A stretch of 64,000 nt of DNA, from assembly GCA_964016885.1 (NCBI GenBank), contig OZ024741.1, positions 207,638,001 to 207,702,000 of the forward strand, written 5' to 3'. Shown here piece after piece: positions 1 to 64,000 of the stretch. How positions within the stretch are numbered: the stretch's first letter is position 1; every line of letters starts with the position of its first letter. The stretch comes from Eledone cirrhosa. Its lineage: Eukaryota. The notes under the pieces are model-generated. The model was not told the origin of the DNA. It worked only from the letters and a program-made list of their open reading frames with translations, and did not search any database. The position numbers and the translations under genes were made by a program.

Positions 1-216
1 CAGTACATACACATGCATACGCAAATATGCATGCCATACATACATACACACACACACATACACATAAACACGCGCACACGTATGTCTACCACACAAATAT
101 ATACACATATACCCACGCACATATGAGCGTATACGCCTAAATACACATACATATATGTATATATATATACACACACACACATATATATATATAATCATAT
201 ACATATATATATATAC

Positions 217-347
<131 letters not shown>

Positions 348-539
348 TATACAAATACAGACATACACGTATATATAATATACACCTATAACACATACAA
401 GCATATATACGTTCGAAAAAGTATACGCACCTGCACGAACATACGGATAAGGTATACTTACCTATACGAATATATAATGGTATAAGCATAACATATACTT
501 AGCTACCACATCAAGACGTATATTACCAGCGTATTGTCC

Positions 540-2620
540 GTACTATCCGTTAGGGCATAATGTAGGGCTGTATTACAGGAAGGTTTTATGCAATTTGTGT
601 TTACAAGCCGAAATTGCCTCAGATTGTTTGTTTAAGATTTGATCATTGGCGTAGAGTATGTCCAGGGCTTCAGCGGCGCAAAGATCACAAGGTCTTTTGT
701 TTCCGTTATACAATCTAGCTTCAGCTATGATCTCCCAGTGTAACCTATATTGGTTGTGGTTGTCTTTTAGACTCCAGATATAAGCTGAAAGGGACGTCAT
801 GTTCCTTCTTAAAGGGTTAAGAAAAAAATGGGTGTGCATGTAAAGATGCTGCTTGAATCTATTGGCGGTGAACCCTATGTAAGCCCTACTAGACGTGGGT
901 GTGTTGACCTTACATTTGTAGACAATATTACTGGACAGGCATTTCCTGGATAGAGGGCAGTCTTCCCGAATCCTACAATTACAGTTAGTACTAGCTACAG
1001 GGTTGTTAGTGTTACTACGGCTAGGTAATTTGGCTAAATTTGATGCAGTGATTTTATGTGCGAAGTTAGGAGTCGTGGAATAAAATATTTTAACGGTATT
1101 TCTATTAAATATTTTATTATATTTATGTGCTGAGGGGAAATGCTTCTTAATTAGAGAGAGAAAGATTTTTGATAATGGTCTTATACGGTGGGTTATACCA
1201 TATAATGCGTCGGGATCTATTTTTCCTATGTTTATGCTCGTACTTACTATATTCTACCTTATCAACAAATTAACTCCGAGCTAGAGCTTCATTATAATAT
1301 GTGGAATGATCGGTGAACATATACTCGTTTGTTGATAGACGAGAAAGACTCAATGAAACGTTTCTTACCAGGTTCTTGGTTATGCTGGCTGGATGGTTGG
1401 AATCCTTACTGATGTAATTAAGCGTATCATTTGGCTTTCTATACGGGTAGTGCAAGTCTTTCGACAAGTTGAGTGTGACGTCGAGGTAGTTTACAACTGA
1501 AAGGTTGGCTTCAACTTGTATGGAGAGATTGAAGCCTTTAAAGAAAGCTGTGAGTTCTTTCCTAAACATGTCGCAAGCGTGGGGTCCGCCCTTGGTCATG
1601 GTCTAAAGACCGTCATCGCGGCGCAGGCCTACGCCTACATTAGGGAATTCTTCCTTGACAAAGAAAAGTAGGAATAGGCCAATAAGATCTGTAACCTCCA
1701 CCGAATCGCTGGCGCCCATACTCACGTCGAATGGGGAACTATTAGATTTGTTGAGCCAAATAGAGTAATCGAAATTTATCACTAACTTACGGGCATTTAA
1801 TTTCGAAATCCTTAACCACCGTGAGCACTTTCGCGAAATTGATCGCTCTAAGAAGAAGTGGTAAAGTGGTGGAAGAGTAGTAGTTGTTGATGTCAAGTTG
1901 GATAAAATGGCAATGTTTCTTGTTGCATATGCCATTGAACCAATCAATCACTGCGAAAGAATTATTTCACAGGGCTGGAGGGGCAAAGATTCTAATTTCG
2001 GGTATAATCCTATCTAAAATTCTTTTACTACATCTACCTAAATCAGACTTCGTAGGTTTAAAAAGCCGAATAGATGAGGTGTTAGCGAAATTGGGTTTAT
2101 GATCCTTCAGGGTAAAATGGGAAGAAGTAAGGTCCAGAGGCTCAGTCCGGTCTTGGATGTTGAGTTCTGAAGTGATTTAAAATCGTTGATGTCATTAATA
2201 ACACTCCGATCGGTCTTCCTGGAATCCTCGGTTAAACCATTATGTAGCAGTTGATAGTACGTACTTCGCTCCACTTAGTATATATTACCAGTTTTGTCGG
2301 AGAGGATATGCACGGCATTAAATCCTTTATAGAACGAATTTTATTCTTCAGATCATGCTGGAAGGAATTGCTCCTGTTCCGAAATTTGATACTCCGTATG
2401 AGTTCCAAAACATCGTTTTCGAAAGGTAACAAAGCTGGGTTTCTAGGAGGGTTATTATATGTTTTAAACCCACATTTATCCTGTTTACTGTCCGCTTTAT
2501 CCTGGTTGTCGAAATAAAAGGCGCGCCAACGCAGCCTTTTACGGAACGAATCCGTTTTTTGAATTAATAATTTTAAATACGTCTTCCTGCTAGGTACAGG
2601 TTTATTCTTCGTAGAAATAT
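540..2620 (-). mobile_element. Penelope-like retroelement (Naiad-like), near full-length, frameshifted RT plus GIY-YIG; 3' UTR continues toward base 1
   Basis: Minus-strand ORF pieces: LPFENDVLELIRSIKFR (2232-2432); FDVSMGASDSVEVTDLIG...GLRRDDGL (RT motifs, 1603-1947); VNYLDVTLNL...PYRKPN...SNHP (thumb, 1270-1599); CNC..CPL..KC; TSLSAYIWSLKD...CDLC..E (GIY-YIG C-terminus, 573-839). Confidence 0.9.
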
Positions 2621-2748
2621 TAAGATGTTGATTTAAAGTCTAAAGAGTGCTCACCCGAGGGACTTAAATAGTAATAATAATAAATGTGAAGACTATATCC
2701 GAAGAGGGCTTGATAAGGATAATATATATATATAAATATATATAAAAA

Positions 2749-2831
<83 letters not shown>

Positions 2832-3306
2832 ATGTATATATATATACATATATATACACACACATACTGACACTTTTTTTCTCCTATTTTTTCTCGCTTT
2901 TTTCTCCCTTTTCTCTTCCTTCCTCTCTCCTCACCATTCCACCCTCTGTTCTTCTTCCTCTTTTCCCTCTTTTTCCTTCCCTTTTCTCTTCTTTCTCTCT
3001 TCTTTTCCTCCTGGTCTTTTGATTAATAAAAGGCCTTGGGCGCTGCCGATCGCTACAGGTGTCCTGTAATTCAGCGCCGAAACATCTACATCGCGGATTT
3101 TTACAGCTGACGAAGGATTCTTTCTCCTTTCTTCTTTTCTCCTCTTGTTCCGCCCTAACCACCACCCTAAACCTTGTTTTTAGTAACTACACAGCTCCTT
3201 TCGTTTCGTATCATTTTATATATATATATATATATATATAAGGAAAAAAGATGAAATCGAAAATGCAACTGGAGTATTTAAAAAAAAAAAAAAAATTTAT
3301 TTGGTT

Positions 3307-3348
3307 CCTTTACCGGTTTCGCAGTTCTTCTGCTTTTCAAAAGTAGGA
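3307..3348 (-). ncRNA. Minimal type I hammerhead ribozyme motif, U3-A8 core
   Basis: Minus strand reads ctt-TTGAAAA-GCAG-aagaa-CTGC-GAAACCGGTA-aag: perfect 4-bp stem II, palindromic stem III, GUA site, short stem I. Confidence 0.65.
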
Positions 3349-3743
3349 TTGAGATGGAGGGTCTGTGGTTATTCTCACATCTGGTTGGTCTTTGAATGTT
3401 ACTTCTGTTTTATATGTAAATAAATGGCTCGAAATGCCAGGTTTTTAGAGAAGTAATTTGGTTGGTTGGTGAATAAGTAAAATAAGTTTCGCGCCAGTTC
3501 GCGAAACAGAGGGGGGGGGGGGCTTGGATTGTTTTTTCATATATTAGTGAAGTTTGGTTGGTTGATGCAGTCACGTGAATAAGCACATCAGGTTTCGCGC
3601 CAGTTTGTGTTTGAATTTCTTTTTACTTTAAAAAAAGTGGCTCACGAAGGCTTTTTTTATAAATGTAATTTGATTGGTTATAAATGAAATTATAACTGTC
3701 ACGTGAACAAATACATTAAATTTATATATATATATATATATTC

Positions 3744-3848
3744 AGGCGCGGGATGGGAATGACTTTGCTTAAGAAAATCGTTTCTCAACCATGTGGTTTT
3801 AGGTTCAGTCGTTCAGTCCCACTGTGTAGCACCTTGGGCAAATGTCTG
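3744..3848 (+). mobile_element. Degenerate tRNA-derived SINE head (CORE-like)
   Basis: B-box-like ggttcagtc followed by caccttgggcaaatgtc, which resembles the CORE-type motif. Confidence 0.45.
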
Positions 3849-3849
3849 A

Positions 3850-4225
3850 TGACTGAAAGTGAGTACAACAGCTTGTGGGAAATCTCTAACATTAACTGAA
3901 CAATCACTACTCAGAGAAGTTCTGAAGGCAGACTTTATAACAGAAAATCAAAGTAAGAAAGCATTCAATAAAGCCTTTAGAGAGAAACAAGAACAGGCAT
4001 AGATAGAAAAGGCACTTCATGGCAAATTTCCATTAAAGACATTGCTGATCCTTGATCGTGGTTTCGGCTTAGGCAAGGTTGGCTTAAAAAGAGCACCGAG
4101 GCTTTTATTACTGCTGCACAAGACCAGGCTTTCAGAACTAATTGGGTAAAAGCTAACATGAATAGACAAAATTGCTCCCCACCTTGCAGAGTGTGCCATA
4201 AAGCAAATGAATCTCAAGATTCTCA
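3850..4225 (+). mobile_element. R4/Dong-type RLE LINE fragment
   Basis: Translates to KALHGKF...LKKSTEAFITAAQDQAFRTNW...CRVCHKANES (Zn-knuckle region), frameshifted. Confidence 0.7.
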
Positions 4226-5052
4226 AACACTCCTTCCAACGAGTCTGTCAGTAGCAAACATCTCTAAGCTGGATCCCAAAGCGTCACCAGCCAAGCTCAT
4301 GGATGTTATCCAACTATCTTTCTCAGGGTCTACCTCTTGGTCTCCTGTCGGGTGGTTTTGCCTGTAAAATGTGTCCAGCGATTCTTTACTGAGACATTCT
4401 AACCACATGCTCATAATATCGGAGTTGTGATCTCTCAACTCGGAGAAGTAGCGGCTCTACCAGGAGTGACTCTCTGGTCTCTGAGCTATGCACTTTATCG
4501 AGTAACATTACTCCAAAGACCCTTCGGAGGAATCCCATTTCTGCCCCTTTTATTTGCAATTGCATTCTTTTGGTCATTATTCAAGATTCATGATCCTCGG
4601 TAAGAGTTGGCAGGAATACCAGGAAGACAGCGAGTTTGGCTTTTACACCTACCCCCCTTCTTCTGATTGCTGAATGCCGAGGCTGTCGCATTACTGCATC
4701 AGCTTTTGCAATTCTAGCACATAATTCAACCTCCTGCCTTCCATCACTCATGAACACGGCTCCAAGGTATTTGAATTTCTCTAACTGCTTCAGTGGAACT
4801 CCATTCACATGTATATACATTTGAGGGACTTCTGTCCACTCGTCCATCACGCAATGTGTGTGTGTGTTTGTGTGAATGTATGCGTGTGTAAAAGGAAGGA
4901 AAGGGATACACACATATATATGTCTAACATAAAAACAGTGACACACACGCGTGTCTGTAATTTAAGAACGCCGACAAACTCATGCGCACGCACATACACA
5001 CACCGTCCTATTACCACTTAAGAGCTTTGGCCCGGGCAAACATCCCCTCAAA
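4226..5052 (-). mobile_element. RTE-clade LINE 3' fragment plus shared upstream flank
   Basis: LEKFKYLGAVFMSDG and AEMGFLRRVFGV.LLDKVH.SETRE motifs; inverted near-copy of 8325-9125. Confidence 0.8.
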
Positions 5053-5417
5053 TTTGGAACCATCTTGGTCAAGAGGCTGGCAGGAGCCTTACCTGGGACA
5101 TCACAGTTAGTGACTCTTTTGCTTCCTCCCACATCCTGGATGCAGCGGTAAAGGCGAGAGCTACAGCATCCGCAGCTGAACGGAACAAAATCCTAAAATA
5201 CCGTGTTCTGTCAGCTAACTATATTATCCAGCCTGTGGCGTTCCAGACGTTAGGGGAAGTCGGGCTACTGACAGCGAGATTCTTATCTTCACTGGCGGCT
5301 CGCCAAATAGAGGTAACTGGTGATGCTCGTGAGGGCACTTGGTTGTTCCAGCACCTCAGCGTCGCCATCACCCCAGGTAACGCTGCGAGCGTGCTGGCCT
5401 GCCTCAAAAATTATTAG
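5053..5417 (+). mobile_element. CRE-like RLE LINE 3' fragment (endonuclease end)
   Basis: Translates to WDITVSDSFA...AAERNKILKY...PVAFQTLGEVG...LFQHLSVAI..GNA. Confidence 0.7.
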
Positions 5418-5555
5418 AGAAGTTTCCCAGTGCTCCTCGCTATATTGCAATCTTTTGCTCTGGTAGCGGCTGCATTTTGTTCTATGTGGTTTAAGATGTG
5501 TGTATTACGTGCTTGTGCATTTTTTCCTTTCCTCCTTTCCTTTGTATATATTATA

Positions 5556-5741
5556 TTGAATTGGCAGTATCGGTAGAGGGTCCGACGCCATGCTTTCCAG
5601 CATAGTCACGTCTCTTTACGGTCTGAGTTCAAATCCCGTCGAGGTTAACTTTGCCTTTCATCCTTACGGAGTCGATAAAATAAAGTACCAGTAATACACT
5701 GGTATAATTGCTGGCCTTGTGCCAAAAGTAGAAACAATTAT
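5556..5741 (+). mobile_element. tRNA-derived MetaSINE-like SINE
   Basis: A box tggcagtatcgg, B box gagttcaaatcc, core gaggttaactttgcctttcatccttacggagtcgataaaataaagtacc, tail gccaaaagtagaaacaatta. Many copies occur in the window. Confidence 0.85.
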
Positions 5742-6225
5742 AATTTTTAGCGTTTTCGTTCTGTAACCATCTAAACGAAGACGAAACCATCTAAATAAAG
5801 GAAGGTCTGCGGGATTGCGTACGGTTTATTTTTTTTATCCCGTTTGTAAAATAAGTTGGATTACTTTGAATAAATAATGAATGAATATTACATAATTTAT
5901 CTACTCAATATCGTAAACAAAAATAATTTCGTAAAAATAAATAATTTAAAATTGGCTTCTTTTCAAAGTTGCACTTCCGGTATATCATCGCCACCACCAC
6001 TACTTCAACTACCATATATATATAGAAAGTGAGCGTGTGTGATGAGATAGATAGAGAGATTATGACTTTCTACACCTGACGCGTGCACATACATCTAAAT
6101 GTATGAGTATATAATTATAATCACGCAAACACAAACTTATAAAAATACACTCTCACGGACATAATTCACGCAAATACACATACTTTCACACATACTTTCA
6201 CACAAATATACATACATTCACACAT

Positions 6226-6574
6226 ATATATGAGAGGGATGAACACTGATACAAGTATACATGTGTTCGAATTGCAAATGACCAAGTTAGCTAGGTTGAA
6301 AAATACTAATTTAAAACAATATGGTTTGTCTGTCTCGATTTAAAGTAATAAATCAATAAAAATAACAAACCTATATTGGGCAATCGCTGTTTGATACCCG
6401 GACAGATCAAACGGCGATTGCTCAATATAGGTTTGTTATTTTTATTGATTTATTACTTTAAATCGAGACAGACAAACCATATTGTTTTAAATTAGTATTT
6501 TTCAACCTAGCTAACTTGGTCTTTTGCAATGCGAACACATGTATACTTGTATCAGTGTTCATCCCTCTCATATA
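6226..6574. repeat. Long near-perfect palindrome (arms about 170 bp, 10-nt spacer acccggacag)
   Basis: 6226-6395 is the reverse complement of about 6406-6574 with few mismatches. The arm is related to 41870-41995 and 42458-42595. Confidence 0.9.
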
Positions 6575-6831
6575 TTCAATTGTATTGCACAGCTCGGAAA
6601 GATTCCCTTCCTTAAGCTATTTAATTGTAAAAGACTATTTTGAGTTTCTAACTCAATATACGATACATTCACACATATACATTTACACAAACGTACATAC
6701 ATTCACACATATATATTTACACAAACATACATATATTCACACATATACATTTACACACACATACAGTCATGATAGCGTTCGGTTTAATTGGAAATGGGAG
6801 GGTAAAACAAGTATAACGTTTTATTTATTTA

Positions 6832-7756
6832 CTAGCAGTGTATCCCGGCGTTGCACGGGTAAGAACATTGGTAATAGCACCTCCAATGAGAAACGTTTAT
6901 TTGTGAGTGCCTGTTAAAAACTCACGAAAATATACCGACAGGAAACTTGTTTTATTTGGAGAAAATTAAGAAGTTGAAAGTAAAGTTTAGCTGTCTACGT
7001 GCATTGTTCATAGAAATATTGTTGAGTCCCTTCTTTTCATACTCCCCTGTTTTGGCCTTTTGGAGTAAATGTGAAAGAGAAAGTCACAGGGTAAGTTGGC
7101 AGAAGGTTCCAGTGTCATAGCAGTAAGGCGTAGGCTACTTACCTCAAAAGTTCATTCGCACTCTTCCCACTAAGTTACTCTTTCTCTCTACTCCTCTCGG
7201 TGCAGTCCCTTGTGAATTTCTCGCGTAGGTCTGGTGTAGATTAGCACCCGATCCTTCACATGTCCAATTTGTACGGCTTTTGGAGGAAGGAGTGACCAGC
7301 AGTAAGTTGTTCGGTATTATTACGAAAAAGTTGGTTGATTGGCAGTATCGGTAGAGGGTCGGACGCCATGCTTTCCAGCATAGTTACGTCCCTTTACGGT
7401 CTGAGTTCAAATCCCGCCGAGGTTAACTTTGCCTTTCATCCTTACAGGGTCGATAAAATAAAGTACCAGTAATGTACTGGGTAATTGATGGCCTTGTGCC
7501 AAAAGTGGAAACAATTATTATGAAAAGGTGTAGCAGAGAATCCCGCGTGAACTAACAGCTCGGGAGGAAACTGCTTACCTTGAAGATTCATTCGCCATCG
7601 TTCTTGTCAACGCTCTGTTTACTTGGTATTTGTTGGTCTACAGTTAGATGAATGGTGCACAAAGGGTTAATGTTTATTGGCAAGAAGTTTTTTGAATAAT
7701 AAAAGACGGGTTAAAGCGACCTACAATGTATCTGTATATATTATATATATATACAC

Positions 7757-7759
<3 letters not shown>
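6832..7759 (-). mobile_element. Probable non-autonomous Helitron
   Basis: Minus-strand 3' end is a cccgtgcaacgccggg hairpin, 8 nt, then CTAG|T. Candidate A|TC 5' end near 7759 is uncertain. Confidence 0.5.
7335..7520 (+). mobile_element. MetaSINE-like SINE copy
   Basis: Same A box, B box and core as 5556-5741. Confidence 0.85.
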
Positions 7760-7825
<66 letters not shown>

Positions 7826-7870
7826 TTAAAACAATGAAATAAAAAATCAAGTCATAAGAGATTACTTCAC

Positions 7871-8006
7871 TGCTTTACGATCGTTTCTAGGTGATGATAA
7901 TACATTGTAGCTATACTCCGTTATTGATCTATGTAAGGTTAGTTACAAAATATCAGATAAAGAGAATATTTACTTACATGCATATCACCAGCTGTTTTCA
8001 AAAGCA
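7871..8006 (-). ncRNA. Hammerhead-like motif, U3-A8 core, about 100-nt stem II insertion, probably decayed
   Basis: tgctt-TTGAAAA-cagct-GGTGAT...ATCACC-ta-GAAACGATCGTA-aagca. Stem I is extended by a ~30-bp inverted repeat (7825-7853 / 8009-8038). The base of stem II is imperfect. Confidence 0.5.
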
Positions 8007-8169
8007 AGTGACTTGATTTTTTATTTCATTGTTTTAACGTATATCATGACTCTGTTTTCCTTTTAATGTTTTATTGTTTTCCGGATTTATCTTAACCTAC
8101 AACATTTTCAACATATGGATTACATCGAGTTCTTCATGCAGAATAGACCCCACAACTTACTGTGGATAC

Positions 8170-8203
<34 letters not shown>

Positions 8204-8324
8204 CTGTGTATGTATGCACACATATATATATGTGTGTGTGTATGTATGTATATGTGTATATATATATATATGTGTATATGTGTTTGTATATGTATATATA
8301 TACACACACACATATATATATAGA

Positions 8325-9175
8325 ATTGAGGGGATGTTTGCCCGGACCAAAGCTCTTAAGTGGTAATAGGACAGTGTCTGTATGTGAGTTTGTCGGCGTC
8401 CTTAAATTAGAGACACGTGTGTGTGTGTCACTGTTTTTAAGTTAGAGACATATGTGTGTATCCCTTTCCTTCCTTTTACACACACATACATTCACACAAA
8501 CACACATACATATTGTGTGATGGACGGGTGGACAGAAGTCCCTCAAATTTATATACATGTGAATGGAGTTCTACTGAAGCAGTTAGAGAAGTTCAAGTAT
8601 CTTGGAGCCGTGTTCATGAGTGATGGAATGCAGGAGACTGAATTAAGTATAAGAATTACAAAATCTGATGCAGTAAAGCTCCAGCCTCAGCAATCAGATG
8701 AAGGGGGTTAGGTGTAAAAGCCAAACTCGCTGTCTTCCTGCCAACTCTTACCGAGGATCATGACCAAAAGAATACAATTGCAAATAAAAGTGGCAGAAAT
8801 GGGATTCCTCCGAAGGGTCTTTGGAGTAACGTTACTCGATAAAGTGCATAACTCAGAGACCAGAGAGTCACTCCTGGTAGAGCCGGTACTTCTCCGAATT
8901 GAGATATCACAACTCCGATATTATGAGCATGTGGTTAGAATGTCTCAGTAAAGAGTCGCTGGACACATTTTACAGGCAAAACCAGCCGGCAAGAGACCCA
9001 GAAGTAGACCCTAAGCAAGATAGTTGGATAACATCCATGAGCTTGGCTGGTGACGCTTTGGGATCCAGCTAGATAAGCTAGAGATGTTTGCTACTGACAG
9101 ACTCGCTGGAAGGAGTGTTTGAGAAGGACTCTGCCCCCACGACCCCCTCAGAAATAAGTGGGTGAAGAAGAAGAT
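8325..9175 (+). mobile_element. RTE-clade LINE 3' fragment with (GAA)n tail
   Basis: KFKYLGAVFMSDG and AEMGFLRRVFG motifs; ends gggtgaagaagaag. Confidence 0.8.
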
Positions 9176-9594
9176 ATTGTCAATTTACTTTTCAAATTAC
9201 ATATATCTATATGCATATATATTTGCGTATAATACCAATATGCGCACTACATTCGCTAGCAGAAAATCGCACGAGGGCGGTTTTTCTGCTAGTTATATTA
9301 AATGAGTTTTAAAAAAAAAGAGTTAATAAATAAATAAAATGTTTTACTTGGTTTACCCTCCCATTTCCATTTCATCGAACTCTATCATAACTGTATGTGT
9401 GTGTTTGTGTAAATGTATATGTGTGCATGTATGTATGTTTGTGTGAAAGTATGTGTATTTACGTAAATATCAGTGAGAGTGTATTTTTATAAGTTTGTGT
9501 TTGCGCGATTATAATTATATACCCATAATAGTTATATACTCATACATATAGATATATATGTATGAGTATATAACTCTTTATATATATAGTGTGA

Positions 9595-9810
9595 AGGCGT
9601 GTGGCTGAGTGGTTAGAGAATTGGATTCACAATCTTGAGGTTGTGAGTTCGATTCCTGGACCAGGCGATGCGTTATGTCCTTGAGCAAGACACTTTATTT
9701 CACGTTGCTCCTTCTACCTGGAGTTGCGACCGATAGATAGTACTAGCAACTGGAAAGACCAACGGAAACATTGTTTCCTCGGTCCGATTTGACGAAAGTC
9801 GATCGATTGA
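9595..9810 (+). mobile_element. tRNA-derived CORE-like SINE
   Basis: A box tggctgagtgg, B box gagttcgattcc, then tgtccttgagcaagacacttta. Second copy at 27762-27975. Confidence 0.8.
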
Positions 9811-9984
9811 AAAAAAAATATATATATAGTAGTTGAAGTGGTGGTATTGGCGACGATATACTGGGAGTGTAGAAATGTGAATGAAAATTTGAAAAGAAGT
9901 CAATTTTAAATTATTTATGTTTACGAAATTTAGTTTCGAAATTTAGGACATAAATTATGTAATATTCATTCATTATTTATTCAA

Positions 9985-10370
9985 GTGGTGGATTGGCAGT
10001 ATCGGTAGAGGGTCAGAGGCCATGCTTTGACGCAGAGAGTTACGGCCCTTGCCATTCTGAGTTCAAACTCCGCCAAGGTTAACTTTGCCTTTCATCCTTA
10101 CGGGGTCGATAAAATAAAGTACTAGTAATACACTGGGATAATTGCTGGCATTGTGCCAAAAGTAGAAATAATTATTTAGGGCGGTGGATTGGCAGTATCG
10201 GTAGAGGGTCGGACGCCATGCTTTGACGCATAGTGTTACGGCCCTTGCCATTCTGAGTTCAAATCCCGCCGAGGTTAACTTTGCCTTTCATCCTTACAGG
10301 GTCGATAAAATGAAGTACCAGTAATACACTGTGTAATTGCTGGCCTTGTGCCAAAAGTAGAAAAAATTAT
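9985..10370 (+). mobile_element. Head-to-tail tandem pair of MetaSINE-like SINEs
   Basis: Two consecutive copies, about 9985-10175 and 10180-10370. Confidence 0.85.
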
Positions 10371-10614
10371 TTATTCAAAGTAATCCAACTTATTTTAGTA
10401 ACTGGATTACAAGAAATAAACCGTACGTAGTCTCGCAGCCCTTACTTTATTATAGTTTAGATATAACTAGTAGCTGAAACTCCAGGAACAGTTACCACGA
10501 GTTTATCGTTTTTTTTATCATCAGACGAATCATTTAAAAATAGACAATAGTAAAATCAGGGAAATATTTGTAAAATACCCAGTTCATAAATCCATATGAA
10601 TGTATGTATGTATG

Positions 10615-13600
10615 TTCTTCTGGTTTTATAATTTCACAAATTTTTTCCCAATAGAGAGAGAGTCGGTTTCTAACATAGACACAAGACTCTCTCATTGGAA
10701 TTTACACAACATCAACTAGGTAGATTATGTATGCATGCATGTGTGGATATGGATGTTATTGTATGTGTGGATGTGGATATTTTGAGTTGTATGTGTGCAT
10801 ATATATATGCTTTGTTACTAGATGCACCATTTTTGGAATGTTTTACATTTTTTTTACTGTTCCATTAATGGATTGTACTTGTAATTTCCTAACTAGTTGT
10901 GTTCTTTCTGTTCCTGTGAAGTCGAGCTTCTCAAGATTTGTATTGAGGCAGTTACTAACATATCCCAGTGCCCCAATAATCACAGGCATAAATATGAAGG
11001 TGTAATGAGGGTGGATTATCTGCAGATTTCTCATCAGTTCTGCATAAATATTCTCCTTTTCGCTAATCTTTGATAATATATTGGCATCTGCTGGGCAGCT
11101 AATTTCCACTACTGTGCATGCTTTCTTCTCCCTGACCCATATCATAATATCTGGTCTGTTATGCTTGCATTTTATTGGGGTTTTTACTGGAACATTCCAC
11201 CAGTACTCTTTCATATTGCTGTAGCTTTTAATGTGTTTATTATCGGGGCTATCTTTTTTACGGATTGCATTGTACAGTGTTTTGGCCACTACATCATGCC
11301 TCATAGGTAGATAGTACCACGATGACATCTTTGGACAGCTGCTGATGACATGGGTGATATCATCGATGTTAGTTCTGCAGAGTCTGCACTTGTTATCACA
11401 TCTAGGTGTTTTGCCTGCATCCCTATCTCTTTTGTGAATCAGGTATTTAGTGTTAATTTCCTGTTCTTGGATTGCAAAAGAATATCCTTCAAAGTGGGAG
11501 CCAACATAGCGGTTGTTAGTCCAAGATAGACTACTTTCCATATCTATATTACTCTCACTCTGGAGCTTCCTGGCAACATATCCATGCATGATTTTTTGCT
11601 GAAAAGGATGCAGTTTTTCATCCATGGATTCACTGCGATACTGCTGAGCGACTTCCCTGGGTGTGAGTTTTTGATTATCACACAGGGAATATCTCTCGAG
11701 GAGTTCCTTCCCAACTCTCATGATCTTATCTGTTTCATGCAGATAGACTTGCTCGAGAGACGGCCTCCTACGCTTCGAGGTTCGTAGATGTTGTTGGAGG
11801 AATATGATGCGACATTCAAATGCTGTCTGGACTGATGTTAGGCCTCTGCCTCCCTGCTTACGTTTCAAGTAAAGGCGGTCTATGTCACTGTTGATGTGGA
11901 AGTTTCCGGTGTTGTTTAGTATTTTTCGAGTTCCAACATCAACTGCTCAGATTTCGTCTATCGTCCAATTGAGTATTCCAAACGTTGGTGTTAGGACAGG
12001 CACAGCAAACACATTGTGAGCCATTGTTTTGTTTTGCGCAGAGAGTTCCGATGACCAAATCTTTCTTAATCGGGTGTAGTATTACCTGGATACGTGTTCC
12101 ATATTACAGATACCATTATAGGATATGTTCTCATCTATCCCCAGGTATCTGTAGCAGTCCACATCAGATATCGGTGAAACAGTTTGGGTTGTTGTTTTTC
12201 CCCGCTTTAGTCATATATGAGCTTTTCTCTTGACTAAATTTCATTCCTATATCCTTTGAGAACGTTGTAACCAGGTCAAGAAGTTTCTTCATCCCATCCA
12301 TGTTCTTGGCATAGAGTTTCAGATCATCCACAAAGAAATTATGGGTTATTTTTGTCCTCCCGTGAGCCAATGATGTATCCTTCACATTTCTTGAGCTGAA
12401 AGGACAAGGCGTTTAATGACAAGATGAACAATATCACAGAGAGACTGTTTCCCTGAAATATGCCCAAGCGATATTTTATTTTATCAGTGAAAATATAGTC
12501 CTCCCTCTCTATCTTTTACCTTAGGATAGTAGCCCAAGAAGAAGATAGCCTCTCTATGGCTCTGACAATAATGTCTGGGACTTTAGAAAGTTGGAGGGCC
12601 TCTATCATCCAAGATTGGGGAACAGAATCGAAAGCAGTTTTGTTGATTAGGAGTTGTTCAGCACATCCCCAAACCCCTTTCTTTCCAGCTGTTTGTTCGT
12701 CTGTGATGATGTTATTATTTTCACAGTGTTCTTGGAGGAATAGGTTCAGGCAGGCTGTATACATCTTATACATCAGGTTCTGGCATGCAATGGGTCGGTA
12801 GTTTTTTGCCAAGTGGGTGTCTTTGTTCTTGGGGACCAGTAATGTTTGTGCTAATGTCAACCATTCTTAAGAACTTGTTGGTAGAGGTCAGTAAGATACC
12901 TCCGATAGAATATCAGTTTTTGTACCAGTAGCCGACAATCATGTCTCTTCCTGGTGTTTTCTTATCTTGGAGTTTTCCTATCACAGTCTGAAGGGTACCC
13001 TCACTTATTTCGTATGTATTTGTTGTAGTGTAGGAGCAATAGTTCTTTCGGATTTCTCTTAGCTGCTTCTTGGTTGAAATTCTTCTTTTCAACCCATATT
13101 TTGCTCCAAAAGGAATCTATGTCTTTCTGGGATGGGGCCCCTCAGTGGCACTTATAATTTTGTTCTTCATATCTATTTTTCACTCTTTGTTGGTGAGGAG
13201 TGAGTTTTTTTTGTGTTTGTTTGCATGTAAGGAGCATTGTCACATATCCTATGGTTTTTCGTAGGTCAGCAATCTTTTTTTTTCTATTTTAGTTATATAT
13301 GATGGTATTTTTGGTGGTGTTTTGTTTCTCGTTAATATCTCTGCTATCACCAAGATAATGCTTCACTGTCGTTGCTAAGGCATATAAATAGGCGTTGATT
13401 TTCCAAAACGTTGGGGTTTTTATCTGTCGTAAATATTCATCCCCTATTTCGTCAATAACACGTAATATTTCATTATTTGTTTTTTTTTTAAATTAAATAT
13501 TGTCGTTTTAATATGTTCAGCAAGAGAAATATTTATACATGAATTAATTTCTCTCTGGAAGATTTCGTTGAGGGAAATTTTCAATTGTTTATACTTTTGA

Positions 13601-14395
13601 TTATTATCATTATCGATAATATTTTCCACAACAGTCGAGGTAGACTCGGATGGTACACGTGGTGTCAAATTTCTTCGATTATTATTATTATCGATAGTGT
13701 TTTCCCCAGCATTCGAGGTAGACTTATATGGTACAGGTGGTGTCAAGTTTCTTACAGGCATAGTTGTTTCAAGGCACTGTTCGACCTGGGTGTTAGGAAG
13801 TCTAGTAGCATGGCGACCTGTAGCACGTGTTGTTGATTCTATGTTTGTTGTGGGGGACTTACAATTAATAATATTTATCTTAATTTTACGTTCAATAAAC
13901 GTCGCTTGTTGGCGTAATTGTTTCGCTGTGAAATAATTTAGCTCTGGGTGCATTTCGTCCCAGTGTAGCTTCATTAGGTTCATATAGCCAATGGAGGGAT
14001 TGTTTTTTGCCATTTTATAACAATTAAATAAATCATCATTAAGTTCGCAACTCCAAGAGAAATGCGATTTATATTTTCAGTTTCTTCTGTAGCTACAACT
14101 GAATAAAGTTTGTTTACATTTCTCGTTGTTTGTCTTCGATACTTCCTTAATTTTGTTGTTGATGTTGTGTTCAGCCATGCTGTTTGTAGCAAATCCTTGT
14201 AAAATGAATTATGTATTTAGTCGGATATCTCTACGAATTCGGAAAAAGGTGTCTTCAGAAGGGATAGTTAGAAGAGTACCAGTTATTCAACCTGACTGTA
14301 GTTGTGGAATTACTGTCGGAGTTAGTATTCATCTTAAATTTAATAAATAGTCTCCTACGCCAAAATATGCCACTGATCGCGTTGACTGTGTTATT
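10615..14395 (-). mobile_element. R4/Dong-clade RLE non-LTR retrotransposon, near full-length and disrupted
   Basis: NYRPIACQNLMYK, THNFFVDDLKLYA (RT), GGRGL, CRLC...HVISSC (CCHC), RHD, RPDIMI...VVEISCP (RLE). Flanked by (TATG)n on both sides. Confidence 0.9.
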
Positions 14396-15290
14396 TATGT
14401 ATGTATGTATGTATGTATGTTTTTGGTGAGGAGGAGGATTTTGGACACCCTGCAGGACAAAAAACAAAACCTGACAAAGGGAGGAATAACTCATAAGAGT
14501 AACGGCCATCCAAAAATATGTAAATATGTATGTACACATGTACATATGTATGTATATGTGTATATGCATGTGTGCATGTGTATGTATATGCGCGGGGACA
14601 TAGAAATAGTCAGGCTGGATACCCGATCGCGCGGTTAAACCACTGGGAGTGAAGGACCCCTAACCTTTGTCAGGGCATTCTTCTAGGAGAAGGCAACTCA
14701 GGAAACTGGGATAACTCCGACATAAAACCTGTGCCTCAGTAGTTACCGATGATGTTGATCTTTTCTTCTTTTCGGGTTATAGTTACTGTCGCTCAGAGAG
14801 TGGGATTAATATCTATCTATACATACGCTATGATATATAATTGTATATGTAATTCCCTATCATCGAATGGATAAAAAAAATATTAAACAGAAGCAGAATT
14901 TCTCCCCCAAAACTTCTCTTTCTTTTTCCAACCAATATAATATAGAAACAGATTTAGCTAATTCTGAAATGCCGTGGCAATTATATACTATCATATATAA
15001 TTCTCTACTTTGCTGTGAGCCTTATATTTAGTTTCACATTTGCTATATATATATATAGCAAATGTAAAACTATATGTATGTATATATATAGTATTAGTTA
15101 TACTATTTATGGTTATGTAAATACAAAACCTTAAGCAGTTGTAAGTATTTTACACACACCCTAAATAGTGGTAGGCAGTAATGTATTACTACCTTATTAC
15201 CAGTAAGTTAAGTAGCTCAATGTAAAAACATCAGATGATTTACAGAGCAGTTATATGAAATATAAGAATCAAAGAACTGTTCAAAACATT

Positions 15291-15344
15291 ATTGTGCTTA
15301 CAGCTGTTTCCTCCAAACCGAGGTTTGGATTCTTCGGAGCAATT
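15291..15344 (-). ncRNA. Minimal type I hammerhead motif, U4C core (CCGAAGA)
   Basis: tgct-CCGAAGA-a-TCCAAAC-ctcg-GTTTGGA-g-GAAACAGCTGTA-agca. Confidence 0.6.
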
Positions 15345-15948
15345 TATTAATGCATGGACAGTTATATGACCTCCTCTTCAGCCGAGAGACATACCAAATA
15401 CATATTCAAACATTGATACATATTCAAACATTGTGGGTCAACATTCATTACAGAATTTAGAGTGGCAGTACACACTTCGAGATTACAACTATATTAATAG
15501 GTACAATCAAAAATCAAAGATATAGGTTAAAGTACAACATGAAGATAAGTGGTTATATAGTGCAAATGTTATATGTGTGGCACGCATGTGCGTCTTGTTT
15601 ATATAGTGTGGCAGAGAGATATGTGTGGTAGAGGCACTTAGGTAGGTAAATAAGAGTGTTAGGTTGGTAGGTCTGGTGGCAAAGTCTTTATATGATTGAT
15701 ATAGTCTGTGTGTGGAGAAATATTATAAGCATTAAAGATAGTGCAAGCATTAAAAGTGTTATAAGTATTGGAGATGCACAGCGCAGGGATGTCAAGTAAT
15801 TCATGTACTTCGGCATTTTCATGGTCAAGGGAGTGTATATTTCGATTATATGCCTTTCACATAATCCACGACAATCCAGTAAGAGATCGTAGTCTGGTGT
15901 TCTTTAGTTCGATACAGGGGGATGTTACGTTTCGAGAAACGCCATTGA

Positions 15949-15985
<37 letters not shown>

Positions 15986-16038
15986 TATATATATATATAT
16001 GCTGTTAGCTTCTCGCTATAACAATTTCTATACTTTTC

Positions 16039-16107
<69 letters not shown>

Positions 16108-17954
16108 TATGTTTGTGAGGTAGGTAGATGGATAGGACTAGGAGATCGCATTAAACACTTGAAATCTTGTAAAGTAATTTAGTCTGTCGTTTTCCTTACA
16201 GCTGGTGTCAACCGTTACATCTCTCACTCTCTGTATCCCCTCCCTCCCTCATTTAATCTCCCCCTTCCTCTACCTATCCCTAACTTTTCCCCCGACCTCC
16301 CGTTTTCCCACCATCCATCCATCTAGCCATCCATCTTGCCGTCCATTTAGCAATCTATCTTCATCACCGCCGAAAGCTCTTCTATCTACTTCATCACCAT
16401 CTCGCCTTTAATCATGCTCACTCTGTCTCTCTCTCTCACTCTCTCTCTTTCTCTCGCTCACACTCTCTCTCTCTCCCTCTCTCGCTCTTTCTCCTCATTC
16501 TTTCTCTCATCTCATTTCTAAGGTATCAGCGCTTTTTATCAATTTCAATGAGTGTTACATACATTGAGTATGTAGTTCTGGCGTTGTTTTGTTTTTACTG
16601 TACTTTATATGTGTAATAACAATATTCCATGGAAGCTGTTGCACACACATACATACACCTACACACACACAAACAGATACACACACGCACAAACACACAC
16701 AATCATGTTATTAATTAAGCAGCCCTAATAACCTATTCCTATGGAGTTTTCCCTATGTGTGATAGTGTCTTCGGAGAGGAAAAGCAGCTTTCCTGTCTGG
16801 GGAAATAGCCAGAAATCGTGGAAACTTCTGAATAATTCGCAGCTGGGTCAGACTAATTTATAAAATACTATATTCTACCACAATATTGAGAACATGTTCT
16901 CCCGCTCGTCAAAACCAAAGAATATATATACACTAGCTGGCCCCGTACCTTCAGAAATGACAACTATATAAAAAGGGTCTGTCTTTCTACCGCTAGTCAA
17001 CGTTTCCTTTCAATTGCGCTCTCCATTACTGAAACCAACCTAAACTCGTACGAATTAAAGCCACATAAAACAGGCCGTGACTTAAAATTGATGTAAGAAC
17101 TTCCTATTTAAATTTTATTACATACATTTCTTTGATATAAGTATATTAGGCACATGTATGAACTGTTAAATTAAGGGTAGATGTGTATTTGTATACCTTT
17201 CAACTGCGGTCGTTTTATATTCTTGATAATCCTAACTTATTCCAGTATAGCTAGGGACTTGGCTCCTTGGACAATACATACACATATACACTCAGACACA
17301 CATACACTCACACACACATACACTCATACAAGTGTAGCCAATCTAAGAACGTTGGTTAAAAATAATTATTACATGCACACACATTGTTCGCAGTTTTCTA
17401 TACTTTGTCACAGCCCCTTCCTTCCACACTCATCACATAGATGTGTGTGTGTAATTATTATTATGTGTGTGTTTATGTATATGTATGTGTTTGTATTAAT
17501 ATACTCATATATATCACATAAATGAGTTACTTCTCTTAGCGTGACGAACAAATACACAATGGTTATTATATTAGTTGATGTACACACACACACACGCACG
17601 CACACACACAAACGCATACATATACGCGCGCACACACCCACGTACACCCGTTTACACGCAGATACACACACACACAAACACATACACATACGCGCGCACA
17701 CGTACACACATACACACTCACGCGCACGCATACACACTCATGTACACACACACATATATATTAGCTTAAGATTTACAGCTTTAACGCAGATTCTTTTCTT
17801 TATATATTGACCAAAAAGATCAGACTTAAAATAACGGGAAATTTTGTTAGTTTGCTTTGGTGTAAGAAGTAGAACAGCCAGTCAACATAGAATATATGTT
17901 AGTTCGAGTCCCACTAGCAAAGCTGTCCACTTGTTTCCGTCTAAATATATAACT

Positions 17955-18016
17955 GTTTCTACTTTTGGCACAAGGCCAGCAATTACCCAGTGCATTATTG
18001 GTACTTTATTTTATCG
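17955..18016 (-). mobile_element. MetaSINE-like SINE 3' fragment
   Basis: Reverse complement of the SINE 3' tail. Confidence 0.7.
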
Positions 18017-18200
18017 CTAAATATATAACGTTTGTGCATTAGCGATACAAGCATTATATATTCGCCACATATGTACATTAACTATTTAACATTATAATAT
18101 CCTGCATATCATTATATATATATATATAGTTTGGCTTTCTACGAAGTGAGCGCTCTCTATATCCTCGTATCCTACAAAACATTGTCTCACCAACGTCAGA

Positions 18201-20560
18201 ATGAATTTATACGAACTGGATTACTCTCTGAAGAATATTCCCACTCCCTCCAACCATGTTTACCTGAAGCTTCTCCTACAAAAAGCGGAAGATGTCGTCA
18301 GACGCTTAAGATGGCGAGCCCTAGCTTTTGACGGCAAAATTACATGCACCAGTAACACCTTCAACCTGAAATCGAGAGCCTACACACCTAAGGTAACTGA
18401 AATCTCGCTCCTTTCGAAGCGGACCTCCTTGATTTAGTCGCTAACATTTCCTTTCGCAAACACTCTAACACCTTCCAAACTAAACTTAGAAATGATATTA
18501 AGAAATTTAGGTCTCTCGTTCTTTCTGACAAAACCAATAATATTTACGAAGTCGACAACACTACTTACAGCCACTTAACACATAACACTATAACCTCTAA
18601 ATATAAGAAGGCTAATCCTGTGGCCTACCACGACATCAATACAGAAGCCAAAGACCTTGCTGCCGCCCTTAAGGTAGATAAGAAACTACAATGCTTAGCT
18701 AAACGTGAGGCGTTTCTCACCATGAAGGATCACAAAGTAGACTTTGCTTCTAATCCCACGTGTAGACTACTAAACCCGGCACGCACGAAAATGGGACTAG
18801 TCAGTAAGGCTATACTTAGAAACATAGTTAAGACCATTAGGGCCAAGTCTAACCTGTCCCAGTGGGAGAACAGCGACTCTGTCATTAACTGCTTCAACTC
18901 CAAAAAAGCGAAGTTCACGCAATTCGACATTGTATATTTTTACCCGTCGATCTCAGAGACCCTGTTAAACAAAGCGTTGGACTTTGCTATCACTTACACT
19001 ACCGTCCATGTTTAGACAGGGAGATAATCGCACACTGCCGCAAAACCCTCCTCTTCAACGACGGAGTAGCCTGGGCAAAGAAGTAAACCACTTCAGAACT
19101 ATTCGACGTCTCCATGGGATCGTTCGACAGTGCTGACGTATGCGACTTGGTTGGCTTATTTATTTTAGATATATTACGTGTTAGATTCCCGGGCTTCCAC
19201 ACGGGAATATACCGCGACGATGGTCTGACTTTATCGAGCCATAAAAGTGGTTACGACCTGGACCAGTTTAAAAAAAGATTTAACTTCTACTTTTAATCAG
19301 TTAGGACTTAGGATACCGGTAGCTACCAACCTCTCTAGCGTAGATTTTTTGACATTAATTTAGACCTTCGCACTCATACCTTCAGACCCTTCCATAAGCT
19401 AAACGAAAAACTTAATTACATACACATGCCGCCCTCCTACTGTTTTTAGAAACTTCTTAAATAATATCAGTACTAGAATCTCTAACCTCTCCTCTAATAA
19501 GGCTATCTTTGACAGAGCCGCCCCATACTATAACACGGCGTTAGCTAACAGCGGCTTCTCGCAACCAATTACTTACTCCCCCACTAACAACAACAGCAAT
19601 AGGAAAAGAAATCGTAACAATAGACAATCTATCTGGTTCTCTCCTCCCTTCTCACTCAACGTTAAAACTAATGTATGAACTTTTTTTTTAGCCCTCTTAG
19701 CCCACTTTCCCATAGGTCACAAATACCGCTCCATCTTTAACAGACGCAGAGTAAAATTAGTGTACTCCTGCCCTAAGAATATGAAGGCCCACATCACCAA
19801 CAGTCCTAAGAGCGGCACCCCACCAGGATGCTCTTGCCGAAAGCCTGAAGCTTGTCCCCTCCCCTTCAACAGCAATGCAACACACCCGCTGTAGTTTATG
19901 AAGCTGTGGTCACTTCCAACCGACCCAATCAACCACAGGTTGTCAAATCCTATGTGGGTATGGTGGAGGGCCGATTCAAGGAACGCTTCCTGAACCATCA
20001 GTCAATCTTTAGGTACCCGGACAAACGATCATCCACGAAGCTCGCAATCCACGTATGGCCCCTCAAAGACTCAGGTATAGACTACTCCGTTCAATGGACA
20101 GCCATCACTAAGTCCAAGCCATACACAAGGGGCAATCCGTTTTATGGACTGTGTATTGAAGAAAGGATAAATATTCTAAGGAGAAACGCAATAGCGATTG
20201 CCTAAATTCAAGAAATGAAATCTCACGTTATCCAAATGTCTGGAAACACCTCTTGCATAACTACAAATCTCCGGATTGAATAACAACAACATCTAATTTT
20301 CTAATCAACTCGAAATTGTATTCCGGATATTCGCAGTTATCTCCCTTACCCCTTTCGTCCATGGTTTTGTATCGCTTGGGTGAAGTGACCGTTTCTGCGC
20401 ATGCGTGTTCATACGGTTGTTATTCCTATTCCGTATAACCAGTACCAGTCCGAGCTGAAGATCCGCTTAAGGTGAAACAATTGTTTTCGCTATGGTGAAC
20501 TAACTGTTGTGTTACTACGCGGTAATCTACTTCCTTATTTTTGAATCAGTTTGAGTATTT
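18201..20560 (+). mobile_element. Penelope-like retroelement (Naiad-like), full-length and disrupted, with 3' pseudo-LTR
   Basis: YSLKNIP...RRLRWRA, KDHK..F...PTCRLLNP, FDIV.FYPSI, MGSFDSADVCDLVG, IYRDDGL, CSC..CP, VVYEA...YVGM...FKERF.NH (GIY-YIG). Confidence 0.92.
20451..20489 (+). ncRNA. Minimal type I hammerhead in PLE pseudo-LTR
   Basis: cgag-CTGAAGA-tcc-gcttaa-ggt-GAAACAATTGTT-ttcg; stem II is weak. Confidence 0.6.
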
Positions 20561-21121
20561 CTTTAGAACTGCTGGAGTAGCAACCTAACAGATACCTCAA
20601 GCACTGATGGTGATTATCGCTAAATACTGATATTGGTTAGATTATCAATATTAGTATTATTGGGCACCCACTGAAGAATTATAAGAGCCCACTTGAATAT
20701 GTATCTGTTGATCTTATACAAGCTCCTACATAAATTGGTATAATTTCACCCAATTTGTAGGAATCTTATAATGAAACGAGACGTCCGTCTGGGAAGAGAT
20801 ATATTCGATATGTCTCATATGAAATAATACAGCCAATTTTCCACACAATACTTTTAGTTAGCACCCCGAACGTTTAATTGGGAATATACTCACTTATTTC
20901 CTAATGTTTGTTGAGTGAGTTGGAATTTGGCCGGAGTATCGCTAAAAGCTTTCTCCGATGATGTATTTATTTATATATATATAAGCAAAAGGGATATTTA
21001 ATTTGTTGGTAATTCAACAAATATATATGTGTATAACTGATTCGAAGCACTCGACTGGTTTTCTGGAGTATAATATCAATGATATTAAATAAATGAAAAC
21101 TATCTTTATAAAATCATATTT

Positions 21122-21180
21122 ATTCTATTATATATATTTCATGGGTACCAACACTTTGGTACGCTCTCATCAGATAAAAT
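21122..21180 (-). ncRNA. Minimal type I hammerhead, canonical core
   Basis: attttat-CTGATGA-gagc-GTACCAA-agtg-TTGGTAC-ccat-GAAATATATATA-atagaat; AUA site. Confidence 0.65.
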
Positions 21181-21246
21181 ACAAAGTTTGTTTTATAAAT
21201 ATTGACATATCCAGGAAGAAGATCTTAACGGTTCAAGTTTTTCCAT

Positions 21247-21465
21247 GGGATTGTCAGAATCAGTAGAGCATCGGACAACATGCTTTGCAGTATAGAGTTA
21301 TGGTCCTTTACGTTCTGAGTTGAAATCCCGCTTAGGTTAGTTTTGCCTTTAATCCTTACCGGGTCGATAACATAAAGCACCAGTTACGCACTGGGGTCGA
21401 TTTGGTCGACTTTCCCCTCACCCTCAAAATTGCTAGCCTTGTACCTATATCAGAAACCGTTATCA
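21247..21465 (+). mobile_element. Diverged MetaSINE-like SINE
   Basis: Degenerate B box and the gtcgataa...agcacc core. Confidence 0.7.
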
Positions 21466-21899
21466 GTAATATAGCATTGTAGGACCTTATAAAATTGCAA
21501 TAAACATTCGTTAAACTGCGGCTCGTTTAGCAGGATTTCGGTTAATCTGGACGAAATCTGCGTTAAAAAAGTAATAAGTAATGGGTGTACTAGGTCTGTG
21601 CTGTGCATCAACCAAATATACTAAGTTCCTCCTGAATATTTAATTTACCCTATAATATAATTATGAATCATAATGGGAACCTAATTTCACTGTCCTTTGT
21701 TCAGAAATAATATGGCCATGACCATGTGTATTGGTGACACAGATAAGGACTAGAGATCAGTGATATTTTAACAACAAATATATTTATTATTCACTTTTAT
21801 TTCGCTCTCTAAGAAACATATCCTTTATTTCTAGCAAGCCGCACACAATGTTAAATTACTGGCCTGTTTATGACTCATTCTCTCTTATATACACATATA

Positions 21900-22215
21900 T
21901 CCACCAGGTTCGAACAGAAAAGAACCAAACTCCCACTGACACTGCCACCATCTCCCGCTCTCCCCATCTCTGAGATGAGGAAAATAGAAAAGGCATCTCC
22001 CCGGAGGATGGTGAAAGAGACGCGCTGGAAGAGCCATTTCCAGCTCGCGAGGCTCACACCTGCAGGTAGTCAACTCTGTGCCGATAGTGGTGAACAGGGA
22101 GGTAGCCCTAAAGCCAAGGACACCAGAAGTCTCCACTGCCACGGGATCGACCGCAAACCTGTCGGAGAGCGACCGATATTTGGAGAGTTTACTCTCCTCC
22201 ACCCGAAGTGCAGCA
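21900..22215 (-). mobile_element. CRE-like RLE LINE 3' fragment
   Basis: EESKLSKYRSLS.RF...PVAVETSGVLG; WLFQRVSFTILRG. Confidence 0.7.
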
Positions 22216-22579
22216 GAGCTTTACGATTCTAATTAATTCACTCTCTATTCAATAGGTTTTATTCTTTTTTAAACAGGTTTTATTATTTTTCATTCACTTT
22301 CGCACTCGACTCTAGTACACACGTATTTTCATGGTGGGAATATAGAATATATATAGTCCAGCAGTTGCAAGAGCGGGAGGAATCGTCCTCACGGGAACCA
22401 CTTCAGTTCGAAATGCATCGACGATTGTTCCCCTTGCTTCTGCCGGACACCGCCAGGTGGCGATAGCTGTCGGTGTTTTTGCATAGCTACGGCTTTCTAA
22501 ATGCTTATTTATAAACATACCATATTTCTTTAGATATTTCAACACATATCTGTTTATAGCTATGCTCGAAGCTAAATTC

Positions 22580-22669
<90 letters not shown>

Positions 22670-23029
22670 GAAAATCTCTCACAAAAAATTGATTTATTTG
22701 TAACAATTTTGATTTTGCATGATATAATTTGGGTACAATATATTTTCAGATTTAATAATATACACTAACAAACTCAGATTAAGTTAAATCAAAATAGTCT
22801 AAAGCTTGAGTGCTTATTTTCGAGTAGTATAATTTCCACAGTAACAGTAATCACCATACACAACGGAGCTTGCTTTCCCACAATATTCGTTGGTATTTCA
22901 GTGTGTACGCATCTTTCAACCTTATATGATAGTCTAATGAAGAAACATGTATCTTTTGATCCGGAATGTAGAACTTATAAGGAAGTTAGAAGCAACTGCT
23001 TCTCTGACGAGTGTTTGTGAAGAGTATGA

Positions 23030-23600
23030 TATTAAACATTAGTTTCGGGAATACGCAAGACTAGGCACAAACACACTACATTTTCTTAGGAATATAATAT
23101 TGATGCATCCAAATCATTATCTGTTGGTACAACGAAGTGGGTGGCAGTTAAACAAGATACAGATCTTGAGAAGCCAGTGCTGATATGGTTTATCCATCAA
23201 CAATCTTGTGGTAAAGACATCTGTAGTGTTGAAATGCAAAATACTGATGCCAAGTCAGTTATGCAGATTGAGATCAAGAATCTAGAAACTAGTGCTGGGT
23301 GGTTTTGGTGCTTTGGAAATCATAGTTGAATGAGTTATAAAATTACCCGTGGTGAAGTAAACAGCTCATTAAGCAAGGAAATCACACAATTCAGGAAGAG
23401 GTTAAACTGCTTAATTAAGTGTGAAGGGCTACTAAGCACCCAAGTATACAATGGGAAGTAAACAGAGTTGTACTGGCGGACTAACAAAACTTTTAAGAGT
23501 GAAAGCATCTTACCTGTTCTGAAATTATATAAAGAACATTTTCCGGTGTTGTGTTGCGCGAAGGCAGAAGCTAAGCACCTTTTAAAGTTAGTGGTGTTTG
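23030..23600 (+). mobile_element. Highly decayed pogo/Tigger (CENP-B-like) transposase relic
   Basis: DLEKPVLIWF...SAGWF resembles the HTH_CENPB region; many stops. Confidence 0.5.
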
Positions 23601-24170
23601 GGGAGGTCAGCACATCTGCGTATTCTATAAGACATAATGCACCATTAATCCCAAAATGATAAATGTATTCATCATTTTTTCAATTTACAGGGAAATACGT
23701 ATTTGGTATTTTTCTTGTCAAATACTACAAATGAACAAATCTATATATATATAGATTTATGCAGTTTCGTTTAGTCCTATTCAGTATATATGCATATATA
23801 TCTTTATTGTATATTTCGGCTGCTTAGTGAACATATTAATATATATCTTAACTACCAGCATGAGTGTTAATAATAATCAAATTAGTATGTCCATCTTAGG
23901 ATATTAATATAAGTGATAGATATATAAACCCCTGGATTACTTATTTCTTGTGGTTGTGTAAATGATATACATGCCTTCTGATGAAAGCTCAAATAGGTTT
24001 CAAACCAGTTAATTTTTTTTATTTTGCAGGAAAATACGTATTTGGCATGTTTATATGTCAACTGCTAAAATTGCGTGAATCTAAATATACATTTACAAAG
24101 GCGGTTTTCGGTTACTTCTATACTGTATATATGCAGATTTAAATGTATATGGGCAGATTTACATATATAT

Positions 24171-25027
24171 ACTCAGGTTGGACAAAAAAGTGGCTCCATG
24201 TTTACTTTTGTTTACATTATTCCTTGTTTGACAAAAAACTAATGAAACTCTGAATATATTTAGCTGAAACCATTAAAATCAACACACAAAAAAATCACTA
24301 TCTTCTGATGCTTTTGCTCAGAATTACAGCACATATTCCAAGTGATCTCCATTTGAATCCATGCATTTGTTTTAGGTGCATGGTGAAGTTTAGCATAACG
24401 CCTTTAAGGACCTAGTGAAGGCTTTGATTTTGCTATTATGATTTATTTCAGTGATGGTCGCAGGTTTATTGATATATACCCTATCCTTCGGGCAACCCCC
24501 CAAAAATAAATCAGTGGGGTTAAATCAGGGTTGTGTGGGGCCCACTCAAAATCAGTCTTCAAATTGATAACACGATTTCCATAGATATTTTTCAGTCTGT
24601 ATTCTGTAAAGCTACTGAAGATACACTCTGCAAGTTTCTTTGGAGACACATAAGGATTCGTTCCTGTGAACTGATTGTTTTAGGCTCTGTTCAACAGACT
24701 CTCGGACCATATCAATAACTTAATGTGTAGGCTTTGGTCGTCAAAAGTGGTTAGGGCGTTCTTTAGACATTTTATTGAGGTTCTCCACTGTCCCGTAGTT
24801 CTCAAACATCTTCACCCAATTTTGTATATTGGCTTCAAAGGGAGATTTGTCCGTTCCAAAACCTGCATGAACATGCTTGAACATGCTACACAGAAAGTCC
24901 GGTGCTGGAGTTCGCATTGGGGAACGTTTTATCTGCCATGTCCTGAAATTTAGGGTTGTTTGGTTTGAAAATGAATATACAGCAACATAAAAAGTGTGCG
25001 TGGCCAGTTTTATTTATTTACACTGTA
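24171..25027 (-). mobile_element. Decayed Tc1/mariner-superfamily element
   Basis: WAPHNPDLTPL..FWG motif (cf. WP.RSPDLTP.DFFLWG); TIRs poorly conserved. Confidence 0.6.
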
Positions 25028-25109
25028 TAACGTTATACACAGCAAGAAGTGATACAGAAATTTCAAGATCTGTCAAACTCAAGTACAAAAACACTTCGTA
25101 TGGCTGACT

Positions 25110-26045
25110 TCTTTTGTAGTGGTGGTGTTAGTGGTGTTTATGGTGATGAAGACACTGGTTTTTGTGATGGTGAATCTGGTTGTGTGTTGGTGATGGTGGA
25201 GATGATGACGGCTATAGTGTTGTTTGTAGTGGCCTTGGTGGTGGAGTTTGTGGTGATGGTCGAGGTGATGATCTTCGGGTTGGAGTGGGGTTGGTAAAGA
25301 TTAGCTGTGTTAATGATGATGGAACATAATGCATGTTTGCCACTATATCTAATGGTTAGCCTGAAGGAAGTTTGTGATAGTGGTTGTAGCAGTAGTAGTG
25401 AGTGAGGTGGTGGTAGTGGTGGTAGTGATGGTAAAGGTGTTGCTGTTGGTGGTGGTGGTGGTGGTGTGTGGTTGGTGTTGGTTGTGGTGGTGTTGATATT
25501 CGTCGTCGTGGGGCTTGTGGAAGTGGGGAGTTAGTTGTGCTTCATGTGGTGGTAGTGATGGTCTTGGAGTTGTGATGGTGGTGGTGATGGTGGTGATGGT
25601 GGTGAGGGTGCTGGTAGTGGTTTCTGAGGTTATCGTTGTTTTGGTGGTGATATTGGTTAGGTGGTGTGTTGGTGGTGGGGTGTTGGTATTGGTAATGGTG
25701 ATGGTGGTGGCGAATGTGGTTCCAGTGGTATCGATGATAGTGATGGTGGTTTTTGTGGTAGTGTTAGTTGAGGCGCTTCTGGTCGGGGTAGTTGAAGTGT
25801 TTGTGGTGGTGGTGATGTTATGGTTTTAGGTGTTTTCGTTCATAATGGAATTTGTAGAGGTCGTTGTTGTTGTTGTTGTTGTAGTGTTGTTGGTGTAGTT
25901 GTTGTTTTTGTTGTTGTTGTTGTGGTGGTGGTGGTGGTGGTGGTGTTTATGGTGAAGGTGTTAGTGTTGGTGATTGAAGTGAGAGTGCTGTAGAGACAAT
26001 GAAATATTTTCGGGTAATTTGGCAACAGGGAAGAAGAAGAAGAAG

Positions 26046-26077
<32 letters not shown>

Positions 26078-26320
26078 GTAGTAGTAGTACCATCATTTCC
26101 TGATCATCCTTAACGCTATAATCTCTATTCCTACGGCCACCACCACCACTAGCACCGATCTCCACCCCCATTGTCCCAGCATCAACCCTAGCACCAACTT
26201 CTTAAACCCCACCTACATTACAACACCAAACTATATTACACTACAACACAATAGAGCAAATAACACCACACATTACTGAACTATACCACACTACACCATA
26301 TAGTATTGTACTAAAACCAC
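25110..26320. repeat. Low-complexity (GGT/GTT/GAA)n tract
   Basis: Visible trinucleotide microsatellite mosaic. Confidence 0.9.
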
Positions 26321-26583
26321 TAGAGTATTTCATAGAGACGTTACTCTAGATTTCATCAATTTCAACTCTATAAAATAACAATTACAAATCTTATTTTCTC
26401 ACACCAACCAATATGCAATTTCTTGCATTTATTAGTGATTTCTTATCACTACTTTAGCAAATCGGTGATGTCTATATTTCTCTAATGTAATAGAAATATG
26501 TCGCCCGAATTTACCCTAATAATTAAAATAATACACGCTATTGATTATTTCTAGTTAGCTTTTAGCTTTTTAAAGACTTATGG

Positions 26584-26626
<43 letters not shown>

Positions 26627-26630
<4 letters not shown>

Positions 26631-27102
26631 GGAAAAAATGAAACGATATTTCATTTCCCACTCTTAGTACGGCTGTTACTTAAATATAAGTATGTACACG
26701 TACATACATATATGTATACCGACGTACAGTAGTATGTATATATATATATACATACATGCACACATATATATATGCACGTATGGATTCACCGAACATTTAT
26801 TATAATGCTCGGTGTGTTTGTAAACAAACATCCCGTATTAAGCCGTAGTGTCTAACAACCACCGTTGCTCGTTTGTTCAACACTGACAAAGGAACGCTGT
26901 ACTAGTTTCAAGCTTGTTAGCTATCGTCAGCAACGTATACCTTCCTGCCAGATTGTTGAACGTATATACTTACCTTATGCATATTAACGGCTGAGTAGCC
27001 CAATTTGCATATCGAGTGGGTTAATCGGCCGGGTGCACCGAAAACGATAAACGGAAAAAATGAAACGATATTTCATTTCCCACTCTTAGCACGGCTGTTA
27101 CT
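26627..27102 (-). mobile_element. Short (~420 bp) retrozyme or solo pseudo-LTR unit with ~55-bp terminal direct repeat
   Basis: aaacggaaaaaatgaaacgatatttc...gctgttact occurs at 26627-26680 and 27049-27102; internal HHR; flanked by (TA)n. Confidence 0.65.
26895..26935 (-). ncRNA. Minimal type I hammerhead, canonical core
   Basis: cgttg-CTGACGA-t-AGCT-aaca-AGCT-t-GAAACTAGTA-cagcg. Confidence 0.75.
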
Positions 27103-27196
<94 letters not shown>

Positions 27197-27674
27197 GGGG
27201 GGGGGGGGGAACCAACAAATAAAATGGCAAATACAATTTTGAGACACTTTATCTGGTGCGAAAGTTACTGTACCTAATCATGTGACAGTCATCAACCAAC
27301 GAAATTATATTTTAAAGAAATAGTAATCTGAGCCACTTCTTTCGTTTAAAACAGAACGAATTTATGAACTCGAACTAGATGCACGTCATATCACAAAAGA
27401 AACACAAACACTCTATCTCAATTTTACTTTTGAAAATCATAATTTTGAAAATAAATATTCTTTAACGACTCCAGTTGTATTTTCAATTTCTTTTCCATTT
27501 TCTCTAGAAAAAAAAAAAAAAAAAAAATACGTTTCCGATTCCGCCCTGCCCGTCCCCTCAGTCTTTCTAATTTCTCTTTCTTCTGATCAAGGACTAAACC
27601 TCAAGACCCTCTTCTTACTATTTCAAGCGTTAAACTAATATATTCCTTCCATTTGTGTTGTTATTTCTGTTTAC

Positions 27675-27761
<87 letters not shown>

Positions 27762-27764
<3 letters not shown>

Positions 27765-27975
27765 CGTGTGGCTGAGTGGTTAGAGAATTGGATTTGCAAA
27801 CGTGAGGTTGTGAGTTCGATTCCCCGACCGGGCGGTGCGTTATGTCCTTGAGCAAGACTCTTTATTTCACGTTGTTCCTTCTACCTGGATTTGTGCCCGA
27901 TAAATAGTATTAGCAATTGGAAAGACCAATGGAAACATTGCTTTTACGGTCCCATTTGACGAAAGTCGATCGTTC
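27762..27975 (+). mobile_element. CORE-like tRNA SINE copy
   Basis: Homologous to 9595-9810. Confidence 0.8.
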
Positions 27976-28002
27976 ATTTTTAAAATATATATACACACAC
28001 AA

Positions 28003-28060
<58 letters not shown>

Positions 28061-28100
28061 GTGTGTGTGTGTGTCTGTGCAAATATATATACACACACAA

Positions 28101-28142
<42 letters not shown>

Positions 28143-28269
28143 CTGTGTGTGTGTGTGTCTGATTGATAAGGATGGTAAAACAAAGTAAGTTTTTTCCCCT
28201 GAATATTTCAACATAATTTCAGGGTTATACACTCTTTTCAAATGCAAAACAAAAATGGGCGATGCCTTC

Positions 28270-28950
28270 TTTCTTAAGTTGTCCAAGTGTGAGGATTGCG
28301 CGTGCCTTCTATGCAGTCGTAGAAGCCACTCTGCTCCATCTGATCTATTGTTTCTGTGATCTGGTGTTTAAAGCCTTGTTCAATTCTTAAATTATCTACA
28401 TTCCTTTCCATCGCTTGGAAAGGAATGTGGATCACTATGTCGATTGCGGCATTTGTCAAGGTAATTTTTGATAGATGAAGCTCTCGTTTTCATGTGCTCC
28501 TTGATCCATTTGTGCAGCATCCGGCCGGTACTTCCGATGTATGAGGAGCCCCGTCATTTACATGTGACATTGTAGACTACATACGTTCTCATGCACACTT
28601 CTGCGTTGTTGATTGAACAGTTAGGAAGTGTGCATATATAATTGTATCCAGGTCGCGTTTCCAGAGTAGTCTCCCCAAGAAAGGTCCTGTGTCTGCCAGC
28701 TGTAACTTCAGGACCTCCCTCCGGATGGCTTGTCAGATGGCAGCGGTTGTCTTCTCATTGGAATGCAGCAGCTTTAGATAGCATATGTTATCTCAAGGGG
28801 CGCGTGTCCACCTTTTTATGTTGCGCATTGGCATCTTGGCGTTTGGTGAGAGGAGTTGCGTAGCCGTTCTCGATGAGAATACTGTAGAATTCTTCCTTGC
28901 TGGTGTACTTGTCGCTACGTTTGCAGACAAATGCCGCAACCATGACATTT
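28270..28950 (-). mobile_element. PLE 3' fragment (GIY-YIG)
   Basis: Minus strand translates to NVVYNVTC...SYIGSTGRML. Confidence 0.6.
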
Positions 28951-29245
28951 AAGTTACCATAAAAACGATGGAAACGAATATAGGTAATTTAAGAATAAAC
29001 GAGGCTTTAATCATCAACACACACAAGACACCAATGAACAATAAATCAGGACAACATGAAGCAGAATAGCTCCTATGACTGTTCCAGGCATACGCAATCC
29101 TCAGATTTGGACCAGTTAAAGAAGAACGCATCGTTCGTTTTTGTTTTATTTGTCATACTTTGCCCTTTATATATTTCTTCTGCATCTTACCGGCTTTTTG
29201 AAGTCATAACCAATCAATTATTACATATCTCACTCTGCTTCATAG

Positions 29246-29345
<100 letters not shown>

Positions 29346-29354
29346 ATATATATA

Positions 29355-30595
29355 CAGGGTGCGGACAGTATTTGAGGACACATGCATTTTTAGTCATTAT
29401 TTTATTTGACTATTTCAGAAAATAACAATGAAAATAACTATGCTTACTAATGAAATGAAAAGGCATATTGTGATTGTGGCTTTGAATGCTAAGCATGGGG
29501 ATTTAGAAATTTTTTGTTTCCTGAAAGCTGCAAGATCTTTTGTCCACAAGATTCGGTGTGAGTTAGAGAAAGATGATAGAAGCGTATTACCTGTATCAAA
29601 ACGTAAAAAACATTCCAAACGCTCTGATTCTACCAGGACACCTGAATTTATTCAGGAAGTTAAGCAGAACATTGATGACAATCCAGGAAAATCAATGAGG
29701 TCAATTGCAAAAAAATGTTGGTGTGTCAGAAAAAACAATCAGAAATGTTGTGAATGAAGACATCAGATACACATCTTAGGTGATGAGGAGGGGTCAATTC
29801 ATCTCAGAAAAAACAAAAGAAAACCGTTTAATCAGATCCAAAAGACTTTTAAACAAACTTAAAAATCCACCAGAAGATGTGATTTAGTTTTTCTCATATG
29901 AGAAATACTTTGACCAGGACCACAAACTAACAGAAGAAATAACAGGTGGCTATGTCCAAACCCTTCTGAGGTTCCACGAGTAATGCACACAAAATTTCCT
30001 GCAAGTGTCATGGTTTGGGGTGTTGTTAGCAATGAAGGACATGTGATGCCTCCTCACTTTTTTCCACAAGGCCTTAGGGTGAATGCTGCTGCATATATTG
30101 AGGTTCTGGATAAAGTTGTTAAGCCTTGGAACAACAGTGTATGCAATGGAATGCCTTATGTCTTTCAACAAGATTCTGCACCATCACACAAGGCTCAAAT
30201 GACACAGGAATGGAAGGCTGATAATTTGCATGATCACATCACCCTCAACATTTGGCCTCCTAATTCTCCAGACCTCAATCCACTGGACTACTATGTATGG
30301 AGCATTGTTGAGAAAAATGTCAATGAAAACTCCCATAGCACCAAAGATTCTTTGAAAACCGCCATAGTTCGAGTATGTCCGATATGAACAAGGACCCACT
30401 TAATCCGAGCTTGTAAACGATTTCAACCACACATAGAAGCAGTTATTGATGCTTATGGTGGGTTTATTGAATGAAATTATTAAATTGATAATTTAGCTTT
30501 ATGTTTATGTTATTTTTATAAGAATACAGTTTTTTCTGTTATTATATAAGCGTATTTTTTAAAGCATAAATCTGTCCTCAAATACCGTCTGCACC

Positions 30596-30598
<3 letters not shown>
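29355..30598 (+). mobile_element. DD37D (maT) Tc1/mariner transposon, full-length with frameshifted transposase
   Basis: TIRs cagggtgcggacagtatttgaggaca / tgtcctcaaataccgtctgcaccctg flanked by TA. VFQQDSAPSH...WPPNSPDLNPLDY has 37 residues between the second and third D. Confidence 0.93.
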
Positions 30599-30667
<69 letters not shown>

Positions 30668-30671
<4 letters not shown>

Positions 30672-31347
30672 ATAAATTATCGAGATTCGCATTTCCGCCC
30701 ACGAAATAACGAAAAACAACCTCCGAGATGTGCGGCAAATGCTCAATGATTCAGATGAACCAGAGCAATAAAAAACGTTAAAGGCCAAACACACTGAGAC
30801 GATGGTTAAACAATCATTCGCATAGCCCCCAAAAAACGATCAAGTAATTCGGGTATTGAAAATTTACCCGGACCCCTGGAAGGTTGGTAAAATCCAGTAT
30901 ATGGGTTTCTGCGGCTCCTAAATCAAGTACCGTCCGCTTACATAAATAATGTCAGGCTTCTGGTAAGATGATTGAACAAGGAAGCCACTTTCTCAACAGG
31001 TTTTAGTTCAATGTTAATACAAAGACTGACTATTGCTGACCCCACGTGGGGATCGGCAAGGGAGGCAACCCCTATATCAGCCGAATGAATTCAGTTGTGT
31101 ATATTTTTGCAAGAATGCAAAAACATCACAAATCGAATAGAGTTCTCAACAGAAGGGTTAAAATTAACATAAGCTATTCATCAGTCAATAGAATCAACTA
31201 AAAAATCAAGAAAATTAACTGGTCAATAGCTAGGGTCTGGAGATTTATACAAACATAAATTATCGAGATTCGCATTTCGGCCCACGAAATAACGAAAAAC
31301 AACCTCCGAGATGTGTGGCAAGTGTTCAATGATTCAGATGAACCAGA
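30668..31347. repeat. ~580-bp unit with ~98-bp terminal direct repeat
   Basis: 30668-30765 is repeated at 31250-31347. Confidence 0.8.
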
Positions 31348-31349
31348 TT

Positions 31350-31753
31350 TTTTCTTTGTCCCCTAATCGCATTTGAATTATTATTTCTATAACGTCCCTC
31401 CTCCACTTTCTAAAGATGACTTTTTTAGCCAACCTCCTCTGGCCTACTTTCATACACATTTCTTAGAATTTGCCGTGTAGATTTCACCTTCTACGCTTGA
31501 CCGGCTCTACCCACTCCCCTATCGTTCTACAGGCAAGTTCAGCCATCTCCCCAGCCCGCACCCACTGCCATGATAGACTTTTCTGTGTCCGCTACACATT
31601 TTGACCAATCCCCTTGACAACTACAATCTTTCCATATAAGGAAGTACCCTTGAAAAGTTCGGCTATTTATTTACCAGACTAAAAAAACTCTTACTTTAGT
31701 CCAGAAATAACCGTCGAAATGCCTTGTGCTCTGCCGTCGGGGTCATACTTTCT

Positions 31754-31758
<5 letters not shown>
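31350..31758 (+). mobile_element. Solo PLE pseudo-LTR with U3-A8 hammerhead (31646-31743)
   Basis: Homologous to 33900-34258; accc-TTGAAAA-g...long stem II...c-GAAA...GTC-gggg; stem III partly decayed. Confidence 0.7.
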
Positions 31759-31809
<51 letters not shown>

Positions 31810-31886
31810 TGTTTGTAGAATAGTTCAGTGAGCTGAGCATTAGAACTTCTGACGCTTCAAGCAATTGTTTTTCTTCAGAGAATCGG

Positions 31887-31941
<55 letters not shown>

Positions 31942-32011
31942 GAATTGTGGTAAGGAACCAGATGGACCATAACGCACCAGAGTACTCCATACTTAGTGTA
32001 GTAGAGTGGGA

Positions 32012-34258
32012 AATAGGAAAAGTTATGACTCCGACGGCAGAGCTCAAGCCGTTTCGACGGCTATTTCTGGACTAAATTAGAATTTTTAGCCTGGTGAATA
32101 AATAGCCGAACTTGTCAAGGGGGTACTTCCTTATATGGGAAGATTGTAGTTGTCAAGAGGATGGTTAAAATTTGTTGTAAACACAAATAAGTCTATCATG
32201 GCATTTGGTGGGAGGTAGGGGTGGCTGAACTTGCCTGAAGAACAATAGTGGAGTGAGTGGAGCGGTAAAGCGTTGAAAGTGATATGTATACAGCAGATTC
32301 TAAGGATAGTGTATGAAGTGAAGGAGGGAGGTTATAGAATAGGTAAATCGAATGAGAGTAGCAGACAATAAAAGATAATAGAAATAAATAAAAAATTAGA
32401 TAAAGTTAGATAGTGAGAAATGAATAAAAAAAATCACAATGCTATCTTACAATTACAGGTTAATAAGTTGAGAATAGAAAAAACTTGTAGAAATTGAGTA
32501 GTAACAAAACTGATACAAAATTAAAGGGGTTTAACACATCTGCTATAAGTAGTTAGTAAAACGTATTCGGCCAAATCTATCTTAAAATTACAGGCGTGGG
32601 AGAAATGATGCTACAGAGGCCCGATGGGCTGCATCGGGGTAGGCGAAAGGGGAAAGAAGACGAGGAAGAAAATAGGGGTTGGAAGGAAGTGATAGGATGA
32701 GACAGAGGGAAGAAGAAGACAAAGAGGAAAATATAGGAAATACATCTACCTATGTAAGCTGGGGTTTCCCCTAACTTAATCGGCAAGTGGGGGAGGGGTA
32801 TCAGCCCTTGTCTACCCACCCGCGTCGTTATGGGGTTTGAGGGCGAGGTAAGTCTTACGCAATCTGTGTTTGCATGCGGTTACCAGTTCGTCTTTCTTGT
32901 TTAGGAGTTGGTCCTTCGAAAACAGCATTTGTGATGTTTCCTCCGAGCATAAGTTACACGGACGGCGTCCTCCCGTGTAAGAGTTAGCTCTGGACAGTAA
33001 GCTTGAATGAGATTGTAGGTTATATTATTATCTTGGAGGTCCCAGATGTGGCCCGAAAGTATAGTGGCATGTCGCCGGACTGGGTTTCGGAAAGTATGTC
33101 GGTGTTGGTAGAGCCGGGTCTTGAAGTCACACGCGGTTAATCCTATATAAGCTTTGTTGGAGGTGTCTGTCCTCAGGTTGCACTCATAGATCACGTTACG
33201 TTCTCGGCATTTGTTGTTGAGGGGGAACGTAGATCTATCAGGGCAGTTACACATCCTGGTCGGCTCTCCACTGATGTCGGCGACTTGCCACTACACTTTC
33301 GGGCCACATCTGGGACCTCCAAGATAATAATATAACCTACAATCTCACTTGGAGCTTACTATCCAGAGCTAACTCTTACACGGGAGGACGCCGTCCGTGT
33401 AACTTATGCTCGGAGGAAACATCACAAATGTTGTTTTCGAAGGACCAACTCCTAAACAAGAAAGACGAACTGGTAACCGCATGCAAACATAGATTGCGTA
33501 GGACTTACCTCGCCCTCAAACCCCATAACGACCCGGGTGGGTAGACAAGGGCTGATACCCCCCACTTGCCGAATAAGTTAGGGGAAACCCCAGCTTACAT
33601 AGGCAGATGTATCTCTTTTCTTTTCCTCTTTGTCTTCTTCCCTCTGTCTCATCCTATCACTTTTTTCCGCCCCTATTTTCTTCCTGAGATAGATTTGGCC
33701 GAATACGTTTTACTAACAACTTATAGCAGATGTGTTAAACCCCTTTAATTTTGTATCAGTTTTGTTACTGCTCAATTTCTACAAGTTTTTTTCTATTCTC
33801 AACTTATTAACCTGTAATTGTAAGATAGCATTGTTATTTTTTTTATTCATTTCTCACTATCTAATTTTATATATTTTTTTATTTCTTTCTATTATCTTTT
33901 ATTGTCTCCTACTCTCATTCGATTTACCTATTCTATAACCTCCCTCCTCCACTTCATACACTATCCTTAGAATCTGCTGTATACATATCACTTTCAACGC
34001 TCGACCGCTCCACTCACTCCCCTATTGTCCTACAGGCAAGTTCAACCACCCCTACCTCCCACCAAATGCCATGATAGACTTATTTGTGTTTACAACAAAT
34101 TTTAACCAATCCTCTTGACAACTACAATCTTCCCATATAAGGAAGTACGCCCTTGACAGTTTCGGCTATTTATTCACCAGGCTAAAAATTCTAATTTAGT
34201 CCAGAAATAGCCGTCGAAACGGCTTGAGCTCTGCCGTCGGAGTCATAACTTTTCCTAT
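32012..34258. mobile_element. PLE 3' ends as a head-to-head fold-back pair (minus 32012-~33290; plus ~33286-34258)
   Basis: CNC...PL..KC..NVIYEC...YIGLT...FKTRLYQH (GIY-YIG); the arms are reverse complements. Confidence 0.88.
32027..32125 (-). ncRNA. Type I hammerhead, U3-A8 core, long stem II
   Basis: cccc-TTGACAA-G-tt-CGGCTATTT...AAATAGCCG-t-C-GAAACGGC-ttgagctct-GCCGTC-ggag; GUC site. The partner copy at 34147-34244 (+) has the core mutated to TTGACAG. Confidence 0.75.
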
Positions 34259-34265
34259 ATATATA

Positions 34266-37200
34266 TTTATTAAAATAACAGATTAAAGTTTAAGCAAAGA
34301 ATCGCTGCTTTCACCATTAACGAGATCTTCTGAAACTAACAAAGTCAAACTGTAAACGCAGAAGTGGATATTTCAAAAAACGTTGTAACCGGAGGAAGAC
34401 AGGAAGACGATACTTTGGTTCGTGGAAACGTTCCTTGGCAAAGAACGGGAACAAACGAATATATACGTCATTAATAGGAGCGGTGAAACACAATTACACG
34501 CAAAGACAGAACCACGTTTATGGTATAAAAGAAGTCGTAGACTAATGTTCTTTTAGGTGGTGCATAGAGACGTTCTCTGGCAATGAACGGAAAAAACGAA
34601 GATAATACGTCATATGTGGATCGTGGAGAACAATTGCAAGCAAAGACAAAACCACGTTTCTAACTACGAAACCGAAAGAATCTCCGCTTCAGAGTTAAGA
34701 ATAAAGTAAATAAAATACAATACAGAGGCAATAGAAATTAAATAAATACATACACGCATGCAAATACGTACATACACAAGCATACGCGAAAACACTTCCC
34801 ATAGGTATACAAAACCACGCACATACAAATGTGTGTGTGTGTGTGCGTGTATACAAATAAATGAATAAATAAATAAACGTATATAAATAAATAAATACGT
34901 ATATAACAAGCGCACACACATACATACATGTAAATACCCAAATGTTCGGAGATGTACGTCAACCAAAACATCAAGTACACATATACACACACCCTACATA
35001 CGTACGAACCTGCATACTCACACAGACGCAAAACTCCCGTATACACATAACCAAAACATATGTACCAGAATATATAAAATTATACGCCATAACATATACA
35101 ATCAAATATACGTACGAGAAAGTATACGTACCTTCACAAAACATACAGGTAATATATACTTACCTATGCAAATAAGTAATGGTATAAACATAACATATAC
35201 TTAGCTACCACGTCAAGACGTAAAATATCCACGTATAGATCGTACTATCCGTTAAGGTATAATGTGGAGCTTTAATACAGGAAAGTTTTGAGCAATTTAT
35301 GTTTACAAGCCGAAATTGCCTCAGATTTTTTGTTTAAGATGTGGTCTGTGGCGTAGAGTATTTCCAGGGCCTCAGCGGCGCAGAGGTCACATGGTCTTTT
35401 ATTTTCGTTATACGATCTATCCCTAGCTAGGATCTCCCAGTGTAAATTATATTGGGTGTGGTTGTCTTTTAGACTCCAGATATAAGCTGAAAGTGACGTC
35501 ATATTCCTTCTTAGAGGGTAACGAAAAGAATGGGTATGCATGTAAAGACGCTGTTTGAATCTATTGGCGGTTAACCCTATGTAGGTCCTACGGGACGTGG
35601 GTGTTTCAACCTTACATTTGTAGACAATGTTACTAGAGAGGCATTTTCCGGATAGGGGGCAATCAACGATTCCTACAATTACAGTTAGTACTAACTACAG
35701 GGTTGCACGTGTTCCTACGGCTAGTTAGTTTAGCTAAATTTGAAGCTGACTAAGTGCGGACCTCGTGCTTGCGACAGGTTCAGAAAAGAACTCACAGCCT
35801 TCTTTAAAGGCTTCAACCTGTCTATACAGGTTGAGGCCAATCTCTGGGAAGTTAATTACCTCGACGTTACCCTCAATTTATCGAATGGGTTGTATTACCC
35901 GTATAGAAAGCCGAATTATACGCTTAATTACATAAGTAAGCATTCCAACCATCCTGCCAGCATAACCAAGAACCTGGTAAGAAATGTTTCGTTGAGGCTT
36001 TCCCGTCTATCTACTAACGAGCATATTTTCACCGACCATTCCACTTATTACAAGGAAGCTTTTGCTCGGAGTGGATTTGTCGATAAGGTATACAGAGTGC
36101 GAAAATAGACCTAGAAGAAATAGATCCCGTCGCATTTGTTGGTATAACCCACCATATAATATGGAGGTGGCCACACCATTAGCTAAGATCTTTCTTTCCC
36201 TTATTACGAAGCATTTCTCCCCTACACATAAATATAGTAAAATTTTTAATAGAAATACTACTTAAATTTCTTACTCTACGACTCCTAACCTTGCACATAA
36301 CATCACAGCTTCAAATTTAGCTAAACTACCTAGCCGTAGGAACACGTGCAACCCTGTAGTTAGTACTAACTCTAATTGTAGGAATCGGGTTGATTGCCCC
36401 CTATCCGGGAAATGCCTCTCTAGTAACATTGTGTACAAATGTAAGGTTGAAACACCCACGTCTCGTAGGGCCTACATAGGGTTAACCGCCAATAGATTGA
36501 AGCAGCGTCTTTATATGCATTCCCATTCTTTTCGTTACGCTCTAAGAAGGAATATGACGTCACTTTCAGCTTATATCTGGAGTCTAAAAGACAACCACAC
36601 CCAATATAAGTTACACTGGGAGATCCTAGCTAGGGCTAGATCGTATAACGGAAATAAAAGACCATGTGACCTCTGCGCCGCTGAGGCCCTGGAAATACTC
36701 CACGCCACAGACCACATCTTAAACAAATAATCTGAGGCAATTTCGGCTTGTAAACATAAATTGCTCAAAACTTTCCTGTATTAAAGCCCCACGTTATACC
36801 CTAACGGACAGTACGATCTATACGTGGATATTTTACGTCTTGATGTGGTAGCTAAGTATATGTTATGTTTATACCATTACTTATTTGCATAGGTAAGTAT
36901 ATATTACCTGTATGTTTTGTGAAGGTACGTATACTTTCTCGTACGTATATTTGATTGTATATGTTATGGCGTATAATTTTATATATTCTGGTACATATGG
37001 TTTGGTTATGTTTATACGGGACTTTTGCGTCTGTGAGTATGCAGTTTCGTACGTATGTAGGGTGTGTGTGTATATGTACTTCATGTTTTGGTTGACGTTG
37101 TCTCCGAACATTTGTGTATTTACATGTAGGTATGTGTGTGCGCTTGTTATATACGTATTTATTTATTTATATACGTTTATTTATTTATTTATTTATTTGT

Positions 37201-37685
37201 ATACACGCACACACACACACACATATTTATATGTGCGTGGTTTTGTATACCTAGGGCAAGTGTTTTCGCGTATGCTTGTGTATGTACGTATTTGCATGCG
37301 TGTATGTATTTATTTAATTCCTATTACCTCTGTATTGTATTTTATTTACTTTATTCTTAACTCTGAAGCGGAGATTCTTTCGGGTTCCTAGTTAAAATTT
37401 TAGTCTACGACTTCAGCTATACCATTTGCGTGGTTCTGTCTTTGCGTGTAATTGTTTTTCACCGCTCCTATTAATAACGTATTATATTCTTTTTCCCCGT
37501 TCTTTGCCAGCGAACGTTTCCACGAACCAAAGTATCGTCTTCCTGTCTTCCTCCGGCTGCAACGTTTTTTGAAATATCCACTTCTGCGTCTACAGATTGA
37601 CTTTGTTAGTTTCAGAAGAACCCATTAAGGGTGAAAGCAGCGATTCTTTGCTTAAACTTTAATCTGTTATTTTAATAAATATTTG
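34266..37685. mobile_element. PLE (same family as 540-2620) as a head-to-head fold-back pair (minus 34266-~35748; plus ~35740-37685)
   Basis: VNYLDVTLNL...YRKPN, WYNPPY, YKCKV...YIGLT, SLSAYIWSLKD...CDLC; the long 3' UTRs are reverse complements. Confidence 0.9.
37608..37658 (+). ncRNA. Type I hammerhead-like motif with U4A core (CAGAAGA); mirror copy at 34287-34337 (-)
   Basis: agttt-CAGAAGA-ACCC-attaa-GGGT-GAAAGCAG-cgattct-TTGCTT-aaact; all three stems form. Confidence 0.6.
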
Positions 37686-37696
37686 CTCTACGGTTC

Positions 37697-39912
37697 TTAT
37701 ATATTTATTTATTTGCTTGTTTGTTTATCTTATTTTATTTTGTCTTCTTTGCGCATGCGTTTGCGTGTGTGTATAGTGTGATGTGTGACTAGTGTGTATA
37801 GTGTTGTGTCTGCTGGGTGACTAGTGTGTGTTTATGTGCTTGTGTATGTATTTATTTATCTTATTTTATTTAATTTTATTTACTTATTTATACTTCTCTT
37901 AGGTCAGTGTTGTTTGTTTGGGTGTTGTTGTTGTTCCACTCATTCTTTCTGTTTAGCTTTGGTCTTCTAATTTCTATTTCACTGGCCTCTCTGATTTGCC
38001 TATCTGCTGGGTCATTCCTATGTTTAGATATTATTCTAATTTCTATGTTGTCTATGTTACCGTCATGTTGTTGTCTAGCATGTTCGTATAGTACTGACCC
38101 GTTTTTTCGTCCTTTTAGTTCCCCCCAGTGTTGGTCTATCCTTTCACCTATGCTACGAGCTGTCTCACCTATGTATGTTGTTGTCGTGTTTCTGCAAGTA
38201 CCCTCTGTACATCTTATGCTATAGACTACGTTTCTAGTTTTACAGTTTATCCGGGGGTTCACCTTACAAATGATACATTTCCTATTGGTACAGTGGGTTT
38301 TCTTAAAAGGGTAGGTTTTGCTGATCAGGGATTTTATGGTGGTTCCTGGCTTTTCTACCACCTTTATTTTTAAGTGGGTCTTTCTCAGGGCCTTTCTACA
38401 CTGGTTAGCTAATTTCCCTCCAGGGGTGGCGTCCACAAACATGACACTCTGATATCTCTGGTTGTCGTACCATGATGTGGCCTTCCCTATCTTATGTCTA
38501 GCCCTATCTAAGCTATTCCATGATTTGCTCCTGTATAGTGGGCAAATTCCTTTCATGTCCAGTTCTATGAGGGTCTTATACTTTTCCATGGCTCCTTCGT
38601 ATACTCTGACTCTGTCTCTTTGGTTGTAGCCAGAGAACTGCATGCGGTTGATGAAGTGTTGGATGTGTCCTTCCATTTCTGTTGGGTCGCACATGCTGGA
38701 CACATTCTTCATCACTCGTACCAAATCTGCGATCAGAATATTAAACTTAGCACTACTGGACATTGCTGAGTTTTTGAGTATCAGGTATTTGGAGGCCATG
38801 GGTTTAGCATAGTGTGAGTGGAGAATTTGGGCTCTCTCGTCTATAGTGTTAATCCAGAGTTCTGTGTCTAATACAGGTAGTCTATTGTTAGGGTGTTTTG
38901 AATGTGTCCAGCATGTGCGACCCAACAGAAATGGAAGGACACATCCAACACTTCATCAACCGCATGCAGTTCTCTGGCTACAACCAAAGAGACAGAGTCA
39001 GAGTATACGAAGGAGCCATGGAAAAGTATAAGACCCTCATAGAACTGGACATGAAAGGAATTTGCCCACTATACAGGAGCAAATCATGGAATAGCTTAGA
39101 TAGGGCTAGACATAAGATAGGGAAGGCCACATCATGGTACGACAACCAGAGATATCAGAGTGTCATGTTTGTGGACGCCACCCCTGGAGGGAAATTAGCT
39201 AACCAGTGTAGAAAGGCCCTGAGAAAGACCCACTTAAAAATAAAGGTGGTAGAAAAGCCAGGAACCACCATAAAATCCCTGATCAGCAAAACCTACCCTT
39301 TTAAGAAAACCCACTGTACCAATAGGAAATGTATCATTTGTAAGGTGAACCCCCGGATAAACTGTAAAACTAGAAACGTAGTCTATAGCATAAGATGTAC
39401 AGAGGGTACTTGCAGAAACATGACAACAACATACATAGGTGAGACAGCTCGTAGCATAGGTGAAAGGATAGACCAACACTGGGGGGAACTAAAAGGACGA
39501 AAAAACGGGTCAGTACTATACGAACATGCTAGACAACAACATGACGGTAACATAGACAACATAGAAATTAGAATAATATCTAAACATAGGAATGACCCAG
39601 CAGATAGGCAAATCAGAGAGGCCAGTGAAATAGAAATTAGAAGACCAAAGCTAAACAGAAAGAATGAGTGGAACAACAACAACACCCAAACAAACAACAC
39701 TGACCTAAGAGAAGTATAAATAAGTAAATAAAATTAAATAAAATAAGATAAATAAATACATACACAAGCACATAAACACACACTAGTCACCCAGCAGACA
39801 CAACACTATACACACTAGTCACACATCACACTATACACACACGCAAACGCATGCGCAAAGAAGACAAAATAAAATAAGATAAACAAACAAGCAAATAAAT
39901 AAATAAATATAT
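37697..39912. mobile_element. Young PLE of a different clade as a fold-back pair (minus 37697-~38900; plus ~38900-39912)
   Basis: Open ORFs 37888-38925 (-) and 38898-39719 (+): LPVLD, HYAKPMAS, FVDATPGG, NVVYSIRC...YIGET.RS...R..QH. The translations differ at one visible residue (NTTT vs NMTT). Confidence 0.92.
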
Positions 39913-40233
39913 AGACAGACTGAACAAAAAAAAAAATGGCGTAGACATACAACACAACAGGAGGAGCAATGAATATAACACCACTGACGATGTTGCAGAT
40001 GTGCAACGAAAGATTTATGTAAATTATGTAAACTATATATATGTGTTTGTGTCTATATTGTATCTGTATTATTTTTGACCGCCGGTCAGTCAATGGCAAC
40101 ATTGAGGACCGAGTAAGTTAGATCGCAGATATATATATATAAAAGACAGCGAGAAGCGAAAACCAACCAAACAGTGAGTGTGTTCTGTTATTAATTCTGG
40201 CAATATTACGCAAATATGACCCTCCCCAAATAT

Positions 40234-40261
<28 letters not shown>

Positions 40262-40271
<10 letters not shown>

Positions 40272-40732
40272 GCAATAGATTGACATATATATATATAAAA
40301 TAAACATATGAAACAATCACAGGGAATAATTTGTAAAGAGTGTAAGCACACACAGCTAGGTAGTTAACTAATTAAAGTTTAACTAGAACTTCAAATATTT
40401 AAAATGATTAATCTCCTTTGTATATGTTTCATTAAATATATTTCACCATTAATCGGTAAATCATAGTAGTCAAATGCGAAGATCCAGCTATCTGTGATTT
40501 ACCGATATGACTAATGTGATTTACCGATTAATGGTGAAATATATTTAATGAAATATATACAAAGGAGATTAATCATTTTAAAAGGTATCTATATTCGAAG
40601 TTCTAGTTAAAATTTAATTAGTTACCTACCTAGCTGTGTGTGCTTACACTCTTTACAAATTATTCCCTGTGATTGTTTCATGTGTTTATTTTATATATAT
40701 ATATATGTCAATCAATTTCTAGTTGATATATA
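40262..40732. repeat. Long imperfect palindrome (arms about 200 bp)
   Basis: 40262-40465 is the reverse complement of about 40515-40732. Confidence 0.85.
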
Positions 40733-40827
40733 AAATAAATGGTCGGATCTATTCATCGGAATCTTTGAGCTTATTCTGCTGTGGATATGGCGCATGTTTC
40801 TCAGACATGAGACCCTTAATTTAATTT

Positions 40828-40860
<33 letters not shown>

Positions 40861-40986
40861 GTTATTCCGGGTTGAATCGGAGGTAACCACAGTAAGTAAG
40901 GTACTCAGATATTCTTGATGATTTCTAAAGAATGAAACAGTTCTAGTCCTGTAGAATCTCATCTATATTAAAACTTTTAAACTCTG

Positions 40987-41022
<36 letters not shown>

Positions 41023-41029
<7 letters not shown>

Positions 41030-41492
41030 GGATTGGTGCTCTGAAATACCGATGTATACATGAATGTATGTATAGTATATTTGGCAATATACAGTATGTT
41101 TAATTAAAAACATTTTGAAGACCTTGCGCTATCGTTTTAAAGTAGTGACTATGTCACTTACTTCTATTTTCGGCAAAGAAGGGAGAGAAGATGACAGATT
41201 CTGTTTCACACTGTTGGTGTTCCTCAGAGCAACGTCTCTGCCGAAAATTATAGAAGCTGGATTCTTATAGAATTTCAGTAATAATCAGGAACTGATTATA
41301 CAGAGCGATTGCCGGTCCAGCAAAAATGAAAAATTAGGATTAGTGCTCTGAAATAGCGATGTATATATCTGTCAACTTCTCTCCCTTCTTTGCCGAAAGA
41401 AGAAGTAAGTGACATAGTCACCCCTTTAAAATGATAGCGCAAGGTCTTCAAAGTGTTTTTAATTAAACATACGGTATATTGCCTAATATACT

Positions 41493-41495
<3 letters not shown>
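41023..41495 (-). mobile_element. Dispersed diverged relative of the satellite monomer (about 1.1 units plus an inverted piece, 41368-41495)
   Basis: Shares aaattag.attgg.gctctgaaata, taatcagga.ctgatta..cagagcg and ttttgaagacc with the 48.3-kb array. Confidence 0.85.
41167..41247 (-). ncRNA. Type I hammerhead with canonical C3-G8 core in the satellite relative
   Basis: ttttcggcagagacGTTGct-CTGAGGA-ACAC-caaca-GTGT-GAAACAG-aat-CTGTC-atcttctct...tgccgaaaa. The proximal stem I is imperfect. Confidence 0.75.
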
Positions 41496-41558
<63 letters not shown>

Positions 41559-41569
41559 TATCAATAATA

Positions 41570-41753
41570 ATTGTTTCTACTTTAGGCACAAGGCCAGCAA
41601 TTACCCAGTGCATTACTGGTACTTTATTTTATCGACCCCGTAGGGATGAGAGGCAAAGTCAACCTCAGCGGGATTTGAACTCAGATCGTAAAGGGATGTA
41701 ACTATGCTGGAAAGCATGGCGTCAAACCCTCTACCGATACTGCCAATCCACCG
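41570..41753 (-). mobile_element. MetaSINE-like SINE copy
   Basis: Reverse complement of the SINE seen at 5556. Confidence 0.85.
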
Positions 41754-42595
41754 TCAATAATAATGAGTTCAAAACTCAGGCAGTCTTTTACAATGAAATA
41801 GCTCAAAGAAAGAAGTATTTCTGAGCCGTGTAATATAAGTTAATATAAATTAATATATTTGATAAACACAAATACCAACATATTCATGTTTGTATTGTAA
41901 ATGACCAAGCTAGCTAGATTGAAATATACTAATAATAATAATACATTTTGCCTGTCTCGATTTAAGATAATAAATCAATAAAAACAAATCATATTGGCAA
42001 TGGCCGTAGTGCTTGGACAAATTTAAATTTCAAAATCAAACGTGTTCCGTAGACAGGTTTAAACGTTAAAATCCAAATATGTTTCGAATAATGAAAAAGT
42101 GAAAGAATACCGCATATTTATCTCCTCAGCAAGCACTATAAAAATTGGTATGTTTCACTTCAAAATATTTAGAAAGACTGATTAACGCACATGGTATTTC
42201 ATGCGGTTATCCAGTGTCTAGCTGTCACATACTCGTGCTGCTAGGAATAACAGCCGTTTGTATGGGGCTAAATTCAGCTCAACAAAGGAGCAGTGATACT
42301 ATCAATAATAATGAGTTCAAAACTCAGGCAGTCTTTTACAATGAAATAGCTCAAAGAAAGAAGTATTTCTGAGCCGTGTAATATAAGTTAATATAAATTA
42401 ATATATTTGATAAACACAAATACCAACATATTCATGTTTGTATTGTAAATGACCAAGGTATGATTTGTTTTTATTGATTTATTATCTTATTATTATTAGT
42501 ATATTTCAATCTAGCTAATTTGATCATTTACAATACAAACATGAATATGTTGGTATTTGTGTTTATCAAATATATTAATTTATATTAACTTATAT
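41753..42595. repeat. Partial tandem (period about 549 bp) plus inverted tail, pseudo-LTR-like; decayed HHR candidate at 42070-42135 (-)
   Basis: 41753-41908 is repeated at 42302-42457; 42458-42595 is inverted; minus strand has CTGAGGA...GAAACATATT. Confidence 0.65.
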
Positions 42596-43499
42596 ATATA
42601 TATATATATATGGAAATTTTCTTTATGTTGTATGGTTTAACTAATAGGTAGTTGGATTTGTAATCCAGTCATTCCGATTAGCAGCTCATGGTGTGTTATG
42701 CAAAAAAGCACTCCACGTCATGTAAACTCTTTGACGGTTATAATAATAGTTAAGCAGGTTAAATTGTATTTTAGATCGCCCTCAAATCACACTTTACCTT
42801 CATAATACAGGAGGACACACTGTATAATGTAATCATGAGTTCTCCGTCCATAGGAAAATATTGGATGATCATGTCTGGTATATCTTTCGTCATAAGTCTG
42901 GCGTGCTAGAAATAACAATTAAATCTCCCACAAATCACACGTTGCTATCGTGAGAAAGGAGTAAAAATAAGAAAAAGGTTGGTCATGACAAGAATGTCTC
43001 TGATTATAGATCTGCTGAATGAGATTTGAGCTGAGGCTAAACATCAACAATAACAGCGGCAACAACAACAACGTTCAATATTCAACTACTAAAATATGCT
43101 CCATTTTAAAAAGAAATACCAAAAATATGATTAAAAAAAGAAGAAAAATTTAAGATTTAGATTTAAAGCTTTATATTCCCTTATAATAGATTCCATTATA
43201 GGGTGTTTAAATTTGCTTGATTGTCCCACGGCCATAATAATGAAGCAATGTTGTATATCTAAAGGAAGAAGGTGACATTGTAAACAAGGAACTTGGCCAT
43301 TTCATTGTTTGCCTTCTTTTATTGAGCAAAAGAAAATGTCATTGTCGTCTTCTCAGAGAAAAATTGGACGTCTGCTCGTTGAAAAATTCATTCGTCGTTC
43401 GTTTATTAAGGAAAACCAGGAATCTTTTGTAGATTCTTCGTTAGTTTAGATGAAATTGCCTCCGGACGCACTCTGCTGGTGGGTTGAGGTAGGGAATGG

Positions 43500-44350
<851 letters not shown>

Positions 44351-44589
44351 TTGCTCTCTATTTCACTCCCCGTACCATATTCTCCATCTTCACTAATTAC
44401 CAATTTATATTTGTCAATTTACCTCTCGCTCAGCTTCACCGCTGACCTCACTAATTTGGTACCGGAAAACAATGGGTTTAATGTAAGGTGCTCTGATACA
44501 CCACCCGCGCACACACACACACACATACACACACACACACACGTGCGCATATATATATATATATGAGCCCGTGTGTGTGTGAGTGTATA

Positions 44590-45542
44590 TGCCTTCTCGT
44601 CAATATTCGCAAGTTCTTATGTTCCTCGCTTACTTTCGCATAGTTGGGATGTGTCTCTCGTCTTCTCGTCAATATTCGCAATTTCTTATGTTCAAATGAG
44701 TCATTGACTTGATTTTCTAATTTTTTCCTCTCTTTACGTTCCCTCACCATTCATGTTTGTTTACTCTTTCTCCACCCAATTCTTTTTATCCCAATAACTT
44801 ATTTTAGTTATTATTCGCGCCAGCCTGAGGTACCTGGTCTTTAATGCGAAGAAATACCTATGATGGCTAGTAGATCACTGATGATGGATAGTCCTATTTC
44901 TAATTCTTCATTTTAATTTGTATATCACATTTGCAACAACACAGCACGCCATTTTTCATTCCTATATGCTTTCCCCAGCTGTGAACTGTCCTTTTCTCTT
45001 CCCTTACTGCTATCGTCATTCTCTCTCCCCCTTCTCTCTCCTTCACCCTCTTACTTTCATTTACCCCCCTCTGCTAGTCACCCTCTCTCGGCTAGCCTCT
45101 TCCTCACACTTTCACTCACTCACTCTCTGCTACTCACCCTCTCTCTCACTTCCTCAATCGTCCCACGCCGTGCGTAATTCTTTTCTCGCTTAATTTCGCA
45201 TGGTTGGGATGTGTCGCTCGTATTCTCGTCAATATTCGCAAGTTCTTATGTTCAAATGAATCATTGACTTGATTTTCTCATTTTTTCCTCTCTTTACGTT
45301 GCCTCACCATTTATGTTTATTTACCTGTCACTCTTTCTCCACCCAATTTTTTTATCCCAATAACTTATTTTAGTTATTGTTCGCGCTAGCCTGAGGTATC
45401 TGGTCTTTAATGCGAAGAATACCTATGATGGCTAGTAGATCACTGATGATGGATAGTCCTGTTTCTAATTCTTCATTTTAATTTGTATATCACATTTGCA
45501 ACACAGCACGCCATTTTTCATTCATATATATATATATATTTC

Positions 45543-45635
<93 letters not shown>

Positions 45636-45690
45636 TATATAAATGAAAAATGGCGTGCTGTTTTGTTGCAAATGTGATATACAAATTATA
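44590..45690. repeat. Partial tandem duplication (~44625-44960 / ~45185-45522) with short inverted copy at 45640-45690
   Basis: Direct sequence identity. Confidence 0.8.
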
Positions 45691-45704
45691 TATATATATA
45701 TATG

Positions 45705-45764
<60 letters not shown>

Positions 45765-45779
45765 AAGTTAAATAAAAAG

Positions 45780-47380
45780 TCAAATGTTTAAAATTTAGCT
45801 TCGTTTATTACTGCTATATATATTTCAGTGACAGCCATCTTTGGCTGTGACCTCTTCAGGCAGTCCGAATTAGTGTGGTATAGACAAGTACATATGTTGT
45901 TGAGGTGTATAATTTTGTCAATACTCTGATATGTCCAGTTGCTGGTTAGGTTGTTATTTCTCTGAGGAACTGGAATCATATGAATTCAAACAAACGAATT
46001 TCAGTGTCAAAGGGCCTCTTCTCCTCTCATTGGTCAGTTGTTAGAACATTCCTCATTCTAAGTGTTGTTATTGTTGGAGTTAGCTTAAAAAATTGATAAA
46101 GTGGTAGAGGGAACAAGGTGGTAAAGGAACAAAATAACAAAAAAAGTGTCAAACTTCCCATTGGTCAGTTTTGAGAGCATTCCTCAGTCAGAAGTCTATA
46201 GAATTCTTTCTGGGGTGAGGCTCCCTGTAGTGTTTGTGTTTGCTATTGTTAAGTACATTTGACCTCTACCATTATTTTGGTAGTGTTGTTGGCGTTGTGG
46301 TCAGCTTATGTCTTGCTGCTGCTGACAATTTAGAAGTATCTGTGTGTGTTTTTTCTTCATCCCTCCTGCCACCATCTCTCATAGTGGTGGTGGTGGTGGT
46401 GCTGGGGGGGGGGGTTCTTCCATGTATATGAAGAAATATAAGGCAATAAATGAAGAAAACAGAAAATAAATAATAAATAGAGAATAAGGAATAAAGAATA
46501 AAGAATAAATGAAAAATTGGTGAAAAAGTAATGAAAATGAATATAGAGAAGTGAAAAATAAAATGAAGATTCAAATAAAGTAGAATAAAATGTGTGTGTG
46601 CTATAACCAATCCCAAGGTCAGAAATATGTTGGATTTGATTGGTATGAGGTACAAGATGTTAAAATAAGATAATCAAACAAAATGAATATAAGGTGATAC
46701 AGTGAAGAGGGCAGAAACAAATAACAAATTAATAAAGAGAAATCAAGATTTAAAATTGGAACTTGAAAATCAGAAATCAAGTAAATTAAAATGTGTTTGT
46801 GTTATATAGATGTTGGCCAAATTATAATGGCTGTGTCCGATTCAATCTCTAGGCTATCATGGTGTCTGCTCAACCTGGGTTGTTCCCTATGGCTTGAGGG
46901 GAGTTCACAACCTAGGGTGTTGTTACTGCCCATATAGCTTGAGGGAGGTCTGGTCGAGAGGTGTTTACATGTTCTGTAGAAGTCCCTATAGCTTGAGAGG
47001 AGTTCACATCTTCTTGTGTTGCTACTGTCCATATATCTTGAGGAAGGTCCCGGCTCTAAGGTGTCTGCATGTCCCGAAGAAGTCGGTTCTGAGGTTTATC
47101 AGGCCGCTTCCACCTCTTAGTATCTCGAGGGTCTGGTTCTGGCATAGTTTGCATATGCAAGATCCCCCTTTATCGGGTGGTACTTTCCTGATTATGTACC
47201 AGGCCAGAGAGTACGGGGTCCTGTCCAGCTTAAGCTTCCAGATCAGGTCGGAGAGAGAGCCGTGCTTTTCCTTTAGGCCTCCTTATTGAATGAATGGCGA
47301 TGGTTGTACCAGCGGTCTTTAAAGCTCGTGGATGTGGCTCCTATGTAGAGGTGTTCGGAGTTGGGGGTTTTAAAAACCTT
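45780..47380 (-). mobile_element. PLE 3' fragment (GIY-YIG end plus long 3' UTR/pseudo-LTR)
   Basis: Minus strand translates to LYIGATSTSFKDRWYNHRHSF...SLSDLIWKLK...CKLCQ. Confidence 0.75.
45810..45864 (-). ncRNA. Minimal type I hammerhead, canonical core
   Basis: actgc-CTGAAGA-ggtcACAGCCA-aaga-TGGCTGTcact-GAAATATATATA-gcagt. Confidence 0.8.
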
Positions 47381-47975
47381 AAATTAAACAAAGTTCAACA
47401 CTCACGGTGAATTTCACTAAAATGGGATATCGTAGCTAGGGCCGAACCGTTCAATGGACGAAGGAAATCTCGTGATCTCTGTGTTACGGAAGCATATTAC
47501 ATAACTCTATCAAGACCTCTACCAATTAACGATAGAACGGAGGTAACCATTAGCTGTCAACATCGAAGGGCTAATTCCTTCGCCAATAGAGTTTTTGACC
47601 CAACTTAGTCATGTAGCCCCATCTCTAATTGTAGCTAATAAGTTAAATTGCTATGAACAACTCGATAAGTATAAGTTACCTCCCCTACATTGTCTCTCAA
47701 TTAAATAATTTAAATACTAGCACATAACTATAAAATACACACAATCTCTAATCTCTCGAGAAGTTACTTCTCCTGAAACCACCCTCTAATTAGTAAGGTA
47801 AATATGCCCATTGGCAGCCATCTTGTTACCCATAGGCAGATCTCACACAATGCAGCCTCGGCAGTTGAGTACTGCTTGATTATGGCTGACAGCTGATGAA
47901 ACAAAGGCACCATAGTACAAACTAATATATGGAACATTATATTATGTAACATTAGTTTAATTTATATTCCTTTGA

Positions 47976-48096
47976 GTTCCGATGAGCCACTCTGTTTTTT
48001 TAAATATGTTAATTATTTTCAACTGAACCAGATCAATTTTGATACATAGTCATCTGATCCAGAAATATTATACGGAGTAGCGAAACAATTGTAAAC
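47976..48096 (+). ncRNA. Hammerhead motif with U4C core and about 78-nt loop II insertion
   Basis: gtt-CCGATGA-GCCACTCTG...CGGAGTAGC-GAAACAATTGTA-aac. Confidence 0.6.
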
Positions 48097-48223
48097 GGGC
48101 ATTATTATTATTAATATTATTATTATTGTTATTCTTTACATTCCTTACATCAAAATAAATATGTTGACAATCTTTTAATAATGTCTTCCTTGTGAAATTT
48201 GTGGTCTTGTTTTGCTTAACTAA

Positions 48224-48985
<762 letters not shown>

Positions 48986-49110
48986 CATCCATATATATAT
49001 TGCTATTTCAGAGCTCCAATTCTAATTTTTAATTTCTGCCTGACCAACAACCGCTCTGCATAATCAGCTCCTGGTTATTTTCTAGATTTCTATAAGAATA
49101 TAACACCATT

Positions 49111-49203
49111 GATCTCAGTAGACAGGCGGGGTAGTTGGCCTTGATAAGCTTCAACAAAAGCGAAACATGTCATGTCGGCTTATCTCCCCTGTTTGCTGAG
49201 ATC
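49111..49203 (+). ncRNA. Type I hammerhead ribozyme, U3-A8 core (first plus-strand copy; repeated per monomer); predicted cleavage after C49176
   Basis: Stem I ggcc/ggct, extended by tagacagg/cctgtttg and gatctcag/ctgagatc. Core 49141-49147. Stem II GCTT/AAGC. GAAA at 49162-49165. Stem III ACAT/ATGT. GUC triplet. Confidence 0.88.
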
Positions 49204-52200
49204 AAAGTGAGTGAATGTGTCACTACTTTAAAACAATAGCTTACGGTCTTCAAAATGCTTTTAATTAAGCATAAGTGTATTGCAAAATACATCCATATAT
49301 ATATTGCTATTTCAGAGCTCCAATTCTAATTTTTAATTTCTGCCTGACCAACAACCGCTCTGCATAATCAGCTCCTGATTATTTACTAGATTTCTATAAG
49401 AATATAACATCATTGATCTCAGTAGACAGGCGGGGTAGTTGGCCTTGATAAGCTTCAACAAAAGCGAAACATGTCATGTCGGCTTATCTCCCCTGTTTGC
49501 TGAGATCAAAGTGAGTGAATTTGTCACTACTTTAAAACAATAGCTTACGGTCTTCAAAATGCTTTTAATTAAGCATAAAGTGTATTGCAAAATACATTAT
49601 ATATACATCCATATATGTATTGCTATTTCAGAGCTCCAATTCTAATTTTTAATTTCTGCCTGACCAACAACCGCTCTGCATAATCAGCTCCTGATTATTT
49701 ACTAGATTTCTATAAGAATATAACACCATTGATCTCAGTAGACAGGCGGGGTAGTTGGCCTTGATAAGCTTCAACAAAAGCGAAACATGTGATGTCGGCT
49801 TATCTCCCCTGTTTGCTGAGATCAAAGTAAGTGAATATGTCACTACTTTAAAACAATAGCTTACGGTCTTCAAAATGCTTTTAATTAAGCATAAGTGTAT
49901 TGCAAAATACATCCATATATATATTGCTATTTCAGAGCTCCAATTCTAATTTTTAAATTCTGCCTGACCAACAACCGCTCTGCATAATCAGCTCCTGATT
50001 ATTTACTAGATTTCTATAAGAATATAACATCATTGATCTCAGTAGACAGGCGGGGTAGTTGGCCTTGATAAGCTTCAACAAAAGCGAAACATGTCTTGTC
50101 GGCTTATCTCCCCTGTTTGCTGAGATCAAAGTGAGCGAATTTGTCACTACTTTAAAACAATAGCTTACGGTCTTCAAAATGCTTTTAATTAAGCATAAAG
50201 GGTATTGCAAAATACATTATATATACATCCATATATGTATTGCTATTTCAGAGCTCCAATTCTAATTTTTAATTTCTGCCTGACCAACAACCGCTCTGCA
50301 TAATCAGCTCCTGATTATTTCCTAGATTTCTATAAGAATATAACATCATTGATCTCAGTAGACAGGCGGGGTAGTTGGCCTTGATAAGCTTCAACAAAAG
50401 CGAAACATGTCATGTCGGCTTATCTCCCTTGTTTGCTGAGATCAAAGTGAGTGAATGTGTCACTACTTTAAAACAATAGCTTACGGTCTTCAAAATGCTT
50501 TTAATTAAGCATAAGTGTATTGCAAAATACATCCATATATATATTGCTATTTCAGAGCTCCAATTCTAATTTTTAATTTCTGCCTGACCAACAACCGCTC
50601 TGCATAATCAGCTCCTGATTATTTACTAGATTTCTATAAGAATATAACATCATTGATCTCAGTAGATAGACGGGGTAGTTGGCCTTGATAAGCTTCAACA
50701 AAGCGAAACATGTCATGTCGGCTTATCTCCCCTGTTTGCTGAGATCAAAGTGAGTGAATTTGTCACTACTTTAAAACAATAGCTTACGGTCTTCAAAATG
50801 CTTTTAATTAAGCATAAAGTGTATTGCAAAATACATTATATATACATCCATATATGTATTGCTATTTCAGAGCTCCAATTCTAATTTTTAATTTCTGCCT
50901 GACCAACAACCGCTCTGCATAATCAGCTCCTGGTTATTTTCTAGATTTCTATAAGAATATAACACCATTGATCTCAGTAGACAGGCGGGGTAGTTAGCCT
51001 TGATAAGCTTCAACAAAAGCGAAACATGTCATGTCGGCTTATCTCCCCTGTTTGCTGAGATCAAAGTGAGTGAATGTGTCACTACTTTAAAACAATAGCT
51101 TACGGTCTTCAAAATGCTTTTAATTAAGCATAAGTGTATTGCAAAATACATCCATATATATATTGCTATTTCAGAGCTCCAATTCTAATTTTTAATTTCT
51201 GCCTGACCAACAACCGCTCTGCATAATCAGCTTCTGATTATTTACTAGATTTCTATAAGAATATAACATCATTGATCTCAGTAGACAGGCGGGGTAGTTG
51301 GCCTTGATAAGCTTCAACAAAAGCGAAACATGTCATGTCGGCTTATCTCCCCTGTTTGCTGAGATCAAAGTGAGTGAATTTGTCACTACTTTAAAACAAT
51401 AGCTTACGGTCTTCAAAATGCTTTTAATTAAGCATAAAGTGTATTGCAAAATACATTATATATACATCCATATATGTATTGCTATTTCAGAGCTCCAATT
51501 CTAATTTTTAATTTCTGCCTGACCAACAACCGCTCTGCATAATCAGCTCCTGATTATTTACTAGATTTCTATAAGAATATAACATCATTGATCTCAGTAG
51601 ACAGGCGGGGTAGTTGGCCTTGATAAGCTTGAACAAAAGCGAAACATGTCATGTCGGCTTATCTCCCCTGTTTGCTGAGATCAAAATGAGTGAATGTTTC
51701 ACTACTTTAAAACAATAGCTTACGGTCTTCAAAATGCTTTTAATTCAGCATAAAGTGTATTGCAAAATACATTATATATACATCCATATATATATTGCTA
51801 TTTCAGAGCTCCAATTCTAATTTTTAATTTCTGCCTGACCAACAACCGCTCTGCATAATCAGCTCCTGATTATTTACTAGATTTCTATAAGAATATAACA
51901 CCATTGATCTCAGTAGACAGGCGGGGTAGTTGGCCTTGATAAGCTTCAACAAAAGCGAAACATGTCATGTCGGCTTATCTCCCCTGTTTGCTGAGATCAA
52001 AGTGAGTGAATGTGTCACTACTTTAAAACAATAGATTACGGTCTTCAAAATGCTTTTAATTAAGCATAAGTGTATTGCAAAATACATCCATATATATATT
52101 GCTATTTCAGAGCTCCAATTCTAATTTTTAATTTCTGCCTGACCAACAACCGCTCTGCATAATCAGCTCCTGATTATTTACTAGATTTCTATAAGAATAT

Positions 52201-55200
52201 AACATCATTGATCTCAGTAGACAGGCGGGGTAGTTGGCCTTGATAAGCTTGAACAAAAGCGAAACATGTCATGTCGGCTTATCTCCCCTGTTTGCTGAGA
52301 TCAAAGTGAGTGAATTTGTCACTACTTTAAAACAATAGCTTACGGTCTTCAAAATGCTTTTAATTAAGCATAAAGTGTATTGCAAAATACATTATATATA
52401 CATCCATATATGTATTGCTATTTCAGAGCTCCAATTCTAATTTTTAATTTCTGCCTGACCAACAACCGCTCTGCATAATCAGCTCCTGATTATTTACTAG
52501 ATTTCTATAAGAATATAACACCATTGATCTCAGTAGACAGGCGGAGTAGTTGGCCTTGATAAGCTTCAACAAAAGCGAAACATGTCATGTCGGCTTATCT
52601 CCCCTGTTTGCTGAGATCAAAGTAAGTGAATATGTCACTACTTTAAAACAATAGCTTACGGTCTTCAAAATGCTTTTAATTAAGCATAAGTGTATTGCAA
52701 AATACATCCATATATATATTGCTATTTCAGAGCTCCAATTCTAATTTTTAATTTCTGCCTGACCAACAACCGCTCTGCATAATCAGCTCCTGATTATTTA
52801 CTAGATTTCTATAAGAATATAACATCATTGATCTCAGTAGACAGGCGGGGTAGTTGGCCTTGATAAGCTTCAACAAAAGCGAAACATGTCTTGTCGGCTT
52901 ATCTCCCCTGTTTGCTGAGATCAAAGTGAGCGAATTTGTCACTACTTTAAAACAATAGCTTACGGTCTTCAAAATGCTTTTAATTAAGCATAAAGTGTAT
53001 TGCAAAATACATTATATATACATCCATATATGTATTGCTATTTCAGAGCTCCAATTCTAATTTTTAATTTCTGCCTGACCAACAACCGCTCTGCATAATC
53101 AGCTCCTGATTATTTCCTAGATTTCTATAAGAATATAACATCATTGATCTCAGTAGACAGGCGGGGTAGTTGGCCTTGATAAGCTTCAACAAAAGCGAAA
53201 CATGTCATGTCGGCTTATCTCCCTTGTTTGCTGAGATCAAAGTGAGTGAATGTGTCACTACTTTAAAACAATAGCTTACGGTCTTCAAAATGCTTTTAAT
53301 TAAGCATAAGTGTATTGCAAAATACATCCATATATATATTGCTATTTCAGAGCTCCAATTCTAATTTTTAATTTCTGCCTGACCAACAACCGCTCTGCAT
53401 AATCAGCTCCTGATTATTTACTAGATTTCTATAAGAATATAACATCATTGATCTCAGTAGATAGGCGGGGTAGTTGGCCTTGATAAGCTTCAACAAAAGC
53501 GAAACATGTCATGTCGGCTTATCTCCCCTGTTTGCTGAGATCAAAGTGAGTGAATTTGTCACTACTTTAAAACAATAGCTTACGGTCTTCAAAATGCTTT
53601 TAATTAAGCATAAAGTGTATTGCAAAATACATTATATATACATCCATATATGTATTGCTATTTCAGAGCTCCAATTCTAATTTTTAATTTCTGCCTGACC
53701 AACAACCGCTCTGCATAATCAGCTCCTGATTATTTACTAGATTTCTATAAGAATATAACATCATTGATCTCAGTAGACAGGCGGGGTAGGTGGCCTTGAT
53801 AAGCTTCAACAAAAGCGAAACATGTCATGTCGGCTTATCTCCCCTGTTTGCTGAGATCAAAGTGAGTGAATTTGTCACTAATTTAAAACAATAGCTTACG
53901 GTCTTCAAAATGCTTTTAATTAAGCATAAGTGTATTGCAAAATACATCCATATATATATTGCTATTTCAGAGCTCCAATTCTAATTTTTAATTTCTGCCT
54001 GACCAACAACCGCTCTGCATAATCAGCTCCTGATTATTTACTAGATTTCTATAAGAATATAACATCATTGATCTCAGTAGACAGGCGGGGTAGTTGGCCT
54101 TGATAAGCTTCAACAAAAGCGAAACATGTCATGTCGGCTTATCTCCCCTGTTTGCTGAGATCAAAGTGAGTGAATTTGTCACTACTTTAAAACAATAGCT
54201 TACGGTCTTCAAAATGCTTTTAATTAAGCATAAAGTGTATTGCAAAATACATTATATATACATCCATATATGTATTGCTATTTCAGAGCTCCAATTCTAA
54301 TTTTTAATTTCTGCCTGACCAACAACCGCTCTGCATAATCAGCTCCTGATTATTTACTAGATTTCTATAAGAATATAACATCATTGATCTCAGTAGACAG
54401 GCGGGGTAGTTGGCCTTGATAAGCTTGAACAAAAGCGAAACATGTCATGTCGGCTTATCTCCCCTGTTTGCTGAGATCAAAATGAGTGAATGTTTCACTA
54501 CTTTAAAACAATAGCTTACGGTCTTCAAAATGCTTTTAATTCAGCATAAAGTGTATTGCAAAATACATTATATATACATCCATATATATATTGCTATTTC
54601 AGAGCTCCAATTCTAATTTTTAATTTCTGCCTGACCAACAACCGCTCTGCATAATCAGCTCCTGATTATTTACTAGATTTCTATAAGAATATAACACCAT
54701 TGATCTCAGTAGACAGGCGGGGTAGTTGGCCTTGATAAGCTTCAACAAAAGCGAAACATGTGATGTCGGCTTATCTCCCCTGTTTGCTGAGATCAAAGTG
54801 AGTGAATGTGTCACTACTTTAAAACAATAGCTTACGGTCTTCAAAATGCTTTTAATTAAGCATAAGTGTATTGCAAAATACATCCATATATATATTGCTA
54901 TTTCAGAGCTCCAATTCTAATTTTTAATTTCTGCCTGACCAACAACCGCTCTGCATAATCAGCTCCTGATTATTTACTAGATTTCTATAAGAATATAACA
55001 TCATTGATCTCAGTAGACAGGCGGGGTAGTTGGCCTTGATAAGCTTCAACAAAAGCGAAACATGTCTTGTCGGCTTATCTCCCCTGTTTGCTGAGATCAA
55101 AGTGAGCGAATTCGTCACTACTTTAAAACAATAGCTTACGGTCTTCAAAATGCTTTTAATTAAGCATAAAGTGTATTGCAAAATACATTATATATACATC

Positions 55201-58200
55201 CATATATGTATTGCTATTTCAGAGCTCCAATTCTAATTTTTAATTTCTGCCTGACCAACAACCGCTCTGCATAATCAGCTCCTGATTATTTCCTAGATTT
55301 CTATAAGAATATAACATCATTGATCTCAGTAGACAGGCGGGGTAGTTGGCCTTGATAAGCTTCAACAAAAGCGAAACATGTCATGTCGGCTTATCTCCCT
55401 TGTTTGCTGAGATCAAAGTGAGTGAATGTGTCACTACTTTAAAACAATAGCTTACGGTCTTCAAAATGCTTTTAATTAAGCATAAGTGTATTGCAAAATA
55501 CATCCATATATATATTGCTATTTCAGAGCTCCAATTCTAATTTTTAATTTCTGCCTGACCAACAACCGCTCTGCATAATCAGCTCCTGATTATTTACTAG
55601 ATTTCTATAAGAATATAACATCATTGATCTCAGTAGATAGGCGGGGTAGTTGGCCTTGATAAGCTTCAACAAAAGCGAAACATGTCATGTCGGCTTATCT
55701 CCCCTGTTTGCTGAGATCAAAGTGAGTGAATTTGTCACTACTTTAAAACAATAGCTTACGGTCTTCAAAATGCTTTTAATTAAGCATAAAGTGTATTGCA
55801 AAATACATTATATATACATCCATATATGTATTGCTATTTCAGAGCTCCAATTCTAATTTTTAATTTCTGCCTGACCAACAACCGCTCTGCATAATCAGCT
55901 CCTGATTATTTACTAGATTTCTATAAGAATATAACATCATTGATCTCAGTAGACAGGCGGGGTAGGTGGCCTTGATAAGCTTCAACAAAAGCGAAACATG
56001 TCATGTCGGCTTATCTCCCCTGTTTGCTGAGATCAAAGTGAGTGAATTTGTCACTAATTTAAAACAATAGCTTACGGTCTTCAAAATGCTTTTAATTAAG
56101 CATAAGTGTATTGCAAAATACATCCATATATATATTGCTATTTCAGAGCTCCAATTCTAATTTTTAATTTCTGCCTGACCAACAACCGCTCTGCATAATC
56201 AGCTCCTGATTATTTACTAGATTTCTATAAGAATATAACATCATTGATCTCAGTAGACAGGCGGGGTAGTTGGCCTTGATAAGCTTCAACAAAAGCGAAA
56301 CATGTCATGTCGGCTTATCTCCCCTGTTTGCTGAGATCAAAGTGAGTGAATTTGTCACTACTTTAAAACAATAGCTTACGGTCTTCAAAATGCTTTTAAT
56401 TAAGCATAAAGTGTATTGCAAAATACATTATATATACATCCATATATGTATTGCTATTTCAGAGCTCCAATTCTAATTTTTAATTTCTGCCTGACCAACA
56501 ACCGCTCTGCATAATCAGCTCCTGATTATTTACTAGATTTCTATAAGAATATAACATCATTGATCTCAGTAGACAGGCGGGGTAGTTGGCCTTGATAAGC
56601 TTGAACAAAAGCGAAACATGTCATGTCGGCTTATCTCCCCTGTTTGCTGAGATCAAAATGAGTGAATGTTTCACTACTTTAAAACAATAGCTTACGGTCT
56701 TCAAAATGCTTTTAATTCAGCATAAAGTGTATTGCAAAATACATTATATATACATCCATATATATATTGCTATTTCAGAGCTCCAATTCTAATTTTTAAT
56801 TTCTGCCTGACCAACAACCGCTCTGCATAATCAGCTCCTGATTATTTACTAGATTTCTATAAGAATATAACACCATTGATCTCAGTAGACAGGCGGGGTA
56901 GTTGGCCTTGATAAGCTTCAACAAAAGCGAAACATGTGATGTCGGCTTATCTCCCCTGTTTGCTGAGATCAAAGTGAGTGAATGTGTCACTACTTTAAAA
57001 CAATAGCTTACGGTCTTCAAAATGCTTTTAATTAAGCATAAGTGTATTGCAAAATACATCCATATATATATTGCTATTTCAGAGCTCCAATTCTAATTTT
57101 TAATTTCTGCCTGACCAACAACCGCTCTGCATAATCAGCTCCTGATTATTTACTAGATTTCTATAAGAATATAACATCATTGATCTCAGTAGACAGGCGG
57201 GGTAGTTGGCCTTGATAAGCTTGAACAAAAGCGAAACATGTCATGTCGGCTTATCTCCCCTGTTTGCTGAGATCAAAGTGAGTGAATTTGTCACTACTTT
57301 AAAACAATAGCTTACGGTCTTCAAAATGCTTTTAATTAAGCATAAAGTGTATTGCAAAATACATTATATATACATCCATATATGTATTGCTATTTCAGAG
57401 CTCCAATTCTAATTTTTAATTTCTGCCTGACCAACAACCGCTCTGCATAATCAGCTCCTGATTATTTACTAGATTTCTATAAGAATATAACACCATTGAT
57501 CTCAGTAGACAGGCGGAGTAGTTGGCCTTGATAAGCTTCAACAAAAGCGAAACATGTCATGTCGGCTTATCTCCCCTGTTTGCTGAGATCAAAGTAAGTG
57601 AATATGTCACTACTTTAAAACAATAGCTTACGGTCTTCAAAATGCTTTTAATTAAGCATAAGTGTATTGCAAAATACATCCATATATATATTGCTATTTC
57701 AGAGCTCCAATTCTAATTTTTAATTTCTGCCTGACCAACAACCGCTCTGCATAATCAGCTCCTGATTATTTACTAGATTTCTATAAGAATATAACATCAT
57801 TGATCTCAGTAGACAGGCGGGGTAGTTGGCCTTGATAAGCTTCAACAAAAGCGAAACATGTCTTGTCGGCTTATCTCCCCTGTTTGCTGAGATCAAAGTG
57901 AGCGAATTCGTCACTACTTTAAAACAATAGCTTACGGTCTTCAAAATGCTTTTAATTAAGCATAAAGTGTATTGCAAAATACATTATATATACATCCATA
58001 TATGTATTGCTATTTCAGAGCTCCAATTCTAATTTTTAATTTCTGCCTGACCAACAACCGCTCTGCATAATCAGCTCCTGATTATTTCCTAGATTTCTAT
58101 AAGAATATAACATCATTGATCTCAGTAGACAGGCGGGGTAGTTGGCCTTGATAAGCTTCAACAAAAGCGAAACATGTCATGTCGGCTTATCTCCCTTGTT

Positions 58201-58918
58201 TGCTGAGATCAAAGTGAGTGAATGTGTCACTACTTTAAAACAATAGCTTACGGTCTTCAAAATGCTTTTAATTAAGCATAAGTGTATTGCAAAATACATC
58301 CATATATATATTGCTATTTCAGAGCTCCAATTCTAATTTTTAATTTCTGCCTGACCAACAACCGCTCTGCATAATCAGCTCCTGATTATTTACTAGATTT
58401 CTATAAGAATATAACATCATTGATCTCAGTAGATAGGCGGGGTAGTTGGCCTTGATAAGCTTCAACAAAAGCGAAACATGTCATGTCGGCTTATCTCCCC
58501 TGTTTGCTGAGATCAAAGTGAGTGAATTTGTCACTACTTTAAAACAATAGCTTACGGTCTTCAAAATGCTTTTAATTAAGCATAAAGTGTATTGCAAAAT
58601 ACATTATATATACATCCATATATGTATTGCTATTTCAGAGCTCCAATTCTAATTTTTAATTTCTGCCTGACCAACAACCGCTCTGCATAATCAGCTCCTG
58701 ATTATTTACTAGATTTCTATAAGAATATAACATCATTGATCTCAGTAGACAGGCGGGGTAGGTGGCCTTGATAAGCTTCAACAAAAGCGAAACATGTCAT
58801 GTCGGCTTATCTCCCCTGTTTGCTGAGATCAAAGTGAGTGAATTTGTCACTACTTTAAAACAATAGCTTACGGTCTTCAAAATGCTTTTAATTAAGCATA
58901 ACGTGTATTGCAAAATAC

Positions 58919-59102
58919 GGTGAATTGGCAGTATCGGTAGAGGGTCGGACGCCATGCTTTGACGCATAGATATACGGCCCTTGCCATTCTGAGTTCAAAT
59001 CCCGCCGAGGTTAACTTTGCCTTTCATCCTTACGGGGGTCGATAAAATAAAGTACCAGTAATACACTGGGAAATTGCTGGCCTTGTGCCAAAAGTAGAAA
59101 CA
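58919..59102 (+). mobile_element. MetaSINE-like SINE inserted in a satellite monomer
   Basis: Interrupts caaaatac|attatatatac; no clear TSD. Confidence 0.92.
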
Positions 59103-62100
59103 ATTATATATACATCCATATATGTATTGCTATTTCAGAGCTCCAATTCTAATTTTTAATTTCTGCCTGACCAACAACCGCTCTGCATAATCAGCTCCTG
59201 ATTATTTACTAGATTTCTATAAGAATATAACATCATTGATCTCAGTGGACAGGCGGGGTAGTTGGCCTTGATAAGCTTCAACAAAAGCGAAACATGTTAT
59301 GTCGGCTTATCTCCCCTGTTTGCTGAGATCAAAGTGAGTGAATGTGTCACTACTTTAAAACAATAGCTTACGGTCTTCAAAATGCTTTTAATTAAGCATA
59401 AAGTGTATTGCAAAATACATTATATATACATCCATATATATATTGCTATTTCAGAGCTCCAATTCTAATTTTTAATTTCTGCCTGACCAACAACCGCTCT
59501 GCATAATCAGCTCCTGATTATTTACTAGATTTCTATAAGAATATAACACCATTGATCTCAGTAGACAGGCGGGGTAGTTGGCCTTGATAAGCTTCAACAA
59601 AAGCGAAACATGTCATGTCGGCTTATCTCCCCTGTTTGCTGAGATCAAAGTGAGTGAATGTGTCACTACTTTAAAACAATAGCTTACGGTCTTCAAAATG
59701 CTTTTAATTAAGCATAAGTGTATTGCAAAATACATCCATATATATATTGCTATTTCAGAGCTCCAATTCTAATTTTTAATTTCTGCCTGACCAACAACCG
59801 CTCTGCATAATCAGCTCCTGATTATTTACTAGATTTCTATAAGAATATAACACCATTGATCTCAGTAGACAGGCGGGGTAGTTGGCCTTGATAAGCTTCA
59901 ACAAAAGCGAAACATGTCATGTCGGCTTATCTCCCCTGTTTGCTGAGATCAAAGTGAGTGAATGTGTCACTACTTTAAAACAATAGCTTACGGTCTTCAA
60001 AATGCTTTTAATTAAGCATAAGTGTATTGCAAAATACATCCATATATATATTGCTATTTCAGAGCTCCAATTCTAATTTTTAATTTCTGCCTGACCAACA
60101 ACCGCTCTGCATAATCAGCTCCTGATTATTTACTAGATTTCTATAAGAATATAACATCATTGATCTCAGTAGACAGGCGGGGTAGTTGGCCTTGATAAGC
60201 TTCAACAAAAGCGAAACATGTCATGTCGGCTTATCTCCCCTGTTTGCTGAGATCAAAGTGAGTGAACGTGTCACTACTTTAAAACAATAGCTTACGGTCT
60301 TCAAAATGCTTTTAATTAAGCATAAAGTGTATTGCAAAATACATTATATATACATCCATATATATATTGCTATTTCAGAGCTCCAATTCTAATTTTTAAT
60401 TTCTGCCTGACCAACAACCGCTCTGCATAATCAGCTCCTGATTATTTACTAGATTTCTATAAGAATATAACACCATTGATCTCAGTAGACAGGCGGGGTA
60501 GTTGGCCTTGATAAGCTTCAACAAACGCGAAACATGTCATGTCGGCTTATCTCCCCTGTTTGCTGAGATCAAAGTGAGTGAATGTGTCACTACTTTAAAA
60601 CAATAGCTTACGGTCTTCAAAATGCTTTTAATTAAGCATAAGTGTATTGCAAAATACATCCATATATATATTGCTATTTCAGAGCTCCAATTCTAATTTT
60701 TAATTTCTGCCTGACCAACAACCGCTCTGCATAATCAGCTCCTGATTATTTACTAGATTTCTATAAGAATATAACATCATTGATCTCAGTAGACAGGCGG
60801 GGTAGTTGGCCTTGATAAGCTTCAACAAAAGCGAAACATGTCATGTCGGCTTATCTCCCCTGTTTGCTGAGATCAAAGTGAGTGAATGTGTCACTACTTT
60901 AAAACAATAGCTTACGGTCTTCAAAATGCTTTTAATTAAGCATAAAGTGTATTGCAAAATACATTATATATACATCCATATATATATTGCTATTTCAGAG
61001 CTCCAATTCTAATTTTTAATTTCTGCCTGACCAACAACCGCTCTGCATAATCAGCTCCTGATTATTTACTAGATTTCTATAAGAATATAACATCATTGAT
61101 CTCAGTAGACAGGCGGGGTAGTTGGCCTTGATAAGCTTCAACAAAGCGAAACATGTCATGTCGGCTTATCTCCCCTGTTTGCTGAGATCAAAGTAAGTGA
61201 ATTTGTCACTACTTTAAAACAATAGCTTACGGTCTTCAAAATGCTTTTAATTAAGCATAAAGTGTATTGCAAAATACATTATATATACATCCATATATGT
61301 ATTGCTATTTCAGAGCTCCAATTCTAATTTTTAATTTCTGCCTGACCAACAACCGCTCTGCATAATCAGCTCCTGGTTATTTTCTAGATTTCTATAAGAA
61401 TATAACACCATTGATCTCAGTAGACAGGCGGGGTAGTTAGCCTTGATAAGCTTCAACAAAAGCGAAACATGTGATGTCGGCTTATCTCCCCTGTTTGCTG
61501 AGATCAAAGTGAGTGAATGTGTCACTACTTTAAAACAATAGCTTACGGTCTTCAAAATGCTTTTAATTAAGCATAAGTGTATTGCAAAATACATCCATAT
61601 ATATATTGCTATTTCAGAGCTCCAATTCTAATTTTTAATTTCTGCCTGACCAACAACCGCTCTGCATAATCAGCTCCTGATTATTTACTAGATTTCTATA
61701 AGAATATAACATCATTGATCTCAGTAGACAGGCGGGGTAGTTGGCCTTGATAAGCTTCAACAAAAGCGAAACATGTCATGTCGGCTTATCTCCCCTGTTT
61801 GCTGAGATCAAAGTGAGTGAATTTGTCACTACTTTAAAACAATAGCTTACGGTCTTCAAAATGCTTTTAATTAAGCATAAAGTGTATTGCAAAATACATT
61901 ATATATACATCCATATATGTATTGCTATTTCAGAGCTCCAATTCTAATTTTTAATTTCTGCCTGACCAACAACCGCTCTGCATAATCAGCTCCTGATTAT
62001 TTACTAGATTTCTATAAGAATATAACATCATTGATCTCAGTAGACAGGCGGGGTAGTTGGCCTTGATAAGCTTGAACAAAAGCGAAACATGTCATGTCGG

Positions 62101-63769
62101 CTTATCTCCCCTGTTTGCTGAGATCAAAGTGAGTGAATTTGTCACTACTTTAAAACAATAGCTTACGGTCTTCAAAATGCTTTTAATTAAGCATAAAGTG
62201 TATTGCAAAATACATTATATATACATCCATATATGTATTGCTATTTCAGAGCTCCAATTCTAATTTTTAATTTCTGCCTGACCAACAACCGCTCTGCATA
62301 ATCAGCTCCTGATTATTTACTAGATTTCTATAAGAATATAACACCATTGATCTCAGTAGACAGGCGGAGTAGTTGGCCTTGATAAGCTTCAACAAAAGCG
62401 AAAAATGTCATGTCGGCTTATCTCCCCTGTTTGCTGAGATCAAAGTAAGTGAATATGTCACTACTTTAAAACAATAGCTTACGGTCTTCAAAATGCTTTT
62501 AATTAAGCATAAGTGTATTGCAAAATACATCCATATATATATTGCTATTTCAGAGCTCCAATTCTAATTTTTAATTTCTGCCTGACCAACAACCGCTCTG
62601 CATAATCAGCTCCTGATTATTTACTAGATTTCTATAAGAATATAACATCATTGATCTCAGTAGACAGGCGGGGTAGTTGGCCTTGATAAGCTTCAACAAA
62701 AGCGAAACATGTCATGTCGGCTTATCTCCCCTGTTTGCTGAGATCAAAGTGAGCGAATTTGTCACTACTTTAAAACAATAGCTTACGGTCTTCAAAATGC
62801 TTTTAATTAAGCATAAAGTGTATTGCAAAATACATTATATATACATCCATATATGTATTGCTATTTCAGAGCTCCAATTCTAATTTTTAATTTCTGCCTG
62901 ACCAACAACCGCTCTGCATAATCAGCTCCTGATTATTTCCTAGATTTCTATAAGAATATAACATCATTGATCTCAGTAGACAGGCGGGGTAGTTGGCCTT
63001 GATAAGCTTCAACAAAAGCGAAACATGTCATGTCGGCTTATCTCCCTTGTTTGCTGAGATCAAAGTGAGTGAATGTGTCACTACTTTAAAACAATAGCTT
63101 ACGGTCTTCAAAATGCTTTTAATTAAGCATAAGTGTATTGCAAAATACATCCATATATATATTGCTATTTCAGAGCTCCAATTCTAATTTTTAATTTCTG
63201 CCTGACCAACAACCGCTCTGCATAATCAGCTCCTGATTATTTACTAGATTTCTATAAGAATATAACATCATTGATCTCAGTAGATAGGCGGGGTAGTTGG
63301 CCTTGATAAGCTTCAACAAAAGCGAAACATGTCATGTCGGCTTATCTCCCCTGTTTGCTGAGATCAAAGTGAGTGAATTTGTCACTACTTTAAAACAATA
63401 GCTTACGGTCTTCAAAATGCTTTTAATTAAGCATAAAGTGTATTGCAAAATACATTATATATACATCCATATATGTATTGCTATTTCAGAGCTCCAATTC
63501 TAATTTTTAATTTCTGCCTGACCAACAACCGCTCTGCATAATCAGCTCCTGATTATTTACTAGATTTCTATAAGAATATAACATCATTGATCTCAGTAGA
63601 CAGGCGGGGTAGGTGGCCTTGATAAGCTTCAACAAAAGCGAAACATGTCATGTCGGCTTATCTCCCCTGTTTGCTGAGATCAAAGTGAGTGAATTTGTCA
63701 CTACTTTAAAACAATAGCTTACGGTCTTCAAAATGCTTTTAATTAAGCATAACGTGTATTGCAAAATAC

Positions 63770-63952
63770 GGTGAATTGGCAGTATCGGTAGAGGGTCGGA
63801 CGCCATGCTTGACGCATAGATATACGGCCCTTGCCATTCTGAGTTCAAATCCCGCCGAGGTTAACTTTGCCTTTCATCCTTACGGGGGTCGATAAAATAA
63901 AGTACCAGTAATACACTGGGAAATTGCTGGCCTTGTGCCAAAAGTAGAAACA
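63770..63952 (+). mobile_element. MetaSINE-like SINE at the identical monomer position (duplicate of 58919-59102)
   Basis: Near-identical sequence and the same preceding variant gcataacgtg. Confidence 0.92.
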
Positions 63953-64000
63953 ATTATATATACATCCATATATGTATTGCTATTTCAGAGCTCCAATTCT

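Follow-up and report, generated by a model that had tools for sequence, protein, structure and literature searches.

A two-armed hammerhead element at 41 kb

The stretch of Eledone cirrhosa DNA that we analyzed (64,000 nt, hereafter the window) contains at 41023–41514 an element made of two arms placed back to back, a span given as 41023–41495 in an earlier note on this DNA. It is bordered by (TA)n target runs at 40988–41023 on the left and 41515–41557 on the right. Arm 1 (41023–41368, minus strand) holds about 1.1 units of approximately 307 nt, compared to approximately 316 nt in the family; it crosses one cleavage site, and its 3′ end, the end with the "tail" of about 30 nt, lies approximately 170 nt beyond that site. 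Arm 2 (41367–41514, plus strand) is inverted and 5′-truncated, shares 90.5% identity with arm 1, and ends at its 3′ side about 140 nt beyond the cleavage site.

A type I hammerhead motif occupies 41190–41230 on the minus strand, with C3 at 41227, G8 at 41222 and C17 at 41193. On the same strand are the core CUGAGGA (41227–41221), stem II (41220–41208; ACAC/GUGU, loop CAACA), the GAA (41207–41205), and arm III (41194–41204; ACAG/CUGU), which is palindromic to its centre, with 5 pairs and 1 unpaired nucleotide, and is the predicted dimer interface. An outer stem spans 41167–41247 on this strand and pairs UUUUCGGCA (41247–41239) with UGCCGAAAA (41175–41167). The core, the stems and the outer stem were all present exactly as the earlier note had described them. 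So were their counterparts at the homologous place of the satellite that begins further right in the window (UUGAUAA, GCUU/AAGC and ACAU/AUGU), where stem III again consists of 5 pairs around one nucleotide. The proposed homology between the 41-kb unit and the satellite monomer held as well: they share 75% identity over 355 nt (E = 1.5e-62), and the ribozymes lie at the same aligned place.

The proximal stem I of the 41-kb copy is damaged, and its decay, noticed before, proved to be private to this copy. The stem I spacer measures 10 nt here, compared to 18–20 nt in 31 of the 32 parsed nearest relatives and 12 nt in the remaining one, and the AUC that follows the cleavage site occurs in none of the 32. 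Since a deletion in the 5′ side of stem I and a substitution just past the cleavage site are both private, the copy is probably dead. For its hammerhead fold, the predicted energy exceeds that of the best fold by 10 kcal/mol, and a search of Rfam returned no hammerhead match for it; the microRNA matches that Rfam did return were microsatellite artefacts. Copies resembling the 41-kb unit share 90–94% identity with it.

Several other elements lie close by. A second, unrelated hammerhead element at 40859–40990, between TA runs, consists of two inverted pieces with an end of about 50 nt; its core carries U3·G8 here and C3-G8 in the copy at locus L018, and pieces of it were found in 16 further fetched loci. 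To its left, a further inverted repeat lies between TA runs at 40238–40800. At 34600–37600 and 37690–39910 lie two Penelope-like elements, both broken; they have inverted arms and frames that resemble GIY-YIG at the C-terminal end (family assigned by eye; no Pfam match). A degenerate hammerhead-like motif is present near 37610; neither Penelope-like fragment has homology to the 41-kb element. At another locus, L104 (900–2900), units of about 420 bp form an unrelated tandem array; each unit carries a hammerhead-like motif, and the array ends in a TA run.

The 41-kb element belongs to a dispersed retrozyme family

A young insertion of the same family, with a U3-A8 core, lies further right in the window. 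Its left arm (48319–48979, minus strand) holds about two units and adjoins a (TA)n run, and its right arm (48979–64000, plus strand) is expanded into the 316-bp satellite with U3-A8 hammerheads, which extends at least 9 kb beyond the window. A 183-bp insert is found at the same unit position of the satellite at 58918–59103 and 63770–63953, and also in locus L168. Because this insert recurs in higher-order repeats, the satellite is a two-armed insertion in which the right arm was afterwards amplified at the DNA level. The insert resembles a short repeat at 9987–10373. Copies of the satellite subfamily that are 99–100% identical occur on many chromosomes, showing that the subfamily was recently mobile and is dispersed.

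In the 3.0-Gb genome, a pattern joining the conserved flank to the core matched 6,579 times, compared to 81 times in a reversed control, and a flank-only pattern matched 5,477 times, compared to 38 in its control; both counts are lower bounds that include tandem units. The family has the features of a type I hammerhead (core positions 3–9, G12-A13-A14, A15.1-U16.1, H17, three helices and an open end at stem I), together with a stem I internal loop and an A-rich loop II. Against the Rfam model Hammerhead_HH9, satellite units scored at most 32.4 bits and so fell short of its gathering score of 52, which is a database threshold and not a defining feature of the fold. The tandem unit is non-coding, falls within 170–400 nt and holds a single type I hammerhead, and no reading frame of an element was present among frames of at least 140 aa. 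We take the 41-kb unit to be a copy of a non-LTR retrozyme family. This family was not found described in the literature that we searched, with incomplete coverage, for octopus hammerheads, cephalopod retrozymes and compensatory subfamily change.

The animal non-LTR retrozymes described previously (Cervera and de la Pena 2020, PMC7229834; Li, Clavereau and Pollet 2026, 10.64898/2026.07.22.740005) have the same kind of non-coding unit of 170–400 nt with one type I hammerhead each. They likewise range from monomers to long tandem arrays, are low in GC, and have been proposed to be mobilized by Penelope-like elements through circular RNA. Expression and cleavage were shown for those retrozymes, whereas the present family is known from genome sequence.

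Insertions carry a Penelope-like footprint

Of 48 arms at 25 young loci, 45 extend across one to seven cleavage sites. The 5′ truncations were spread over the unit, none of the 48 arms being truncated within 12 nt of a cleavage site; an apparent truncation there at 10 of 100 junctions was an artefact of the query edge and fell to 0 of 48 with a circular reference. The 3′ ends clustered at 139–141 and at 164–177 nt past the cleavage site, usually with one of each per locus. In a set of 101 loci of all ages, 50 were inverted pairs, and at 61 a TA run flanked one side or both. An inverted 5′-truncated arm, a tail at one end and a microsatellite target were thus all found. Penelope-like insertions show the same partial tandems, inverted 5′-truncated copy, 30–40-nt tail at one end and (TA)n bias (Craig et al. 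2021, 10.1101/2021.04.23.441226), although the retrozyme differs from those elements in having no reading frame. By analogy with them, the insertion structure is that of a Penelope footprint. The template was likely an RNA circle, but uncut multimers would also allow read-through of the sites.

We looked for an autonomous element whose terminal repeat has sequence in common with the retrozyme; neither 30 loci from one GIY-YIG family nor the Penelope-like fragments of the window itself contained such sequence. That GIY-YIG family, which adjoins locus L008, was rejected as the autonomous partner, since it has no sequence in common with the retrozyme and its ends are mostly (CA)n. In a check for expression, matching contigs numbered 1,646 in one of four coded runs and 2–4 in each of the other three, and were given no weight.

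The stems and the core pair covary

The earlier note had claimed that sequence differs between copies while pairing is kept. In 37 copies picked across the tree and aligned by sequence only (3 of 40 picks being left out), 97.1% of cells were paired, and 125 double changes were counted compared to 1–12 in slid registers, so that the stem halves covary well above these controls. The outer extension of stem I comprises 12 paired columns across the family, 6 of them changed on both sides.

The covariation check suggested beforehand, with the 3-8 pair included, was carried out with a test of our own that resembles R-scape: a G statistic with background correction, with a null in which the substitutions on the tree were moved to random columns in 60 replicates. 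Out of 43,660 column pairs the 3-8 pair took the top rank, and its E-value across all of them was 0.17; its significance therefore holds only as a test of named pairs, and with our own null. Among 23 named pairs, 8 reached a two-set E < 0.05, namely 3-8, one pair of the proximal stem I, all four pairs of stem II and two of the outer stem. In 34 of 101 copies the first position of stem II is a mismatch, A·A or U·U. The predicted minimum-energy fold differed from the hammerhead in 11 of 12 copies, with a gap of 0.7–10 kcal/mol (5.4 in the satellite). An alternative helix between the core and arm III, predicted in several subfamilies and at first sight conserved, showed no covariation and was discarded.

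Outside the ribozyme, columns 238–277 (approximately 80–120 nt past the cleavage site) form two hairpins with paired changes (241–252 and 261–274) and very few other changes. Lying just upstream of the fixed 3′ ends, these hairpins are a possible recognition site for a partner enzyme.

The 3-8 pair switched twice

In a fixed pattern context genome-wide, positions 3 and 8 were U-A in 3,947 matches, C-G in 1,591, C·A in 67 and U·G in 44, with 0–2 in controls. Watson-Crick pairs thus account for 5,538 of 5,649 matches, and mismatches for 111, compared to approximately 2,330 expected under independence. Independent variation of the two positions, the outcome named beforehand as counting against a selected fold, was therefore not seen, 98.0% of the 5,649 matches being Watson-Crick. 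Since the copies are not independent, we built trees without the ribozyme columns, from an alignment of 101 rows (20 of 121 extracted segments, short or outside the family, having been dropped first) and from a larger one of 147 rows. Because the pattern used to collect this sample prescribes most bases of the core, invariance of the core on its tree is circular; copies from the flank-only search were therefore scored as well (below).

In both trees the 3-8 pair needs two changes, and each time both bases change on the same well-supported branch. The two branches are short (0.022 and 0.018 changes per column), and there is no other internal change at position 3 or 8. Only two independent events thus lie behind the thousands of copies. 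A single U-A clade was rejected (p-AU 0.001 with 101 rows and 8e-7 with 147 rows). The median end-branch length is 0.061 in the old U-A copies, 0.042 and 0.021 in the C-G groups, and 0.022 and 0.008 in the younger U-A groups. The tree is unrooted, but because end-branch lengths fall along this series, the age of the copies suggests the order U-A, C-G, U-A.

At the second switch G7 also changed to U, and the three changes at 3, 7 and 8 recreate the old core exactly. This exactness would also be expected if the second U3-A8 core had been re-imported from the old subfamily by recombination, in which case the swap would have a single origin, with the same element and the same selection. The bases on both sides of the core, however, continue the immediate C-G ancestor and not the old U-A lineage, which would confine an imported patch to approximately 7–10 nt, and C-G relatives with U7 exist; we therefore regard recombination as unlikely and favor two separate switches.

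The subfamily just after the second switch comprised 97 U-A copies and one each of C·A, U·G and C-G among the 100 matches listed, and copies with a 3-8 mismatch are scattered across subfamilies. A candidate C·A intermediate at the older switch, where three hand-picked copies formed a starred clade, was abandoned when the addition of U-A copies of the same background left them intermixed, pointing to independent decay. Among 100 copies listed from the flank-only search and scored by eye, 80 had an intact Watson-Crick core, 2 a 3-8 mismatch and 18 (from 14 loci) a core lesion; none of these lesions was common to two loci of one subfamily. Within single insertions, one core lesion was common to all four units at G000:C1:57405997-57407048, and a different one occurred in two units at 23437646-23438155, as expected if one template was copied repeatedly.

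Arm III is a palindrome in many sequence forms

Arm III (15.1 to 16.1) is a palindrome with at most two unpaired central nucleotides in 72 of 101 copies (100 of 147 in the larger set), whereas six other hairpins of the unit, scored with the same measure, were palindromic in only 0–6 of 101 copies. The arm III palindromes come in many sequence forms of 8–13 nt. Within one hairpin their inner pairs could not form, whereas between two units they can, which matches the published dimer model and suggests that there was selection for double-hammerhead cleavage. Dimeric hammerheads of newt, axolotl and Penelope-like elements (PMC7229834, PMC4209133, PMC3088659, PMC6765202) likewise have a palindromic stem III and loop that can pair two units. 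Compared with stem III as described in those reports, the present one is longer, with 4–6 pairs in the dimer, which would let several subfamilies fold as monomers too, and the palindrome has been rebuilt in many sequence forms.

Discussion

Our results probably mean that the 41-kb unit, itself damaged, is one of the dispersed copies of a hammerhead family of approximately 316 nt, in which the 3-8 pair and the stems changed in compensated steps from subfamily to subfamily, likely because only copies that folded and cut themselves multiplied. The ribozyme would cut tandem transcripts, with neighboring units probably paired through arm III into a double hammerhead, and the monomers would then be ligated into circles. 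A Penelope-like reverse transcriptase with a GIY-YIG endonuclease would prime at a TA-rich stretch approximately 140 nt past the cleavage site, and reverse transcription would run round the circle into both ends of the break. Selection on the fold, as the earlier note had proposed, is well supported by the paired 3-8 changes on two branches and by the covariation of the stems. From these sequence patterns we infer, in line with that note, that members of the family would have been functional self-cleaving RNAs.

Hitchhiking or a mutational artefact could in principle produce similar patterns. Linked changes would then have been carried along in a single master lineage, hairpin arms would have been matched by template switching, and covariation would reflect ancestry and mutation bias. 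The family is indeed a ladder of successive masters, for which reason many unrelated columns co-vary, and the hairpins at columns 241–252 and 261–274 also have paired changes. The 3-8 pair, however, is an isolated tertiary pair that belongs to no hairpin arm, and it is the pair whose two bases changed on the same short branch twice and at no other internal point of the tree. Moreover, the loops of the six other hairpins are not palindromic. This explanation is therefore very unlikely, and selection on a folding, self-cutting RNA is preferred.

Also very unlikely is that the fold was selected as a recognition structure for the partner enzyme or as a stabilizing rod, with cleavage dispensable or very slow: arms that read through cleavage sites as uncut multimers would allow, predicted lowest-energy folds that sequester the core, and the failure of 8 of 9 Xenopus retrozyme dimers to cleave in vitro (Li, Clavereau and Pollet 2026, 10.64898/2026.07.22.740005) would be consistent with it, but the 3-8 pair is described as mattering for catalysis and not for secondary structure (PMC3088659), and no broken-core subfamily had been amplified among the 100 flank-selected copies listed.

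Retrozymes, natural U3-A8 cores and dimer palindromes have already been published. Hammerheads with a natural U3-A8 pair (Perreault et al. 2011, PMC3088659), including those of Schistosoma Penelope-like elements (Cervera and de la Pena 2014, PMC4209133), have the same compensated pair and are stated to be active in vitro, but these accounts report them as separate examples or families and not as repeated switches in one lineage. The accounts of animal retrozymes cited above, as far as they go, contain no subfamily phylogeny, covariation test or U3-A8 core, whereas the present family contains both cores and switched twice between them. What is new is phylogenetically controlled evidence, consisting of two paired switches of a catalytic pair and a repeatedly rebuilt palindrome.

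A bolder reading, which we put forward only tentatively and think rather doubtful, is that the genome keeps a series of dated fossils of a circular RNA lineage with an obligate double hammerhead, and that new mutations took the 3-8 pair from U-A to C-G and later back again, no mismatched stage being amplified. The core of one unit in a dimer cuts the site of the other, and a unit with a mismatch could then have been carried by its neighbors until the second mutation occurred.

The need for the hammerhead in transposition of Penelope-type elements and retrozymes has been stated to be unclear (Craig et al. 2021, 10.1101/2021.04.23.441226). The present family offers natural matched variants, namely C-G, U-A and mismatched cores and several arm III palindromes. 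A catalysis-specific pair that changed twice in step, recorded in thousands of dated copies, is genetic evidence of selection on the active fold at the level of the mobile element.
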